NCBI RefSeq assembly: GCF_053078305.1
Contig: NZ_CP166879.1
Reading direction: 5' to 3' (one strand)
Length of the DNA stretch: 64,000 nt
This document shows positions 1 through 64,000 of the stretch, piece after piece (the stretch's first letter is position 1; every line of letters begins with the position of its first letter). The position numbers were made by a program, and so were the translations under genes. The notes beneath the pieces were generated by a model that was given only the letters and a program-made list of their open reading frames with translations, ran no database searches and was not told the DNA's origin.

Positions 1-1339
1 GTTTGTTCATCAGAAAGTACGTTGATAGCATCGTTCAGCGCACGTTGTGCTTCTGCTTCCGCCAGACCTTTTTTACGCGTAGCTTCAGCTAACTCAACGA
101 TCGCCGCCGCCTGCATCTCTGCGGCTTCTTTTTCTGCTTTTGCCCGCACGGTCAGTTCAACCGCTTTGGTTTCTGCATCCTGCGCGGCAGCGATTAGGGC
201 AACTTGTTTAGCACGATCGGCTTCTGCGGTCTGGCGAGTGGTTTCAACGTTTTGTTGGGCGCTTACTGCTTCTGCGAGTGCAAGGTTAGCACGCGCTTCT
301 GCCTGGGACTGTTGTTCCGATTTGGCGGCAATAGCGATCGATTTCGTCTGGTTAGCGATTTCGGTGACCTGCTGCTGTTCGATCTCTTTAATGCGAACTT
401 CACGTTCAGCTTCAACTTTTCTTGAGCGGACGGCCTGTTCGCGGTCGATTTCTGTTTCCTGAATCTGTCGTTCAGCCAGAATTCGCGTCTGCTCTGCTTC
501 ACGACGACGTTCAGCTTCAAAAGCCGCAATTTTCGCATTCTGCTCAGCGGTACGGGTTTTAACCTGCTGCTCCTGCTCAAGCGTCATAAACGCTTCTTGT
601 TGTTCAATCTCCAACTTGCGCGAAAGTGCATCACGGTTTTTCTCACGCACCGCAACTTCTACATCCTGTTCAACTTCGTTACGCTCGCGGCGACGGCGCT
701 CCGTCTCCTGAGTCAGTTTGGTTAAACCTTCGGCGTCAAAGGCATTGTTCGGATTGAAATGTTCTTTCGAGGTCTGGTTAAAGTTGGTAAGTGAAACGCT
801 TTCCAGTTCCAGGCCGTTTTTCGACAGATCTTCAGCTACGGTATTTTGTACTCCCTGCACGAAGTTCTCGCGGGTATCCTGTAACTCATGCATGGTCATT
901 TGCGCAGCTGTTGCACGGAGGGCATCGACAAATTTATCTTCAACCAACATACGTAAGTCTTCAGGCGACAGGGTGCGTTGCCCCAGCGTCTGGGCAGCGG
1001 TGGCAATCCCTTCTACTGAAGGTTTTACCCGCACAAAGAAAGCGACTACTACATCGACGCGCATACGATCTTTCGTAATCAGGCTATCAATGGTTGAGCG
1101 GCTGACTTCCAGCTTCAGAGTATTCATATTGATGGGGATTATTTCATGAAAGATCGGCATCACGATTGCGCCACCGCTCATTACCACTTTTTGCCCACCT
1201 AAACCAGTACGAACAAAAGCTTGCTCTGCCGAAGCGCGACGATAGAGCCTGGCGAAAATAATTCCAATAATAAACAGAATGCATACGGCAATAATCGCGG
1301 TAAACATCCAGGAGGGCACAGAATTAACAATATCATCCA
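1..1339 (-). CDS. yqiK: Flotillin-like SPFH/band-7 inner-membrane protein YqiK, 5' portion (about 446 codons); 3' end lies beyond the window start
   Basis: Reverse-strand translation from ATG at 1337-1339 reads MDDIVNSVPSWMFTAIIAV..., one N-terminal TM helix then a long E/R/Q-rich coiled-coil region; AAGGA Shine-Dalgarno upstream; 27 nt downstream of yqiJ. Not in the ORF track because it has no stop inside the window. Confidence 0.85.
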
Positions 1340-1366
1340 TTATTAAATTTCCTTTTGATTAATAAA

Positions 1367-1996
1367 TTACAATATTTGGGGCCAGGGATTGTTTTCCGCC
1401 AAATATCGCGTTGCAGAAAGTCGGCAAATAATTAACACTTTGTCTCCTTTAGTGAAAATTTTTCCTTCTTCAGGCTCCAGTAGTAAATAATGTATTTGGC
1501 CAAATTGATCGGTGAGTTTTCCTTCGCAGGGATTACCTGAAGTGGCTTGATGACCGGTAATTAATGCCATGCTACCAATATATTCTTCTTCTGTAATAGC
1601 TGAACTATGGTCGCGTGGAATCCAGGGCGCAACTATTTTACCGGTATAATGCACCGCAATAATCGTAAACAGTAAACTGACAGGAACCACGAACAGGTTC
1701 GACAGTGGTGATTGCCAGACCATGATGCAGGCATGCTGCAACAGGATGCCAATAAGACCAAAAAAACCAGCCAGCAAGCAGAGAACGACGAGAGCTGGCA
1801 ATCTTCCGATATTGAGATAATGAAGTGCCTGGCTAATATGACCTGTGGTTATGGAATCATAATGGTCAAGATGTGCATCAAGAGCACCGGAGAGCATGTG
1901 ACCGCAGATAAGCGCAAAAATTTCTAAAAGGCCGATCAACAGTACAAAGGAAATAGCGAAAAGATAAGGGGTATTATAGTCGGCGAATAAAATCAT
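1367..1996 (-). CDS. yqiJ: Inner-membrane protein YqiJ
   Basis: 209 aa ORF with several hydrophobic helices, immediately upstream of and co-oriented with yqiK; protein recognised from memory. Confidence 0.85.
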
Positions 1997-2264
1997 ATGT
2001 CACTCCAATGTCCATTTAGTGACGCAATATTTACTTTGGGATAGTTTCCTTGCTTACATTTATCTTTGTTAATAATAACACATGTTAGAGAAGTTCTGGA
2101 AGAGAAAGTCTTTTAATATGGTTTTTTATTTTTCACTAAAAAGTGTGATCGAGGACAATATATTTACGCACGTTATGTTTAAAGGCACTACACTGATTGG
2201 GGAATACTGAAATCAGAAAAAGCATATGGCCTTAAAAGGTATGCGATAACCGGAGGATGTGCTT

Positions 2265-2465
2265 ATGGATCATAGTCTTAATTCTTTAAATAATTTCGAT
2301 TTCCTGGCGCGTAGTTTTGCCAGAATGCACGCAGAAGGTCGCCCGGTCGATATTCTGGCCGTTACTGGTAACATGGATGAAGAACATAGAACCTGGTTTT
2401 GCGCACGTTATGCCTGGTATTGCCAACAGATGATGCAAACCAGAGAACTTGAATTAGAACACTGA
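2265..2465 (+). CDS. glgS: GlgS, small glycogen-synthesis/motility-associated protein
   Basis: ORF track 2259..2465; product [29 protein letters not shown]... recognised (66 aa from the second ATG). Confidence 0.9.
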
Positions 2466-2470
2466 TATTA

Positions 2471-2492
2471 CGGGCCGTCTGGCCCGTTTTTG
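2471..2492 (+). terminator. Intrinsic terminator after glgS
   Basis: GC hairpin cgggcc-gtct-ggcccg followed by TTTTT, 6 nt after the glgS stop. Confidence 0.6.
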
Positions 2493-2499
2493 TGTTGCT

Positions 2500-2799
2500 T
2501 TATTCTGCTTTATCAATAGGCGGGATAGCCGGAGGAGATTGAAGATCTGCTACCGAATTATTGCGCGCTTCCAGTTCACTGATGCGCTGCTCCAGTAACG
2601 CCAGTTTTTCACGAGTCCGTAACAGGACTTGCGTCTGTACGTCGAATTCTTCGCGGCTCACCAGATCGAGACGCGTCAGCTGCGCTTGTAGGGTTTGGCG
2701 GATTTTTTTCTCCACATCTTCCCCGAACTCCCTGATTCCTTTAGGCATTGATTCGTGAACCTGGCGAGCGATTTGCTCAATTTTTTTCGGGTCAATCAT
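2500..2799 (-). CDS. ubiK: Ubiquinone biosynthesis accessory factor UbiK (YqiC)
   Basis: ORF track 2500..2859; recognised protein starts at the internal Met [32 protein letters not shown]..., coiled-coil-like C-terminus. Confidence 0.85.
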
Positions 2800-2919
2800 T
2801 GTAGTTTCCCTGTACTGATAGGTGTTGAGTGCCATTGTAGTGCGATAAGGGTAAGTCATAAACCAGAATTATGTGAAGCTATGCGTTGCTGCCGCTAATC
2901 ATTAGCGTTATAGTGAATC

Positions 2920-3072
2920 CGCTTATTCTCAGGGCGGGGCGAAATTCCCCACCGGCGGTAAATCAACTCAGTTGAAAGCCCGCGAGCGCTTTGGGTGCGA
3001 ACTCAAAGGACAGCAGATCCGGTGTAATTCCGGGGCCGACGGTTAGAGTCCGGATGGGAGAGAGTAACGATT
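2920..3072 (+). promoter_or_regulatory. FMN riboswitch (RFN element) in the ribB leader
   Basis: Conserved RFN blocks visible: agggcggggcgaaattccccaccggcggtaaa ... cccgcgagcgc ... ggacagcagatccggtgtaattccggggccgacggttagagtccggatgggagag, about 100 nt upstream of the ribB ATG. Confidence 0.85.
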
Positions 3073-3174
3073 CTGTCGGGCATGGACCCGCTCACGTTAT
3101 TTTGGCTATATGCCGCCACTCCTAAGACTGCCCTGATTCTGGTAACCATAATTTTAGTGAGGTTTTTTTTTACC

Positions 3175-3828
3175 ATGAATCAGACGCTACTTTCCTCTTT
3201 TGGTACGCCTTTCGAACGTGTTGAAAATGCACTGGCTGCGCTGCGTGAAGGACGCGGTGTAATGGTGCTTGATGATGAAGACCGTGAAAACGAAGGTGAT
3301 ATGATCTTCCCGGCAGAAACCATGACTGTTGAGCAGATGGCGCTGACCATTCGCCACGGTAGCGGTATTGTTTGCCTGTGCATTACTGAAGATCGCCGTA
3401 AACAACTCGATCTGCCAATGATGGTAGAAAATAACACCAGCGCCTATGGCACCGGTTTTACCGTGACCATTGAAGCGGCTGAAGGTGTGACTACCGGTGT
3501 TTCTGCCGCTGACCGTATTACGACCGTTCGCGCAGCGATTGCCGATGGCGCAAAACCTTCTGATCTGAATCGCCCGGGCCACGTTTTCCCACTTCGCGCG
3601 CAGGCAGGTGGAGTACTGACGCGTGGCGGTCATACTGAAGCGACTATTGATCTGATGACGCTGGCAGGCTTTAAACCGGCTGGTGTGCTGTGTGAGCTGA
3701 CTAATGACGATGGCACGATGGCGCGTGCACCAGAGTGTATTGAGTTTGCCAATAAACACAACATGGCGCTCGTGACTATTGAAGACCTGGTGGCATACCG
3801 TCAGGCACATGAGCGTAAAGCCAGCTGA
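3175..3828 (+). CDS. ribB: 3,4-dihydroxy-2-butanone 4-phosphate synthase
   Basis: 217 aa from ATG at 3175 ([48 protein letters not shown]...); the ORF-track upstream extension from 3082 overlaps the riboswitch and is rejected. Confidence 0.95.
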
Positions 3829-3859
3829 AAACCGCTGCTTAATTTACTGCCTTAATCAA

Positions 3860-3896
3860 GAAACCGAAGTTGTAGCAGGCTTCGGTTTTTATTTTT
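3860..3896 (+). terminator. Intrinsic terminator after ribB
   Basis: Hairpin aaccgaag-N10-cttcggtt followed by a T-rich run (tttttattttt). Confidence 0.6.
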
Positions 3897-4089
3897 CCCT
3901 GCTATGCAAGATGTTAATTCCGCTTCTCTTTCTATGAGAAAATTTCATTAATATCAGGCATTCTTTTTCATTATGATCAAAATCATATAATTGTTCCGTT
4001 ATTATGCGACCATATGAATATATCCGAAAAAGGATATGTGAAATTTATGCGCTAAATGTTTAGTATTGTTAAATATTAAGGGTAAAAGG

Positions 4090-4260
4090 ATGTTTATCGC
4101 CTGGTACTGGATTGTATTGATTGTTCTGGTTGTGGTGGGTTATTTCCTGCATTTGAAACGTTATTGTCGGGCATTTCGCCAGGACAGAGACGCACTGCTT
4201 GAAGCGCGGAACAAATACTTAAACAGTACGAGAGAAGAGACAGCCGAAAAGGTAGAATAA
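4090..4260 (+). CDS. Hypothetical small membrane protein (56 aa from ATG; ORF track starts at TTG 4066)
   Basis: MFIAWYWIVLIVLVVVGYFLHLKRY... has one clear TM helix then a charged tail; AAGGG about 10 nt upstream of the ATG. No homolog recognised. Confidence 0.4.
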   Translation: MFIAWYWIVLIVLVVVGYFLHLKRYCRAFRQDRDALLEARNKYLNSTREETAEKVE

Positions 4261-4278
4261 GGCTTTAGTGAAACTAGC

Positions 4279-4307
4279 AGAAGTTGTCCATGCGCTGGAC
4301 AACTTCT
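4279..4307. terminator. 12-bp stem hairpin between the convergent small ORF and zupT (possible terminator)
   Basis: agaagttgtcca-tgcgc-tggacaacttct perfect inverted repeat; only a weak T tract on either strand. Confidence 0.4.
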
Positions 4308-4317
4308 GATGTTGCTT

Positions 4318-5091
4318 TTAACCAATTCCCGCCGTTTGTAGCAGCACTAAACTGAATCCCATCACTGACATTCCACATAGTACGCCATAGCTGGGGTTAT
4401 TATTAGGGTCAATCTCTTTGGCGAGCGGCATTAATTCATCAACCGAGAGCGCCACCATAATTCCTGCAACCGCCGCCATGATTGCCGCCATGACCACGGG
4501 GGAAATCATGCTACCGAGGATTAACCACGCCAGCACACCACCAAGAATTTCTGCCAATCCAGAAATCCCCGCCCACAGAATTGCCGTGCGTTTAGAACCC
4601 GTTGCTGCATAAACCGGGCCTGCAACCGCCAGACCTTCAGGAATATTGTGCAACGCGACGGCCAGTGCGATGCCAAATCCCAGCTCCAGGTTGCTGCTTG
4701 CCGTGACAAAGGTGGCAATCCCTTCCGGGAAGTTATGCAGACTGATGCCGAGAGTGAGCAGAATGGCTGTGCGCTTGATCGATTTTGGCAACGGCTGCAC
4801 CGATTTTTGCATTAAATCCTGCGGATGCGCATGTGGCAACATGCGGTCCAGGCCAAAATAGCCAAGCAGACCGAAGATAAACATTCCATAACCCAACACA
4901 GGCGACATTCCTTCAGCTGCTAGTGCGGCAGGAAGCATTTCCATTAATGAGATGAGCAACATGATCCCCGCCGCAAATCCTAGCGAAAACGCCAGTAAGC
5001 GGTTCGAGGGTTTTTGCCCGAGAACGCCGAGAAACGCGCCAATAAACGTGGCTGCCCCCGCCAGTATGGTCAGAATGAGAGGTACTGACAT
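4318..5091 (-). CDS. zupT: ZIP-family zinc transporter ZupT
   Basis: ORF track 4318..5133; recognised 257 aa protein starts [22 protein letters not shown]..., polytopic membrane protein with His-rich ZIP motifs (HNFPEG, HNIPEG). Confidence 0.9.
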
Positions 5092-5206
5092 CGACAACTC
5101 CTTATAAATCTTCACCTTCAGGCAGATCGTCAAAATAACTGATGATCATCATCATTGTTATCCGGGTTCTTACTCCGCCGAACAAGCGTATTGTGAGGAT
5201 ATCAAA

Positions 5207-6022
5207 ATGACACCTTTAGTTAAGGATATCATCATGTCTTCAACACGTATGCCAGCATTGTTTTTAGGTCACGGTAGTCCGATGAACGTGCTGGAAGATA
5301 ATTTGTATACCCGCAGCTGGCAGACGTTAGGGATGACATTGCCACGCCCGCAAGCGATTGTGGTAGTTTCGGCTCACTGGTTTACCCGTGGAACAGGAGT
5401 GACCGCGATGGAGACGCCGCCCACGATTCATGACTTTGGTGGCTTCCCGCAGGCGCTGTACGATACGCATTATCCTGCTCCGGGTTCGCCTGCGCTGGCA
5501 CAGCATCTGGTTGAGCTGTTAGCGCCGGTCCCGGTGACGCTGGATAAAGAAGCCTGGGGCTTTGACCACGGTTCCTGGGGCGTGCTGATTAAGATGTATC
5601 CTGACGCGGATATCCCGATGGTGCAGTTGAGTATCGATAGTAGCAAACCTGCCGCCTGGCATTTCGAAATGGGGCGAAAACTCGCGGCGCTGCGTGATGA
5701 AGGAATAATGTTGGTCGCCAGCGGCAACGTGGTGCATAACCTGCGTACAGTGAAGTGGCACGGTGATAGTTCACCGTATCCGTGGGCGACGTCGTTTAAT
5801 GAGTATGTGAAAGCGAATCTGACGTGGCAAGGGCCAGTAGAGCAGCATCCTCTGGTGAATTATCTCGACCATGAAGGTGGCGCGTTATCGAACCCAACGC
5901 CAGAGCACTATCTGCCGTTGTTGTATGTGTTAGGTGCGTGGGATGGGCAGGAGCCAATTACCATTCCGGTCGATGGTATAGAAATGGGCAGTTTAAGTAT
6001 GCTGTCGGTGCAGATAGGCTAA
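5207..6022 (+). CDS. ygiD: Extradiol ring-cleavage dioxygenase class III (DOPA-dioxygenase-like) YgiD
   Basis: 271 aa ORF; recognised. Start ambiguous: ATG 5207 (SD tgagga) or ATG 5234 (SD aagga, giving 262 aa). Confidence 0.85.
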   Translation: MTPLVKDIIMSSTRMPALFLGHGSPMNVLEDNLYTRSWQTLGMTLPRPQAIVVVSAHWFTRGTGVTAMETPPTIHDFGGFPQALYDTHYPAPGSPALAQHLVELLAPVPVTLDKEAWGFDHGSWGVLIKMYPDADIPMVQLSIDSSKPAAWHFEMGRKLAALRDEGIMLVASGNVVHNLRTVKWHGDSSPYPWATSFNEYVKANLTWQGPVEQHPLVNYLDHEGGALSNPTPEHYLPLLYVLGAWDGQEPITIPVDGIEMGSLSMLSVQIG

Positions 6023-6059
6023 CAATTACCGGATGGCGAATGCCATCCGGCATCATTGA

Positions 6060-7220
6060 TTATTCAACAAAAATATGTGGATAAAACCGAGACATATCCT
6101 GGGTGATCAATGCACGGTCTTCACGAATGCCAATTCCGGCGGGTTGATCGTTCACCAGCCAGCTACCAATCAGCATATAGCTGTCGCCGAATTTCGGTAA
6201 CGGGTGGAATTGCTGAACAATCATCCCTTCTTCGCCATACGGACCTTCCGCTGCTTCAATGGTTTTGCCGTTCTCAATGATCGACACGTTTGCGCCTTCA
6301 CGGGAGAAGATCGGTTTAACCACATATTTTTCCATTTGCGGATGATCATCTTCCGCAAAATAAGCGGGCAGCAGGTTCGGGTGATTCGGGAACATCTCCC
6401 ACAGTAGCGGTAGAAGTGCCTTGTTGGAGATAATGCTCTTCCACGCCGGTTCCAGCCAGCGTACGCCTGCATCCTCCAGCTTGGTGGAAAACATCTCACG
6501 CAACATAAATTCCCACGGATACAGCTTGAACAGGTTGGAAATTACCTGATCCTGTAAATCCGTGAACTGACCTTTTTCACCTAACCCGATATCGTCAATG
6601 TAGAGGAACTCGGTAGCGATTTCAGCTTCCGTCGCGCAGTCCTGCAAATACTGAATGGTACCGCGATCTTCCACCGTGTCGCGACAGCAGGTGAGATGCA
6701 GCAACTGGAAGCCATACTGTTCACGCAGCTCAACGAAGCGATCGATCAGTTTTTCTTGCAGACTGTTAAACTGGTCGCTGCCCTCCGGCAAGTTACCGGC
6801 GTTAAGCTGATCTTCCAGCCAGATCCACTGAAAGAACGCCGCCTCGTATAGTGACGTTGGCGTATCGGCGTTATTTTCCAGAAGTTTAGGTTCGCCAGTG
6901 CCATCCCACGCCAGATCAAGACGCGAATAAAGCGATGGCTGGTGCGTCAGCCATGACTGGCGCACAAAACTCCAGGTGTGTTTTGGTATGCGGAATTTGG
7001 TCATCAGCTCATCGCTGGCGATCACTTTTTCCACCACTTTCAGGCACATCTGGTGCAGTTTGGCGGTGACTTCTTCCAGCTTTTCAACCTGGGCGAGGGT
7101 CAACTTGTAGTAAGCATCTTCACACCAGTACGGCTCGCCGTACATGGTGTGAAAATTGAAACCGTATTCGTGGGCTTTCTCACGCCAGTCCGGGCGCTCG
7201 GTAATACTGACTCTTTCCAT
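6060..7220 (-). CDS. ygiC: Glutathionylspermidine-synthetase-like ATP-grasp protein YgiC
   Basis: 386 aa ORF; C-terminal half is clearly paralogous to the C-terminus of gss in this same window ([21 protein letters not shown] versus LWTVIPGNKAILPILWSLFPHH). Confidence 0.9.
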
Positions 7221-7225
7221 CGGTA

Positions 7226-7897
7226 TCAGCCACCCATTGAACGAGAAGAGGTACCGGTTGCGCTACGCTGCATAGTGCTTTGTTTGGCAACAGATTCACC
7301 AAAACCGCCACGGGTAACGGTAGTGGTGGTCGCCGGTTTTGGTGCCATGGCTGTCTTCGGTACGGTCATGGTGCGGCCTGGCTGGGCTGCGCCATAGTTT
7401 TTACCCGTCGCGTCGGTATATTTACCGTAAGCCGGGCTGGCTGGGTTTTTCGAGGAGAACAGCGGCTGCTGTGCAAATCCCGCACCGCCGCCCATCAGAC
7501 GACCCATCATGTAACCGGCCATCAGCGGCATCCAGAAACTCCCGCTGGATTGCTGGGCCTGCGCCTGGTTTTCTGGTGCCATGCCAGCCTGGGCTGGTGC
7601 CTGCTGGCACTGACCTTCACCAAATTCAGCAACACAGTCTTCACGGGTGGCGTATTTCGGCGCAGTACGTTCGGCTTCTTTCAGCGCATTGTTGTACGCG
7701 GTGGTACATTCGGCGCTTTTGCCTGGGTTTGCAGCTGAACAGTCGTCAGCATTTTGATAGAGAGACACTGTTTCATCACTCTTTTCACAGCCAGCCAGCA
7801 TAAAAACAGTGGCAACTGCGAGAGCGACTGGTGTCAGATGGCGTGCGCTCCAGTTTTTGCGGAACGATGCGTGGCGTATGGATTTTGTCCGTTTCAT
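7226..7897 (-). CDS. ygiB: DUF1190-family protein YgiB
   Basis: ORF track 7226..7930; recognised 223 aa protein starting [16 protein letters not shown]... with a lipoprotein-like signal (LAGC); 5 nt downstream of ygiC. Confidence 0.85.
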
Positions 7898-8044
7898 TTT
7901 TGTCTTCCGGGACCAGTGGTAAATACCCATCAGAATAGAGGATGGCTGGTCGAAATTGAAGCGAGAAGGGGGAAGAATGCGGCAGATAACCCGTATCTTT
8001 ACGTTGCCTTACGTTCAGACGGGGCCGAAGCCCCGTCGTCGTCA

Positions 8045-9526
8045 TCAGTTACGGAAAGGGTTATGACCGTTACTGGTGGTAGTGCGTGCGGATGTTTGCT
8101 GAACGACGGGTGCAGGGCTATCAGGCGCATAACCATCAGCAATAGCATTCTGTTCCGGCGTTTGCGGGGCAACGTTTTCCGGATTAGTGGAAACCGGTTT
8201 GCTCAGCGCATTGTTCAGTGCCAGCAGATCCTGCTCGTTCAATGTACCCAGGGCTGACTTAATATTCAGCTGATTAATCAGGTAGTTATAACGCGCATTC
8301 GCCAGCTCTTGCTTGGCGTTGTACAGCGTGGTGGTCGCATCCAACACATCAACAATGGTACGCGTACCGACCGAGTAGCCCGCTTCCATCGCGTCTAATG
8401 AGCTTTGGGCGGAAACCACGGCTTGTTTGTAGGCGTTAATACTACTGATAGAAGCATTAATGTTGTTGAAGGAGGAACGTACGGTTTGCACGACGCTACG
8501 ATGCGCGCTTTCCAGTTGCTCGCTGGCACCAACAAAGTTGTACTGGGCCTGTTTCACCTGCGAGTTAACCATTCCGCCCTGATAAATCGGCAGCGAGAAG
8601 CTCAGGCCAACTTTGTTCTGGCCCATATTGCTATCGTCATACTGGGTACCAGCGGCACCACGGGTTTTCGAACCGCTATAAGAGGTGTCAGAAATCCCGG
8701 TAGAAGCCGTTAAATCCAGAGTCGGTAAGTGACCATCCTGCGCCTGGCGAATTTGCTCGCGCGCCAGGTCCTGGCTCAAGCGTGCCTGTAACAGCGACAG
8801 GTTGCGTTTTTCGGCTTCTTTCAGCAGCGCGTTAACCGGCTGTGGTTTGTCGGTTTTAAAGTTTTCGACATTCAGCGCCGCCAGTTCCGGATAGTAGTTA
8901 CCGGTGATCTGGCGCAGCTGCTCTACCGCGTTATCAAGGTTATTACGTGCGGTCACTTCGTTCGCCAGCACGGTATCGTACTGCGCGCGGGCGTTCTGCA
9001 CGTCGGTGATCGCTACCAGGCCCACGTTAAAACGTTGGGTGGTTTGATCTAATTGACGGTAGATCGCTTCTTTTTGCGCCTGTGTATAGGAAAGAACGTC
9101 AATAGCATTCAACACGTTGAAATAAGCGGTCGCGGTGTTGAGGATCAAGGTTTGCTGATCGGTCTGATACGTGACGTCCTGAATCCCTGCTGCTTTTTCC
9201 TGCAGCGTTAACGCACGCCATTTCGACATATCAAAAATGGATTGAGTTAACTGCAGGGACGCACTGGTCGCGTTAGAGTTGATGCCGTTCGCGTCGCGGT
9301 AGCCGTTGCTATAGGTGTAATCTGCACCTAAACCAAGCTGTGGCAGTAATGGACTGCGCGCTTCATTAATTTTTTCAAAGGCAGCATCACGATCGGCGGC
9401 AGACTTACGCAATTCCGGGTTACTAAGGCGTGCTTGCTGATAAACTTGCATCAGGTTCTCGGCCTGGCTCAACGAACTGAACCCAGAAAGGCTCAGGCCG
9501 ATAAGAATGGGGAGCAATTTCTTCAT
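8045..9526 (-). CDS. tolC: Outer-membrane efflux channel TolC
   Basis: ORF track 8045..9565; recognised 493 aa protein starts MKKLLPILIGLSLSGFSSLSQA (signal peptide) and ends ...SNGHNPFRN. Confidence 0.95.
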   Translation of the reverse strand: MKKLLPILIGLSLSGFSSLSQAENLMQVYQQARLSNPELRKSAADRDAAFEKINEARSPLLPQLGLGADYTYSNGYRDANGINSNATSASLQLTQSIFDMSKWRALTLQEKAAGIQDVTYQTDQQTLILNTATAYFNVLNAIDVLSYTQAQKEAIYRQLDQTTQRFNVGLVAITDVQNARAQYDTVLANEVTARNNLDNAVEQLRQITGNYYPELAALNVENFKTDKPQPVNALLKEAEKRNLSLLQARLSQDLAREQIRQAQDGHLPTLDLTASTGISDTSYSGSKTRGAAGTQYDDSNMGQNKVGLSFSLPIYQGGMVNSQVKQAQYNFVGASEQLESAHRSVVQTVRSSFNNINASISSINAYKQAVVSAQSSLDAMEAGYSVGTRTIVDVLDATTTLYNAKQELANARYNYLINQLNIKSALGTLNEQDLLALNNALSKPVSTNPENVAPQTPEQNAIADGYAPDSPAPVVQQTSARTTTSNGHNPFRN

Positions 9527-9730
9527 TTGCATTCCTTGTGGTGAAGCAGTATTTAGCGCGATCAAACTGTAAAATTATTGCGGATTCTAGCAGAAGCCGC
9601 TACCGCAAAAGGTTGGCGTTACGTGCCATAGGGCGTTAATGTGCCTCAATTTAACACATGACTGCTCAAACGGCAGTCAAACGTCGCTGAAATTCACATT
9701 TAATTCACTATTAGTGCCAGGACATTAACA

Positions 9731-10360
9731 ATGCTTAAGCCAGACAACCTGCCCGTTACATTTGGCAAAAACGATGTAGAAATTATTGCACGAGAAACAC
9801 TTTATCGCGGCTTTTTTTCATTAGATCTTTATAGATTTCGTCATCGTCTATTCAACGGGCAAATGAGTCATGAGGTACGGCGGGAAATTTTTGAGCGCGG
9901 TCACGCCGCAGTCTTGCTACCCTTTGACCCAGTGCGTGATGAAGTTGTGCTGATTGAGCAGATTCGAATTGCCGCGTACGACACTAGCGAAACCCCCTGG
10001 CTACTGGAGATGGTTGCCGGGATGATTGAAGAGGGTGAAAGTGTGGAAGATGTTGCCCGTCGCGAAGCGATTGAAGAGGCGGGGCTGATAGTCAAACGGA
10101 CCAAACCGGTGTTAAGTTTCCTGGCAAGCCCGGGGGGCACCAGTGAGCGTTCGTCAATTATGGTGGGCGAAGTGGACGCCACGACCGCAAGCGGTATTCA
10201 CGGTCTGGCTGATGAAAACGAAGATATTCGCGTTCATGTGGTAAGCCGGGAACAGGCATACCAGTGGGTAGAAGAGGGGAAAATCGACAACGCAGCGTCG
10301 GTCATCGCTTTGCAATGGCTGCAGCTGCATCATCAAGCGTTAAAAAATGAGTGGGCATAA
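9731..10360 (+). CDS. nudF: ADP-ribose pyrophosphatase (Nudix hydrolase)
   Basis: 209 aa; Nudix box visible ([22 protein letters not shown]); divergent from tolC. Confidence 0.9.
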
Positions 10361-10783
10361 ATGAAGCGTTACACACCTGACTTTCCTGAAATGATGCGCC
10401 TGTGCGAGATGAACTTTTCACAATTGCGCCGTTTGTTACCGCGCAATGACGCACCCGGCGAAACTGTAAGCTATCAGGTGGCAAACGCACAATATCGGCT
10501 GACGATTGTGGAATCGACCCGATACACTACCCTGGTGACAATAGAACAGACTGCGCCCGCGATCAGTTACTGGAGCCTTCCGTCAATGACGGTGCGTCTG
10601 TATCATGACGCGATGGTGGCTGAAGTGTGTTCAAGCCAGCAGATTTTTCGCTTCAAAGCGCGGTATGATTATCCTAATAAAAAGTTGCATCAACGCGACG
10701 AAAAGCATCAAATTAACCAGTTTTTAGCGGACTGGTTGCGATACTGTTTAGCACATGGAGCGATGGCGATTCCGGTTTACTAG
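10361..10783 (+). CDS. yqiB: DUF1249-family protein YqiB
   Basis: 140 aa ORF starting immediately after the nudF stop; recognised. Confidence 0.85.
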
Positions 10784-10807
10784 CGTCGTGAAACCTAAGG
10801 ACACCAT

Positions 10808-11635
10808 TTGGAAAGCCTGTTAACCCTTCCTCTGGCTGGTGAGGCCAGAGTCAGGATTTTACAAATTACCGATACTCACCTGTTTGCACAAAAGCACGAA
10901 GCCCTCTTAGGGGTAAACACCTGGGAAAGCTACCAGGCGGTGCTGGAGGCGATTCGTCCACACCAGCACGAATTCGACCTGATTGTCGCGACAGGTGATT
11001 TAGCGCAGGATCAATCCTCTGCGGCCTATCAGCATTTCGCTGAAGGCATCGCAAGTTTTCGTGCGCCCTGCGTCTGGCTGCCGGGCAACCACGATTTCCA
11101 GCCCGCGATGTACAGCGCGTTACAGGATGCGGGTATCTCCCCGGCGAAGCGGGTGTTTATTGGTGAGCAATGGCAAATCCTGTTGCTGGATAGCCAGGTG
11201 TTTGGCGTGCCGCACGGTGAGCTAAGCGAGTTTCAGCTTGAGTGGCTGGAACGTAAACTGGCTGATGCGCCAGAGCGCCATACGTTGCTGCTGCTGCATC
11301 ATCATCCGCTACCTGCGGGTTGTAGTTGGCTTGATCAACACAGCCTGCGTAACGCGGGCGAACTGGATACCGTGCTGGCGAAGTTTCCGCACGTCAAATA
11401 CTTGCTGTGCGGTCATATTCATCAGGAGCTGGATCTCGACTGGAACGGTCGCCGCCTGCTGGCAACGCCGTCGACCTGTGTGCAGTTTAAGCCGCACTGT
11501 TCCAACTTTACGCTGGATACTATCGCGCCCGGCTGGCGTACTCTCGAGTTACATGCTGATGGCACGCTGACCACCGAGGTGCATCGCCTGGCGGACACAC
11601 GTTTCCAACCTGATACCGCTTCAGAAGGCTACTGA
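10808..11635 (+). CDS. cpdA: 3',5'-cyclic AMP phosphodiesterase CpdA
   Basis: 275 aa; metallophosphoesterase motifs ([18 protein letters not shown]); ORF track start is a TTG codon. Confidence 0.9.
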
Positions 11636-12216
11636 TGTCTACGCTTCTTTATTTACACGGTTTCAACAGCTCGCCGCGCTCTGCAAAAGCGAGCTTGTTA
11701 AAAAACTGGCTGGCGGAACATCACCCTGACGTTGAGATGATCATTCCGCAGTTGCCGCCGTATCCTTCCGACGCGGCAGAGCTGCTGGAATCCATTGTCC
11801 TAGAACATGGCGGCGATTCGCTGGGTATTGTCGGTTCGTCACTGGGGGGATATTACGCCACCTGGTTGTCACAATGTTTTATGCTGCCCGCAGTGGTGGT
11901 AAACCCGGCGGTGCGCCCGTTTGAACTGCTGACGGACTATCTCGGTCAGAACGAGAACCCCTACACCGGGCAGCAATATGTGCTAGAGTCACGCCATATT
12001 TACGATCTTAAAGTCATGCAGATTGACCCGCTGGAAGCGCCGGATTTGATCTGGCTGCTGCAACAGACGGGAGATGAAGTGCTGGATTACCGCCAGGCGG
12101 TGGCGTACTACGCTTCCTGCCGCCAGACTGTCATAGAAGGCGGCAACCACGCATTCACGGGCTTCGAAGATTATTTCAACCCGATCGTCGATTTTCTTGG
12201 TCTGCACCATCTCTGA
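11635..12216 (+). CDS. yqiA: Esterase YqiA (alpha/beta hydrolase)
   Basis: 193 aa; [16 protein letters not shown]... with nucleophile-elbow motif GSSLGG; start overlaps the cpdA stop. Confidence 0.9.
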
Positions 12217-12241
12217 CGATCAACTCGAATTGCTAACTTAA

Positions 12242-14137
<1,896 letters not shown>

Positions 14138-14165
14138 TAATCCTCCCGCCAGAAGAATAAAACAT

Positions 14166-14198
14166 AGCCCGGTATACAAGTGTATACCGGGCTTTTTT
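14166..14198 (+). terminator. Intrinsic terminator after parE
   Basis: Hairpin agcccggtatac-aag-tgtataccgggct followed by TTTTTT; the receptor gene stop codon sits 3 nt beyond the T tract. Confidence 0.7.
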
Positions 14199-14200
14199 GA

Positions 14201-16342
14201 TCAAAATTCCATTTTCACCGTGAATTGCACTTCACGCGGATCGCCAATCTGATTCCCCAGATTATTTGTGGCGATGGAAGAGGTGTAATACGTTTTATCA
14301 AACAGGTTTTTGACGTTTAATTGCAGTGTGACCGGATACTGCAATTTCATTTTGTATGCGGCGAAGGCATCGGCAACGAAATAGCCTGGCAGATAATAGT
14401 CAGCCCCATTGGTTGCCGAACGACGGCTTACGCCATGTCCACCACCGCCAAACGTCAGTGTGTTATTGCCAGGCATGTTATGAATGTCATAGGTCAGGAA
14501 TAGCGAACCGGTATGACGAGGAACATTCGGCAATGGTTTCCCTGCATAATCAGGATCTTCCAGAACCTTAGCATCGGTATAGCCGTAGCTGGCAATGATA
14601 TTAATGTTTTCAGTTAATGCTCCCGCAAGGTCGACTTCTACCCCTCTTGAACGAACGCGGCCTGCCGTTTTGGCGATGGTTTCATCACCAATACTTTCGG
14701 TATACAACACGTTACGTTTATGGATATCAAACAGCGCAATATCTGCGGTTATACCATCGAACAGCTCGAATTTTGCCCCGACTTCGTAAGCATTAGATGA
14801 TTCCGGTGGAAGATCTCCGATGTAGCTGGCAATTGACGATTGCGGCATAAATGTTTGCGAATAATTAGCAAATAAGGATACCGATGGCGTCAGTTTGTAG
14901 ACTAACCCCAGTTTGGGCGTCCATTGTTCATCGCGGCTGTCAGTATTGACATTAAAAGGACGGCCTTTACCCGCATACTGCGTGTAATACTGATAGCGGA
15001 TCCCGGCGACGGCAATCCAGTTATCGGTCAGATAGAGCGCATCCTGTGCATAAGCTGAGTAGCTCTCCTGTTTGATCGTCTGATCACTGTCCGACGCCGA
15101 AACCGTTGTGCATTTGCTGGTATTGCCATAAACGGGGTTGTAGATATTGAAATCTTTAGCGTTTTTACAGCGAATCATATCTGTGCGCAGAAGATCATAA
15201 TATTCATATGACACCCCACCCAGAATCTCATTATAGAACCCAGCAATATCAACATTCCCTTGCAGATCCGCACGAGTAGAATGCATACGCTGGGTAGATC
15301 CCTGAGTTGCATCAACACGCCGTGTCAGCGTTCCTGTCGTTGCATCATACGCGGTAACGCGAGCCTGATTGTCGCTGTATTTATCCTGGCTGTAGCTGTA
15401 ATCAAAGCGCGCTGTCCACTGGCTATTGAGATGATATTCTGCGTTGAGTTGCGCCAGATCGGACTGACCATCTGTAATATTAAACGGTTCGTCAAAACGT
15501 ATTTTTCGATCAACGTTTACGGGCTGTTTCGTCGTAAGGTCGAAAATCGTTCCACGATCGAACGGAGTTTTATAGTCCCGATGGGAATAGAGCATGGTTA
15601 CTGTTGCATTATCACCAAACCAGGTGAGTGACGGGGCAATAAATGTACTGCGCTCTTTACCGAAGTTTCGCCAGTAATCTTCATCCTGCACTTCCCCCGT
15701 CAGGCGGTATGCCAGCTGAGTGCCTTCAATGGGACCTGTGATATCAAGTTGCCCAGTGCCTCCGCCAAAACTGGAGGACGTGGCTGAGACAGAACCATGG
15801 AATGTTTTTTCCGGGCGCTTGGTCACGACGTTAATCAATCCACCAGGATCGAGAATGCCATACAGCGTGGAGGCCGGACCTTTTAGCACTTCCACACGTT
15901 CTGTGGCGGCGTTGAAACTGCGAGGAAGTACAGTTCGCAGGCCGTTGGTCATGATGGAGCCATCCCGGTTAGCACCAAACCCACGACGTACAAAGGCGTC
16001 CTGAGTTCCGCCTAATGTATTGGTCTGTACCACGTTACTGACGTTATAAAGCGCTTCATCCAGCGTCGTTGCATTCTGATTTTCCAGAACCTGATCGCTA
16101 ACCGTATTGACCACCTGCGGGATATCCAGCATCGGCATATCGGTTAATGTCGCCGTGGAAGTGCTCAGAGGTTGATAACCATCGGTCGCCTCAGTTGCGG
16201 TATTTGCATCCGCTGTAACAGTGATTGTTTCGCCATCTTTGGTCGTTGCAGTGTCGGTTGCATGAATCATTGGTGCTGCAAAGAGCAGTGAAAAGAGCGC
16301 CCGACCTTTGATTCCTGAGAATGAAGGTGTGAACTTAGCCAT
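14201..16342 (-). CDS. TonB-dependent outer-membrane receptor, siderophore-receptor-like (accessory island; possibly fitA)
   Basis: 713 aa; signal peptide (MAKFTPSFSGIKGRALFSLLFAAPMIHA), TonB-box-like ETITVTA, plug then beta-barrel, C-terminal aromatic residue (...FTVKMEF). Confidence 0.9.
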   Translation of the reverse strand: MAKFTPSFSGIKGRALFSLLFAAPMIHATDTATTKDGETITVTADANTATEATDGYQPLSTSTATLTDMPMLDIPQVVNTVSDQVLENQNATTLDEALYNVSNVVQTNTLGGTQDAFVRRGFGANRDGSIMTNGLRTVLPRSFNAATERVEVLKGPASTLYGILDPGGLINVVTKRPEKTFHGSVSATSSSFGGGTGQLDITGPIEGTQLAYRLTGEVQDEDYWRNFGKERSTFIAPSLTWFGDNATVTMLYSHRDYKTPFDRGTIFDLTTKQPVNVDRKIRFDEPFNITDGQSDLAQLNAEYHLNSQWTARFDYSYSQDKYSDNQARVTAYDATTGTLTRRVDATQGSTQRMHSTRADLQGNVDIAGFYNEILGGVSYEYYDLLRTDMIRCKNAKDFNIYNPVYGNTSKCTTVSASDSDQTIKQESYSAYAQDALYLTDNWIAVAGIRYQYYTQYAGKGRPFNVNTDSRDEQWTPKLGLVYKLTPSVSLFANYSQTFMPQSSIASYIGDLPPESSNAYEVGAKFELFDGITADIALFDIHKRNVLYTESIGDETIAKTAGRVRSRGVEVDLAGALTENINIIASYGYTDAKVLEDPDYAGKPLPNVPRHTGSLFLTYDIHNMPGNNTLTFGGGGHGVSRRSATNGADYYLPGYFVADAFAAYKMKLQYPVTLQLNVKNLFDKTYYTSSIATNNLGNQIGDPREVQFTVKMEF

Positions 16343-16715
16343 TTAGTCTGTTATCCCAAAAACTCACGGATTGTCGTGAGTGAAAATTGTTTCTTGTTGC
16401 TCACTAAGCACTATCCGTTTGTTATTTCACCATCGGATATGTAATTGAGAATCATTCAACCATGCGGTAATGTAGTAGTAAATGAGAAATAACAAAAAAT
16501 TGCTACATGTGTTTTTTTGAGAGGTTAATGCAATTCAATTGATGGTAATTTATTAATATTTAATGATTTTATTTTTATCTTTAAAAATATTTCACCTGTT
16601 ATTTACCTTGTTTTTGTATGGCTTTTAACTTCTTGACTACTACATTTTGTGGCGTCAAACTCTCAAAAGAGAATGAGTTTTATTTTTGTTTGTCTTTGAT
16701 TAAGTTGGCGTACAC
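16343..16715. promoter_or_regulatory. Divergent promoter region between the receptor gene and the ABC-transporter operon; contains a Fur-box-like motif
   Basis: 373 bp AT-rich non-coding spacer; around 16438-16459 tatgtaattgagaatcattcaac partially matches the GATAATGATAATCATTATC Fur consensus. Not scored with a PWM. Confidence 0.4.
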
Positions 16716-17525
16716 GTGGCACATAACGCAAAAGGGCAGGGGCTGATCCTCGACAATGTTTCTGCCGGGTATCACAAGAAAATCATTGTTGATGGTGTTT
16801 CTTTCTCCGTTCCCACAGAAAAAATGACCGTTCTGGTTGGGGCAAACGGCTGTGGAAAGTCGACGTTGCTCAGCACCATTGCACGTATCTTGCAACCCAT
16901 GGGCGGCTCAATATTGCTGGATGGTAAAGCGATTCACGAGCAACCAACGAAAGCGTTATCCCGTAGACTTGGGATCTTGCCGCAGTCGCCATTATTGCCG
17001 GAGGGCTTAACCGTTTATGAACTGGTGTCGCGTGGGCGTTTTCCCTGGCAAAATTTCATACGTCAATGGAGCGACGCCGACGAGCAGGCGGTAGAAGAGG
17101 CCCTGAAATTAACCGGTACGCAGGAGTTTGCTCATTTACCTGTTGAAAAACTCTCTGGTGGGCAGCGCCAGCGTTGCTGGATTGCGATGGTGTTGGCGCA
17201 AAAGACGCCTTATATCCTACTGGATGAACCCACAACCTGGCTTGATTTACGTTATCAGGTTGAAATTCTTGAGTTATTACATGATTTAACGCGTCATCAC
17301 GGGCGTACAGTCGTCGTGGTGTTGCATGATCTGAATTTTGCCGTCAATTATGGTGATACGTTGATATTTTTACGCCAGGGGAAAGTGGTGCGTGTGTTGA
17401 ATGAGGGGGAGCATTGCACGCCTGAGCTGGTAAAAGCTGTCTTTGACGTTGATGTTCACGCATCAATAAATACTCTGACGGGAAAGCCGTTCTTCATGCC
17501 GTTTCGTGGTGTAGAAAAAGTATGA
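16716..17525 (+). CDS. ABC transporter ATP-binding protein, iron-siderophore (FepC/FecE-like) type
   Basis: Walker A GANGCGKST, ABC signature LSGGQRQR, Walker B ILLDEPT; GTG start at 16716 is uncertain. Confidence 0.85.
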   Translation: MAHNAKGQGLILDNVSAGYHKKIIVDGVSFSVPTEKMTVLVGANGCGKSTLLSTIARILQPMGGSILLDGKAIHEQPTKALSRRLGILPQSPLLPEGLTVYELVSRGRFPWQNFIRQWSDADEQAVEEALKLTGTQEFAHLPVEKLSGGQRQRCWIAMVLAQKTPYILLDEPTTWLDLRYQVEILELLHDLTRHHGRTVVVVLHDLNFAVNYGDTLIFLRQGKVVRVLNEGEHCTPELVKAVFDVDVHASINTLTGKPFFMPFRGVEKV

Positions 17526-18505
17526 TGCGCACAGGGCTGGTTACTGTAATTTTCCTCACCTTACTGCTGGTGGGATGCGTGGTATATCCAGGGATTGGTG
17601 CCCGATTTATTGCACCACAAACGGTGTTGCAGGCATTTCTTCATTTTGATCCGCAAAACTTCGATCACAGCGTAATTGTAAGACTCCGTTTGCCGCGTTT
17701 AGCGGCAGCATTGCTTACCGGTGCTTCTCTTGGTGTTGCCGGTGCTTTGTTGCAGGCTGTCATTCGTAACCCATTGGGGGAGCCACATATTTTAGGCTTA
17801 AATGCCGGAGCCGCTCTTGCTGTCGTTGCCGCCAGTGCGCTTGGACTGGCCTTTCCGGCTGGACGCCCACTGCTGGCATCTACGGGGGGCGCGTTATTGT
17901 TCCTGTTGATATTGCTGCTTTCCTCCGCAGGGCGTTCAGGGTTAACGCCAATGAAAGTTACTTTATGCGGCGTGGCGCTATCGGCGTTCGTGTCCTCAAT
18001 AACGGCTGCAATCCTGATTCTTGACGAACAAACACTGCTGGCGATGCGGACATGGCTAGCAGGTGATTTAGCGGGGCAGGATTGGGTGACGCTGGGTACG
18101 TCCGTCTGGTTTTCTCTGGGGGGATTTGTGTTAGCCATTTACCTTGCGCCCTCTCTTAACATGTTGGCACTGGGTGATCGCATGGCGCAGGGGCTGGGCG
18201 TCTCGGTACTCCGCACGCGAACATTCACCCTGCTTGCGATCGCGTTGCTCTGTGGCGCAGCCGTATCGATTGCTGGCCCCATTGGTTTTGTCGGCCTGCT
18301 AGTACCGCAGATTGTCCGGCGTCTGGTATCAGCGGATCTGCGCGTTCTGCTCCCTCTTTCAGCTTGTGTCGGCGCGCTTTTGTTATTACTGGCAGATATT
18401 ATTGCTCGGACGCTCTTCACGCCCCATGAGTTAGCGACCGGTGTCATGACGGCGTTAGTTGGTGCGCCTGTTTTTGTCATTATGGCGACGAGGATGTTCA
18501 AATGA
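17522..18505 (+). CDS. ABC transporter permease, FecCD family
   Basis: 327 aa polytopic membrane protein; start overlaps the ATPase stop and its stop overlaps the next start (ATGA), indicating translational coupling. Confidence 0.85.
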   Translation: MMRTGLVTVIFLTLLLVGCVVYPGIGARFIAPQTVLQAFLHFDPQNFDHSVIVRLRLPRLAAALLTGASLGVAGALLQAVIRNPLGEPHILGLNAGAALAVVAASALGLAFPAGRPLLASTGGALLFLLILLLSSAGRSGLTPMKVTLCGVALSAFVSSITAAILILDEQTLLAMRTWLAGDLAGQDWVTLGTSVWFSLGGFVLAIYLAPSLNMLALGDRMAQGLGVSVLRTRTFTLLAIALLCGAAVSIAGPIGFVGLLVPQIVRRLVSADLRVLLPLSACVGALLLLLADIIARTLFTPHELATGVMTALVGAPVFVIMATRMFK

Positions 18506-19551
18506 GTCGGATAATGAACGTCGGGCTACGCCCACTACGTGTTGGTAAGTTTTCGACACTGGTACGCCCTAAAAATCTGGTGTTGCTTGGTGGGCTGTTT
18601 CTGTTTGCGGTTGGAATACTGATATTCGGTCTGATGCATGGTTCTTTTTCTGTCCCGGCATCGGAAGTAGGACGAGCGTTGTTTGCTCCAGAAAACGTAA
18701 GCACAGACGCACGTTATATTGTGCAGGATATTCGCTTGCCGAGAGTCATCATGGCATTGCTATGCGGAGCCATGTTAGGTATGGCGGGGGCCGCGATGCA
18801 ATCCATTGCGCGTAACGGCCTTGCCGATCCTGGTTTAATCGGCGTCAAAGAAGGATGTAGCGTGGCGGTGCTGTGGCTGATTTTCCAGTTTCCAATGCTG
18901 GGAATGTTCTGGCGTCCAGTGGCTGGTCTTGCTGGTGGCTTGTTGGTGGCTTTAATCGTGATTTTTTGTGCACGCGATATTTCCCGCCCGCGATTTGTTC
19001 TGATTGGTATTGGTGTTTCCTGGTTTTTCGCCGCCGGTATCGGTGTATTTATGACCACTGCAGATGTTCGAGATGTACAAACTGCATTGATGTGGTTATC
19101 GGGAAGCCTGCATGCAGCTAACTGGATGTTAGTCGGTATTTCAGCCTGTTGGATGTTGCCAGCCACTCTTTTATTGCTGTTCACCGCCAGGACGGCGGAT
19201 ATCGCTCTGCTTGGTCATCAGGTTGCAACCGGGTTAGGGGTGAATAGTTCTCGTCTGGCGTTGTTACGTGTCGCCGCACCAATAATCCTGACAGCCGTCT
19301 GCGTTTCGTGTGTTGGTAACATCGGTTTTGTCGGATTGATAGCACCCCATATATCACGTTTTATTCTACGTGGCGGGCAGACGACATTACTGCTGGGGAG
19401 CGCCGTATCGGGGGCGTTGTTAGTCATCCTGGCGGATAGCATTGGTCGTTTGGCTTTTTTGCCTTTGCAACTGCCTGCCGGAATCATTATTTCATTGATT
19501 GGTGGACCATTCTTTTTGCTACTGCTCTGGCAGTGCAGGAACAGTTTTTAA
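18502..19551 (+). CDS. ABC transporter permease, FecCD family (second subunit)
   Basis: 349 aa polytopic membrane protein paralogous to the preceding permease. Confidence 0.85.
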   Translation: MSRIMNVGLRPLRVGKFSTLVRPKNLVLLGGLFLFAVGILIFGLMHGSFSVPASEVGRALFAPENVSTDARYIVQDIRLPRVIMALLCGAMLGMAGAAMQSIARNGLADPGLIGVKEGCSVAVLWLIFQFPMLGMFWRPVAGLAGGLLVALIVIFCARDISRPRFVLIGIGVSWFFAAGIGVFMTTADVRDVQTALMWLSGSLHAANWMLVGISACWMLPATLLLLFTARTADIALLGHQVATGLGVNSSRLALLRVAAPIILTAVCVSCVGNIGFVGLIAPHISRFILRGGQTTLLLGSAVSGALLVILADSIGRLAFLPLQLPAGIIISLIGGPFFLLLLWQCRNSF

Positions 19552-19561
19552 TGGGAGTTAT

Positions 19562-20509
19562 ATGCGTTTATTTTTTTCTCTGCTGATACTGTTGTCATTC
19601 TTTGCCCGCGCGACAGAACCTGTTCAGGTCTTTACTGATGATTTAGGGCGCAAAGTCACTGTTCCTGCTCATCCAAAGAGAATTGTCTCTTTACACGATC
19701 TTGATATCACTATTCCTCTGATTGAGCTCGGTGTACCTCCTGTCGCCAGCCACGGGCGAACTCGGCCTGACGGTAGCCATTTCATTCGATCAGGCGCGTT
19801 ATTGACAGGTGTCGACTTTGATAATTCATCGATCGCTTTTATTGGCACCGCTGATATTGATATTGAAGCGATTGTGGCGGCAAAGCCTGACCTGATTATC
19901 ACAGAACCGACCCGTAATACGCCCATTGAACAACTGGAAAAAATTGCGCCCACGGTGAGCATTGATCATCTCAAAGGAGGCGCGCCAGAAATCTACCGCA
20001 AGCTGGCAGAACTGACAGGAACGCAGTCGCAGCTGGCGATACTTGAACGCCGCTATCAGGCACAAATCAATGCGCTGAAGGCGACGCTGGACAGCCAAAA
20101 AATAACGGTATCGGTGATTCAGGCAAATCAGGGAAAAATTAATGTGATGCATAGCTATCATTCGCTGGGGCGGGTATTACGCGATGCTGGTTTTCGCTTT
20201 CCGCCGCTGATTGAGAGCATTCCTGAAGGTGGGCGAATGGATGTGAGCGCGGAGCGTTTACCTGAACTGGATGCCGATTTTGTTTTTGCAACCTGGCGCG
20301 GTGACACCGGTGGTAAACCTCAGGATGAGCTGGCAGCAATGGAAAAAGTCATGCCGGGATGGTGTCAGTTTCTGACTGCCTGTCGTTCCGGGCGTTATGT
20401 GCTGATTTCTCGTGAAGAGGCAATTTCTAACTCCTTTGCATCTCTGGGGCTGATGGCTGCGCAGATACAATCACAAATTGCGGGGCGACCTTTACCGGAG
20501 GCCAAATGA
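19562..20509 (+). CDS. Periplasmic substrate-binding protein (FepB/FhuD-like) of the ABC importer
   Basis: ORF track 19499..20509; preferred start is ATG 19562 (SD gggag) giving signal peptide MRLFFSLLILLSFFARA. Confidence 0.8.
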   Translation: MRLFFSLLILLSFFARATEPVQVFTDDLGRKVTVPAHPKRIVSLHDLDITIPLIELGVPPVASHGRTRPDGSHFIRSGALLTGVDFDNSSIAFIGTADIDIEAIVAAKPDLIITEPTRNTPIEQLEKIAPTVSIDHLKGGAPEIYRKLAELTGTQSQLAILERRYQAQINALKATLDSQKITVSVIQANQGKINVMHSYHSLGRVLRDAGFRFPPLIESIPEGGRMDVSAERLPELDADFVFATWRGDTGGKPQDELAAMEKVMPGWCQFLTACRSGRYVLISREEAISNSFASLGLMAAQIQSQIAGRPLPEAK

Positions 20510-21393
20510 TTCAGAAAGACAAAACGCGGGTTGATATTTATGGTGAGCGTTTTCGCACTCGCGCGAGTCAGTTAACGCCTGGGTTAAGAGCTGTCGCCAG
20601 CTATATTAATGAGCATCGTGAAGTGGTACTCGAGCAAACGGCGATGGAAATTGCGGCCACGTTGAACACTTCCGATGCCACAGTTATCAGGGCTATACAG
20701 GCCCTGGGGTTTGCCGGGCTGCGTGATCTGAAACGCACTCTGGAACAGTGGCTTGGTCCAGCCCTTAGTTCCAGCGAAAAGATGTCTACGACGGTGAGTA
20801 ACTTGACGAGCGATGTTAACACCGCAATCGACTTTGTTCTTGAAGGGCATTTGTATACCTGTAATGTCCTGTCAGAGCCTGAAAACCGCCACGCGCTTGC
20901 GCAAGCGGTAGCGTTGTTGGTACAGGCACGGCAAGTCGCAATTTTTGGCATTGGCGCTTCGGGTATTCTGGCGGACTATACCGCACGACTATTCAACCGC
21001 ATAGGTTTGCCAGCCACGGCACTAAACCGTACGGGTATTGGCCTTGCCGAGCAACTGATCGCGCTTCAACGTGGCGATGTTCTGATCATGATGGCGCAAA
21101 AATCTGCGCACCGGGAAGGGCTGACAACGCTGCGTGAAGCGAGACGGCTGGGGATCCCTGTTATTTTGCTGACAAACGCGCTGGATTCACGTTTTAGCAA
21201 AGACGCCAGTATCGTGATTCATGTTCCGCGCGGGGATGAAAAGGGGAAAACGCCACTACATGGTACGGTATTGTTGTGCCTGGAAATGATTGTCTGGTCG
21301 GTGGCTTCCGCGGTGCCGCAGCGTGCGGTTAAAACCATTAAGCGAATTAACGATTTCCATCGGGGGCTGAAAACGGGAAGAAAGAATGGCTAA
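20506..21393 (+). CDS. RpiR-family transcriptional regulator (N-terminal HTH plus C-terminal SIS phosphosugar-binding-like domain)
   Basis: 295 aa; HTH region (EIAATLNTSDATVIRAIQALGF) and SIS-like region (VAIFGIGASGILADYTARLFNRIG); start overlaps the binding-protein stop. Confidence 0.85.
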   Translation: MIQKDKTRVDIYGERFRTRASQLTPGLRAVASYINEHREVVLEQTAMEIAATLNTSDATVIRAIQALGFAGLRDLKRTLEQWLGPALSSSEKMSTTVSNLTSDVNTAIDFVLEGHLYTCNVLSEPENRHALAQAVALLVQARQVAIFGIGASGILADYTARLFNRIGLPATALNRTGIGLAEQLIALQRGDVLIMMAQKSAHREGLTTLREARRLGIPVILLTNALDSRFSKDASIVIHVPRGDEKGKTPLHGTVLLCLEMIVWSVASAVPQRAVKTIKRINDFHRGLKTGRKNG

Positions 21394-21401
21394 TCTGACC
21401 T

Positions 21402-21430
21402 GAGGCCGGTAGCAACACCGGCCTCTTTTC
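21402..21430 (+). terminator. Intrinsic terminator after the RpiR-family gene
   Basis: Hairpin gaggccggt-agcaac-accggcctc followed by TTTT, directly before the ygiN stop on the opposite strand. Confidence 0.6.
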
Positions 21431-21437
21431 AGGAATG

Positions 21438-21752
21438 TTAAATCCCCGGTTGCAGAATACGGATATTCATCTCCAGCACGTCGCCTTTTACGGCTTCGCT
21501 GTACGCCTTCATGTGCGGGGTTTGCAGATGCGCTTCAAGGTGCGCGATGCTTTCCCACTGCTCAATCATCACGATAGAGTCCGGTGCCATAGACTGGAAA
21601 CTCACGCCAGCAGCGCAATCCACCATTGGCGCATAGCCGTGGCAACCTTCTTCTTTCAGTACGGTTGGAACGATTTTAGCAAACTGATCCAATACCGCCT
21701 GACGGTGATGTTGACCAGGACGAGTACGGATTTCTGCGATTACGGTAAGCAT
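21438..21752 (-). CDS. ygiN: Quinol monooxygenase YgiN (ABM domain)
   Basis: 104 aa, MLTVIAEIRTRPGQHHRQAVLDQFAKIVP... recognised. Confidence 0.9.
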   Translation of the reverse strand: MLTVIAEIRTRPGQHHRQAVLDQFAKIVPTVLKEEGCHGYAPMVDCAAGVSFQSMAPDSIVMIEQWESIAHLEAHLQTPHMKAYSEAVKGDVLEMNIRILQPGI

Positions 21753-21782
21753 GGTTAACTCCTTCTAAAGCCTGAGCTCTAG

Positions 21783-22364
21783 TTAACCAAAAATTTCCAC
21801 AAGATGCTTGCGATATTCTTCAGTATAGCGGGGAACATCAGGCATTTTTATCACGTCATTAGCGATAAATGTCGGCAGCGGTTCCATGCCAAGGAATTGG
21901 TTTGCTTTATGGAACGGCAGATACACACCGTCGACGCCAACGCCGTGGAAGAATTGATCTTTTTCGGTGAAGGCTTCCATTGGTGCGTTCCAGGTCAGAG
22001 AAAGCATATATTTTTTGCCCTGTACCAGGCCGCCGGAACCGTATTTTTTCGACGGATCTTTGCGGGTACGACCATCGCTGGCATACAGCGTCCCGTGACC
22101 TTCGGTGAATACATCATCAATGTATTTTTTCACTGTCCACGGCGCGCCCATCCACCAGCCTGGCATCTGCCAGATCACCACATCAGCCCAGAGAAAGTTT
22201 TGTACTTCCGCTTTGACATCGTAGTCGCTGTCGGCGCGAACGATGCGAACATCATGCCCGAGGTCGCGCAGTGTGCCATCCGCGACTTCGGTCAGGGTGT
22301 CGTTCAGTTGACCATTGGAGTGGGCGAATTTTTTCGCGCCGTTGATAATCAGGATGTTGCTCAT
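21783..22364 (-). CDS. mdaB: NADPH:quinone oxidoreductase MdaB
   Basis: 193 aa flavodoxin-like protein (MSNILIINGAKKFAHSNGQLN...); recognised. Confidence 0.9.
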   Translation of the reverse strand: MSNILIINGAKKFAHSNGQLNDTLTEVADGTLRDLGHDVRIVRADSDYDVKAEVQNFLWADVVIWQMPGWWMGAPWTVKKYIDDVFTEGHGTLYASDGRTRKDPSKKYGSGGLVQGKKYMLSLTWNAPMEAFTEKDQFFHGVGVDGVYLPFHKANQFLGMEPLPTFIANDVIKMPDVPRYTEEYRKHLVEIFG

Positions 22365-22473
22365 TTTTTAACCTCAAGGTGAGACGTTTGCCGACTATAG
22401 TACGTCACAGAGCGGTACGGTGAAATTAGCAAAATGTGCAAAGTCTTTTGCGAATTTAGCAAAAGTCTTACCC

Positions 22474-23823
22474 TTACCAGCTTACCTTCGCCTCAAATCC
22501 ACCTTGTTCCGCATTCCCAAACTCAACATTCATGCCATGCAGCTTGGCGATTCGCTGGACAATCGATAGCCCAAGTCCACTGCCGGTAGCGGTTTGTCCG
22601 GGTGGGCGATAGAAGCGTTCGCCAATTCGCGCTAGTGCCTCTGGCGTCACACCGGGGCCGTTATCCCTCACGATGAAATTATCGGCATTCAGCGTGACGT
22701 CTACCACGCTGCCCTGTGGACTGTAGCGCACGGCGTTATCCAGCAAATTTCGCACCAACAAACTTAGCAATAGCGGTTGCCCGGTGCGTTTGATGCTGTG
22801 GGCATTGAGTGTCAGTCGCACGTCAATTTTCGCCTGCTGCGCCGTGTGGTAAATATCCATCACCGACGATTGCAGGAGATCTTCAAGCGGGATCTCCGCG
22901 ACGTCCTGAAGGTTATCCAGTGAGTCCAGCCGCGATAGCGTGAGCAGTTGATCAACCAGACGAGTAGCGCGATCGATCCCGTAATGTAATTGAAGCAGTG
23001 CTTTTTTCCGCGCCTGCGGATCATCGTCAGAGAGCTGCGCAACTTCGGTTTGCACTTTCAGCGCCGTTAACGGGCTACGAAGTTCGTGAGCTGCGTCGGA
23101 GGTAAAGCGTCGTTCACGAACCATCATCGCATGTGTGCGGGCGAACAGTTGATTTAGCGACTCAACCAGTGGTCGCACTTCGCTGGGTACGCCAGTCGCG
23201 TTTAGTGGTTTTTCCGAGTCAGGGTCACGCATACGTAGTGCCAGCGCCAGTTTGTTCAGCGGCGCGAGTTCACGACCCAGTAGTACCATCATGATGATTA
23301 ACATAATCGGCAGTGCGACCAACCACGGGATCAATTGCCCGGCAACAATCGCCAGCGCCATGTCTTCACGGTATTCCCATTCCTGACCAACAACGATGCG
23401 ATATTTGCCATCAGGTGAGGTCATCCAGACAAAACGCCATTGATCTTTATCGCCCACCAGTTGCCCGTCAGCAAAACCTTCCCGTTGATAGCTATAGGGA
23501 ATATCTTCTCCGTTATCGCCATCGTTAAGGACCATTCTGCCGTCGTGGGTAAAGATGGCAAAGGTCAGCGCATCGTCATCAACATGACCGTGTTTTAATT
23601 TATTTGGCGTCTGTGCCATGCGATCCGCCGCGTTGATTTCGTTGAGATCGAGCGTACTTAACCGCTTGGCAAACAGCATCAGTTGGGTGTCGAACAACTC
23701 ATCGACGTTATCCGTTGTTTGTTTCCAGGCGACAAAGCTGGAAAGCAGCCAGGTCACCGAGGCCAGAATTAAAAAGATTAGCGTCAGCCTGACGCGCAGA
23801 CTAAGACGTTGGGTAAATTTCAT
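22474..23823 (-). CDS. qseC: Two-component sensor histidine kinase QseC
   Basis: 449 aa; two TM segments, H-box [12 protein letters not shown] and ATP-binding G-boxes; overlaps the qseB stop. Confidence 0.9.
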
Positions 23824-24479
23824 TTCTCACCTAATGTGTAGCCAATACCATGCACGGTACGAATAAAATCACTACCGAGTTTGCGTCGCAGATGATGCAC
23901 ATGCACTTCAACGGCATTACTGGTGACATCTTCGTCCCAGGTATACAGTTTCTCTTCAATCAGTTTGCGCGGCAGTACCCGACCAGCGTTACGCATCAGT
24001 AATTCCAGCAGGGCAAATTCTTTTGGTTTCAGCGTTAAGGGTTCGCCAGCCAGCGTGGCGATACGTTTGCCGGGGTCGAGCATGACGTTCCCGTGGCGCA
24101 GTTCGTTGCTGGCCTGGCCGTTGGTTCGGCGCATCAGTGCTTCCAGCCTGGCGGCGACTTCTATCAACGCAAAAGGTTTACACAGATAATCGTCAGCTCC
24201 CAGACGCAGCCCCTCTACACGTTCCGCCAGCGCATCGCGCGCGGTCAGGATCAGTACCGGCTCACGCTGACCTTTTTCTCGCCATTCGCGCAAAATATCG
24301 CGACCATCCATGCCTGGTAAGGTTAAATCCAGGATCACCGCATCATAAGGCGCGCTATAAAGCGCCTCTTTTCCCTGACGACCTTGTGTAAACCAGTCGA
24401 CGCTAAAACCCATTTTACTAAGGCCCGTTTTGATGCCGTCGCCAATCAGCATGTCATCTTCTATCAGTAAAATTCGCAT
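23820..24479 (-). CDS. qseB: Two-component response regulator QseB (OmpR family)
   Basis: 219 aa; receiver motifs ([18 protein letters not shown]) and winged-helix C-terminus. Confidence 0.9.
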
Positions 24480-24630
24480 TTTTTCATCCCTGCGATAACC
24501 GTATTTGCTGCCAGTAAACCGTGTTGTAACGCGCTCTGTACAGCATTAAATTTTATTTTTTTCCCTTAAGAAGTTGTTAAGGACTATCTTGTTAAATGCT
24601 CGGAAACAGACATTAAAGGGAGTAACAAAC

Positions 24631-25023
24631 ATGAAAAAATTCGCAGCAGTAATCGCAGTAATGGCCCTGTGCAGTGCACCGGTGATGGCAGCAGAGCAGG
24701 GCGGTTTTTCTGGCCCATCGGCAACGCAAAGTCAGGCTGGAGGATTCCAGGGGCCGAACGGCAGCGTAACGACTGTAGAAAGCGCAAAATCCCTGCGTGA
24801 CGACACCTGGGTAACCCTGCGCGGCAATATCGTTGAACGCATCTCTGACGATCTCTACGTGTTCAAAGATGCCAGCGGTACTATCAATGTTGATATCGAT
24901 CACAAACGCTGGAACGGCGTGACGGTGACGCCGAAAGATACGGTTGAGATTCAGGGTGAAGTCGATAAAGACTGGAATTCTGTTGAAATTGACGTCAAAC
25001 AGATCCGCAAAGTAAATCCGTAA
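24631..25023 (+). CDS. ygiW: Periplasmic BOF/OB-fold stress protein YgiW (VisP)
   Basis: ORF track 24574..25023; ATG 24631 with SD aaaggga gives signal peptide MKKFAAVIAVMALCSAPVMA, 130 aa. Confidence 0.85.
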   Translation: MKKFAAVIAVMALCSAPVMAAEQGGFSGPSATQSQAGGFQGPNGSVTTVESAKSLRDDTWVTLRGNIVERISDDLYVFKDASGTINVDIDHKRWNGVTVTPKDTVEIQGEVDKDWNSVEIDVKQIRKVNP

Positions 25024-25032
25024 TTGTTACCG

Positions 25033-25055
25033 CTCCCGGGATGCGTTCCCGGGAA
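25033..25055 (+). terminator. Hairpin after ygiW (possible terminator)
   Basis: cccggg-atgcgtt-cccggg stem-loop; weak T tract. Confidence 0.35.
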
Positions 25056-25075
25056 TAATTTCGCAGGGAGGCAAC

Positions 25076-25558
25076 ATGACAAACCTGACACTGGATGTAA
25101 ACATTATCGATTTCCCATCAATCCCTGTGGCGATGTTGCCGCACCGCTATAGCCCTGAGTTGCTCAACTACAGCGTGGCGAAATTTATCATGTGGCGTAA
25201 AGAGACGGGGCTTTCTCCTGTTAACCAAAGCCAGACTTTTGGCGTCGCCTGGGACGACCCTGCCACCACCGCACCGGAAGCGTTTCGCTTTGATATCTGC
25301 GGCAGCGTTAGCGAACCGATTCCCGATAATCGTTATGGTGTGAGCAATGGTGAACTTACCGGTGGACGTTATGCCGTGGCCCGCCACGTTGGCGAGCTGG
25401 ACGATATTTCACACACGATATGGGGCATTATTCGCCACTGGCTGCCTGCAAGCGGCGAGAAAATGCGTAAAGCACCGATTCTGTTTCACTACACCAATCT
25501 TGCCGAAGGGGTGACGGAGCAGCGACTGGAAACGGATGTTTATGTGCCGTTAGCGTGA
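25076..25558 (+). CDS. ygiV: GyrI-like small-molecule-binding domain protein YgiV
   Basis: 160 aa; recognised. Confidence 0.85.
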   Translation: MTNLTLDVNIIDFPSIPVAMLPHRYSPELLNYSVAKFIMWRKETGLSPVNQSQTFGVAWDDPATTAPEAFRFDICGSVSEPIPDNRYGVSNGELTGGRYAVARHVGELDDISHTIWGIIRHWLPASGEKMRKAPILFHYTNLAEGVTEQRLETDVYVPLA

Positions 25559-25666
25559 TGGGGAATCTTTACCGGAGTGTGAGCCAAATCACTCGCGATA
25601 AGTTTGAGCGAACAATGCCACAGGCGTATTGTTGTTGGGCTTATAATTTCTCCGGTAAGGAATACC

Positions 25667-27274
25667 ATGTATACGCGAAATTTATTATGGCTGGTCAGCC
25701 TGGTAAGTGCGGCTCCTCTCTACGCTGCTGACGTTCCCACCAACACACCGCTCGCTCCGCAACAAGTCTTTCGTTACAACAATCATAGCGACCCAGGTAC
25801 GCTCGACCCGCAAAAGGTGGAGGAGAATACTGCCGCGCAGATTGTGCTGGATCTGTTTGAAGGTCTGGTATGGATGGACGGTGAAGGCCAGGTGCAGCCC
25901 GCTCAGGCTGAACGCTGGGAGATAATGGACGGCGGCAGGCGCTATATTTTCCATCTGCGTAGCGGTTTGCAGTGGTCCGACGGTCAGCCTCTGACGGCAG
26001 AGGATTTTGTCCTCGGCTGGCAGCGCGCGGTTGACCCGAAAACGGCAAGCCCTTTTGCTGGCTATCTGGCACAGGCGCACATTAACAATGCCGCGGCTAT
26101 TGTTGCGGGTAAAGCAGATGTTACATCGCTGGGTGTCAAAGCGACGGATGATCGAACTCTTGAAGTTACGCTTGAGCAGCCGGTTCCTTGGTTCACGACG
26201 ATGCTCGCCTGGCCGACGCTCTTCCCGGTTCCTCATCATGTCATCGCTAAACATGGCGATAGCTGGAGTAAGCCAGAGAACATGGTTTACAACGGTGCCT
26301 TTGTGCTTGATCAGTGGGTAGTTAACGAAAAGATTACTGCACGCAAAAATCCAAAGTACCGCGATGCGCAACATACAGTATTGCAACAGGTTGAGTATCT
26401 GGCGCTGGATAATTCGGTCACCGGCTATAACCGCTATCGCGCGGGAGAGGTCGATCTCACCTGGGTTCCGGCGCAGCAAATTCCCGCCATTGAAAAATCA
26501 CTGCCTGGCGAGCTACGAATTATTCCGCGTCTGAACAGCGAATATTACAACTTCAACCTTGAGAAACCGCCATTTAACGATGTGCGAGTGCGTCGGGCGC
26601 TATATCTTACGGTTGATCGACAGCTTATTGCGCAAAAGGTACTGGGGTTGAGGACGCCCGCAACCACGCTGACGCCGCCAGAGGTAAAAGGCTTTAGCGC
26701 GACGACGTTCGATGAACTGCAAAAGCCAATGAGTGAGCGCGTCGCGATGGCAAAAGCCTTGCTGAAACAGGCGGGATACGACGCCTCTCATCCGCTACGC
26801 TTTGAGCTGTTCTACAACAAGTACGATCTGCATGAAAAGACCGCGATAGCGTTGTCTTCCGAATGGAAAAAATGGCTGGGTGCACAGGTGACGCTGCGCA
26901 CAATGGAGTGGAAAACCTATCTTGATGCCCGACGAGCCGGTGATTTCATGCTGTCTCGGCAGTCGTGGGATGCGACGTACAATGATGCTTCCAGCTTCCT
27001 GAACACGCTCAAAAGCGATAGTGAAGAAAACGTCGGTCACTGGAAAAATGCGCAGTATGACGCCTTACTAAACCAGGCCACGCAGATCACTGATGCGACA
27101 AAGCGTAATGCGTTGTATCAGCAGGCAGAAGTGATCATCAACCAACAGGCACCGCTGATTCCTATCTACTATCAGCCGTTAATCAAACTGCTTAAACCCT
27201 ACGTTGGCGGTTTTCCGCTGCATAATCCCCAGGATTATGTCTACAGCAAAGAGTTGTATATCAAGGCACATTGA
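25667..27274 (+). CDS. ygiS: Periplasmic solute-binding protein, family 5 (oligopeptide/DppA-like), YgiS
   Basis: ORF track 25604..27274; ATG 25667 gives signal peptide MYTRNLLWLVSLVSAAPLYA and 535 aa. Confidence 0.85.
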   Translation: MYTRNLLWLVSLVSAAPLYAADVPTNTPLAPQQVFRYNNHSDPGTLDPQKVEENTAAQIVLDLFEGLVWMDGEGQVQPAQAERWEIMDGGRRYIFHLRSGLQWSDGQPLTAEDFVLGWQRAVDPKTASPFAGYLAQAHINNAAAIVAGKADVTSLGVKATDDRTLEVTLEQPVPWFTTMLAWPTLFPVPHHVIAKHGDSWSKPENMVYNGAFVLDQWVVNEKITARKNPKYRDAQHTVLQQVEYLALDNSVTGYNRYRAGEVDLTWVPAQQIPAIEKSLPGELRIIPRLNSEYYNFNLEKPPFNDVRVRRALYLTVDRQLIAQKVLGLRTPATTLTPPEVKGFSATTFDELQKPMSERVAMAKALLKQAGYDASHPLRFELFYNKYDLHEKTAIALSSEWKKWLGAQVTLRTMEWKTYLDARRAGDFMLSRQSWDATYNDASSFLNTLKSDSEENVGHWKNAQYDALLNQATQITDATKRNALYQQAEVIINQQAPLIPIYYQPLIKLLKPYVGGFPLHNPQDYVYSKELYIKAH

Positions 27275-27411
27275 TGCCTTTATCGCCGTCGGAGCACGTC
27301 CGGCGGCGCTATTCACGCTGATCTCCTGTGACTCGACGCGGCAGATAATGTAGTATCTCCGGCAATATTGCCCCTTTGAAGGCTGGCGAATAAGTTGAGG
27401 AATCAGAATTA

Positions 27412-29670
27412 ATGAGCGATATGGCAGAGCGCCTTGCGCTACATGAATTTACGGAAAACGCCTACTTAAACTACTCCATGTACGTGATCATGGACCGTGC
27501 GTTGCCGTTTATTGGTGATGGTCTGAAACCTGTTCAGCGCCGCATTGTGTATGCGATGTCTGAACTGGGCCTGAATGCCAGCGCCAAATTTAAAAAATCG
27601 GCCCGTACCGTCGGTGACGTACTGGGTAAATACCATCCGCACGGCGATAGCGCCTGTTATGAAGCGATGGTCCTGATGGCGCAGCCGTTCTCTTACCGTT
27701 ATCCGCTGGTTGATGGTCAGGGGAACTGGGGCGCGCCGGACGATCCGAAATCGTTCGCGGCAATGCGTTACACCGAATCCCGGTTGTCGAAATATTCCGA
27801 GCTGCTATTGAGCGAGTTGGGGCAGGGGACGGCTGACTGGGTGCCAAACTTCGACGGCACTTTGCAGGAGCCGAAAATGCTACCTGCCCGTCTGCCAAAC
27901 ATTTTGCTTAACGGCACCACCGGTATTGCCGTCGGCATGGCGACCGATATTCCACCGCATAACCTGCGTGAAGTGGCTCAGGCGGCAATCGCATTAATCG
28001 ACCAGCCGAAAACCACGCTCGATCAGCTGCTGGATATCGTGCAGGGGCCGGATTATCCGACTGAAGCGGAAATTATCACTTCGCGCGCCGAGATCCGTAA
28101 AATCTACGAGAACGGACGTGGTTCAGTGCGTATGCGCGCGGTGTGGAAGAAAGAAGATGGCGCGGTGGTTATCAGCGCATTGCCGCATCAGGTTTCAGGT
28201 GCGCGCGTACTGGAGCAAATTGCTGCGCAAATGCGCAACAAAAAGCTGCCGATGGTTGACGATCTGCGCGATGAATCTGACCACGAGAACCCGACCCGTC
28301 TGGTGATTGTGCCGCGTTCCAACCGCGTGGATATGGATCAGGTGATGAACCACCTCTTCGCTACCACCGATCTGGAAAAGAGCTATCGTATTAACCTTAA
28401 TATGATCGGTCTGGATGGTCGTCCGGCGGTGAAAAACCTGCTGGAAATCCTCTCCGAATGGCTGGTGTTCCGCCGCGATACTGTGCGCCGCCGACTGAAC
28501 TATCGTCTGGAGAAAGTCCTCAAGCGCCTGCATATCCTCGAAGGTTTGCTGGTGGCGTTTCTCAATATCGACGAAGTGATTGAGATCATTCGTAATGAAG
28601 ATGAACCGAAACCGGCGCTGATGTCGCGGTTTGGCCTTACGGAAACCCAGGCGGAAGCGATCCTCGAACTGAAACTGCGTCATCTTGCCAAACTGGAAGA
28701 GATGAAGATTCGCGGTGAGCAGAGTGAGCTGGAAAAAGAGCGCGACCAGTTGCAGGGCATTTTGGCTTCCGAGCGTAAAATGAATAACCTGCTGAAGAAA
28801 GAACTGCAGGCAGACGCGCAAGCCTACGGTGACGATCGTCGTTCGCCGTTGCAGGAACGCGAAGAAGCGAAAGCGATGAGCGAGCACGACATGCTGCCGT
28901 CTGAACCTGTCACCATTGTGCTGTCGCAGATGGGCTGGGTACGCAGCGCTAAAGGCCATGATATCGACGCGCCGGGCCTGAATTATAAAGCGGGTGATAG
29001 CTTCAAAGCGGCGGTGAAAGGTAAGAGCAACCAACCGGTAGTGTTTGTTGATTCCACCGGTCGTAGCTATGCCATCGACCCGATTACGCTGCCGTCGGCG
29101 CGTGGTCAGGGCGAACCGCTCACCGGCAAATTAACGTTGCCGCCTGGGGCGACCGTTGACCATATGCTGATGGAAAGCGACGATCAGAAACTGCTGATGG
29201 CTTCCGATGCGGGTTACGGTTTCGTCTGCACCTTTAACGATCTGGTGGCGCGTAACCGTGCAGGTAAGGCTTTGATCACCTTACCGGAAAATGCCCATGT
29301 TATGCCGCCGGTGGTGATTGAAGATGCTTCCGATATGCTGCTGGCAATCACTCAGGCAGGCCGTATGTTGATGTTCCCGGTAAGTGATCTGCCGCAGCTG
29401 TCGAAGGGCAAAGGCAACAAGATTATCAACATTCCATCGGCAGAAGCCGCGCGTGGCGAGGATGGTCTGGCGCAACTGTACGTTCTGCCGCCGCAAAGCA
29501 CGCTGACCATTCATGTTGGGAAACGCAAAATTAAACTGCGTCCGGAAGAGCTACAGAAAGTCACTGGCGAACGTGGACGCCGCGGTACGTTGATGCGCGG
29601 TTTGCAGCGTATCGATCGTGTTGAGATCGACTCTCCTCGCCGTGCCAGCAGCGGTGATAGCGAAGAGTAA
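27412..29670 (+). CDS. parC: DNA topoisomerase IV subunit A
   Basis: 752 aa; GyrA-like N-terminus with active-site tyrosine context AAMRYTE; recognised. Confidence 0.95.
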
Positions 29671-29903
29671 TATGCCGGGGAGGGCGCTGTTTCCTCCCGC
29701 TTGCAAGGAACGCCGGATGAAACGTTAAGTCGTCATCCGGCAGCGTATTCAACCCCCGGAAACGATAAAAATTCCCTTGAAACCGTTGTTTATTCATGCG
29801 TTGCGATTAACAATACGCTTTTCCAGAGAGCGGCTTTTAACAATGCCCTAACCTGATTTCAGGTGACGTACAATGCCAGTCTCTCAGACCTTCAGAGGGT
29901 GTT

Positions 29904-30641
29904 ATGCTATATATCTTTCGTCTTATTATTACCGTGATTTACAGCATCTTAGTCTGTGTATTCGGCTCCATTTACTGCCTTTTCAGCCCGCGTAACCCGA
30001 AACATGTGGCCACCTTTGGGCATATGTTTGGTCGTCTTGCGCCGCTGTTCGGCCTGAAAGTTGAGTGCCGCAAACCTGCAGATGCTGAAAGCTACGGCAA
30101 TGCTATCTATATCGCTAACCACCAGAACAACTATGACATGGTGACAGCATCGAACATTGTGCAACCGCCGACGGTGACGGTAGGTAAAAAGAGCTTGCTG
30201 TGGATCCCCTTCTTCGGGCAGTTGTACTGGTTAACCGGCAACTTATTGATCGACAGAAACAATCGCACTAAAGCTCACGGCACTATTGCGGAAGTAGTGA
30301 ATCATTTCAAAAAACGCCGTATTTCCATTTGGATGTTCCCGGAAGGTACCCGCAGCCGTGGTCGCGGCCTGCTACCGTTCAAGACCGGGGCATTTCACGC
30401 GGCAATTGCGGCGGGCGTCCCGATTATTCCCGTGTGCGTCTCTACAACTTCGAATAAGATTAATCTTAATCGACTGCACAACGGTCTGGTGATTGTCGAA
30501 ATGCTGCCGCCAATTGACGTCAGTCAGTATGGCAAAGATCAGGTTCGTGAGCTGGCTGCCCATTGTCGTTCGATAATGGAACAAAAAATCGCCGAGCTCG
30601 ATAAAGAAGTCGCAGAGCGCGAAGCCGCCGGAAAAGTTTAA
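29904..30641 (+). CDS. plsC: 1-acyl-sn-glycerol-3-phosphate acyltransferase
   Basis: 245 aa; HX4D acyltransferase motif (NHQNNYD) and FPEGTRS motif. Confidence 0.9.
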   Translation: MLYIFRLIITVIYSILVCVFGSIYCLFSPRNPKHVATFGHMFGRLAPLFGLKVECRKPADAESYGNAIYIANHQNNYDMVTASNIVQPPTVTVGKKSLLWIPFFGQLYWLTGNLLIDRNNRTKAHGTIAEVVNHFKKRRISIWMFPEGTRSRGRGLLPFKTGAFHAAIAAGVPIIPVCVSTTSNKINLNRLHNGLVIVEMLPPIDVSQYGKDQVRELAAHCRSIMEQKIAELDKEVAEREAAGKV

Positions 30642-30715
30642 GTCGGCAATCTGTATTTTTGCGGGGAACACTTTCCTGCACGGTATTACTTTAGCCAGTT
30701 TTACATGGAGCAAAT

Positions 30716-32128
30716 ATGTCACTCAGTCGGCGTCAGTTCATTCAGGCATCGGGGATTGCACTTTGTGCAGGCGCTGTTCCCCTGAAGGCCAGCGCAGCCG
30801 GGCAACAGCAACCGCTACCCGTTCCGCCGCTGCTTGAATCTCGCCGTGGGCAACCGCTGTTTATGACTGTACAACGTGCGCACTGGTCATTTACGCCAGG
30901 GACACGCGCGTCGGTCTGGGGAATCAATGGTCGTTACCTGGGGCCGACTATCCGCGTCTGGAAGGGCGACGATGTTAAGCTTATTTACAGCAACCGCCTG
31001 ACAGAAAATGTCTCAATGACGGTGGCCGGGCTACAGGTACCAGGCCCGCTGATGGGCGGTCCGGCACGGATGATGTCGCCAAACGCTGACTGGGCACCCG
31101 TACTGCCCATTCGCCAGAACGCAGCTACTCTGTGGTATCACGCCAATACTCCCAACCGCACGGCTCAGCAGGTCTATAACGGCCTTGCCGGAATGTGGCT
31201 GGTGGAAGATGAAGTCAGCAAGTCGCTGCCTATCCCCAACCATTATGGTGTGGATGATTTTCCGGTCATTATCCAGGATAAACGGCTGGATAACTTTGGT
31301 ACGCCAGAATACAACGAACCGGGAAGCGGCGGCTTTGTTGGTGATACGCTGCTGGTTAACGGTGTGCAAAGCCCGTACGTTGAAGTCTCGCGTGGCTGGG
31401 TGCGCTTGCGACTGCTGAACGCGTCGAACTCTCGTCGCTATCAACTACAGATGAGCGATGGTCGCCCGTTACATGTGATTTCTGGCGATCAGGGATTCCT
31501 GCCTGCTCCTGTATCGGTGAAGCAACTTTCGCTGGCACCGGGCGAGCGCCGCGAGATTCTGGTGGATATGAGCAACGGTGATGAAGTGTCGATCACCTGT
31601 GGTGAAGCGGCGAGCATTGTTGATCGTATTCGCGGCTTCTTTGAGCCATCCAGTATTCTGGTTTCTACCCTGGTGCTAACGCTGCGCCCAACCGGCCTTC
31701 TGCCGCTGGTCACAGACAGTCTTCCGATGCGCCTGCTGCCAACTGAAATCATGGCCGGTTCGCCGATTCGCAGTCGCGATATCAGTCTGGGTGATGACCC
31801 GGGTATTAATGGACAGCTGTGGGACGTCAACCGTATTGATGTCACCGCGCAGCAAGGAACGTGGGAACGCTGGACGGTACGCGCGGACGAGCCGCAAGCG
31901 TTCCATATTGAAGGCGTGATGTTCCAGATCCGTAACGTGAATGGTGCGATGCCGTTCCCGGAAGACAGAGGCTGGAAAGATACCGTTTGGGTTGACGGAC
32001 AAGTGGAGCTGCTTGTTTATTTCGGTCAGCCTTCCTGGGCGCACTTCCCGTTCTACTTCAACAGTCAGACGCTGGAAATGGCGGACCGTGGCTCGATTGG
32101 GCAACTGTTAGTCAATCCGGTACCGTAA
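30716..32128 (+). CDS. ftsP: Cell-division protein FtsP (SufI), Tat-exported multicopper-oxidase-like
   Basis: 470 aa; twin-arginine signal MSLSRRQFIQASGIALCAGAVPLKASA. Confidence 0.9.
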   Translation: MSLSRRQFIQASGIALCAGAVPLKASAAGQQQPLPVPPLLESRRGQPLFMTVQRAHWSFTPGTRASVWGINGRYLGPTIRVWKGDDVKLIYSNRLTENVSMTVAGLQVPGPLMGGPARMMSPNADWAPVLPIRQNAATLWYHANTPNRTAQQVYNGLAGMWLVEDEVSKSLPIPNHYGVDDFPVIIQDKRLDNFGTPEYNEPGSGGFVGDTLLVNGVQSPYVEVSRGWVRLRLLNASNSRRYQLQMSDGRPLHVISGDQGFLPAPVSVKQLSLAPGERREILVDMSNGDEVSITCGEAASIVDRIRGFFEPSSILVSTLVLTLRPTGLLPLVTDSLPMRLLPTEIMAGSPIRSRDISLGDDPGINGQLWDVNRIDVTAQQGTWERWTVRADEPQAFHIEGVMFQIRNVNGAMPFPEDRGWKDTVWVDGQVELLVYFGQPSWAHFPFYFNSQTLEMADRGSIGQLLVNPVP

Positions 32129-32238
32129 TCTTCATACTCGCCCGAGGAGGGCGAGTATGGAATACTTTTCGATTTCTCTTTCGTTCCGGCTTATAATCCC
32201 CGGCCTTTGATTATTTTTTTATCATTTCTGGAAGCAAA

Positions 32239-34458
32239 ATGAGCTCTATCTCCCTGATCCAACCGGATCGCGACCTGTTCTCCTGGCCGCAGTACTGGGC
32301 CGCCTGTTTTGGACCGGCACCGTTTTTGCCGATGTCTCGTGAAGAGATGGATCAACTTGGCTGGGATAGCTGCGACATCATTTTGGTAACAGGTGATGCA
32401 TATGTTGATCACCCAAGCTTCGGGATGGCAATTTGCGGTCGTATGCTGGAAGCGCAGGGCTTTCGCGTTGGGATCATCGCCCAGCCGGACTGGAACAGCA
32501 AAGACGACTTTATGCGTCTGGGCAAACCGAACCTGTTTTTCGGCGTTACCGCAGGCAACATGGACTCGATGATCAACCGTTACACTGCCGATCGCCGTTT
32601 GCGTCATGACGATGCCTACACGCCAGATAACGTTGCGGGTAAGCGCCCGGATCGCGCCACACTGGTTTATACCCAACGTTGTAAAGAGGCGTGGAAAGAT
32701 GTGCCGGTGATCCTCGGCGGTATTGAGGCTAGTCTGCGCCGTACCGCGCATTATGATTACTGGTCCGATACCGTACGCCGTTCAGTGTTGGTGGATTCCA
32801 AAGCCGACATGCTGATGTTTGGTAACGGTGAGCGTCCGCTGGTGGAAGTGGCGCATCGTCTGGCGATGGGCGAGCCGATTAACGAAATCCGCGATGTGCG
32901 CAATACCGCGATTATCGTGAAAGAGGCGCTGCCTGGCTGGAGCGGCGTGGATTCTACCCGTCTCGACACACCGGGAAAAATAGACCCAATTCCGCACCCG
33001 TATGGTGAAGATTTACCGTGCGCAGATAACAAACCAGTGGCGCCGAAAAAGCAGGAAGCCAAAGCCGTAACCGTGCAGCCACCGCGCCCGAAACCGTGGG
33101 AAAAAACCTACGTGTTGCTGCCTTCTTTCGAGAAAGTGAAGGGCGATAAAGTGCTGTACGCCCATGCTTCGCGCATTCTGCACCACGAAACCAACCCAGG
33201 CTGTGCCCGCGCATTGATGCAAAAACACGGCGACCGCTATGTGTGGATCAACCCGCCTGCTATTCCGCTTTCTACCGAAGAGATGGACAGCGTTTTTGCG
33301 CTGCCATACAAGCGCGTGCCACATCCGGCCTATGGCAATGCCCGTATTCCGGCTTACGAAATGATCCGTTTCTCGGTCAACATTATGCGCGGCTGCTTTG
33401 GCGGCTGCTCTTTCTGTTCTATCACCGAGCACGAAGGGCGCATTATTCAGAGCCGTTCCGAAGATTCGATCATTAATGAGATCGAAGCGATCCGCGACAC
33501 CGTTCCAGGTTTTACGGGCGTAATTTCCGATCTCGGTGGGCCAACTGCCAACATGTATATGTTGCGCTGCAAATCGCCACGCGCAGAACAAACCTGCCGT
33601 CGTTTGTCCTGCGTTTACCCGGATATTTGTCCGCATATGGACACTAACCACGAACCTACGATCAATCTCTATCGCCGCGCTCGCGATCTGAAAGGCATTA
33701 AAAAGATTCTGATTGCCTCAGGCGTACGTTATGACATCGCCGTGGAAGATCCGCGCTATATCAAAGAGCTGGCGACCCATCACGTCGGTGGTTATCTGAA
33801 GATTGCCCCGGAACATACCGAAGAAGGGCCGTTGTCGAAGATGATGAAGCCGGGCATGGGCAGCTATGACCGCTTTAAAGAGCTGTTCGATACTTACTCG
33901 AAACAGGCAGGTAAAGAGCAATATCTGATCCCGTATTTCATCTCTGCACATCCCGGTACGCGCGATGAAGATATGGTGAACCTGGCGCTGTGGCTGAAAA
34001 AGCATCGCTTCCGCCTCGACCAGGTACAGAACTTCTACCCGTCGCCGCTGGCCAACTCGACCACCATGTATTACACCGGCAAAAACCCGCTGGCGAAGAT
34101 TGGTTATAAGAGTGAAGACGTCTTTGTACCGAAGGGCGACAAGCAGCGTCGCTTACATAAAGCGTTGTTGCGTTACCACGATCCGGCAAACTGGCCGTTA
34201 ATTCGTCAGGCGCTGGAAGCGATGGGTAAAAAGCATCTGATCGGCAGCCGTCGCGATTGCTTAGTGCCTGCGCCAACCATTGAAGAGATGCGTGAAGCTC
34301 GTCGCCAGAACCGCAATACCCGTCCGGCGTTGACCAAACATACGCCGATGGCGACTCAGCGTCAGACACCTGCCACGGCAAAAAAAGTGCCGTCTATGCA
34401 ATCTCGTCCGGTGAATGCTGGTGCGAAGAAACGCCCTAAAGTAGCGGTTGGACGTTAA
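32239..34458 (+). CDS. ygiQ: Radical SAM protein YgiQ (UPF0313)
   Basis: 739 aa; radical-SAM cysteine cluster ([13 protein letters not shown]); basic C-terminal tail. Confidence 0.9.
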
Positions 34459-34460
34459 AA

Positions 34461-34499
34461 AAAATCCCCGGCAACTGACATGCTGCCGGGGATTTTTTT
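34461..34499. terminator. Bidirectional intrinsic terminator between ygiQ and yqhH
   Basis: aaaaaaaa-atccccggca-N9-tgccggggat-ttttttt: GC stem flanked by an A tract upstream and a T tract downstream. Confidence 0.7.
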
Positions 34500-34500
34500 A

Positions 34501-34758
34501 TCATTCTGCGTACATACGCAAGCAGCGCAGGCAATCAAAATAGTCCTGTGCATCAAGACGCGTATTGGCTCTGTTAGCTTCGGATTTGGCAGCATAGATT
34601 TGTGGGCGTAGTGCTTTCATATCCTGCTCAAGCCGGGCGATTTTGGCATTTAATGTTTGCACATTGCTCGCCAGCTGATTGACCTTTTGCTCATTGACGC
34701 AGCCACTGAGCACGCAGGTTGCCAGAACAACAGCTCCCACGGTGAAAATCGTTTTCAT
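34501..34758 (-). CDS. yqhH: Small lipoprotein YqhH
   Basis: 85 aa; lipobox (VLSGC) after the signal peptide. Confidence 0.8.
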
Positions 34759-34806
34759 ATAGTGTTCCCTTTTTTATTGTTCCGGCTAATTGTTATTTAA
34801 TTCAGC

Positions 34807-35733
34807 TCATTGCTTTAATCTGGCGGCGGTTTTTGCCTCAATCTGCTTAAGTAGGCTGCCGCTGTTCGGGCGGATAAAATCAGCGATTTCCCACTTACCT
34901 TCGCGCCGTTGTAAAACCAGCTCTTGCTCTTCGTTGTTGCCATTGGTCAGCGTAAAACGAACATGAATGCGGGCGGAATCGGCGGTTTTCTCCAGGACTC
35001 GAATTTCATCAACGCGTGAAAATAGCGACTCTTCGCCAAAACAGATCGGATTGTCGTAAATAAATTGCCGTTCTATTTGCATATCTTCATCGGGATTGTT
35101 GGCCGCCTTGAAGGTGGTTTTATAGAAGGCATTAACCGCCTGGCGGTAAGAGTCGGAAACCACCCACGTCCACGGCCAGCTATAATCGGCAATATGTTCA
35201 AAGAGTTCGGCAACAAAGGCTTCCGGCTGTTCTTTTTGCAACGAAGCTAAAACGGCCAGCGTTTTTTCATTCTCGCTATTAACTGCTTGTAAAACGCTGC
35301 CATGATTGCTGACAATATCGTCAATGACCCAACGACCATTTTCCGCCACCATTTTCAGTGTCTGCGTGGTCTTTTCTTTATCATCTTTAAAGATACGAAA
35401 GCGCACAATGGCATCGGCATGATCGGCGTCAGTTTCGGTTATCGCTACGCTTTCTAGCACCAGATCGCCAAAATCCTGACAATCACAAACCGGATCATAA
35501 TCCAGCCAGCCAATATTGCCCGGCAGCGTAAGATTGTCGTTCAGGGTAAGCGCCTGTTGAATACGCGCAGAAGTTATCGCCCGCTCTCCGGTTTCACCAA
35601 AATAAGGGGCAGTGGCATCTGATTTATAGTTCTGATAAATATGCCGGACTGTTTGTTCTACGGTCTGTGAGGGGGGCTGTGCGTGTACGGTAAAACTTGC
35701 CAGGGCTGCTAAAAACAGAAGTATTATTTTCAT
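34807..35733 (-). CDS. yqhG: Periplasmic DUF3828-family protein YqhG
   Basis: 308 aa with signal peptide MKIILLFLAALASFTVHA. Confidence 0.8.
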   Translation of the reverse strand: MKIILLFLAALASFTVHAQPPSQTVEQTVRHIYQNYKSDATAPYFGETGERAITSARIQQALTLNDNLTLPGNIGWLDYDPVCDCQDFGDLVLESVAITETDADHADAIVRFRIFKDDKEKTTQTLKMVAENGRWVIDDIVSNHGSVLQAVNSENEKTLAVLASLQKEQPEAFVAELFEHIADYSWPWTWVVSDSYRQAVNAFYKTTFKAANNPDEDMQIERQFIYDNPICFGEESLFSRVDEIRVLEKTADSARIHVRFTLTNGNNEEQELVLQRREGKWEIADFIRPNSGSLLKQIEAKTAARLKQ

Positions 35734-35932
35734 CTGTTTTTCACCTCTCCGTTGCGTTTATCCCGGATATAGATGAGTTGTTCTTTTAAGAGCTTCCGGC
35801 TCTGCATGATGATGTCCTTATATTTGGTATTCCTGAACAAGGAAGAGTAACAACGGGCGGGACGCGAGGGGAATAAATGATTTCTGAAAAGTCCGGTAGC
35901 GGAACATTACCGCCACCGGGAGAATTTGCACG

Positions 35933-36760
35933 TTAGCCGCCGAACTGGTCAGGATCGGGACCGAGACGCTTGCCCTGATCGAGTTTTGCAATTTCGCCGA
36001 GTTCGTCTTTGTCGAGACGGAAATCCCAGACATCAAAGTTTTCGGCAATACGTGAAGGTGTGACCGATTTCGGGATCACCACCAGGCCGCTATCCAGATG
36101 CCAGCGGATAACAATCTGCGCCGGGGTTTTGCCGTATTTATCTGCCAGATCGCGAATGACTTTCTGATCGAAAACGCCTTTCCCTCCTTGCGCTAATGGG
36201 CTCCAGGATTCGGTCTGGATTTTGTGTGTCGCGTTCCAGGCGTGTAGCTGGCGTTGTTGCATCAGCGGATGAAGTTCGATCTGGTTTATCACAGGCGTCA
36301 CGCCAGTTTCATCAATCAGGCGTTGCAGGTGATGGATCTGGAAGTTGCACACGCCGATGCTTTTGATTAATCCCTCTTTTTGCAATTCGATCATGCCTTT
36401 CCATGCTTCGACATAATGGTCGATAGCGGGAACGGGCCAGTGCATTAAGTAGAGGTCGATATAATCAAGCTGTAGTTTTTTCAGGCTGTCGAGCAGGGCT
36501 TCGCGGGGGCGCTTGTGGTCGTCGTTCCACAGCTTAGTGGTGATGAACAGTTCTTCTCTGTTGACTGAGACATTTTTCAGGGCTTTGCCGACACCTTCTT
36601 CGTTCTTATAGGCCGCGGCGGTATCAATCGAGCGATAACCCACTTCTAACGCTTTTTGAATGGCGGTGATTACTTCCTCATTACTTGCTTGCCAGACGCC
36701 CAGTCCCAACTGGGGCATGACATTGCCATCCTGTAGCTTAATAACGGTTGGATTAGCCAT
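35933..36760 (-). CDS. dkgA: 2,5-diketo-D-gluconate reductase A / methylglyoxal reductase (aldo-keto reductase)
   Basis: 275 aa; AKR family, recognised. Confidence 0.9.
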   Translation of the reverse strand: MANPTVIKLQDGNVMPQLGLGVWQASNEEVITAIQKALEVGYRSIDTAAAYKNEEGVGKALKNVSVNREELFITTKLWNDDHKRPREALLDSLKKLQLDYIDLYLMHWPVPAIDHYVEAWKGMIELQKEGLIKSIGVCNFQIHHLQRLIDETGVTPVINQIELHPLMQQRQLHAWNATHKIQTESWSPLAQGGKGVFDQKVIRDLADKYGKTPAQIVIRWHLDSGLVVIPKSVTPSRIAENFDVWDFRLDKDELGEIAKLDQGKRLGPDPDQFGG

Positions 36761-36864
36761 ACGTTCCTCCTTTATATGAACTCACCGGAGCAGGCTCCGG
36801 TGAGGTGTTGTGAACTTAAGTCTGGACGAAATGCCCGAAAACGAAAGTTTGAGGCGTAAAAAGC

Positions 36865-38028
36865 TTAGCGGGCGGCTTCGTATATACGGCGGCTGACATC
36901 CAGCGTAATGTCATGATTTTCGCCCAGTTGGGTCATGCCGTGCTCTTCCAGTTTTTTCAGCAAAGCCGGGATGGAGCTGCCGTCCAGACCGTAGTCGGAG
37001 AGGTGGGTAGGCACGCCTAATTGCTCAAAGAAATTGCGGGTTGCGGCAATCGCGGCGTCAATACGCTCATCGTCGGAACCTTCAGTGATGTTCCAGACGC
37101 GTTCAGCATATTGCAGCAGCTTAGCGCGCTTGGTATCGCGTTTTTCATTCCACAGTGCAGGCAGGACGATAGCCAGTGTTTGCGCGTGATCCAGACCGTG
37201 CATCGCAGTCAGTTCGTGGCCCAGCATATGCGTTGCCCAGTCCTGCGGTACGCCAGCGCCAATCAAACCGTTCAGCGCCTGCGTCGCCGCCCACATGACG
37301 TTGGCGCGCACATCGTAGTTTTCTGGCTCTTTCAGGGCTTTCGGACCATCTTCGATCAGCGTCAGCAAAATGCCTTCTGCGAAACGGTCCTGAATTTTGG
37401 CATCAACCGGTTTGGTAACATACTGTTCCACGGTGTGTACAAAGGCGTCCACTACGCCGTTAGCCACCTGACGCGGCGGCAGGGTGTAGGTATAAACCGG
37501 ATCGAGCACGGCAAATATCGGCTGAACATGGGCAGAATGGAACGCCTGCTTGTCGCCTGTGGTTTTACGGGAGATCACCGCACCGGCGTTGGATTCTGAA
37601 CCGGTTGCTGGCAGCGTCAGCACACAGCCCATCGGGATGGCGCTTTTAATCTCTTTACCGCCCGTTTGCAGAATGTGCCACGGATCGATATTTTCCGGAT
37701 AGTTAGCCGCTGCGGCGATAAATTTGGTGCCGTCCAGTACAGAACCGCCGCCAACCGCCAGCAGGAAAGTCACTTTCTGTTCGCGAACCAGTTTCACGGC
37801 GTTCATCAGCGTTTCATAAGCCGGGTTTGGCTCAATACCGCCAAATTCCAGCACGTCCATGCCTTTCAGGGCATCCAGAACTTGATCGAGAACGCCGGTT
37901 TTTTTCACGCTGCCGCCACCGTAGGTAATCAATACGCGAGCATCGTGAGGAATTTGTTCGCGTAAACCAGCGATTGCGCCTTTACCAAACAGAATGCGGG
38001 TTGGGGTGTGCAGATTAAAGTTGTTCAT
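36865..38028 (-). CDS. yqhD: NADPH-dependent aldehyde reductase / alcohol dehydrogenase YqhD
   Basis: ORF track 36865..38052; recognised 387 aa protein starts [22 protein letters not shown] (iron-type ADH family). Confidence 0.9.
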
Positions 38029-38164
38029 TACTTGCTCCCTTTGCTGGGCCAATATGAGGGCAGAGAACGATCTGCCTGATGTTTTTCATTGTGATCGCCA
38101 GCGCCCTGGCTCTCAATGCTTATTTCTGCCAATGTCTTGCCTATTTCTCCAGAGTGCTGGAGAA

Positions 38165-39121
38165 ATGCTACAAAATTGCGCACAATCAAATTGCCGCATT
38201 ATTCCTAAGAAATTACGCGATATGAAACGTGAAGAGATTTGCCGCTTGCTGGCGGATAAAGTTAATAAACTGAAAAATAAAGAAAATAGTTTGTCAGAAC
38301 TGTTGCCCGATGTGCGTTTGTTGTATGGCGAGACGCCTTTCGCACGTACACCGGTGATGTACGAGCCTGGCATCATAATTCTCTTTTCCGGACATAAAAT
38401 CGGTTATATCAATGAACGCGTGTTTCGTTATGATGCCAATGAATACCTGCTGCTGACGGTGCCGTTGCCGTTTGAGTGCGAAACCTATGCCACGTCAGAG
38501 CTGCCGCTGGCAGGGTTGCGTCTCAATGTCGATATTTTGCAGTTACAGGAACTGTTGATGGACATTGGCGAAGATGAGCATTTCCAGCCGTCGATGGCAG
38601 CCAGCGGGATTAACTCCGCCACGTTATCAGAAGAGATTTTATGCGCGGCGGAGCGGTTACTCGACGTGATGGAGCGACCACTGGATGCGCGTATTCTCGG
38701 CAAACAGATCATCCGCGAAATTCTGTACTACGTGCTGACCGGACCTTGCGGCGGCGCGTTACTGGCGCTGGTCAGTCGCCAGACTCACTTCAGTCTGATT
38801 AGCCGCGTGCTGAAACGGATTGAGAATAAATACACCGAAAACCTGAGCGTCGAGCAACTGGCGGCAGAAGCCAATATGAGCGTATCTGCGTTCCACCATA
38901 ATTTTAAGTCTGTCACCAGCACCTCGCCGTTGCAGTATTTGAAGAATTACCGTCTGCATAAGGCGCGGATGATGATCATCCATGACGGCATGAAGGCCAG
39001 CGCAGCAGCGATGCGCGTCGGCTATGAAAGCGCATCGCAATTTAGCCGTGAGTTTAAACGTTACTTCGGTGTGACGCCGGGGGAAGATGCGGCAAGAATG
39101 CGGGCGATGCAGGGGAATTAA
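38165..39121 (+). CDS. yqhC: AraC-family transcriptional activator YqhC
   Basis: ORF track 37994..39121; internal start MLQNCAQSN... gives 318 aa and avoids overlapping yqhD; AraC-type HTH in the C-terminal 100 aa. Confidence 0.85.
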
Positions 39122-39160
39122 ATACGTTCCCGGTACAGCAACCGGGAACAGGGAAAATCG

Positions 39161-39820
39161 TCAGGCGTTACAGTATTTTTTTTTAATCACCACAAACAGC
39201 GTGCCTAACAAGCCAGCGGTTAACAAGGCAATTGGCAGGATCATCAGGAACGTCATTACCTGATCTTCATGGCGTTTAACGAACGGAATCATACTTAAGG
39301 CATAGCCGAAACTGGTTACCACGCTGACCCACAGCAATCCGCTTAACCAGTTGAAAAACTGGAAACGGCGGTTTGGCAGACCGGAAATTCCCGCCATGGT
39401 TGGCAGCAGCGTACGGACAAATGCAAGAAAACGTCCAGCCAGCAGCGCCAGCAGACCGTGGCGGTCAAACATGCAGGTGGCGCGCTGATGATATTTAGCA
39501 GGAAGCTGTGCCAGCCAGCCTTTCACCGTTTTGGTATTCCCTAACCAGCGCCCCTGAATATAACTTAGCCAGCAGCCCAGACTTGCTGCGGCGGTCAGAA
39601 TCGCAATCGTAGGCAGAAAATCCATAACCCCCTGGGCAATCAATGCGCCAGCCAATATCAACAAGCTGTCGCCTGGCAAAAATGAGGCGGGCAGCAGGCC
39701 GTTTTCTAAAAACAGCGTGGCAAACATGACAAAGTAAACAACGCTAACAATATGAGGATCCGCCAGCGCGGCAAAGTCGTGTTGCCAGAGCGCAGCGATG
39801 ATATCTTGAATAACAGCCAT
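39161..39820 (-). CDS. yghB: DedA-family inner-membrane protein YghB
   Basis: 219 aa polytopic membrane protein; recognised. Confidence 0.85.
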
Positions 39821-39959
39821 GGACTTTCCTGTGGAACAGCGTTTAAGCCTTTATCTGCCTATTGTACTCCTGAATCGTCCGGGACGCCTTGATCCCGGAC
39901 GCAACAATTTAAGACTTTTCACAATAAAATGTCTGCAAAATTGTCCAAAAGTGGCAATG

Positions 39960-41147
39960 TTATACAATCCGCGCAAAACCGGCGTCCAGATCGGCAATCA
40001 GATCGTCGACATCTTCCAGACCAATATGCAGGCGAATCAAGGTCCCGCTAAAATCGATCTCGCCTTGTGGGCGAATGGCTGCGATATGTTCTGGTTGATT
40101 TGCCAGGATCAACGATTCATACCCGCCCCACGAGTAGGCCATGCTGAATAAACTGAAGTTATCCAGATAGTTCGCCAGCTCTTCATCATTGAGTTTTTTC
40201 TTAAGCACAAAGGAAAATAGCCCGCTGCTGCCTGTAAAGTCTCGTTTCCAGAATTCGTGTCCTTTACTGCCAGGCAGGGCAGGGTGGTTAACTCGCGCAA
40301 CTTGCGGATGTTCTGCCAGCCATTCGGCCACTTTCAGACTGCTTTCATGATGTTGACGCAAACGCACACCTAATGTGCGCAGGCCACGGCTGGTTATATA
40401 GGCGGTATCGGCATCGACCATCTGGCCCATCAGATAGGCATTTTCCCGTAGCTGCTCCCAGCAACGGGCATTGCACACGGCAGTGCCAATCATCGCATCT
40501 GAATGCCCAACCAGATATTTTGTGGCGGCCTGGATAGAAACATCGATGCCAAAATCCAGCGCCTTAAACAGCACACCGGCTGCCCAGGTGTTGTCGATCA
40601 TAATGATGGCATCCGGCACCACACTGCGCACGGCGGCAACAATCGCCGGAACGTCGTGGACTTCCATAGTGATGGAACCCGGCGATTCCAGAAACACGAT
40701 TTTAGTGTTTGGCTGCAGATGCTTAACGATATCGGCACCAATCAGCGGATCAAACCACGATGTCGTTACGCCCAGTTTGCTGAGGATTTTGCTACAGAAA
40801 TCCTGACTCGGTTCATAGGCGGTGTTGGTCATCAACACATGATCGCCCTGTTCGACAAAAGCAAGAATCGAATTAGCAACCGCTGCCGCCCCGCAGGGAA
40901 ATAGCGCGCAGCCTGCGCCACCTTCCAGTTCACACATCGCTTGTTGTAAGGAAAAATGGGTTAACGTTCCGCGCCGTCCATAGAACAACTCGCCATTGGC
41001 GCGATTGCGCGTCGCGTGCTTTTTGGCTTCCATACTCTCAAATACCAGCGAAGAAGCGCGCTGAATCACGCTATTTACCGCGCCGAGAGTGTATTTTTTG
41101 CTGCGTCCTGCATTCACCAGTTGAGTATCAAGCTTTTTGTCCGCCAT
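39960..41147 (-). CDS. metC: Cystathionine beta-lyase
   Basis: ORF track 39960..41282; recognised 395 aa protein starts [37 protein letters not shown]. Confidence 0.9.
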
Positions 41148-41398
41148 GTCGGGATTCCTGTTTTTATACGTCTGGATGTCTAAACTAGCATGAATATTCG
41201 CGGGCGCATCCTGAAGAATTGGCATAAAGCAGAAAATTTTCGCAAATGGCGTGCTGGTGACTTTTTTACTGCGTAAACGCAAGGAAAAGAAAGCAAAGGT
41301 ACGGCAGTATGCAAATAGTAATGAGAACGACTATCAATTCGACGTCGTTTTGATATTATTATGCGCAGATTTTGTGACTTGCGTCCTGGAGATACACA

Positions 41399-42133
41399 GT
41401 GGGTAATAATTTAATGCAGACGGACCTTTCCGTCTGGGGTATGTATCAGCACGCTGATATTGTCGTTAAGTGCGTGATGATTGGGCTTATTTTGGCCTCC
41501 GTAGTCACTTGGGCAATCTTCTTCAGTAAGAGCGTAGAGTTCTTCAATCAGAAGCGTCGCCTTAAGCGCGAGCAGCAACTGCTGGCTGAAGCGCGTTCCT
41601 TAAACCAGGCCAACGATATCGCCGCTGATTTTGGTAGCAAAAGCTTAAGCCTGCATTTGCTCAATGAAGCGCAGAATGAGCTGGAACTGTCAGAAGGCAG
41701 CGACGATAACGAAGGTATTAAAGAACGTACCAGCTTCCGTCTGGAGCGTCGGGTCGCCGCAGTAGGTCGTCAAATGGGCCGCGGTAACGGCTATCTGGCA
41801 ACCATCGGCGCGATTTCGCCGTTCGTTGGTCTGTTTGGTACGGTCTGGGGCATCATGAACAGCTTTATTGGTATCGCGCAAACGCAGACTACTAACCTGG
41901 CAGTCGTTGCGCCGGGTATCGCAGAAGCTCTGTTAGCAACGGCAATCGGTCTGGTGGCAGCGATTCCGGCGGTCGTTATCTATAACGTATTCGCGCGTCA
42001 GATTGGCGGCTTTAAAGCGATGCTGGGTGATGTCGCAGCGCAGGTATTGTTGCTGCAAAGCCGTGACCTGGATCTGGAAGCCAGCGCCGCTGCGCATCCG
42101 GTTCGTGTCGCACAAAAATTACGTGCAGGATAA
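41399..42133 (+). CDS. exbB: TonB-system energiser ExbB
   Basis: 244 aa; MotA/TolQ/ExbB family. Confidence 0.95.
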   Translation: MGNNLMQTDLSVWGMYQHADIVVKCVMIGLILASVVTWAIFFSKSVEFFNQKRRLKREQQLLAEARSLNQANDIAADFGSKSLSLHLLNEAQNELELSEGSDDNEGIKERTSFRLERRVAAVGRQMGRGNGYLATIGAISPFVGLFGTVWGIMNSFIGIAQTQTTNLAVVAPGIAEALLATAIGLVAAIPAVVIYNVFARQIGGFKAMLGDVAAQVLLLQSRDLDLEASAAAHPVRVAQKLRAG

Positions 42134-42139
42134 TGTCCG

Positions 42140-42565
42140 ATGGCAATGCATCTTAACGAAAACCTCGACGATAACGGCGAAATGCATGATATCAACGTGA
42201 CGCCGTTTATCGACGTGATGTTGGTTCTGCTGATTATCTTTATGGTGGCGGCACCGTTAGCGACGGTAGATGTGAAGGTTAACTTGCCTGCTTCTACCAG
42301 CACGCCGCAGCCGCGCCCGGAAAAACCGGTTTATCTGTCGGTGAAGGCAGACAACTCGATGTTTATCGGTAACGATCCGGTCACCGATGAAACAATGATT
42401 ACGGCGTTGAATGCGTTAACCGAAGGTAAGAAAGACACCACCATCTTCTTCCGTGCAGATAAGACCGTCGACTATGAGATGTTGATGAAGGTAATGGATA
42501 AGCTGCATCAGGCGGGTTACCTGAAGATAGGTCTGGTCGGCGAAGAAACCGCCAAAGCGAAGTAA
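42140..42565 (+). CDS. exbD: TonB-system energiser ExbD
   Basis: 141 aa; single TM helix then periplasmic domain. Confidence 0.95.
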   Translation: MAMHLNENLDDNGEMHDINVTPFIDVMLVLLIIFMVAAPLATVDVKVNLPASTSTPQPRPEKPVYLSVKADNSMFIGNDPVTDETMITALNALTEGKKDTTIFFRADKTVDYEMLMKVMDKLHQAGYLKIGLVGEETAKAK

Positions 42566-42574
42566 AGTAGAATT

Positions 42575-42786
42575 GCCTGATGCGCTACGCTCATCAGGCC
42601 TACAAAATCTATTGCAACATGTTGAATCTTCGTGCGTTTGTAGGCCGGATAAGGCGTTCACGCCGCATCCGGCATTAGGTGCTCAATGCCTGATGCGCTA
42701 CGCTTATCAGGCCTACAAAATCTATTGCAACATGTTGAATCTTCATGCGTTTGTAGGCGGATAAGGCGTTTTCGCCACATCAGGTA
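42575..42786. repeat. REP/BIME array: two tandem copies of a ~113 bp unit, each with paired REP palindromes
   Basis: gcctgatgcgctacgctcatcaggcctacaaaatctattgcaacatgttgaatcttc... occurs at 42575 and again almost identically at 42688; units include tgtaggccggataaggcg-type REP sequences. Confidence 0.8.
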
Positions 42787-42803
42787 AGAGTGAATTCACA
42801 ATG

Positions 42804-42839
42804 ATGCCCGGTTGCTTTTCACAACCGGGCATTTTTTTA
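42804..42839 (+). terminator. Intrinsic terminator after exbBD and the REP array
   Basis: Hairpin gcccggttg-N8-caaccgggc followed by TTTTTTT; the T tract overlaps the yghA stop on the other strand. Confidence 0.6.
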
Positions 42840-43721
42840 ACCTAAATGCTCGCCGCCGCACACACCGTGCACTTCTGCGGTGACGTAGCTCGACTCCTGA
42901 CTTGCCAGATAAACATATAAAGGGGCCAGTTCCGCCGGTTGCCCCGCACGTTTCATCGGCGTTTGCTGACCAAACTGCGGGATCTTATCCTGCGTTTGTC
43001 CGCCGGAAATTTGTAGTGCCGTCCAGATAGGGCCTGGCGCGACAATATTCACCCGAATACCTTTCTCCGCGACCTGTTTTGCCAGGCCACGGCTGTAGTT
43101 CAGAATCGCCGCCTTCGTAGCCGCATAGTCCAGTAAATGCGGACTTGGCTGGTATGCCTGGATTGACGAAGTGGTGATGATACTTGCACCTTTCGGTAGC
43201 AGGGGGATCGCTTCCTGGGTTAGCCAGAACAGCGCGAAAACGTTAATGGCAAAGGTCTTTTGAAACTGTTCGCTGGTGAGGTCTGCAATATCCGGAATGG
43301 CAACCTGTTTCCCGGCGACCAGCGCCATAATATCCAGCCCGCCTAAGGCCTTATGCGCTTCGTGAACTAGCGAACGGGCAAATTTCTCATCGCTTAAATC
43401 GCCTGGCAGCAGAACGGCTTTGCGTCCGCATTCTTCAATGATCTTTTTCACATCCTGAGCGTCTTCTTCTTCCACGGGAAGATAACTGATCGCCACGTCA
43501 GCCCCTTCACGCGCGTAAGCGATGGCGGCAGCGCGACCGATTCCGGAATCGCCCCCTGTCACCAGGGCTTTACGATCTTTCAGGCGACCGCTACCAACAT
43601 AGGTTTTCTCGCCGCAATCCGGTACCGGTGTCATCTTCGCCTGGATGCCTGGCGTCGGTTGTTTCTGTTTGGGATATTCACCAGTGTAATACTGCGTGGT
43701 CGGGTCTTTTAAATGAGACAT
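42837..43721 (-). CDS. yghA: Short-chain dehydrogenase/reductase YghA
   Basis: 294 aa; Rossmann motif [11 protein letters not shown]. Confidence 0.85.
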
Positions 43722-43842
43722 CGTTTTTCTCCCTTCAGGTTCAACGTCCTTTAAGGGTAGACGCTCTCGATGCGTTGATAAGGGAACCAGGAAGATCCCT
43801 AACCCTCAGAATTATGCGACAAAGGTTTAACGGATATGTTGA

Positions 43843-44406
<564 letters not shown>

Positions 44407-44445
44407 TCTGATTCGGGCGCGGTTCTCGCGCCCGTTATTAACAGG

Positions 44446-54863: not shown

Positions 54864-56156
54864 ATGAGCAAAGGAACGACCAGCCAGGATGCCCCGTTCG
54901 GGACATTATTGGGCTACGCCCCAGGTGGGGTAGCAATCTACTCTTCAGATTACAGTTCTCTCGATCCGCAGGAATACGAAGATGACGCCGTATTCCGTAG
55001 CTATATCGACGACGAATATATGGGCCACAAATGGCAATGCGTTGAATTTGCTCGCCGTTTTCTCTTTCTGAACTACGGTGTGGTCTTCACTGACGTGGGT
55101 ATGGCGTGGGAGATTTTCTCGCTGCGCTTCCTGCGTGAAGTGGTTAATGACAACATCCTGCCATTGCAGGCATTTCCTAACGGCTCGCCGCGTGCGCCGG
55201 TCGCGGGTGCGCTTCTTATCTGGGATAAAGGCGGTGAATTTAAAGACACTGGCCATGTCGCCATCATTACCCAATTGCATGGCAACAAAGTCCGTATTGC
55301 GGAACAGAACGTGATTCATTCCCCGTTGCCGCAAGGGCAACAGTGGACGCGCGAACTGGAGATGGTGGTCGAAAACGGCTGCTATACCCTTAAAGACACT
55401 TTTGATGACACCACCATTCTGGGCTGGATGATCCAGACGGAAGATACTGAATACAGCTTACCGCAGCCGGAAATTGCAGGCGAGCTGCTGAAAATCAGCG
55501 GAGCGCGTCTGGAAAACAAAGGCCAGTTTGACGGTAAATGGCTGGATGAACTGGGCTGGGATGCTGCCGGGCAACTGATTGATGGGGAAGGACGGCTGGT
55601 TAACTGCGTGTGGAAAACCTGGGCGTGGGAAACCGCGTTTGATCAGATTCGTGAAGTTAGCGACCGTGAGTTTGCTGCGGTGCCAATCCGTACCGGTCAT
55701 CCGCAAAACGAAGTGCGTCTTATCGACGTATTGCTGCGCCCGGAAGTGCTGGTCTTTGAGCCGCTGTGGACGGTGATCCCCGGCAACAAAGCGATTCTGC
55801 CGATCCTCTGGTCGCTGTTCCCGCACCATCGTTACCTGCTGGATACCGATTTCACTGTTAATGATGAATTGGTGAAAACAGGTTACGCAGTGAAACCGAT
55901 CGCCGGTCGCTGTGGTAGCAATATCGACCTGGTCAGCCATCATGAAGAAGTGCTGGACAAAACTAGCGGTAAATTTGCCGAGCAGAAAAACATCTATCAG
56001 CAACTGTGGTGTTTGCCGAAAGTGGACGGTAAATACATTCAGGTATGTACCTTCACCGTTGGCGGCAACTACGGTGGGACGTGTTTGCGCGGTGATGAAT
56101 CACTGGTTATTAAAAAAGAGAGTGATATTGAACCGTTAATTGTGGTGAAAGAGTAA
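54864..56156 (+). CDS. gss: Glutathionylspermidine synthetase/amidase, short in-frame-deleted allele (430 aa instead of about 619): amidase domain intact, N-terminal half of synthetase domain missing
   Basis: N-terminus MSKGTTSQDAPFGTLLGYAPGG... with CHAP-type amidase Cys/His (HKWQCVEF, TGHVAIIT); C-terminal 130 aa align to the YgiC C-terminus, but only about 105 aa separate the amidase domain from that block versus about 256 aa before it in YgiC. Confidence 0.8.
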   Translation: MSKGTTSQDAPFGTLLGYAPGGVAIYSSDYSSLDPQEYEDDAVFRSYIDDEYMGHKWQCVEFARRFLFLNYGVVFTDVGMAWEIFSLRFLREVVNDNILPLQAFPNGSPRAPVAGALLIWDKGGEFKDTGHVAIITQLHGNKVRIAEQNVIHSPLPQGQQWTRELEMVVENGCYTLKDTFDDTTILGWMIQTEDTEYSLPQPEIAGELLKISGARLENKGQFDGKWLDELGWDAAGQLIDGEGRLVNCVWKTWAWETAFDQIREVSDREFAAVPIRTGHPQNEVRLIDVLLRPEVLVFEPLWTVIPGNKAILPILWSLFPHHRYLLDTDFTVNDELVKTGYAVKPIAGRCGSNIDLVSHHEEVLDKTSGKFAEQKNIYQQLWCLPKVDGKYIQVCTFTVGGNYGGTCLRGDESLVIKKESDIEPLIVVKE

Positions 56157-56171
56157 TACATGTTGTAGCAA

Positions 56172-56208
56172 TCCCGTACTGATTATGAAGAATAGTCAGT
56201 ACGGGGAT
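56172..56208 (+). terminator. Hairpin after gss (possible terminator)
   Basis: cccgtactga-N14-tcagtacggg 10-bp stem 16 nt after the stop; weak T tract. Confidence 0.4.
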
Positions 56209-56446
56209 TAATCAAATATTCAATATTTATATATTCAAATATTTATTCATTTCATATGTGAATACATTAACCAGCAGAATGCCTGTGTTCTAATTATTTC
56301 TAAAGATTTTTAATGAATGCTTATTGTCTGATACACAAGAAATAACACTCTTTTTATCGTTAAAAAATGATATTTCACTTTGCCCACACCGTTAAAGTCA
56401 CTGATAATGCGTCCGTTCGTAAATTCAAAATGGCGTAATCTAATAT

Positions 56447-57946
56447 ATGCTAAATTTATTTGTTGGCCTTGATATATACACAGGGCTTTTGTTATTACTT
56501 GCTCTGGCATTTGTGTTGTTCTACGAAGCAATCAATGGTTTTCATGACACGGCGAATGCGGTGGCAACCGTTATTTATACTCGTGCCATGCAGCCACAGC
56601 TTGCCGTGGTGATGGCGGCATTTTTTAACTTTTTTGGCGTGTTATTGGGCGGACTTAGCGTTGCCTATGCCATTGTCCATATGTTGCCAACCGATTTGTT
56701 GCTGAATATGGGGTCAACCCACGGCCTGGCGATGGTCTTTTCCATGCTGCTGGCGGCGATTATCTGGAACCTGGGAACGTGGTTCTTTGGTTTACCGGCC
56801 TCCAGTTCGCATACCTTGATTGGCGCGATTATCGGCATCGGTTTAACCAACGCGCTGTTAACCGGCTCATCGGTGATGGATGCGTTAAACCTGCGTGAAG
56901 TGACCAAAATTTTCTCCTCGCTGATTGTTTCCCCTATCGTCGGCCTGGTCATTGCGGGAGGCCTGATATTCCTGCTGCGACGCTACTGGAGCGGAACGAA
57001 AAAGCGTGACCGTATTCACCGCATTCCGGAAGATCGCAAAAAGAAAAAAGGCAAACGTAAGCCGCCATTCTGGACGCGTATTGCGCTGATTGTTTCCGCT
57101 GCGGGCGTGGCGTTTTCGCACGGCGCGAACGACGGACAAAAAGGGATCGGCCTGGTGATGCTGGTACTGGTGGGGATTGCCCCTGCTGGCTTCGTCGTCA
57201 ATATGAACGCGTCCGGCTATGAAATTACCCGTACCCGCGATGCCGTTACCAACTTCGAACACTACCTGCAACAGCATCCTGAACTGCCGCAGAAGTTGAT
57301 TACGATGGAACCTCCATTGCCTGCGGCATCTACTGATGGCGCGCAAGTGACGGAGTTTCACTGTCATCCGGCAAATACCTTTGATGCGATTGCGCGCGTT
57401 AAAACGATGCTGCCAGGCAATATGGAAAGTTACGAGCCGTTAAGCGTGAGTCAGCGCAGCCAGCTGCGCCGCATTATGCTGTGCATCTCTGATACCTCCG
57501 CGAAGCTGGCGAAACTGCCAGGCGTCAGTAAAGAAGACCAGAACCTGCTGAAAAAACTTCGCAGCGATATGTTAAGCACCATTGAGTACGCTCCGGTGTG
57601 GATCATCATGGCGGTAGCACTGGCGCTCGGCATTGGCACCATGATTGGCTGGCGTCGTGTAGCGATGACCATCGGTGAGAAGATTGGTAAGCGCGGCATG
57701 ACGTATGCGCAAGGCATGGCGGCACAAATGACGGCGGCAGTGTCTATCGGTCTTGCCAGTTATATTGGGATGCCCGTCTCCACAACACACGTCCTCTCGT
57801 CTGCAGTTGCAGGGACGATGGTGGTGGACGGCGGTGGGTTACAGCGTAAAACGGTAACCAGCATCCTGATGGCATGGGTGTTTACTTTACCGGCGGCAAT
57901 TTTTCTTTCTGGTGGGCTGTACTGGATAGCATTGCAGTTGATTTAA
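56447..57946 (+). CDS. pitB: Low-affinity inorganic phosphate transporter PitB
   Basis: 499 aa; [39 protein letters not shown]... PiT family. Confidence 0.9.
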
Positions 57947-57994
57947 CCTTCCTGAAAATGCCCGGTCCTGGCGATCGGGCATTTCCATATTTGG

Positions 57995-58687
57995 CTAGTG
58001 ATAACCACGCGCGGTCATAAAATCCGTAATCGCTTTTTCTGCATCAACCAACACCTGTTCCAGTGGCTGATTGGCATCGATATCAACCAGTTGTGCACCA
58101 CCAAAGGTTAACTGTGGCGTTATGGCAATCTTCCTCGCCAGCGATTCCCGTTTATGGTCGGGTTTACGCATGCAGGCAACTTCAAGGTCAACATTGAGTT
58201 TGATGACCAGATCAGGCTTATGGCTCGCCATCCAGTGAAACGCTTTACGTTCCTGGCTTGCCAGCCATGAGACAAAACGACTACCTTCAACGTTAGGTGG
58301 GAACACCGTACCATCGTAAGCGCCCGGAATTTGGTCCTGAGGATAACGGTCGGTTAGAACAATTAACCCGCGACGACGACAGGCAAGCATATGACGAAAG
58401 CGCAGTAAGCGATGGGCGACAAACGCTGTAATTACCAGCGCCGGAACTGGTCCTGGCAATTTTTTTGCTGTTTTCACCTGATTTCGTTCAATTGTTTTAT
58501 GTAAGGATTTTCCCATCAACGGTAATTTTGTCACTGCACGACCGACATTTCCGGCCTGTTTTCCTAAATGAACTCTTTCGGCAGCACCATATTTTTCGAC
58601 AACGGTAATGAGATGTTCACACACCGTTGACTTGCCTGAACCATCGCTACCAATAACGGCAATTAATGGAGGTGTTATTGACTGCAT
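57995..58687 (-). CDS. yghT: Uncharacterised P-loop NTPase YghT
   Basis: 230 aa; Walker [10 protein letters not shown], plus TDRYPQD and RKPDH motifs shared with the two paralogs on the opposite strand. Confidence 0.8.
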
Positions 58688-58860
58688 GAATATATCCTTA
58701 AATTTAAATATCCATCCAAAATATTTATTTGGTTAATATGTTTTTATGAAAGCGTAATTCAGGTCAATGTCACAATTAACCATTGTCACAATAAGGTTGA
58801 ACGGATATTCTGAGCACGGACCACGTAATATTCAATACATTATTTACTGTCGGGTTTTTC

Positions 58861-59574
58861 GTGAATCAACGTAATATGTCAATAATTAATTCCACGCCAG
58901 TGCGTGTTATTGCCATTGTAGGATGTGATGGTTCAGGTAAATCGACCCTCACGGCAAGCCTGGTAAATGAACTGGCAGCAAGAATGCCAACAGAATGCAT
59001 TTATCTCGGGCAATCGTCCGGGCGAATTGGCGAATGGATTTCACAGCTCCCTGTTATTGGCGCACCTTTTGGGCGTTATCTGCGAAGTAAAGCGGCACAT
59101 GTGCACGAAAAGCCCTCAACACCGCCTGGCAATATTACTGCGCTGGTTATCTATCTGCTTTCCTGCTGGCGGGCGTACAAGTTTCGCAAAATGTTGTGTA
59201 GAAGCCAGCAAGGCCATCTGCTCATCACCGACCGCTACCCGCAGGTTGAAGTGCCGGGTTTTCGCTTTGATGGCCCGCAATTGGCAAAAACCACGGGCGG
59301 TAACGGTTGGATAAAAATGTTAAGGCAGCGCGAGTTGAAGCTGTACCAATGGATGGCGTCTTATTTACCCGTATTGTTGATTCGTCTTGGCATTGATGAA
59401 CAAACCGCGTTTGCGCGTAAACCTGACCACCAACTGGCAGCGTTACAGGAAAAAATCGCCGTTACGCCGCAACTGACATTCAATGGCGCAAAGATCCTTG
59501 AACTGGATGGTCGGCAACCAGCCGATGAAATTCTGCAAGCGTCACTACGCGCAATTCACGCCGCGCTTTCCTGA
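58861..59574 (+). CDS. yghS: Uncharacterised P-loop NTPase YghS
   Basis: 237 aa from a GTG start (alternative ATG at 58876); Walker A GCDGSGKST, TDRYPQ, ARKPDH. Confidence 0.8.
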   Translation: MNQRNMSIINSTPVRVIAIVGCDGSGKSTLTASLVNELAARMPTECIYLGQSSGRIGEWISQLPVIGAPFGRYLRSKAAHVHEKPSTPPGNITALVIYLLSCWRAYKFRKMLCRSQQGHLLITDRYPQVEVPGFRFDGPQLAKTTGGNGWIKMLRQRELKLYQWMASYLPVLLIRLGIDEQTAFARKPDHQLAALQEKIAVTPQLTFNGAKILELDGRQPADEILQASLRAIHAALS

Positions 59575-59605
59575 TCACCAAAATGGATAGGGGATGATTT
59601 AACGA

Positions 59606-60364
59606 ATGGATGCACTACAAACACAAACTGTTATTAGTACAACCGCGCCGCAGCCCAACTACATTCCGGGGCTGATTGCGGTGGTCGGGTGTGATGGCAC
59701 CGGTAAATCCACGCTGACCACCGACCTGGTGAAATCGCTGCAACAACACTGGCAAACCGAGCGCCGCTATTTGGGGCTGCTCTCCGGCGAAGACGGCGAC
59801 AAAATTAAACGATTGCCGTTGGTTGGCGTCTGGCTGGAACGGCGACTGGCGGCCAAATCCTCGAAAACCCAAAGCATGAAAACCAAATCTCCGGCGCTAT
59901 GGGCGGCGGTGATTATGTACTGCTTCTCGCTGCGAAGAATGGCGAATCTACGCAAGGTTCAGCGACTGGCGCAAAGTGGCGTTCTGGTGGTCAGCGATCG
60001 CTTCCCGCAGGCTGAAATTTCGGGCTTTTATTATGACGGACCGGGGATCGGCGTCGAACGTGCGACCGGGAAAATCAGCATGTTTCTGGCGCAGCGCGAA
60101 CGGCGTTTATACCAAAAAATGGCGCAATACCGTCCTGAATTAATCATTCGTTTGGGGATTGATATTGATACTGCCATCTCCCGCAAGCCTGACCATGACT
60201 ATGCCGAGCTGCAGGACAAAATCGGCGTCATGTCGACGATTGGCTATAACGGCACAAAAATTCTTGAGATTGATTCCAGAGCGCCCTACAGCGAAGTGCT
60301 GGAACAGGCACAGAAGGCGGTTTCTCTGGTTGCCATCGTTTCTGACCGCCGAAGTTTAACTTAA
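59606..60364 (+). CDS. yghR: Uncharacterised P-loop NTPase YghR
   Basis: 252 aa; Walker A GCDGTGKST, SDRFPQ, SRKPDH. Confidence 0.8.
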   Translation: MDALQTQTVISTTAPQPNYIPGLIAVVGCDGTGKSTLTTDLVKSLQQHWQTERRYLGLLSGEDGDKIKRLPLVGVWLERRLAAKSSKTQSMKTKSPALWAAVIMYCFSLRRMANLRKVQRLAQSGVLVVSDRFPQAEISGFYYDGPGIGVERATGKISMFLAQRERRLYQKMAQYRPELIIRLGIDIDTAISRKPDHDYAELQDKIGVMSTIGYNGTKILEIDSRAPYSEVLEQAQKAVSLVAIVSDRRSLT

Positions 60365-60409
60365 GGCTGGCGGGATACTTTTTACTATCAACGATAAGGT
60401 CAGGCTGAA

Positions 60410-61759
60410 TTGGCGGGTTTTAACATCAAACATTGGTTTGCAGATGGCGCGTTTCGCACCATTATTCGCAATAGCGCCTGGTTAGGCTCCAGTAATGTCG
60501 TGAGCGCTTTGCTGGGGCTGTTGGCGCTCTCGTGTGCCGGTAAAGGGATGACGCCCGCCATGTTTGGCGTACTGGTGATTGTGCAATCGTACGCCAAGTC
60601 GATCAGCGATTTTATTAAGTTTCAGACATGGCAGCTGGTGGTTCAGTACGGAACACCAGCATTAACCAACAATAATCCGCAGCAATTTCGCAATGTCGTC
60701 TCATTTTCCTTCTCGCTGGATATCGTCAGCGGCGCGGTGGCGATTGTCGGCGGCATTGCCTTACTGCCATTCCTTTCCCATTCATTAGGTCTGGATGACC
60801 AAAGCTTTTGGCTGGCGGCGCTGTATTGCACGCTCATTCCTTCAATGGCTTCCTCCACGCCGACCGGCATTCTGCGTGCGGTAGATCGCTTTGATTTGAT
60901 TGCTGTACAGCAGGCGACGAAACCTTTTCTGCGCGCAGCGGGGAGCGTCGTAGCCTGGTATTTTGACTTTGGTTTTGCGGGTTTTGTTATTGCCTGGTAC
61001 GTGTCGAATCTGGTTGGCGGCACCATGTACTGGTGGTTTGCCGCGCGCGAATTACGCCGCAGAAATATCCATAACGCCTTCAAATTGAATCTGTTTGAGT
61101 CTGCCCGACACATTAAAGGCGCGTGGAGTTTTGTCTGGTCGACCAACATTGCCCACTCCATCTGGTCGGCACGTAACTCGTGCAGCACAGTGTTGGTGGG
61201 GATCGTGTTAGGACCCGCTGCCGCCGGGTTATTTAAAATCGCCATGACATTCTTCGACGCCGCCGGAACGCCAGCGGGTTTACTGGGTAAAAGTTTTTAC
61301 CCAGAGGTGATGCGTTTAGATCCGCGCACCACCAGACCGTGGTTGTTAGGCGTGAAGTCCGGTTTACTGGCGGGCGGAATCGGTATTCTGGTGGCGCTCG
61401 CGGTGTTGATCGTCGGCAAGCCGCTCATTTCGCTGGTGTTTGGCGTTAAGTATCTCGAAGCGTATGACCTGATTCAGGTGATGCTGGGCGCAATTGTGAT
61501 CTCGATGCTGGGCTTCCCTCAGGAGTCATTGCTATTGATGGCGGGAAAACAGCGCGCTTTTCTCGTGGCGCAAACCATCGCCTCAATCGGCTACATCGTA
61601 TTGCTGTTCATGTTCTGTCATCTGTTTGGCGTGCTGGGAGCAGCGTTTGCTTACTTCGGTGGGCAATGTCTGGACGTGGCGCTCTCGTTAATTCCAACCT
61701 TAAAGGCATTTTTTCAGCGCCATTCCTTGCTTTATAACGCAGCCGGAGAGAAATCCTGA
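60410..61759 (+). CDS. yghQ: Polytopic inner-membrane protein YghQ, MOP/Wzx-flippase-like
   Basis: 449 aa from the ORF-track TTG start (true start uncertain); about 12 hydrophobic helices; longer than the 355 aa I remember for the K-12 annotation. Confidence 0.75.
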   Translation: MAGFNIKHWFADGAFRTIIRNSAWLGSSNVVSALLGLLALSCAGKGMTPAMFGVLVIVQSYAKSISDFIKFQTWQLVVQYGTPALTNNNPQQFRNVVSFSFSLDIVSGAVAIVGGIALLPFLSHSLGLDDQSFWLAALYCTLIPSMASSTPTGILRAVDRFDLIAVQQATKPFLRAAGSVVAWYFDFGFAGFVIAWYVSNLVGGTMYWWFAARELRRRNIHNAFKLNLFESARHIKGAWSFVWSTNIAHSIWSARNSCSTVLVGIVLGPAAAGLFKIAMTFFDAAGTPAGLLGKSFYPEVMRLDPRTTRPWLLGVKSGLLAGGIGILVALAVLIVGKPLISLVFGVKYLEAYDLIQVMLGAIVISMLGFPQESLLLMAGKQRAFLVAQTIASIGYIVLLFMFCHLFGVLGAAFAYFGGQCLDVALSLIPTLKAFFQRHSLLYNAAGEKS

Positions 61760-62583
61760 TGATGAGAAAATATTTCCCGCTTGAGGCGAGCGAGCGTCTA
61801 TTTGTTGCGATTGAAGAAGATGATGTCGTTGATGCACAGGTTAGTTTGCCGCCGACTATTGCACTAAGTTGTACCACCGAAATCATTCATGATAATTACG
61901 CGTTATGCCTGCAATTCTGGCTCAATGGCGTTGATCGTCAGGAATTACTTCGTTTAGTTCGCAAACAAGCCAAAGGCGATGAGCTGACTGCTGATGAGTG
62001 CAAACAATTTAAATACATGCGAGCGCGCTACAAGCACCTGCGTTTTGCGCAACGGCTGTATTTAAAGAAGCATCAGGCCGGATTTTTATTCGGCAAAACG
62101 ACCGTTTTTCTGGGACGTTTTCAGGACGGATTTCGTAACGGTAAGAAAAATATTGTGTCGTATTACGGCAACCTGTTACGAATTTATTTAAGCTCTCCGG
62201 TCTGGTCGTTGGTGAACTATTCATTACGCCATAGCCAGTTAGAAAGCGTAAGCGGTTTTATTGCCTATCGGCAAAAGCAAATGCATGCCCTGAAAGAGAT
62301 AATTGCCAAACCGCGACTAACCGGCAGGGAATTTCATGATGTGCGAAAAATCATCAGCCAGCAGGTTTCTTATTACGACACCTTAAGATCGCTTGATCCT
62401 GAAAATAAAGAGGCGTTACAGATTTCCCGTTTCCTCGCCGCCATTAATGGCCTGATGGGGGATAAACACGACGACATGGTGGCGGATGATATGGAAAACC
62501 GCCAGTCGTATGATGCACCGATGGCGCTGGATAGCGATATTCGCCAGCGCTTAGAGCTGCTGATTTCGCGTTTTCCGCTATAA
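61759..62583 (+). CDS. Hypothetical soluble protein (274 aa)
   Basis: Start ATG overlaps the yghQ stop (TGATG) with SD ggagag; no recognisable motifs. Confidence 0.6.
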   Translation: MMRKYFPLEASERLFVAIEEDDVVDAQVSLPPTIALSCTTEIIHDNYALCLQFWLNGVDRQELLRLVRKQAKGDELTADECKQFKYMRARYKHLRFAQRLYLKKHQAGFLFGKTTVFLGRFQDGFRNGKKNIVSYYGNLLRIYLSSPVWSLVNYSLRHSQLESVSGFIAYRQKQMHALKEIIAKPRLTGREFHDVRKIISQQVSYYDTLRSLDPENKEALQISRFLAAINGLMGDKHDDMVADDMENRQSYDAPMALDSDIRQRLELLISRFPL

Positions 62584-62591
62584 CCGGAGCA

Positions 62592-63155
62592 ATGATGTCA
62601 TCTCGTTTGATTATTGCGCTGATTATCATGCTCTTAGCCCCGGGTGTGCAGGCACACAATTTCGTCACTGGCAAAACGGTTACCCCTGTTTATATTCAGG
62701 AAGGCGGCGAGCTGCTTCTGAATAGCGACGACGAAATTCACTACCAAAAGTGGAACAGCACACAATTGGCGGGAAAAGTCCGCATTATCCAGTATATCGC
62801 CGGGCGTAAGTCAGCGAAGAAGAAGAACTCACTATTAATTAAAGCGGTTGAAGCGGCAAACTTTCCGCAGGATCGTTTTCAGCCCACCACCATTGTGAAC
62901 ACCGATGATGCCATCTTTGGTACTGGCTATTTTGTTGTTGGCAAAATCGAAAAAAATAAACGCCGCTATCCGTGGGCGCAATTCGTTATCGACGGCAATG
63001 GACAGGGACGCGTTGCCTGGCGCTTGCCGGAGCAGAGTTCAACCATTCTGGTGCTGAATAAAGCCGGGCAAATTCAGTGGGCAAAGGACGGCAGCCTGAC
63101 GCCGGTAGAGGTAGATCATGTCATTGCGCTGGCGCAGAAACTGATCAATGAATAA
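62592..63155 (+). CDS. Hypothetical secreted/periplasmic protein (187 aa), possibly YtfJ-like
   Basis: Signal peptide MMSSRLIIALIIMLLAPGVQA; starts 8 nt after the preceding gene with SD ggag. Confidence 0.6.
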   Translation: MMSSRLIIALIIMLLAPGVQAHNFVTGKTVTPVYIQEGGELLLNSDDEIHYQKWNSTQLAGKVRIIQYIAGRKSAKKKNSLLIKAVEAANFPQDRFQPTTIVNTDDAIFGTGYFVVGKIEKNKRRYPWAQFVIDGNGQGRVAWRLPEQSSTILVLNKAGQIQWAKDGSLTPVEVDHVIALAQKLINE

Positions 63156-63185
63156 AAAATTCAAAGGATTGAGGGCGTTAGTGAG

Positions 63186-64000
63186 ATGAAGCTGGTTGAA
63201 CACTACATCATGCGTGGTACGCGCCGTCTGGTGCTGATTATCGTCGGTTTTCTGATCTTTATTTTCGCCAGCTACTCCGCACAGCGTTATCTGACCGAAG
63301 CGGCAAATGGGACATTAGCTCTTGATGTTGTGCTGGATATCGTTTTCTACAAAGTGCTGATTGCACTGGAGATGTTGTTACCTGTTGGTCTGTATGTGTC
63401 AGTTGGCGTGACGCTAGGGCAGATGTATACCGACTCGGAAATTACCGCTATCTCTGCGGCGGGGGGCAGTCCGGGACGCTTGTACAAAGCTGTTCTTTAT
63501 CTGGCGATACCGCTAAGTATTTTTGTCACCCTTCTGTCGATGTATGGTCGTCCGTGGGCTTATGCGCAGATTTATCAACTGGAGCAGCAGTCGCAGTCGG
63601 AGCTGGATGTTCGCCAGTTGCGGGCAAAGAAATTTAACACTAACGATAACGGACGAATGATCCTTTCGCAGACGGTTGATCAGGATAATAATCGCCTGAC
63701 TGACGCGCTGATTTATACTTCTACTGCCAATCGAACCCGCATTTTCCGCGCCCGTTCGGTTGATGTGGTTGACCCATCTCCCGAGAAACCGACCGTTATG
63801 TTGCACAACGGCACCGCCTATCTTCTCGATCATCAGGGGCGTGACGACAACGAACAGATCTACCGTAATCTGCAATTACATCTGAATCCGCTGGATCAAA
63901 GCCCTAACGTCAAACGCAAAGCAAAATCGGTCACGGAGCTGGCGCGCTCCGTCTTTCCGGCCGATCATGCCGAACTGCAATGGCGACAAAGCCGTGGCCT
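63186..64000 (+). CDS. LptF/LptG-family (YjgP/YjgQ) permease, 5' portion; continues beyond the window end
   Basis: MKLVEHYIMRGTRRLVLIIVGFLIFIF... with the family-typical GQMYTDSEITAISAAGGSP block and following TM helix; no stop before 64000, so absent from the ORF track. Confidence 0.75.
   Translation, partial: MKLVEHYIMRGTRRLVLIIVGFLIFIFASYSAQRYLTEAANGTLALDVVLDIVFYKVLIALEMLLPVGLYVSVGVTLGQMYTDSEITAISAAGGSPGRLYKAVLYLAIPLSIFVTLLSMYGRPWAYAQIYQLEQQSQSELDVRQLRAKKFNTNDNGRMILSQTVDQDNNRLTDALIYTSTANRTRIFRARSVDVVDPSPEKPTVMLHNGTAYLLDHQGRDDNEQIYRNLQLHLNPLDQSPNVKRKAKSVTELARSVFPADHAELQWRQSRG

Follow-up and report, generated by a model that had tools for sequence, protein, structure and literature searches.

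The 64-kb stretch of E. coli DNA analysed here (the window; all coordinates refer to it) contains the divergent genes qseB and ygiW, separated by a spacer of 151 bp (24480-24630). Of 5426 complete E. coli genomes, 5421 carry identical DNA that RefSeq annotates as qseB and ygiW, and the RefSeq annotation of K-12 MG1655 gives the same flanking genes. A 57-bp core is shared without any difference by 5368 of 5418 complete genomes of the species, K-12 and O157:H7 among them. In the anchored alignment, AAAGGGAG at the ygiW Shine-Dalgarno sequence is kept across the Enterobacteriaceae spacers. A search of the spacer for known RNA elements returned only chance-level snoRNA matches (E-values 0.15-0.33). 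The features of the locus are collected in Table 1.

Table 1. Coding sequences and regulatory elements, observed or predicted, of the qseB-ygiW region
Feature	Position	Strand	Remarks
qseB CDS	23820-24479	minus	219-aa response regulator
Proximal qseB promoter (probable)	24513-24542	minus	-35-like TGTACA (24537-24542), 18-nt spacer, -10-like TTTACT (24518..24513)
AT-rich stretch, candidate UP-like element	24543-24564	plus	T-run 24556-24562; A/T run moderately conserved
Candidate -10 of a box-dependent qseB promoter (speculative)	24550-24555	minus	TAAAAT, 9 nt from the box
QseB/PmrA box (pmra-box type)	24565-24581	plus	CTTAAG-AAGTT-GTTAAG, 17 bp
Half-site 1	24565-24570	plus	CTTAAG, self-palindromic; TTAAG invariant in the anchored profile
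Half-site 2	24576-24581	plus	GTTAAG; invariant in the anchored profile
Gap between box and hexamer	24582-24591	plus	GACTATCTTG, 10 nt; sequence weakly conserved, length fixed in 70 module loci
Putative -10-like hexamer	24592-24597	plus	TTAAAT; T..A.T in 46/47 loci, also in Pasteurellaceae and Serratia
Predicted ygiW start	24602-24606	plus	~A24604, 7 nt downstream of the hexamer
ygiW Shine-Dalgarno sequence	24616-24622	plus	AAGGGAG, read from the sequence
ygiW CDS	24631-25023	plus	130 aa, BOF/OB-fold periplasmic protein; ATG at 24631

Several arrangements around the spacer were recorded. The start of qseC (22474-23823) and the stop of qseB (23820-24479) overlap by 4 nt, ATGA, at 23820-23823; a 4-nt stop/start overlap is the usual translational-coupling layout of two-component operons. 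A 13-nt inverted repeat (CGCATTTTTTCAT / ATGAAAAAATTCG) surrounds both start codons (24475-24487 and 24631-24643) and yields a second, out-of-frame ATG on the minus strand 8 nt before that of qseB; no ribosome-binding site was evident for it, and the repeat is probably due to chance. Downstream of ygiW, ygiV (25076-25558) and ygiS (25604-27274) are only ~45 bp apart (25559-25603), and the mqsR-mqsA toxin-antitoxin pair, located between these genes in K-12 MG1655, is missing. The contiguous ygiV-ygiS junction was found with at least 80% query coverage in ~3110 of 5424 complete E. coli genomes; as the remaining genomes match the junction in split pieces, mqsR-mqsA is a common presence/absence polymorphism.

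The spacer contains a conserved direct repeat of two hexamers, CTTAAG and GTTAAG, whose starts are 11 bp apart and which are separated by AAGTT (24571-24575). Read on the qseB strand, it becomes CTTAAC-AACTT-CTTAAG, i.e. the published form of the PmrA/QseB box, and its minus-strand segment 24581..24566 (CTTAAcaacttCTTAA) is the sole exact CTTAA-N6-CTTAA in the window. The pattern STTAAS-N5-STTAAS occurs once in the 64 kb and arose in 13 of 20,000 shuffles of the spacer. When the window was scanned with a position weight matrix (PWM) derived from orthologous sites, the box scored 29.9 bits and the next-best site 8.1 bits; no second convincing box was found in the window (21754-21770 reached 6.2 bits), including the vicinity of mdaB-ygiN, which is activated by PreA in Salmonella.

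By definition, a pmra-box consists of two XTTAAY hexamers with a 5-nt spacer and overlaps the -35 of PmrA-activated promoters, which carry AT-rich sequence upstream, adjoining the box (PMC10570014); it is occupied by a PmrA dimer in head-to-tail arrangement, which contacts the sigma-70 holoenzyme (PMC10570014; PMC3973317). The hexamers of the spacer both conform to XTTAAY(K), the 5-nt spacer and the 11-bp period are those of the pmra-box (the spacer length being invariant in the 70 loci with the module described below), and half-site 1 is identical to the Salmonella 'half1' CTTAAG (PMC3973317). The box has been noted in the E. coli qseBC promoter by a review, in which it is identical to the QseB site of A. 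actinomycetemcomitans (PMC5053249). The alignment of QseB with K. pneumoniae PmrA is gap-free (44% identity), and QseB retains the PmrA DNA-contact residues K153, N188, V192, H193, H195, R171 and R198, with T187 replaced by S. From the account in that review and the literature on such boxes, QseB~P and PmrA~P would be expected to bind at 24565-24581. The box is also bracketed, near-symmetrically, by a 9-nt inverted repeat (AGCATTAAA / TTAAATGCT, 24542-24550 and 24592-24600), which is probably incidental because it is kept in few genomes only.

For the analysis of conservation, 80 qseB loci from Enterobacterales and Pasteurellaceae were sampled and ygiW was located in each; the 1.5 kb upstream of qseB was searched for a module composed of the box, a gap and a hexamer (NTTAAN-N5-NTTAAN + 10 nt + T..A.T). 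The full module was present exactly once in 70 of the 80 loci, with 0 matches in 170,826 bp of control sequence. As in the window, ygiW is divergent in 47 Enterobacterales loci: all 12 specified bases of the box were matched in 41 of these and the T..A.T hexamer was in place in 46. Anchored on the box and read toward ygiW, the profile is cCTTAAG-A..t-TGTTAAG, followed by 10 poorly conserved nucleotides and T-N-N-A-N-T. The module always points toward ygiW, or toward qseB where ygiW is absent; it exists as a unique, deeply conserved unit of fixed geometry and orientation.

In the Pasteurellaceae the module faces ygiW-qseBC (in Haemophilus, for example, CTTAAT-CTTTT-CTTAAG-ATTTGTTTGT-TTTAAT), and in Aggregatibacter it occupies roughly -89 to -57 relative to the ygiW ATG. 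Serratia and Rahnella, which have no adjacent ygiW, carry it directly toward qseB, with the hexamer TGTAAT or TATAAT, the perfect TATAAT being that of Rahnella. Since the module still stands before qseB where ygiW is not adjacent, it has stayed with qseBC through the rearrangement. Its position on the qseB strand in these Serratia (L032, L049, L051, L053) and Rahnella (L034, L042) loci is ~1441-1482 (1173-1205 in L053), mostly 20-30 nt before the qseB ATG. Two loci of Haemophilus parahaemolyticus / paraphrohaemolyticus contain two tandem ygiW paralogues upstream of qseB (L069 and L076; 527-564, 612-1420), and there the box module precedes the first ygiW copy only.

The original prediction had singled out a different repeat in the same place, namely two TTGTTAA heptamers upstream of ygiW, proposed as a direct-repeat binding site of the OmpR family for the adjacent QseB. 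Much of this description was accurate: the stretch 24565-24597 reads cttaagaagTTGTTAAggactatcTTGTTAAat, exactly as claimed, and spans -66 to -34 relative to the ygiW ATG; the heptamers are present at 24574-24580 and 24589-24595, 15 bp from start to start; the divergent qseB/ygiW context agrees with the open reading frames as well as with the RefSeq annotation; and the control of ygiW by QseB in Salmonella is borne out by a published 355-fold rise with PreA (QseB) (PMC2653508). A direct-repeat site of the OmpR/PhoB-family type is indeed present in the spacer, in the form of CTTAAG/GTTAAG, but neither the proposed unit and its spacing nor the part assigned to the second copy was supported. The prediction was therefore partly right, as known biology that had been slightly mis-parsed.

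That the heptamers themselves are the half-sites bound by a QseB dimer has next to no credibility in our view, even though both copies are exact, lie in the right spacer and, in the case of copy 1, overlap a true half-site. Dimers of the OmpR/PhoB family use a spacing of 10-11 bp, about one helical turn, and the pmra-box a period of 11 bp, whereas the heptamers, 15 bp apart, are offset by roughly half a turn for a head-to-tail dimer. The pair did not survive the cross-species alignment, being confined to the window and E. albertii among 47 enterobacterial spacers; at the position of copy 2, the sequence in other genera is CCTGTTTAAT, CTTATTAAAT or TTGGTGTAAT, and a TTAA core is not conserved. 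Furthermore, when the 151-bp spacer was shuffled 5000 times with its dinucleotides preserved, 1016 of the shuffles held two non-overlapping exact copies of some 7-mer, directly repeated within 30 bp; because 20% of shuffled spacers hold such a repeat, the TTGTTAA repeat is not beyond chance. The heptamer is not enriched in the 64-kb window either (14 matches against 9.2 expected, 14 being reached by 9 of 100 shuffles), and the pair leaves the invariant CTTAAG at 24565-24570 out of account. TTGTTAA as a functional unit was rejected, with enrichment, shuffles and conservation all against it.

The two copies can be parsed as follows: copy 1 consists of 2 spacer bases and the first 5 bases (GTTAA) of half-site 2, and copy 2 of the last 3 bases of the gap and the first 4 of the hexamer TTAAAT. 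Across the 47 loci, all that is kept of copy 2 is T..A.T, at a constant distance of 10 nt from the box; judged from the alignment, this is the geometry of a -10 element and not that of a half-site. The identity of the two copies is an Escherichia-specific coincidence.

The reading that we favour, and consider likely, is that the PmrA/QseB box at 24565-24581 replaces the -35 element of a QseB~P/PmrA~P-dependent ygiW promoter with a start near 24604. A dimer of QseB~P (in E. coli also of PmrA~P) would bind the two half-sites head to tail; the box would take the -35 place, 10 nt upstream of TTAAAT and with the AT-rich stretch on its upstream side; the bound regulator would bring in sigma-70 RNA polymerase at a promoter that is very weak by itself; and ygiW transcription would begin near 24604, the box being common to the divergent qseB and ygiW. 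With TTAAAT set as -12 to -7, the box spans -39 to -23. The predicted start gives ygiW a 5' UTR of ~27 nt and corresponds to ~3169703 (minus strand) in the K-12 sequence NC_000913.3. A scan of the spacer for canonical sigma-70 promoters and terminators detected none; from this and from the geometry of the box we infer that the ygiW promoter depends on an activator. The -10 assignment, the start site and a class-II-like mechanism are likewise putative.

The second position of the hexamer (-11) is T, G or C, not A, in all loci except two Rahnella. A base other than A at -11 is atypical for a sigma-70 -10 element; speculatively, it could account for a near-silent basal state together with very large induction. 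In published work, deletion of qseC raises ygiW by as much as 300-fold in K. pneumoniae (PMC9019566), and in UPEC UTI89 no gene is up-regulated more by a qseC deletion than ygiW, according to the mention of Hadjifrangiskou 2011 in bioRxiv 10.1101/2020.07.28.225441. The QseBC-PygiW pair of C. rodentium serves as a gut biosensor (PMC12405535).

The TTAA core shared by the hexamer region and the box in E. coli also allows GTTAAA (24591-24596) to be read as a third, low-affinity QseB/PmrA half-site that covers the ygiW -10 and limits ygiW at high regulator levels, and repression of some targets, flhDC for instance, by unphosphorylated or excess QseB has been reported (PMC5053249). We regard this as very improbable: GTTAAA is 15 bp from half-site 2 (16 bp in hexamer register) and so out of phase, only 10 of the 25 loci outside the Enterobacteriaceae have a TTAA core at this position, and ygiW is most induced with excess QseB~P in qseC deletions, the opposite of self-limitation. 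An in-phase third half-site was rejected, given the 15-16 bp offset and a TTAA core that is not kept.

On the qseB side of the spacer, TGTACA, an 18-nt spacer and TTTACT probably form a constitutive proximal qseB promoter. Its predicted start (~24506) is at -27 from the qseB ATG, in agreement with the published start at -27 (PMC5053249; PMC2653508), and the motifs CTGTACA and GGTTTACTG/CGTATAA are kept across enterobacterial spacers, CGTATAA being the form in Erwinia, Pantoea and Pectobacterium. The conserved 8-bp palindrome CTGTACAG includes the -35-like TGTACA of this element (24513-24542) and could itself be a binding site. A distal, QseB-regulated qseB start has been placed at -77/-78 (~24556/7), with the repeat overlapping its -10 (PMC5053249); for an activator site, a place over the distal qseB -10 is unusual.

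Between the box and the proximal promoter, Enterobacteriaceae have an A-run and then a GA...T/TAAAAT hexamer 9 nt from the box. The box is quasi-palindromic, in that CTTAAG is unchanged by reverse complementation and GTTAAG becomes CTTAAC when the opposite strand is read. One could thus imagine a single box that acts as the -35 surrogate of two back-to-back promoters, that of ygiW (10-nt gap, TTAAAT) and that of qseB (9-nt gap, TAAAAT). If this were true, the regulator dimer could bind in either orientation, and polymerase occupancy would be mutually exclusive, so that output would be split between the stress protein and the regulator operon. We hold such a bidirectional box to be unlikely: the.A...T hexamer at the position of 24550-24555 is found in 13 of 22 Enterobacteriaceae loci against 1 of 25 loci of other Enterobacterales, the candidate TAAAAT conflicts with the published distal start at -77/-78, and the A-run could equally be an AT-rich upstream element of the ygiW promoter.

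The box might instead serve only qseBC autoregulation and PmrA input, with ygiW transcribed from another promoter or controlled indirectly. The review cited above assigns the box to the qseBC promoter and, in its account of Guckes 2013, mentions the suggestion that it is the PmrA site of that promoter (PMC5053249). In Salmonella, moreover, the ygiW start was mapped by primer extension at -161, inside preA (PMC2653508), which conflicts with a start near 24604; the same study (Merighi 2009) locates the start of preA within ygiW, which disagrees with the EHEC mapping that it cites. Against a role restricted to qseBC stand the hexamer at its fixed 10 nt on the ygiW side in all but one of the 47 divergent loci, the qseB side, which has no comparable element outside the Enterobacteriaceae, and the half-site ends, which are closer to the XTTAAK consensus on the ygiW strand than on the qseB strand. 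In addition, the Pasteurellaceae module, in the same orientation to ygiW, coincides with an experimentally defined promoter. We consider a qseBC-only box improbable, and the fixed, ygiW-facing module argues that the E. coli box belongs first of all to the ygiW promoter and only secondarily, if at all, to qseBC.

As the box, its likeness to the PmrA site and to the QseB site of A. actinomycetemcomitans, and the control of ygiW by QseB have all been published, the finding is already known. It is ordinary and largely known E. coli promoter biology, which carries little weight beyond annotation; the sole increment is the description of a module with fixed geometry, facing ygiW, across ~70 species. 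The module gives a precise prediction of the start site (~24604) and a clean design for PygiW-based biosensors.

Among known systems, the pmra-box promoters (pbgP/arnB, ugd and pmrCAB of Salmonella, E. coli and Klebsiella) share with the putative ygiW promoter the pair of XTTAAY hexamers, the 5-nt spacer and the AT-rich upstream sequence, and by prediction also the -35 placement. Their regulator is PmrA/BasR, whereas here it would primarily be QseB, which keeps the base-contact residues of PmrA; the gap between box and hexamer is 10 nt here, compared with roughly 8 implied for pbgP; and, unlike in the pmra-box promoters, the box is common to two divergent genes. The Pasteurellaceae also differ from the pmra-box systems in that they are reported to be without pmrAB and yet have the box.

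The Pho box (e.g. that of pstS) offers a second parallel: a direct repeat with an 11-bp period for an OmpR/PhoB-family regulator, it substitutes for the -35 at a distance of ~10 bp from the -10 downstream, as is predicted for the box here. It extends from -41 to -25, the pmra-box being shifted ~4 bp downstream from there (PMC10570014); for the box at ygiW, -39 to -23 is predicted. The half-site of the Pho box is not TTAA-based, and its regulator and signal differ from those of the QseB box.

A third parallel is the ygiW-qseBC promoter of the Pasteurellaceae (Aggregatibacter, Haemophilus, Rodentibacter), which has the same box, the 10-nt gap, a TTTAAT-type hexamer and the same orientation to ygiW. 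The CTTAA-N6-CTTAA that flanks the -35 of this promoter in A. actinomycetemcomitans is a binding site of QseB (PMC5053249), and deletion or point mutation of the site abolishes ygiW-qseBC induction (PMC4660874; PMC5053249). The region -138 to -94 is dispensable (PMC4660874) and the main start is at -53 (PMC5053249); the Aggregatibacter module lies downstream of the dispensable region and is consistent with a start at -53. One difference is the strand of qseBC, opposite to that of ygiW in E. coli, so that the module would drive ygiW(-ygiV) and not ygiW-qseBC; another is the first base of half-site 2, G in E. coli and C in the Pasteurellaceae. Taken at the level of sequence, the comparison argues that the E. 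coli ygiW promoter is homologous to the dissected ygiW-qseBC promoter of the Pasteurellaceae.

Follow-up and report, generated by a model that had tools for sequence, protein, structure and literature searches.

Toxin-antitoxin loci as variable cassettes of Escherichia coli

Toxin-antitoxin systems belong to the accessory genome of E. coli, and no such system is common to MG1655, W, EDL933 and UTI89 (PMC7167474, Fig. 1B legend). The same paper cites Fiedoruk 2015 and Ramisetty & Santhosh 2016 on toxin-antitoxin content that differs between E. coli phylogroups, and describes the integration mechanism of chromosomal toxin-antitoxin cassettes as still unknown in general. Empty sites are known from UTI89, such as relA-mazG without mazEF and dinB-yafP without yafNO (PMC7167474). 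Besides, the adherent-invasive E. coli strains NRG857c and LF82 reportedly have no MqsRA (PMC7232551, PMC11205521). Both variable toxin-antitoxin content and E. coli strains without mqsRA are already published.

The work on MqsR and MqsA in K-12 concerns the control of GhoT/GhoS, the cleavage of ygiS mRNA and persistence. The mqsRA locus of K-12, ygiU-ygiT (b3022-b3021), is a type II toxin-antitoxin locus. Here we analysed a 64-kb stretch of DNA (the window) in which ygiV and ygiS stand next to each other, and we estimate at about 90% the probability that the interval between them has kept the ancestral state, never occupied, of the site that received mqsRA in K-12-type E. coli.

The site resembles the empty sites of UTI89 in that a K-12 cassette is absent from other phylogroups while the neighbours are adjacent and apparently functional. 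It differs from them in two respects: five outgroup lineages allowed a direct test of its polarity, and the insertion point falls at the 5' base of a predicted hairpin. Like NRG857c and LF82, which have no MqsRA homologue, the window is among the 58% of genomes without the cassette, but over 24 kb its best matches are in the O55:H7/O157:H7 group (99.0-99.2%) and not those adherent-invasive strains.

The ygiV-ygiS interval of the window

The window is a segment of an E. coli chromosome; its gene order was read from the ORF list and agrees with the RefSeq annotation and the Pfam domains. According to the ORF list, mdaB (21783-22364), qseC (22474-23823) and qseB (23820-24479) lie on the minus strand, while ygiW (24631-25023), ygiV, ygiS, parC (27412-29670) and plsC (29904-30641) lie on the plus strand. 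The upstream neighbour ygiW is annotated in RefSeq as an OB-fold stress tolerance protein. The left flank of the site is ygiV (25076-25558), a 160-aa ORF annotated in RefSeq as an AraC-family regulator, whose product has a GyrI-like domain (Pfam, E = 4.9e-37). The right flank is an intact ygiS (25667-27274), which encodes the periplasmic substrate-binding protein of an ABC transporter (Pfam SBP_bac_5, E = 1.4e-84; RefSeq). These flanking genes were named in two ways, from the RefSeq annotation of DNA that is 99.5% identical and from their Pfam domains.

The preliminary description of this DNA let ygiV end at 25558 and ygiS start at 25667, with a spacer of 108 bp that has no gene, and these coordinates turned out to be exact when compared with the sequence and the ORF list. 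In the base-by-base check, the stop codon TGA of ygiV occupies 25556-25558 and the ATG of ygiS 25667-25669. The ygiS frame is also open upstream to a TTG at 25604, which gives a 556-aa ORF in the mechanical ORF list (additional part 25604-25666); the RefSeq start is the ATG at 25667 (535 aa), with a Shine-Dalgarno sequence AAGGA 5 nt upstream.

Over 24 kb, the nearest relatives of the window are D8 and TUM13936 (99.2%), followed by the O55:H7/O157:H7 group (99.0%). All of them are co-linear with the window over this distance, so the empty allele is common to all.

We searched the 64-kb window for both proteins of the pair and for remnants of their locus. The best tblastn match of the K-12 MqsR toxin (MqsR_toxin, PF15723) had E = 1.5 over 7 residues, and that of the MqsA antitoxin (PF15731, zinc ribbon and helix-turn-helix) had E = 0.8. 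The operator palindrome ACCTTTTAGGT had 0 matches in the window with at most one mismatch permitted. Two small ORFs overlap the spacer, neither with a Pfam match; the positive controls from K-12 were recovered by Pfam with E = 5.5e-35 for MqsR and E = 7.2e-56 for MqsA. A sensitive blastn search for a cassette remnant (word size 7) matched only the 101 bp that both alleles share. Rfam gave no match (E <= 1) on 25000-26000, sigma-70 promoters in the spacer numbered 0 at the threshold of the tool, and the terminator scan of the spacer gave a single weak terminator-like site where chance alone would give 0.5. The window has no MqsR or MqsA gene at the ygiV-ygiS locus. The observation in the preliminary description, that mqsRA is missing from this interval, is confirmed by the tblastn, operator and Pfam results, and its interpretation is supported, with one correction that concerns loss and another that concerns phenotype (see below).

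Comparison of the empty junction with the K-12-type allele

The position of mqsR and mqsA between ygiV and ygiS in K-12, as stated in the preliminary description, is seen in the K-12-type genome (L001), where a ygiV-ygiS interval of 1,030 bp accommodates mqsR (297 bp) and mqsA (396 bp). We aligned the alleles of the window, the K-12 type, O157:H7 TR01 and CRE1540. The sequence GTGATG-GGGAA-TCTTTACC is common to the window, O157:H7 TR01 and CRE1540, and the K-12 type reads GTGATG-[927 bp]-TCTTTACC. Spaced around the stop codon of ygiV, the empty allele is GCG TGA TG-GGGAA-TCTTTACCGG and the K-12 type is GCG TGA TG-[927 bp]-TCTTTACCGG. The window has 5 bp, GGGAA, where K-12 has a cassette of 927 bp.

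In the aligned sequences, the whole spacer (25559-25666) is the unoccupied mqsRA site. Its GGGAA (25561-25565) marks the insertion point and has no counterpart in K-12-type genomes, and its right-hand 101 bp (25566-25666, plus strand), the presumed ygiS leader, are identical in 101 of 101 positions (blastn) to the K-12 stretch between the mqsA terminator and ygiS. The two loci have the same 101 bp upstream of ygiS and the same neighbourhood, qseBC-ygiW-ygiV...ygiS-parC-plsC; they differ in that the window lacks the 927-bp cassette with its promoter and two ACCTTTTAGGT operators, mqsR, mqsA and terminator.

The cassette (L001 2161-3087) starts 2 bp past the ygiV stop and replaces GGGAA. Its GC content is 41.1% (mqsR 40.1%, mqsA 42.2%), whereas ygiV and ygiS have 52-53% and the window as a whole has 51.1%. 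It is self-contained, with its own promoter, operators and terminator, and encodes only mqsR and mqsA. The operator palindrome of MqsA follows the pattern ACCT-N3-AGGT and is present in two copies in the K-12-type locus, both inside the cassette as TAACCTTTTAGGT (repeat family D2), and the 3' end of the cassette is a terminator-like palindrome, AAAAGCG-N-CGCTTTTT.

No repeat pair brackets the cassette ends at L001 2161 and 3087, and we found no target-site duplication, terminal inverted repeats or recombinase gene, so it is from polarity only that we infer an insertion. A transposon-like or site-specific element was considered for the K-12 cassette and rejected, as there are no bracketing repeats or recombinase and GGGAA is replaced rather than duplicated.

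Frequency of the two alleles among complete genomes

The mqsRA segment was found in 42% of the complete E. coli genomes (2,299 of 5,426). It occupies 2,313 places, all of them chromosomal, and the median number per genome is one; 2,296 copies are at least 99% identical. The intact empty junction, counted with a 141-bp query spanning the junction at a coverage of at least 80%, was found in 58% (3,123 of 5,426). Together, the mqsRA carriers and the genomes with an intact junction number 5,422, which makes the two groups all but complementary. In E. coli the empty allele is the commoner one, and the suggestion in the preliminary description that the locus varies between lineages is borne out, mqsRA being present in 42% of the complete genomes and absent in 58%.

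The same junction query matched 7,720 places in 5,423 records, which leaves 2,297 split junctions. This number is nearly that of the carriers (2,299), indicating that mqsRA is essentially confined to the ygiV-ygiS locus. The figure bears on the idea that mqsRA or a divergent homologue was relocated and lies beyond the 64-kb window, either on a plasmid or elsewhere in the genome. The sequence read is 64 kb of a genome, and mqsR does occur on one E. coli plasmid, with MqsR-family toxins on plasmids of other Proteobacteria, which would leave room for such a copy. However, all of the 2,313 mqsRA places are chromosomal and none lies on the plasmids of those assemblies, split junctions are about as numerous as carriers, the MqsR sequences of 950 E. 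coli genomes fall into one group (PMC10790755), and the phage collection has no match. We regard a relocated copy as extremely unlikely, and the whole source genome is very likely free of mqsRA.

The plasmid in question is the 354-kb NZ_MG591698.1 (PLSDB), where positions 56244-56537 (hit H127) encode an MqsR with 99% amino-acid identity; the K-12-type gene is thus carried by a plasmid on occasion. Another hit in the plasmid collection (H126) is a record of 4.9 Mb, evidently a chromosome filed as a plasmid.

The difference at ygiV-ygiS is one of presence or absence, for which chance is not the relevant test, and the junction is identical in 3,123 complete genomes. These genomes were assembled independently and the coordinates in the window were checked base by base, so the chance that the short interval is an artefact of assembly collapse or of a mis-read coordinate is close to nil.

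The finding of an empty site is correct but ordinary, because this is the state common to about 58% of complete genomes and to sister Escherichia species. It has little import beyond strain typing, and is useful when K-12 results on MqsR and MqsA are extended to other lineages: as 58% of E. coli have no cassette, the K-12 MqsR/MqsA circuits cannot operate there, and if the source genome is wholly without mqsRA, the MqsR-dependent effects known from K-12 are impossible in the source strain. The source strain makes no MqsR RNase and no MqsA repressor from the ygiV-ygiS locus, and very probably from nowhere else. The weight that the preliminary description gave to the locus for persistence and biofilm rests on a contested literature, in which an isogenic mqsRA deletion left the biofilm, oxidative-stress and bile-salt phenotypes unchanged (PMC6918082).

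Polarity of the site and origin of the cassette

To compare the locus beyond E. coli, we scanned with YgiV, using one genome per species. Five non-coli loci were obtained, with none from E. fergusonii, Shigella, Salmonella or other genera, and the polarity rests on these five lineages, which are E. albertii, E. whittamii, Escherichia sp. MOD1-EC7003, Escherichia sp. E1V33 and strain SCPM-O-B-8794 (YgiV 94% identical). In all five loci, ygiS or what remains of it comes directly after qseB-ygiW-ygiV and precedes parC, and no MqsR or MqsA match was found in them. The junction motif TGA-N-GGG(G)A(A)TCTTT is kept in 5 of 5 lineages, with a spacer of about 110 bp or a ygiS remnant. For example, the junction is GTGACGGGAATCTTTTAC in E. 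albertii and GTGAAGGGGATCTTTTCC in E. whittamii, compared with GTGATGGGGAATCTTTAC in the window. Within E. coli, the most divergent empty alleles sampled are 94-96% identical over the junction query, and divergent empty alleles (400625, S65EC and CUVET20-PYO4) have the junction exactly as in the window.

As judged from these sequences, the empty site is probably ancestral to the genus as sampled. The empty junction is common to the outgroup Escherichia, so the allele that bears mqsRA would be the derived one and the state of the window not a deletion. The preliminary description was right that the pair is absent from this locus, and this absence is probably not a loss.

Secondary loss would mean that the source lineage once had mqsRA and then lost it by deletion or by recombinational replacement with an empty allele. 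There are precedents for such an event, since toxin-antitoxin loci in E. coli can decay or vanish (the decay of ccdO157 is cited in PMC7167474), and the neighbouring ygiS has been deleted or pseudogenised repeatedly, which marks the region as prone to loss. Recombination between the alleles is also feasible with flanks that are 98.9% identical to K-12-type genomes; homologous recombination can shift either allele between lineages, and a gain followed by replacement back to the empty state may have taken place in the source strain. Nevertheless, GGGAA is absent from K-12-type genomes and a simple deletion of the cassette could not recreate it, the identical junction occurs in 5 of 5 outgroup lineages and in every empty-site E. 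coli sampled, the most divergent alleles among them, the window shows neither a remnant nor a scar of mqsRA, and the closest relatives of the window (O55:H7, O157:H7, D8 and TUM13936) share the empty allele. All in all, we consider secondary loss very unlikely.

If the site was never occupied in the source lineage, the course of events can be proposed as follows. The K-12-type allele would have arisen when a low-GC segment of 927 bp was acquired 2 bp past the ygiV stop and GGGAA was replaced. The source strain would never have received this cassette, which would leave only the conserved 108-bp ygiS leader between ygiV and ygiS. The cassette is at least 99% uniform compared with 95-99% for its flanks, a pattern that fits a single, fairly recent acquisition, and a single insertion may then have spread.

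The composition of the cassette and its plasmid-borne homologues point to a horizontal origin. MqsR-family toxins with 60-68% amino-acid identity are found on plasmids of Rahnella, Rouxiella, Burkholderia, Pectobacterium and others, which is consistent with a horizontal origin without identifying the donor; no MqsR-family toxin was found in the phage collection. The polarity adds one clean example of chromosomal toxin-antitoxin modules as accessory, horizontally acquired cassettes (PMC7167474).

Predicted hairpin in the ygiS leader

The only mildly novel thread in this locus is a conserved hairpin predicted over the ribosome-binding site of ygiS. Its 5' arm is TCTTTACCGGAG (25566-25577, plus strand), seen as inverted repeat I4 in the K-12-type locus and in the RNA fold and consensus fold. 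The 3' arm is CTCCGGTAAGGA (25650-25661, plus strand), seen as an inverted repeat and in the same two folds, and includes the ygiS Shine-Dalgarno AAGGA at 25657-25661. In the RNA fold of the spacer (25566-25661), the predicted energy is -42.5 kcal/mol (z = -4.32), and 0 of 200 shuffled sequences were as stable. The predicted outer stem of 12 bp pairs 25566-25577 with 25650-25661 and covers the Shine-Dalgarno. In K-12, the mqsRA cassette abuts the 5' base of this predicted stem. Between E. coli and E. albertii the spacer hardly varies (9 sequences), and across Escherichia it is too conserved for covariation to be scored, with 0 compensatory pairs among 5 sequences.

Where the cassette and its terminator are missing, only the conserved leader, with no convincing terminator or consensus promoter, separates ygiV from ygiS, and the two genes may be co-transcribed. 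It has been proposed that earlier effects ascribed to ygiS may stem from polar or read-through effects on ygiS transcription (PMC6918082). The predicted pairing of TCTTTACCGGAG with the ygiS Shine-Dalgarno could belong to a cis-regulatory leader, so far undescribed, which would govern the translation of ygiS and possibly couple it to read-through from ygiV, in which case the K-12 cassette with its terminator would have rewired ygiS expression. This reading, which comes from folding predictions, seems unlikely as it stands; if it were true, it would help to account for the disagreement between reports on mqsRA, ygiS and bile-salt sensitivity.

Variation of ygiS and ygiZ near the site

In the window ygiS is intact (25667-27274), but not in all of the genomes compared. 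The gene has an internal stop in O157:H7 TR01 (L003 3768-5375), and independent internal deletions are seen in Escherichia sp. MOD1-EC7003 (L004 4553-4922) and Escherichia sp. E1V33 (L006 3713-4140). Thus, ygiS appears to be decaying repeatedly across the genus.

In 1,354 of the 5,426 E. coli genomes, such as CRE1540, 1,544 bp of ygiS (window 25689-27232) are replaced with a filler of 236 bp (L002 5789-6024), and these 1,354 genomes are also without mqsRA. The filler has no Rfam match (E <= 1) and occurs nowhere else in E. coli genomes. Given its presence at a single locus and the lack of an Rfam match, the idea that it is a repeated mobile element or derives from a group II intron has no support.

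Besides, ygiZ (DUF2645; AT-rich, about 590 bp in CRE1540) is missing from the mdaB-qseC spacer of the window (22365-22473). It is also absent from O157:H7 TR01, E. albertii and the outgroup loci L004 and L005, and is present in CRE1540 and E. whittamii, which makes it a second small segment of variable presence, 3 kb away from the mqsRA site.

Follow-up and report, generated by a model that had tools for sequence, protein, structure and literature searches.

A REP is an imperfect palindrome, 20–40 nt long, that has the conserved tetranucleotide GTAG/CTAC at its foot (PMC3333891). In the scheme of Ton-Hoang et al., BIME-1 consists of z1 and y with a long linker L between them, often with an IHF site, and occurs singly; BIME-2 consists of z2 and y in tandem copies with short linkers; and an atypical BIME is a multi-copy chimera of such motifs (PMC3333891). 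REP222 of K-12, as described by Murashko et al., comprises REP222a-d plus REPv222e (PMC10100675). The transcripts of exbB, exbD and yghA were among the REP-containing transcripts that rose upon ATP depletion in array experiments, and a K-12 Northern with a probe for the REP region displayed full-length yghA RNA (~1,000 nt, half-life 2.8 min) as well as an intermediate of ~300 nt (half-life 6.2 min); both were stabilised by fluoride, by inactivation of RNase E and by removal of the degradosome scaffold (PMC10100675). REP325 has been described as a partial terminator and mRNA stabiliser, and a REP situated between convergent genes is associated with higher expression of the two, with a wide variance (preprint 10.64898/2026.03.23.713779).

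Here we analyse a tandem array downstream of exbD in a 64-kb stretch of DNA (the window, meaning the whole stretch analysed), following up an earlier note made from its sequence. The window spacer is colinear with that of K-12 MG1655, with one base different within the array, and REP222a-d and REPv222e are named for exbBD and yghA (PMC10100675), which identifies the element as REP222. We consider it very probable that it is this already catalogued, non-coding member of the E. coli REP/BIME family in the exbD-yghA spacer, and that the array forms the 3' tail of the two convergent transcripts, where its hairpins block exonucleases and modestly tune the mRNAs.

Structure of the exbD-yghA spacer

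The DNA of the window is that of E. coli (closest record ETEC6335, 99.6–99.7%), with exbBD on the plus strand and yghA on the minus strand converging on a 271-bp spacer (Table 1). Two direct repeats, at 42574-42686 and 42687-42799, follow each other with a period of 113. A repeat search of the window aligned 42574-42645 with 42687-42758 (72 nt, 97% identity, spacing 113) and 42646-42672 with 42758-42784 (85% identity, spacing 112, a 1-nt deletion in copy 2), and the 28-nt core of the linker occurred exactly twice in the 64-kb window, compared with no occurrence in 100 dinucleotide-preserving shuffles. Tandem Repeats Finder (minimum score 30) returned no rows for the array; both copies are plain from direct reading and the repeat search. 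The earlier note had described two near-identical units of ~113 bp at 42575-42786, built of paired REP palindromes and lying downstream of exbD and upstream of a terminator hairpin, a description that was borne out in each of these respects. The terminal Y REPs differ between the copies at ~5–6 positions in 35 nt, as against 2 in 72 over the preceding stretch; since the terminal Y is much more diverged than the rest, the copies have not drifted apart in a simple, uniform manner. The first REP starts 8 nt past the exbD stop codon, with a single A at 42566 before the left flank motif. Together with its flank motifs the element occupies 42567-42799, exactly the 233 bp that are missing from the empty allele as judged by allele alignment.

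Each unit consists of a short Z-type REP, an L-type linker and an inverted Y REP, and a 12-nt linker joins the two (Table 1). The unit 2 Z copy at 42688-42716 reads GCCTGATGCGCTACGCTTATCAGGCCTAC and is an exact match to the short Z REP published in PMC11208160, while the unit 1 Y is 1–2 loop positions off the Y listed there. A joint resembling that between the units is found in strain SCPM-O-B-8794 (TTCGGTGCTTAA), and the right flank motif shares its final GCAC with those at rhlE-ybiA and avtA-ysaA. The signature TCTATTGCAACATGTTGA of the 36-nt linker is locus-specific, as megablast of 5,426 genomes located it at no other place. Two SNP variants of the unit 1 linker are common, CAACAGGTTG (loci L006 and L010) and CTACAATATC (L007 and L008), one of which alters the centre of the 10-bp palindrome, inside the IHF-like core. 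The predicted RNA fold of the spacer has an energy of -114.2 kcal/mol (z = -7.35 against shuffled controls), and that of the other strand -112.1 kcal/mol (z = -8.15).

Table 1. Positions of genes, repeat elements and predicted features at the exbD-yghA locus, numbered along the window
Feature	Position	Strand	Remarks
exbB	41399-42133	+	ORF list, matching E. coli records
exbD CDS	42140-42565	+	TAA stop 42563-42565; ORF list and annotated exbD in matching E. coli records
Left flank motif GTAGAAT	42567-42573	+	Absent from empty allele; related to GCAAAAY flank of other BIME-1 loci (gldA-yijF, rhlE-ybiA, avtA-ysaA)
63-aa ORF	42573-42764	+	TTG start; all REP and linker sequence
Unit 1 short Z-type REP (TGCCTGATGCGCTACGCTCATCAGGCCTAC)	42574-42603	+	One base off published short Z REP (C42592 for T)
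IS621 target ATCAGGCCTAC in unit 1 Z	42593-42603	+	11-nt target
Unit 1 36-nt L-type linker (AAAATCTATTGCAACATGTTGAATCTTCGTGCGTTT)	42604-42639	+	Contains 10-bp palindrome CAACATGTTG; homologous to L linkers of single-copy BIME-1 elements
Unit 1 IHF-like core ATTCAACATGTTG	42615-42627	-	1 mismatch to WATCAANNNNTTR; position homologous to ATTCAATATATTG in canonical L linkers
Unit 1 intact inverted Y REP (GTAGGCCGGATAAGGCGTTCACGCCGCATCCGGCA)	42640-42674	+	Sequence reading, repeat comparison
naRNA4 (RF02564) match, Y-short linker-Z junction	42643-42713	+	68.1 bits, gathering score 59.5
12-nt short linker TTAGGTGCTCAA	42675-42686	+	S-type joint of units 1 and 2; aligned to naRNA4 model linker
Unit 2 short Z-type REP (…CGCTTATCAGGCCTAC)	42687-42716	+	IS621 insertion site in 181 genomes
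Unit 2 L-type linker	42717-42752	+	Single G-to-A difference from unit 1 linker
Unit 2 IHF-like core ATTCAACATGTTG	42728-42740	-	Consensus match
Unit 2 degenerate inverted Y REP (GTAGGC-GGATAAGGCGTTTTCGCCACATCAGGTA)	42753-42786	+	1-nt deletion, several substitutions
Right flank motif AGAGTGAATTCAC	42787-42799	+	Orthologous to AGAGTTAAATGCAC in sister species; absent from empty allele
Terminator-like hairpin and T-run, exbBD transcripts	42803-42838 (hairpin 42803-42833)	+	12 pairs, 7 G-C; invariant in all E. coli alleles examined
yghA CDS	42837-43721	-	Convergent with exbD; stop codon overlaps T-run; ORF list and matching records

An open frame of 63 codons is present within the array. That it encodes a small protein is hardly conceivable: the frame has a TTG start and is made wholly of REP and linker, matched no Pfam family, stops after 14–51 codons in the one-unit alleles and in every other Escherichia species examined, and is missing in 29% of genomes. 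Its dismissal as non-coding in the earlier note is thus well founded. As to annotation of the neighbouring gene, RefSeq/PGAP calls the exbB product (WP_000527844.1) a 'tol-pal system-associated acyl-CoA thioesterase' (L002, L003, L005 and L067), which looks like a name misapplied to the TonB-system protein ExbB.

Copy number among E. coli strains

Copy number was surveyed in 5,426 complete E. coli genomes, with allele classes set by strict E-value cut-offs, passed only by full-length alignments free of interruption. Query coverage was unfit for counting units: one subject unit serves both query units, a one-unit allele showed 97% coverage, and other BIME loci reached more than 80% coverage of the junction query. 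Linker megablast matches per genome, for their part, overestimate the one-unit alleles because common unit 1 SNPs break the 28-nt word; in ~1,060 two-unit genomes only one linker was detectable by megablast, presumably through SNPs like those described above.

The two-unit allele was found in 3,464 genomes (64%), the one-unit allele in 93 (1.7%) and the empty junction (…GCGAAATAAA/AATGATGCCCGG…) in 1,574 (29%), while 181 had an IS621 junction and about 114, by subtraction, were unclassified. Copy number therefore does vary across strains, between 0, 1 and 2 units, with spacers of 38, 158 and 271 bp, respectively. There were no three-unit genomes, the 44-nt locus-specific linker never occurring more than twice per genome among the 5,426. 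The two-unit allele has the same unit-specific differences in K-12, DH1, O157:H7 and O145:H28. Since the empty allele loses exactly the REPs plus both flank motifs, the element behaves as a discrete insertion/excision unit. In the one-unit alleles, sequence of unit 1 is combined with that of unit 2, and the crossover falls in one of four intervals: all variants are those of unit 2 in L002, the switch lies between the Z and linker markers in L069, after the linker marker in L009 and L070, and inside the Y REP in L068. These four intervals indicate at least four independent deletions via recombination between the repeats. The two-unit variant of strain MB19 (L071) is longer by 6 bp and has a long Z2-type REP (TGCCTGATGCGACGCTGCGCGTCTTATCAGGCCTAC) in place of the second short Z, with TTAGGTGCACAA as its short linker; the long Z2 suggests conversion from another REP.

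The array is also a target of IS621, an IS110-family bridge-RNA recombinase element. In strain D97-1 (L004 850-1200, L067 1000-2570) IS621 lies in the second Z REP (…CGCTTATCAGGCCT/IS621/CTACAAAATC…), equivalent to 42706-42716 of the window, and it is this junction that recurs in the 181 genomes. The insertion site matches the natural IS621 target with its CT core (PMC11208160). The first Z REP has the same 11-nt target, which is unused in D97-1, the sole insertion examined on both sides.

Other species and the age of the doubling

Species-representative genomes were scanned with a degenerate pattern of the exbD 3' end, which gave 51 loci. E. albertii, E. whittamii and strain E69, whose exbBD are 93–96% identical, have one Z-L-Y unit each, at the same site and with orthologous flanks, and the E. 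whittamii linker has the same locus signature. Strain SCPM-O-B-8794 (94%) also has two units, but its array is a different one: the linker is truncated and a long Z2 occupies the second position. In Escherichia sp. MOD1-EC7003 (L063, ~1750-1800; ~95%) the junction is empty (GCGAAATAAAAATGATGCCCGG) and identical to that of the E. coli loci L003 and L005, including the AAA lysine codon. Its flanking genes are 4–6% diverged from E. coli, and other equally distant lineages have the site filled; the identical junction reflects either an ancestral state, or recurrent precise excision, or allele exchange between species. No REP was found at the site in the loci of Citrobacter, Klebsiella, Kluyvera and other genera that were viewed in full; one Citrobacter locus (L042) has a single REP-like motif. 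In Salmonella enterica subsp. diarizonae (L050, first ~100 nt past exbD) there is a single Y-like inverted REP (GTAGGCCGGGTAAGGCGAAGCCGCTACCCGGC) with a T-run directly after it, and this REP may itself act as the exbD terminator.

These comparisons are evidence that occupation of the site dates back to before the Escherichia species diverged. On its right side, unit 2 of E. coli has a flank orthologous to the one that follows the single unit in the other species. Identity between the Z-L segments of the two E. coli units is 97%, and because these segments are closer to each other than either is to its orthologs, the doubling, or a later homogenisation, took place in the E. coli lineage after the split. 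The doubling is accordingly specific to the E. coli lineage, and it had taken place before the allele reached K-12, DH1, O157:H7, O145:H28 and thousands of other strains. The idea of a recent duplication put forward in the earlier note must therefore be divided: it fails at the level of strains, the same unit-specific differences being shared by the two-unit allele of 3,464 genomes, but it holds in so far as the doubling is younger than the split from the sister species, which have one unit.

These data bear on whether the array has a function at all. It could be neutral selfish DNA, harmless between a stop codon and a terminator, with a copy number that drifts by recombination. Its presence, absence and copy number are polymorphic in the 5,426 genomes, deletions recur, the last Y REP is in decay, 181 genomes tolerate an insertion of IS621, and REP types swap by apparent gene conversion (L071); moreover, TnpA-REP cleaves and recombines BIMEs in vitro (PMC3333891). 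On the other hand, the site is occupied across Escherichia species with flanking genes 4–7% different, and the RNA demonstrably forms a stabilised intermediate. We therefore regard neutrality as a possibility of some weight, though not as the account we would favour, and it should be underlined that an array of neutral origin may still affect RNA decay measurably.

Possible roles at the DNA level and in translation

The array might also act mainly as DNA. The L linkers would then serve as IHF sites with a spacing of 113 bp, as in a doubled RIB/RIP, and gyrase would act at the Y REPs, so that positive supercoiling between exbBD and yghA, which are indeed convergent, is absorbed. Each linker keeps ATTCAA-N4-TTG where canonical L linkers have their IHF core, the L linkers of BIME-1 frequently have an IHF site (PMC3333891), and gyrase prefers to cleave Y REPs, in BIME-2 elements (PMC6379681). 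However, the core has CATG here, and CCTG in a common allele, in place of the AT-rich TATA of canonical L linkers; one of the two Y REPs is degenerate; and 29% of genomes are without the element. Nor did gyrase binding, which the earlier note had envisaged alongside IHF, find support at this locus, as the gyrase Topo-seq supplements list no exbD or yghA entry. Taken together, a role mainly at the DNA level seems unlikely, whereas the linkers, with a 12-of-13 consensus match at the homologous position, are plausible putative IHF sites.

The position of the first REP raises the question of whether it lowers ExbD synthesis, a hairpin 8 nt past the stop codon causing ribosome stalling, mRNA cleavage and tmRNA rescue. 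According to Liang et al. (2015), as related in PMC12306157, ribosomes stall and translation goes down when a REP lies less than 16 nt from a stop codon, and the distance from the exbD stop codon to the REP at 42574 is well within this range. Yet where the element is absent, as in the empty allele, the stem of the terminator hairpin (from 42803) would begin ~4 nt past the stop, so that every allele has structure near the stop codon, and stalling would coexist with a role as RNA stabiliser, not replace it. We find it distinctly doubtful as an account of the array.

The match to naRNA4

The Rfam model naRNA4 scores above its gathering threshold at the junction of the two units (Table 1), and this match is absent from the one-unit, empty and single-unit alleles, the junction existing only where two units abut. 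As naRNA4 is a Y-linker-Z2 two-hairpin RNA from REP325 (PMC4550694), the junction could be seen as a naRNA4-type HU-binding RNA that helps to condense the chromosome. Such a role is very improbable. The model matches another REP pair in the window, at 53686-53762 on the minus strand (81.4 bits, REP tails at 53683-53696 and 53752-53765), as well as the unrelated array of strain SCPM-O-B-8794 (93.1 bits); the Z hairpin is of the short type, with a 7-nt deletion needed to fit the model; no promoter-like site was found in 42566-42836; and REP325/naRNA4 do not measurably compact the nucleoid, as stated in a preprint from the originating laboratory (10.64898/2026.03.23.713779). The model fires on any Y-linker-Z REP pair and the junction match is generic, which is a useful caution for genome annotation.

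Two other Rfam matches in the window passed the gathering thresholds: an FMN riboswitch at 2921-3069 on the plus strand (120.9 bits) and the ES173 sRNA at 36799-36862 on the minus strand (99 bits). The latter is also present in the loci of E. albertii (L017 1474-1537) and E. whittamii (L051 12937-13000).

Termination and RNA decay

The array is followed by a terminator-like hairpin with a T-run for the exbBD transcripts (Table 1). On the minus strand CAUUGUGAAUUC comes after the hairpin, and no terminator was called there. At 42832-42839 the yghA stop codon (complement 42837-42839) and the T-run of the exbD terminator overlap, and on the minus strand the hairpin begins 5 nt past this stop. Both convergent genes thus have strong RNA structure within 15 nt of their stop codons. 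The earlier assumption that the terminator is shared probably needs correcting: the structure was called terminator-like only for the exbD strand, and yghA transcripts have been reported with REPs at the 3' end (PMC10100675).

The explanation that we prefer is the one based on RNA decay. The exbBD and yghA transcripts would both carry the array as a 3' tail, its stable REP hairpins would impede 3'-to-5' exonucleases and thereby give rise to a stable intermediate, and this intermediate would be cleared by RNase E, RhlB and PNPase. In this way the array would modestly tune the abundance of both the exbBD and yghA mRNAs; for exbBD, we infer the effect from the behaviour of the exbB and exbD transcripts in array experiments and from the position of the element. 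IHF binding at the linkers and ribosome stalling at the exbD stop are plausible candidates for secondary effects. In K-12 it has been shown, by published Northerns of yghA, that REP-bearing yghA RNA exists and decays via RNase E and the degradosome in an ATP-dependent way, the exbB and exbD transcripts behaving likewise in array experiments, and a role in mRNA 3'-end stability, which the earlier note had proposed, is accordingly backed by the published decay experiments on REP222 (PMC10100675). Against this explanation, terminal REPs show genome-wide no association with longer mRNA half-lives (preprint 10.64898/2026.03.23.713779), and the element is absent from 29% of the 5,426 genomes, which means that any function is dispensable. 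Strains of the B2 cluster have more exbB and exbD transcripts, not fewer, and the whole iron-uptake regulon is up in B2 (PMC10580932), so that exbBD levels in B2 neither support nor refute a REP effect. At least one ST131 strain is without the locus-specific linker.

The element as such is already known, and its 3'-UTR hairpins, degradosome-dependent intermediate, copy-number polymorphism and targeting by IS621 are textbook for the family. The gain is modest and consists of an exact allele census in 5,426 genomes, the recurrent loss of units and the long occupation of the site; in addition, the natural alleles with 0, 1 and 2 units would be convenient isogenic material for measuring how REPs affect flanking expression. 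A bolder proposal, which we hold to be improbable, is that these alleles form a natural regulatory polymorphism. Two phased IHF-like sites 113 bp apart and the Y-S-Z junction, present only in the two-unit form, would then set the expression of exbBD (TonB energisation, iron uptake) and of yghA apart from that of the empty allele; the empty allele is that of the large U13A-type group, probably including ST131, as one ST131 strain is without the linker; and precise excision by the REP-associated transposase would explain the identical empty junction in two Escherichia species.

Comparison with known REP elements

The four palindromes of the array each end in CTAC or begin with GTAG (42574-42603, 42640-42674, 42687-42716 and 42753-42786), as expected of REPs; among the matches listed, they recur in 10–46 places per genome, and the element lies between two stop codons. 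Each 113-bp unit has the BIME-1 layout, Z(short)-L-inverted Y, and aligns with single-copy elements at three other loci. A search with the linker plus REP tails gave ~10 related places per genome with 76–84% identity, and the elements at gldA-yijF, rhlE-ybiA and avtA-ysaA are single-copy; in them the short Z is the same, the linker is homologous and ~34 nt long (…CTCTGCAATATATTGAATTTGCATGC…), and the Y is inverted. The whole array reads Z(short)-L-Y-S-Z(short)-L-Y. From this order of motifs we class the 113-bp unit as a BIME-1-type module and the two units in tandem, with the S-type linker between them, as an atypical BIME. That the short Z corresponds to z1 is inferred from its co-occurrence with L linkers and from the long Z2 carried by the naRNA4 model. 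We also considered the Z REP to be z2 and the array to be a BIME-2, a classification that was dropped given the 7-nt deletion needed by the naRNA4 model and the same short Z in the single-copy Z-L-Y relatives.

In comparison with BIME-1 (RIB/RIP), the likeness is therefore one of single units: whole-unit identity to the elements at gldA-yijF, rhlE-ybiA and avtA-ysaA is 77–84%, the flanks are similar, and the IHF-like core is at the homologous position. BIME-1 elements occur singly, however, whereas REP222 has two tandem units and a linker signature of its own; a single copy is found in the 93 one-unit E. coli alleles, E. albertii, E. whittamii and strain E69, but not in the window or the 3,464 two-unit genomes. 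With BIME-2 elements such as REP325 it shares tandem units, the Y-short linker-Z junction, a copy number that varies between strains (0, 1 or 2 units) and the Rfam naRNA4 match. It differs from them in having a short Z instead of z2, a long L-type linker between the REP tails and never more than two units per genome.

REP222 resembles the REP stabilisers in mRNA 3' ends (REP325 in yjdMN) with respect to its site in the 3' UTR, its strong hairpins on both strands and its degradosome-dependent stable intermediate. Unlike the classical stabilisers, it is probably common to two convergent transcripts, and it lies upstream of a separate exbBD terminator hairpin. Finally, REP222 of K-12 (EcoCyc REP annotation) has the same locus, the same 271-bp spacer and the same order of REPs as the array described here; nothing of substance differs, the window coming from another strain.

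Follow-up and report, generated by a model that had tools for sequence, protein, structure and literature searches.

The gss locus and its neighbourhood

The window, i.e. the whole stretch of 64,000 nucleotides analysed here, carries metC, exbBD, the hyb operon, yghU, gss, pitB, yghT and yghS in an order that is collinear with other E. coli genomes save for a gap within gss. Positions 1-24 kb match in a single piece, and in the 40-64 kb portion the gss gap is the sole break: the best megablast matches of the locus among 5,426 complete E. coli genomes are split in two pieces. The window is identical to contig JPQG01000001.1 across the 7.3 kb compared, and the genome in question (JPQG00000000) belongs to E. 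coli strain 48, which was isolated from a roe deer, produces Shiga toxin and is subAB2-3-positive (PMC5323612). Positions 1-24000, which include the parE-tolC-qseC region, reach up to 99.7% identity to several complete genomes, while positions 40000-64000 reach at most 99.2%, to strains that are in part different ones; this suggests that the ancestry along the window is a mosaic.

The gss gene occupies its orthologous position between yghU and pitB. The intact allele used for comparison is that of strain 100181 (listed as L001), in which gss spans 1665-3524 and encodes WP_001295514.1. The divergently transcribed yghU (53793-54707, minus strand) encodes a glutathione-dependent disulfide-bond oxidoreductase and is intact, with 288 annotated residues or 304 if the reading frame is extended to a GTG; it differs from its counterpart in strain 100181 at three nucleotides (54525, 54540 and 54543). 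The 156-bp intergenic region that follows (54708-54863, plus strand for gss), with the gss promoter and ribosome-binding site, is unchanged, as no difference from strain 100181 is found over 54544-54863. On the other side of the gene, in an A/T-rich stretch between gss and pitB, the window is one A short at 56214 relative to strain 100181; this single-base indel accounts for the span of 568 nt, instead of 567 nt, that the first BLAST comparison returned.

The gss reading frame itself (54864-56156, plus strand, stop codon included) starts with an ATG at 54864, ends with a stop codon at 56154-56156 and encodes 430 residues; with the in-frame GTG at 54861 as the start, the count would be 431. Its length is 1,293 bp, as opposed to 1,860 bp for the intact gene. 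A search against PDB sequences aligns the product with E. coli Gss (PDB 2IO7, 619 residues) in two blocks, each 100% identical: query residues 1-229 correspond to Gss 1-229, and residues ~227-430 to Gss ~416-619. When residues 230-418 are taken out of WP_001295514.1, the window protein results exactly, with zero other amino-acid changes. Between the retained 1,293 nt and the strain 100181 allele 3 nt differ, all of them synonymous. The product encoded in the window lacks residues 230-418, and the identification of this Δ(230-418) allele draws on the list of open reading frames, on the exact identity to intact Gss minus the block, and on the presence of the exact protein in public records. The first-pass annotation, made from the letters of the DNA, had set an ORF of 430-431 residues against the 619 of E. 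coli Gss, and the alignment to PDB 2IO7 bears this out, the reference being the longer protein and residues 230-418 being absent from the ORF. The loss is in frame as it had proposed, at exactly 567 bp or 189 codons instead of about 188 (a 161-nt junction query spans 728 nt in the reference). The C-terminus that it had described as intact is so indeed, over 201 residues (419-619) rather than 130. Its argument from the spacing of a conserved block shared with the paralogue YgiC holds roughly, with YgiC 263-392 aligning to query residues 297-427.

The deletion junction and the distribution of the allele

The junction lies at 55540-55550 (plus strand), where a single copy of an 11-bp direct repeat, GGCTGGATGAA, survives; left- and right-anchored comparison with intact gss and an enumeration of exact repeats locate it there. 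In the intact gene the repeat is found at gene nt 677-687, encoding ...W-L-D-E..., and again at 1244-1254, encoding ...G-L-D-E..., with a spacing of 567 nt that preserves the frame. Identity to intact gss extends through gene nt 687 when anchored on the left and begins at nt 677 of the truncated gene when anchored on the right, so that the two matches overlap by 11 nt; nothing is inserted between them, neither an IS element nor foreign DNA, and the resulting junction sequence reads CAGTTTGACGGTAAATGGCTGGATGAACTGGGCTGGGATGCTG. The allele displays what is expected of a deletion between short repeats, namely an ancestral repeat at both breakpoints of which one copy is left, and the junction is as seamless as slippage would leave it. 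The earlier placement of the junction near 55550 was accurate, and the short direct repeat suspected there, CTGGATGAA, is contained in the 11-bp GGCTGGATGAA and present at both breakpoints. No exact direct repeat within gss is longer than GGCTGGATGAA, which at least one other equals in length. An 11-bp repeat by itself is expected by chance, since 56 of 200 shuffles of the 1.86-kb gene had a longest repeat of 11 nt or more; it counts as evidence because it is located at both breakpoints, and only on that ground. A search of gss for inverted repeats able to juxtapose the direct repeats returned no convincing pair: those seen are one pair of 9 nt, of which one arm lies beyond the deletion, and two imperfect pairs inside it.

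Intact gss holds a three-copy family of this repeat. The third copy, GGGCTGGATGA, lies upstream at 55421-55431 (plus strand; gene nt 558-568, a match of 10-11 nt within the codons for ...LGWMI...) and is still present. The truncated gene has accordingly kept GGCTGGATGA twice, at 55421-55431 and 55540-55550, ~119 bp apart, and a new slippage between these two remaining copies would be out of frame.

To judge from this scar, the two exact 11-bp copies of GGCTGGATGAA, 567 bp apart, would have misaligned in the E. coli strain 48 lineage, and the misalignment would have cost gss 567 bp while keeping one repeat copy and leaving the reading frame open, by a RecA-independent route of short-repeat or replication-slippage deletion. 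That the deletion is real and private to the strain, that it arose in the strain 48 lineage by slippage between the 11-bp repeats, and that it entails the loss of the synthetase, is in our view highly probable as a whole. The obvious challenge is that the strain has a full-length gss from which 567 bp were dropped during sequencing or assembly. The uniqueness of the allele against 5,426 complete genomes and its absence from metagenome records speak for such an artefact, as does the fact that the second record of the allele may not be independent of the first. However, a repeat of 11 bp is far shorter than an assembler k-mer or read overlap and should not make an assembly collapse, the source contig measures 1.76 Mb and is otherwise collinear with other E. 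coli, and an exact in-frame loss at a repeat resembles a biological deletion. Moreover, the identical protein is found with the same neighbours on a second record, a contig of 5.94 Mb, so that the allele is known from two records, possibly of the same source, and not from a single assembly. An artefact is most improbable on these grounds.

A gss match is found by megablast in 5,415 of the 5,426 complete E. coli genomes, and the survey of gss length that the first-pass annotation had called for places the long locus in 5,413 of them. A 43-nt junction probe, neither half of which is able to seed megablast alone, has no match in any of the same 5,426 genomes, and an exact 35-nt junction pattern has none among 241 million metagenome records. 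At NCBI the exact 430-residue protein is represented by KFD77722.1, WP_044186420.1 and YBJ03857.1, which form a one-member cluster at 90% identity, and it is encoded on two contigs only, JPQG01000001.1 (GCA_000736735.1, locus JD73_00875) and the 5.94-Mb contig (YBJ03857.1); the latter may come from renewed assembly of the same strain or of the same data. Of the 120 protein clusters that best match the query, this one alone has a length of ~430 residues, and nearly all the others have 619-623. The allele is apparently unique to one strain or lineage.

The opposite polarity, in which the short form is ancestral or a normal alternative and the 619-residue reference carries an insertion, has nothing in its favour but the existence of the ORF. 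The long form prevails in 5,413 of 5,426 E. coli genomes, the block carries catalytic residues, and it is conserved in the homologues of Klebsiella, Enterobacter, Cedecea, Brenneria, Lelliottia and Superficieibacter, which measure 619-624 residues. Distribution and conservation rule out the short Gss as the ancestral form, and the chance that it is one is negligible. A further variant accepts the deletion as real and has it arise in laboratory culture of the sequenced stock instead of in the wild roe-deer population. The private nature of the allele, the lack of secondary decay in gss and the dispensability of the gene in culture are all compatible with such an origin. On the other hand, no positive evidence points to it and the allele is also on a second record, though that record may derive from the same stock; we consider a laboratory origin unlikely.

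Other singleton Gss variants with in-frame deletions occur in public data, lacking residues 302-373, 421-443, 127-176 (within the amidase domain) or 245-345, and a fifth combines an insertion with a deletion (the variants are listed as P0002, P0003, P0007, P0029 and P0076). Some of them may be artefacts of metagenome assembly. Sporadic internal damage to gss is not unique to strain 48.

Domains and ligands lost and retained

The N-terminal amidase domain and the linker are untouched. The coding region of the amidase (CHAP) domain, residues 1-195 (54864-55448, plus strand), specifies a sequence 100% identical to PDB 3A2Z and 2IO7, and the Pfam CHAP core (residues 52-149, nt 55017-55310, E=2e-10) is unchanged. 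The TGC codon for Cys59, the amidase nucleophile (PMC6272389), is kept at 55038-55040 on the plus strand, as both the reading of the sequence and a residue check attest, and His131 accompanies it; truncated Gss holds a CHAP amidase with its catalytic pair. The earlier claim of an intact amidase domain was well founded.

The synthetase domain has fared differently. Its C-terminal 201 residues (Gss 419-619; 55551-56153, plus strand) are kept, with 100% identity to Gss 416-619. The Pfam GSP_synth match, which covers model positions 26-370 in intact Gss, is reduced to 192-370, and a complete domain is no longer present, in agreement with the earlier view that the N-terminal half of the synthetase domain is missing. 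On the NCBIfam equivalog model NF007801 the truncated protein reaches 862.8 bits, just below the cut-off of 882, and the intact one 1282; the shortfall explains the generic name 'glutathionylspermidine synthase family protein' given by NCBI. The structure of the Leishmania enzyme LmTSA provides the subdomain framework, with subdomain A at 216-393 and 595-633, B at 394-511 and C at 514-595 (PMC2427367); E. coli numbers run ~12-17 lower than those of LmTSA. By this analogy the deletion would strip subdomain A of most of its N-terminal part, together with the first portion of B, and would not coincide with a discrete module. The part that is kept would comprise the remainder of ATP-grasp subdomain B, subdomain C and, from subdomain A, the C-terminal strands.

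Seven residues that bind triphosphate and Mg in LmTSA are strictly conserved with the E. coli enzyme (R328, D330, E344, N346, K513, K548 and R613 in Leishmania numbering), and the glutathione ligands of the latter are S335, D387, E392, A443 and T446, with C338 also discussed (PMC2427367). Spermidine binding and catalysis involve E391, S337, D387, D389 and E392 (Lin et al. review, PMC6272389). Block 230-418 takes away R316, D318, E330, N332, S335, S337, C338, D387, D389, E391 and E392, and C59, H131, T441, K498, K533 and D610 are kept. The deleted block accounts for four of the seven conserved residues that bind triphosphate and Mg, and for most of those that bind glutathione and spermidine; the Mg/ATP and glutathione/spermidine residues by which a bifunctional Gss is recognised are missing, those tested all lying within 230-418. 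The block is conserved to the same degree as the remaining protein (62% of its positions are invariant across 29 Enterobacterales homologues) and is under purifying selection elsewhere. AlphaFold2 runs without templates returned a mean pLDDT of 36.7 for truncated Gss and 41.0 for the intact control, a protein that has been crystallised and yet is predicted equally poorly from the shallow alignment of 29 homologues. These are near-identical to Gss (82-91% identity), and a shallow alignment of this kind makes for uninformative models.

Functional consequences and comparison with known systems

Because the lost block holds the Mg/ATP and glutathione/spermidine residues and is conserved, its removal can safely be expected to abolish synthetase activity. 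Strain 48 would then make no glutathionylspermidine (Gsp), because Gss is the only known Gsp synthetase and YgiC has been reported not to have Gsp-making activity (Sui et al. 2012, as cited in PMC12506659). The first-pass annotation had envisaged an amidase without synthetase that could deplete Gsp. This is not supported, since without the synthetase there should be no Gsp pool to deplete and the amidase would be left without substrate. A better wording would be that the strain has no glutathionylspermidine at all and an orphan amidase, orphan because Gsp and Gsp-thiolated proteins, its known substrates, both require the very synthetase that is destroyed.

Transcription and translation of the truncated gene probably continue, given that the region upstream is identical to that of the intact allele. 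The isolated amidase domain of Gss folds and works autonomously, and is reported to be 10-fold more active when freed from the synthetase domain (PMC6272389) or up to 70-fold more active when separated from it (PMC2427367). By the same token the N-terminal domain of the truncated protein may still fold and be active, and an active amidase is plausible if the protein survives with its 201-residue incomplete ATP-grasp remnant.

A rival reading is that of a selected neo-allele, a stable, deregulated amidase-only enzyme that is kept for its usefulness, be it the cleavage of other γ-glutamyl-cysteinyl-glycyl amides, action on thiolated proteins or the draining of Gsp. The frame is preserved, the 430 retained residues are free of substitutions, the upstream region is intact, and the amidase gains 10- to 70-fold in activity when isolated from the full-length enzyme, all of which fits. 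However, the known substrates require the destroyed synthetase, with YgiC reported not to make Gsp. The allele is limited to one strain or lineage, and three synonymous and zero non-synonymous differences are too few to demonstrate selection. A preserved frame carries little weight either, as a random deletion has a one-in-three chance of being in frame and the 567-bp repeat spacing is in frame by construction, and the other singleton in-frame gss deletions, one of them within the amidase domain, point to sporadic damage. Selection for such an enzyme is very unlikely. Equally slim is the chance that a stable 430-residue product acts as a constitutively hyperactive CHAP amidase, released from inhibition by the synthetase, on a physiological substrate other than endogenous Gsp, for instance other glutathione amides or conjugates, or thiolated proteins. 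If true, strain 48 would be a natural 'amidase-only' experiment on the purpose of the Gss amidase.

Damage without benefit, the reading preferred here, agrees with what is known of the gene. K-12 Δgss behaves like the wild type in H2O2 sensitivity, and an effect is seen only in combination with glutaredoxin loss. The Δ(230-418) allele would act physiologically as a gss null, which is nearly silent in K-12, and the deletion would be recent or neutral, with no further decay. A near-neutral allele is to be expected because Δgss has little phenotype, and this fits a private mutation without decay; the allele is probably neutral. Overall, the allele is an ordinary case of lost function in a gene that is known and dispensable, in one STEC strain, and its importance is small, the gene being non-essential and the allele private. 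Within these bounds strain 48 would be a natural Gsp-synthetase-null STEC that keeps the amidase domain, and a possible control for studies of Gsp-dependent S-thiolation. Its gss locus is a clean textbook case of an 11-bp-repeat deletion, and users of this genome as a reference should expect a defective gss.

In terms of mechanism, the closest parallels are the classic lacI deletion spectra, in which spontaneous deletions arise between short direct repeats by RecA-independent slipped mispairing. Like these, the gss loss is bounded by a repeat of which one copy is kept, is free of filler and IS DNA and amounts to a few hundred base pairs, and no mechanistic difference from the lacI-type deletions is apparent. 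In terms of the protein, the natural yardstick is E. coli Gss, or GspSA (619 residues; PDB 2IO7 and 3O98; NF007801). The locus, from the hyb operon through yghU and gss to pitB, is the same, residues 1-229 and 419-619 are 100% identical, and the CHAP domain with Cys59 and His131 is intact. Unlike Gss, the strain 48 allele is devoid of residues 230-418, and with them of the N-terminal part of ATP-grasp subdomain A, the start of subdomain B and ligands for Mg/ATP, glutathione and spermidine. The engineered Gsp amidase fragment (Gss 1-197; PDB 3A2Y and 3A2Z) resembles the allele in that the whole autonomously folding amidase domain is present in both. It differs in that the amidase of the allele remains joined to the linker, to a stub of 24 residues and to 201 residues of an ATP-grasp domain that is incomplete; this remnant may misfold, aggregate or be degraded. 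The ATP-grasp paralogues YgiC and YjfC (PDB 7UK8 and 7UK6) have the C-terminal ATP-grasp region in common with the truncated protein. In contrast to it, these paralogues are whole ATP-grasp proteins that lack an amidase domain, and they are reported not to make Gsp. They neither explain nor compensate for the gss allele.

Follow-up and report, generated by a model that had tools for sequence, protein, structure and literature searches.

What does the tightly packed set of four envelope genes located downstream of yghS and yghR in Escherichia coli transport? In the 64,000-nucleotide stretch of E. coli DNA analyzed here (the window; contig NZ_CP166879.1), these genes encode the flippase-like membrane protein YghQ, a 274-amino-acid protein, a periplasmic paralog of YtfJ (YtfJ2), and an LptF paralog (LptF2). 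An initial annotation, made from the window alone, proposed a dedicated pathway for a glycolipid or polysaccharide, distinct from housekeeping lipopolysaccharide (LPS) transport. In 2024, no flippase or transporter for bacterial sphingolipids had yet been identified (PMC11087976), and the LptF2/LptG2 pair of Caulobacter provides the first transport evidence for these lipids (bioRxiv 10.64898/2026.04.12.717747). We propose that the four genes probably make up the transport part of a 13-gene sphingolipid locus that is accessory in E. coli. The cargo is most likely a sphingolipid, rather than a glycan or LPS, because the ceramide genes spt-acpR-cerR-aasR and yghO adjoin lptG2.

RESULTS

Organization of the locus

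The four genes are intact, and their layout, reading frames, and gaps (-1 to 45 nt) are as first described. On the minus strand, yghT (positions 57995 to 58687) encodes a 230-aa thymidylate-kinase-like P-loop protein and is divergent from the operon; it lies outside positions 60410 to 64000, yet it belongs to the conserved module. The yghT/yghS intergenic segment (58688 to 58860) is an AT-rich divergent control region (GC content of 0.39) containing a sigma-70-like promoter from which the yghS operon would be transcribed. The match, TTGTCA-17-TATTCT, is found at 58783 to 58811, and the proximal TGTCAC is kept in several genera, at positions -76 to -83 relative to the yghS start. The plus-strand genes begin with yghS (58861 to 59574; 237 aa), likely the operon's first gene, and yghR (59606 to 60364; 252 aa), both encoding thymidylate-kinase-like P-loop paralogs.

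After 45 nt, yghQ (60410 to 61759, plus strand), encoding a 449-aa polytopic inner-membrane protein probably of the MOP/Polysacc_synt family, starts with a TTG codon, as in RefSeq. Its TGA stop overlaps by 1 nt the ATG of the gene for a divergent CHAD-fold protein (61759 to 62583, plus strand; 274 aa; UniProt name "Ybl138"), and the two genes are translationally coupled. An 8-nt gap precedes ytfJ2 (62592 to 63155, plus strand), which encodes a 187-aa periplasmic, cysteine-free thioredoxin-fold paralog of the housekeeping YtfJ (186 aa from the RefSeq start at 62595). Following a further 30 nt, the LptF paralog gene lptF2 (63186 to 64000, plus strand) begins with an ATG at 63186, and the first 271 of its 356 codons are in the window before the reading frame leaves it.

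The decisive context is invisible in the window because the ceramide genes and lptG2 lie beyond base 64000. In the 99.5%-identical genome ET350, lptG2 (359 aa) overlaps the lptF2 stop just past the window end and supplies the LptG-like partner anticipated by the initial annotation; no ABC ATPase, which it had also envisaged, follows there. Past lptG2, ET350 encodes a class I/II aminotransferase, an acyl carrier protein (ACP), an NAD(P) oxidoreductase, a fatty acyl-AMP ligase, and YghO. The order in intact strains comprises 13 genes: yghT (minus strand), yghS-yghR-yghQ-chad-ytfJ2-lptF2-lptG2, the convergent spt-acpR-cerR-aasR, and yghO. No strong terminator was found between yghS and lptG2, and a hairpin with a 16-bp stem occupies the 34 nt separating lptG2 from spt.

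Ceramide genes next to lptG2

The aminotransferase encoded after lptG2 scores 599 bits on NF047599, the NCBIfam serine palmitoyltransferase model (cut-off, 500). Together with yghO, encoding a bCerS-type N-acyltransferase, spt-acpR-cerR-aasR correspond to ECD_02850 to ECD_02854, the published E. coli dihydroceramide genes. These genes of E. coli BL21 have been tested biochemically, with Spt, AcpR, and AasR being active, and 3-oxo-sphinganine was undetectable in BL21 carrying empty vectors (PMC9386255). We found no report of a sphingolipid from unmodified E. coli in the literature searched, and the locus appears to be silent in laboratory culture.

Distribution, selection, and loss

Of 5426 complete E. 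coli genomes, 4107 (~76%) carry the segment with the four genes, and 4063 carry the ceramide half. In K-12, the region is truncated, as the initial annotation had stated: an IS5 copy interrupts yghQ after codon 355, and a deletion removes the sequence from there to yghO. The locus has gone unnoticed mainly because of this deletion. In strain RM14721 the loss is linked to IS1, pointing to repeated loss via IS elements. The dN/dS values relative to Escherichia whittamii (0.03 to 0.15) indicate purifying selection on the genes.

The 13 genes remain linked across Enterobacterales genera, in at least three gene orders. Among 44 Enterobacterales loci, YtfJ2 is found in 44, LptF2/LptG2 in 42, and Spt in 39, the five loci without Spt including ones with short flanks. 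The CHAD-like gene is distributed over Enterobacterales, Xanthomonadales, Sphingomonadales, Acetobacteraceae, and Zymomonas, which include classic sphingolipid producers. It co-occurs with yghQ and a yghT-type gene in 66 of 79 loci counted and lies directly downstream of yghQ in 62 of the 74 loci with enough flank. In Xanthomonadales, spt-acpR-cerR-aasR separate the kinase-like genes from yghQ. No spt or lptF/G gene was found within 10 kb of the module of yghQ, CHAD-like, and kinase-like genes in 19 loci from Sphingomonadales and 6 from Acetobacteraceae; the module's tie to sphingolipids in these two groups would be phyletic only.

LptF2 and LptG2 retain the LptB-coupling glutamates and lack several basic LPS contacts

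LptF2 scores 319 bits on TIGR04407 (cut-off, 230) and LptG2 307 bits on TIGR04408 (cut-off, 240), each scoring far lower on the other's model; both belong to PF03739. They align over their full lengths with the LptF and LptG chains of solved structures (PDB; residues 7 to 343 of LptF2 and 3 to 351 of LptG2) and have a 3+3 transmembrane layout around a periplasmic domain, with hydropathy peaks at residues 15 to 120 and 296 to 344 of LptF2 and 8 to 117 and 275 to 353 of LptG2. Their identities to E. coli LptF and LptG are 29% and 28%, respectively. The canonical lptF/lptG pair is found at pepA, a separate locus, in 5424 of the 5426 genomes (lptF2/lptG2, in 4107). This excludes the possibility that the four genes lead into the canonical lptFG locus and, with the low identity, bears out the proposal of a dedicated envelope-lipid system distinct from housekeeping LPS transport.

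The mapping of individual residues relies on alignments at 28 to 29% identity, in which LptF E84 and LptG E88, which we take to be the coupling-helix glutamates that dock on LptB, are kept in 42 of 42 LptF2 and 41 of 41 LptG2 orthologs, respectively. The hydrophobic cavity residues of LptF/LptG are also conserved. In the same alignments, the LPS contacts (lipid A phosphates and core) listed in PMC6744409 are altered: in LptG2, K34 is replaced by N/D/T, K40 by D/E, K41 by D, and R133 by L/Q, the K40 and K41 positions being acidic in 41 of 41 orthologs, while LptF2 has lost the core-oligosaccharide contacts K322 (replaced by N) and Q248. LptF R33 and K317 and LptG K62 and R136 are still basic in the paralogs. 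LptF2/LptG2 thus share with the canonical LptB2FGC extractor (PDB 6MHU and 6S8H) the family, the transmembrane layout, the coupling glutamates, and the hydrophobic cavity, but they are accessory (76% of genomes) and not core, and several lipid A/core contacts are replaced. In the literature searched, replacement of K34, K40, and K41 in LptG2 with retention of the LptB-coupling glutamates was not found described. PGAP labels LptF2 and LptG2 as the LPS exporter proteins LptF and LptG, which calls for caution in annotation.

YghQ and the CHAD-fold protein

LptF2 falls into the family first assigned to it, and for YghQ the assignment is probable. YghQ matches Polysacc_synt (PF01943, IPR002797; E value of 1.1e-8) and Polysacc_synt_3 (1e-7) in Pfam, scores weakly (34 bits; cut-off, 273) on the NCBIfam MOP flippase model NF007773, and has at least eight strongly hydrophobic segments. 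Its RefSeq name is "lipopolysaccharide biosynthesis protein." It has a PF01943 match and a polytopic inner-membrane nature in common with Wzx/MOP flippases, although the match is weak. Unlike in Wzx clusters, no glycosyltransferase, Wzy, Wzz, polymerase, or sugar-nucleotide gene is present in the 13-gene locus, and yghQ is coupled instead to the gene of a cytoplasmic CHAD-fold protein. CC_1166, the proposed flippase of the Caulobacter sphingolipid locus (bioRxiv 10.64898/2026.04.12.717747), belongs to the same Pfam/InterPro family. YghQ is a candidate flippase for a sphingolipid or its precursor.

The 274-aa protein, initially described as having no recognizable motifs, indeed gives no Pfam match at an E value of ≤10, PF05235 (CHAD) included. 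Among 66 members of its family, PF05235 matches 1 at ≤1e-3 and 16 at ≤0.1. The protein has a CHAD fold with conserved His/Arg/Lys motifs and is predicted to be cytoplasmic. CHAD domains are known as polyphosphate-binding modules, not as lipid binders. Identity to known CHADs (Ricinus 6QV5, Chlorobium 3E0S, Streptomyces PptA 6RN5, and E. coli YgiF 5A61) is 8 to 17%. In contrast to these, the E. coli protein has no CYTH fusion and no known link to polyphosphate granules, and its gene neighbors in sphingolipid producers encode a putative membrane flippase and kinase-like proteins. A CHAD-like gene directly after yghQ, accompanied by YghR/S/T across sphingolipid-producing Proteobacteria, was not found described in the literature searched.

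YtfJ2 and the kinase-like proteins

YtfJ2 scores 211 bits on the YtfJ model TIGR01626 (cut-off, 151) and has a TlpA-like thioredoxin fold. Since the mature protein contains no cysteine, and hence no CxxC, it is not an oxidoreductase, which rules out a thiol-disulfide function of the TlpA/ResA/DsbE type. An invariant AGRxSAK motif lies between a predicted strand (residues 63 to 70) and a predicted helix (residues 79 to 89). YtfJ2 differs from YtfJ of E. coli K-12 and from TlpA/ResA/DsbE-type proteins by the absent cysteine and by its restriction to LptF2/LptG2 loci, next to which alone this paralog was seen. A cysteine-free TlpA-like fold confined to such loci was not found described in the literature searched.

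YghR, YghS, and YghT score 21 to 32 bits (YghT, 24; YghR, 32) on the dTMP kinase model TIGR00041, far under its curated cut-off of 83. The RefSeq name of YghS and YghT, thymidylate kinase, was rejected on this ground, the proteins being distant relatives only, and the corresponding PGAP label should be read with caution. The best PDB matches of a profile of the family are thymidylate kinases (1.8e-7); PPK2 was not among the matches, and ABC ATPases matched over the P-loop only. In Pfam, YghR has only weak P-loop and Thymidylate_kin matches. The motifs GxDGxGKS, DRxP, and ARKPDH are invariant in the family.

DISCUSSION

In Caulobacter crescentus, a second LptF/LptG pair (CCNA_01214/01213; PMC11324152) is encoded beside spt, acpR, cerR, aasR, and bCerS, and E. 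coli lptF2/lptG2 are likewise encoded with spt, acpR, cerR, aasR, and a bCerS-type gene. Neither locus has its own LptB, and both include a putative flippase of the Polysacc_synt family. The Caulobacter LptF2 and LptG2 form a complex that pulls down LptB, export a sphingolipid using LptB, and can be deleted only if spt or cpgB is absent; an E. coli locus, that of UTI89, is already shown as homologous in Figure 2B of the same preprint (bioRxiv 10.64898/2026.04.12.717747). Our matching of E. coli LptF2, LptG2, and YghQ to CCNA_01214, CCNA_01213, and CC_1166 is based on shared family, context, and that figure legend. The type of system has already been described in Caulobacter, but three of the E. 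coli components are uncharacterized proteins. The E. coli locus differs in being without LptC2 and the head-group genes CpgA-D (CpgB being a DAG-kinase-type ceramide kinase) and in encoding YtfJ2, the CHAD-fold protein, and three thymidylate-kinase-like proteins instead.

A possible pathway would begin at the inner membrane, where AasR, AcpR, Spt, YghO, and CerR would build (dihydro)ceramide, as shown with overexpressed E. coli BL21 enzymes and by Caulobacter genetics. YghR/S/T and the cytoplasmic CHAD-fold protein may then build up or bind an anionic, phosphorylated head group, and YghQ, given its family and the equivalent Caulobacter gene, may flip the lipid to the periplasmic leaflet. LptF2/LptG2 would extract it from the membrane with the housekeeping ATPase LptB, presumably borrowed because the locus encodes no ATPase of its own; the conserved coupling-helix glutamates and the Caulobacter LptF2/G2-LptB pull-downs are consistent with this step. 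The cargo would finally move towards the outer membrane, with periplasmic YtfJ2 as a putative Enterobacterales-specific accessory. The roles proposed here for YghR/S/T, YtfJ2, and the CHAD-like protein follow from their folds and gene linkage.

Could the yghR/S/T-yghQ-CHAD-like module act instead on a nonsphingolipid, such as a polyphosphate-linked or other envelope compound, and just happen to lie beside the ceramide and Lpt2 genes in Enterobacterales? The Sphingomonadales and Acetobacteraceae loci and the polyphosphate binding of known CHADs would fit this reading. We consider it unlikely, since the module occurs mainly in lineages that include known spt-carrying sphingolipid producers, is split by the ceramide genes in Xanthomonadales, and is intermingled with the ceramide and Lpt2 genes in all arrangements found in Enterobacterales. 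Still less probable is that the cargo exported by a Wzx-type flippase together with an Lpt paralog has nothing to do with sphingolipids and is a lipid-linked glycan, a glycolipid, or a polysaccharide. The Pfam matches and RefSeq name of YghQ speak for it, but glycan-assembly genes are missing, the neighbors are always ceramide genes in three different arrangements, and the core-oligosaccharide contacts are lost in LptF2/G2. Hence, of the interpretation first proposed, the dedicated system is supported, whereas its glycan or polysaccharide cargo is unlikely.

A role for LptF2/LptG2 as a reserve LPS extractor, or as one used under particular conditions, for instance for modified lipid A, is very improbable. 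Both exceed the NCBIfam "equivalog" cut-offs, carry the PGAP names LptF and LptG, and conserve the cavity residues and coupling glutamates. However, K34E is lethal in canonical LptG (PMC6744409), whereas LptG2 carries N/D/T there beside the acidic K40 and K41 positions; moreover, Enterobacterales loci with enough flank are never without ceramide genes, and canonical lptFG is kept in essentially every genome. An equally improbable view, that the locus is an evolutionary relic with intact reading frames and no functional expression level, fits its silence in BL21 under laboratory conditions, the recurrent IS-mediated deletions, and its absence from about one-quarter of genomes but not the strong purifying selection on each gene, the 13 genes intact across many genera, or the active Spt, AcpR, and AasR (PMC9386255).

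The sphingolipid reading leaves the head group to be considered. The accessory set of E. coli (CHAD-fold protein, YtfJ2, and three kinase-like proteins) points to a head group different from that of Caulobacter. The module of kinase-like proteins, YghQ, and CHAD-fold protein is previously undescribed within the literature searched. We tentatively speculate that the thymidylate-kinase-like pair or trio, YghQ, and the CHAD-fold protein build and flip a sphingolipid head group bearing one or possibly several phosphates and differing from the ceramide phosphoglycerate made by Caulobacter CpgA-D. The CHAD-fold protein might be the flippase's phosphate-head-group- or polyphosphate-binding partner, and most wild E. 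coli might place such an anionic sphingolipid in the outer membrane via LptB-F2-G2 and YtfJ2.

About 76% of sequenced E. coli strains carry the intact version of this locus, in the organism best equipped for envelope genetics, and its accessory set supplies concrete candidates for the flippase and the periplasmic steps that are still missing. Should the locus be expressed in the host, polymyxin or detergent resistance and immune recognition could be altered by an additional outer-membrane lipid.

RESULTS

The window is a segment of a non-K-12 Escherichia coli chromosome with the order gss-pitB-yghT-yghS-yghR, and the best-supported reading of the genes at its end is that they form the export arm of an accessory sphingolipid locus. 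The four packed genes that the initial annotation placed after yghR are real, intact open reading frames. yghQ (60410-61759; TTG start, 449 aa) begins 45 nt past yghR; the ATG of the 274-aa gene (61759-62583) shares one base with the yghQ stop codon (a gap of -1 nt); a 187-aa gene, ytfJ2 (62592-63155), follows after 8 nt; and an lptF-like gene, lptF2, starts at 63186 after a further 30 nt, with 271 codons inside the window and the rest past its end. In strain ET350, whose genome is 99.5% identical, lptF2 is followed by an overlapping lptG-like gene, lptG2. Of the LptG-like partner and the ABC ATPase envisaged downstream, the former is thus present (307 bits, cut-off 240), whereas the latter is absent from this stretch of ET350. 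On the opposite strand, this genome encodes a class I/II aminotransferase, an acyl carrier protein, an NAD(P) oxidoreductase, and a fatty acyl-AMP ligase, and then come yghO and glcC. On the NCBIfam serine palmitoyltransferase model, the aminotransferase reaches 599 bits (cut-off 500), and it is already named spt in newer RefSeq records. The five downstream genes correspond to E. coli BL21 ECD_02850-02854, namely yghO (N-acyltransferase), aasR, epi/cerR, acpR, and spt (PMC9386255).

The AT-rich gap between yghT and yghS contains a sigma-70-like promoter, and no strong terminator was found from yghS through to lptG2. The convergent genes lptG2 and spt are 34 nt apart, a gap spanned exactly by a hairpin (16-bp stem, 9 GC pairs; 19331-19365 of the ET350 locus, just past the window end) that probably acts as a bidirectional terminator. 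The series yghS-yghR-yghQ-chad-ytfJ2-lptF2-lptG2, in which chad is the 274-aa gene, is likely to be one transcription unit. A second strong hairpin is located between pitB and yghT (11957-11985 of the same locus, about 57956-57984 of the window), and Rfam gave no RNA family match in window 56000-64000. The yghT-yghS control region (window 58760-58811) also carries the direct repeat TGTCACAAT, its copies 16 bp apart. Overlapping the -35-like TTGTCA, the proximal copy is kept at -76 to -83 in Escherichia, Pseudocitrobacter, Hafnia, and Citrobacter, and the distal copy occurs in two Escherichia loci only. Since outside E. coli conservation is confined to the copy overlapping the -35, we found no evidence that TGTCACAAT is an operator upstream of yghS. 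Farther upstream, gss (glutathionylspermidine synthetase/amidase; window 54864-56156) encodes 430 aa versus 619 in ET350; with ET350 as the reference, residues 230-418 are lost in frame between two "LDE" repeats, a loss that takes away the beginning of the synthetase domain and spares the amidase domain.

The permease genes are not the canonical lptF-lptG locus, because that pair resides at pepA, is present in 5,424 of 5,426 E. coli genomes, and shares only 29% (LptF) and 28% (LptG) identity with the paralogs of this locus. Window positions 60000-64000 are whole in 4,107 of 5,426 complete E. coli genomes (megablast), and dN/dS values of 0.03-0.15 against E. whittamii show purifying selection on all genes tested. 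The disruption in K-12 described by the initial annotation is real: an IS5 follows yghQ codon 355, and everything up to just upstream of yghO is gone (9475-10640 of the K-12 locus). In strain RM14721, an IS1 deletion runs from mid-yghR into yghO (9089-9857 of its locus). The sphingolipid locus has been deleted at least twice independently via IS elements. In published work on K-12 yghQ, single-nucleotide variants after chlorhexidine adaptation and a 2-fold MIC change were seen in a truncated pseudogene and tell little about the intact gene; a silkworm screen gave no phenotype.

The linkage extends well beyond E. coli. One genome per species was searched with an alignment of 15 closer sequences of the 274-aa family, which gave 136 species-level matches and 79 retained loci; within these loci, the counterparts of each of the 13 E. 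coli proteins were then located by homology. In Enterobacterales (Escherichia, Pseudocitrobacter, Hafnia, Citrobacter, Serratia, Pantoea, Erwinia, Sodalis, Rosenbergiella, Mangrovibacter, Tatumella, Rahnella, Cedecea, and Klebsiella indica), the 13 genes remain together in at least three gene orders: the E. coli type, a Serratia type with the ceramide genes shifted upstream of yghT, and a Sodalis/Rosenbergiella type with lptG2-lptF2 divergent from yghQ. YtfJ2 is encoded in all 44 Enterobacterales loci, LptF2/G2 in 42, and Spt in 39, the five lacking Spt including loci with short flanks. A Serratia-type locus with proteins 61 to 78% identical to those of E. coli appears in a record labeled Martelella alba BGMRC 2031 (Hyphomicrobiales, an alphaproteobacterium), which suggests contig contamination or recent horizontal transfer.

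The core of yghQ, the 274-aa gene, and kinase-like genes is distributed more widely than Enterobacterales, reaching Xanthomonadales and Sphingomonadales, and the lineages that carry it include classic sphingolipid-producing Proteobacteria. In 62 of the 74 loci whose flanks are long enough, yghQ directly precedes the 274-aa gene, with two or three YghR/S/T-like genes alongside. In Xanthomonadales, spt-acpR-cerR-aasR separates yghQ from the kinase-like genes. The 274-aa gene is present as an adjacent pair in two Luteibacter loci. Acetobacteraceae keep the 274-aa and kinase-like genes, with yghQ not directly upstream, and Foldseek adds Zymomonas, Gluconobacter, and Commensalibacter to the family's range. 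Neither spt nor lptF/G was found within 10 kb of the core in the Sphingomonadales and Acetobacteraceae loci, so the tie to sphingolipids there is phyletic only. In Sphingobium, the module neighbors genes for a GGDEF protein, a GT4 glycosyltransferase, and unknown proteins.

Homology searches support the LptF assignment and, less firmly, the flippase one: the LptF-like protein scores 319 bits against a curated LptF cut-off of 230, and YghQ matches Pfam Polysacc_synt (1.1e-8) and Polysacc_synt_3 (1e-7) but reaches 34 bits against a cut-off of 273 on the NCBIfam flippase model NF007773. Contacts described for Shigella LptB2FG (PMC6744409) were mapped onto 41 to 42 Enterobacterales orthologs through alignments at 28 to 29% identity. 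The coupling helix glutamates (LptF E84 and LptG E88) are invariant, and the several residues of the hydrophobic cavity mostly retain their character. Four positions are still basic (LptF R33 as R, LptF K317 as R, LptG K62 as R, and LptG R136 as K/R). By contrast, five LptG positions are changed (K34 to N/D/T, D37 to N/S, K40 to D/E, K41 to D in 41 of 41, and R133 to L/Q), and the LptF core contacts K322 and Q248 are lost (N and A/S, respectively). In canonical LptG, K34E is lethal (PMC6744409). This pattern fits paralogs that would keep LptB docking and hold an acylated, probably anionic lipid rather than lipid A-core.

The 274-aa protein, which the initial annotation described as free of recognizable motifs, has no Pfam match even at E≤10. 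Its family is small: exhaustive HMMER searches gave 207 representatives after clustering at 50%, and identities reach as low as about 21%. Across a 66-sequence alignment, R88, D123, H193, R196, and D238 are invariant and K92, R95, H105, K197, and H237 nearly so. The AlphaFold2 model is all-helical (pLDDT 97.2, pTM 0.93), and the family profile matches PDB entry 6QV5, a Ricinus CHAD protein (E = 0.009), the match falling exactly on the motifs of invariant basic and histidine residues. Weak Pfam CHAD matches occur in 16 of the 66 members. In UniProt, distant members carry the name "CHAD domain-containing" and the E. coli ones "Ybl138." Members linked to the locus have no signal peptide. Signal peptides occur in 13 of the 66 sequences, all in the most distant subgroup, and the most distant relatives (P0208-P0260; identity ≤27%) have signal peptides or lipoprotein-like N termini, so a separate periplasmic subfamily exists. 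The contigs of the most distant homologs, 1.6 to 2 kb long, yielded no gene context. The fusion proteins of the family gave no NCBIfam match; both of those examined, P0124 and P0268, proved to be tandem duplications.

RefSeq/PGAP labels YghS and YghT as dTMP kinases. On the dTMP kinase model, YghR/S/T reach 21 to 32 bits against a cut-off of 83, yet the family profile retrieves thymidylate kinases first from the PDB (1.8e-7). That these proteins supply the missing ABC ATPase is contradicted by this ranking: ABC ATPases are matched over the P-loop only, and Sphingomonadales have the module without LptF/G. CHAD domains are polyphosphate-binding modules, but a reading of YghR/S/T as PPK2-like kinases paired with such a protein is not supported, no PPK2 being among the best 60 PDB matches listed. 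For these reasons, YghR/S/T are, as judged from their profiles, divergent thymidylate-kinase-like kinases. The Caulobacter ceramide kinase CpgB is DAG-kinase-like and shares no homology with them. The PGAP names "dTMP kinase" (window 57995-60364) and "LPS export ABC transporter permease LptF/LptG" (for LptF2/G2) are likely over-annotations, since the kinase scores fall far under the cut-off and the Lpt paralogs lack key LPS contacts.

The 187-aa protein belongs to the YtfJ family (211 bits, cut-off 151) and is 54% identical to housekeeping YtfJ. Its mature form has zero cysteines, and an invariant AGRxSAK lies between a predicted strand (E63-70) and helix (H79-89). An LptC/LptA analogue by fold is rejected, YtfJ2 having a thioredoxin fold and not a beta-jellyroll; an analogy of function only is possible. 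The housekeeping paralog ytfJ (K-12; 10526-11080 of locus L087) is about 3 kb from tamA-tamB, and TamB is implicated in lipid transport.

DISCUSSION

The initial annotation proposed an envelope-lipid system distinct from LPS transport, with a glycan cargo. The distinction from LPS transport stands, but the cargo is better read as a sphingolipid. Padilla-Gómez et al. demonstrated activity of the E. coli enzymes Spt, AcpR, and AasR and noted that all five dihydroceramide genes are clustered in Caulobacter and E. coli BL21 only (PMC9386255). Since 3-oxo-sphinganine was undetectable in BL21 with empty vectors, the locus looks silent in culture. E. coli may nonetheless make the sphingolipid under some condition.

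In Caulobacter, genes for LptF2, LptG2, LptC2, and the putative flippase CC_1166 are also part of the sphingolipid region (PMC11324152); CC_1166 shares an InterPro/Pfam family with YghQ. An April 2026 preprint reports that Caulobacter tolerates deletion of lptF2/G2 only if spt or cpgB is missing and that LptF2/G2 form a complex that copurifies with the single LptB; its Figure 2B displays E. coli UTI89 operons as homologous (bioRxiv 10.64898/2026.04.12.717747). According to a 2024 paper by the same group, neither a flippase nor a transporter for sphingolipids had been identified by then (PMC11087976). A possible pathway in E. coli would have a phosphorylated head group as the target of the CHAD-fold protein and YghR/S/T, with YghQ flipping the sphingolipid, YtfJ2 assisting in the periplasm, and LptF2/G2 using LptB. 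Our literature search found no link between CHAD domains and sphingolipids.

Because the type of system is known and the E. coli locus is already drawn in the preprint, this locus is not categorically new. The accessory set of E. coli and other Enterobacterales differs from that of Caulobacter and is uncharacterized.
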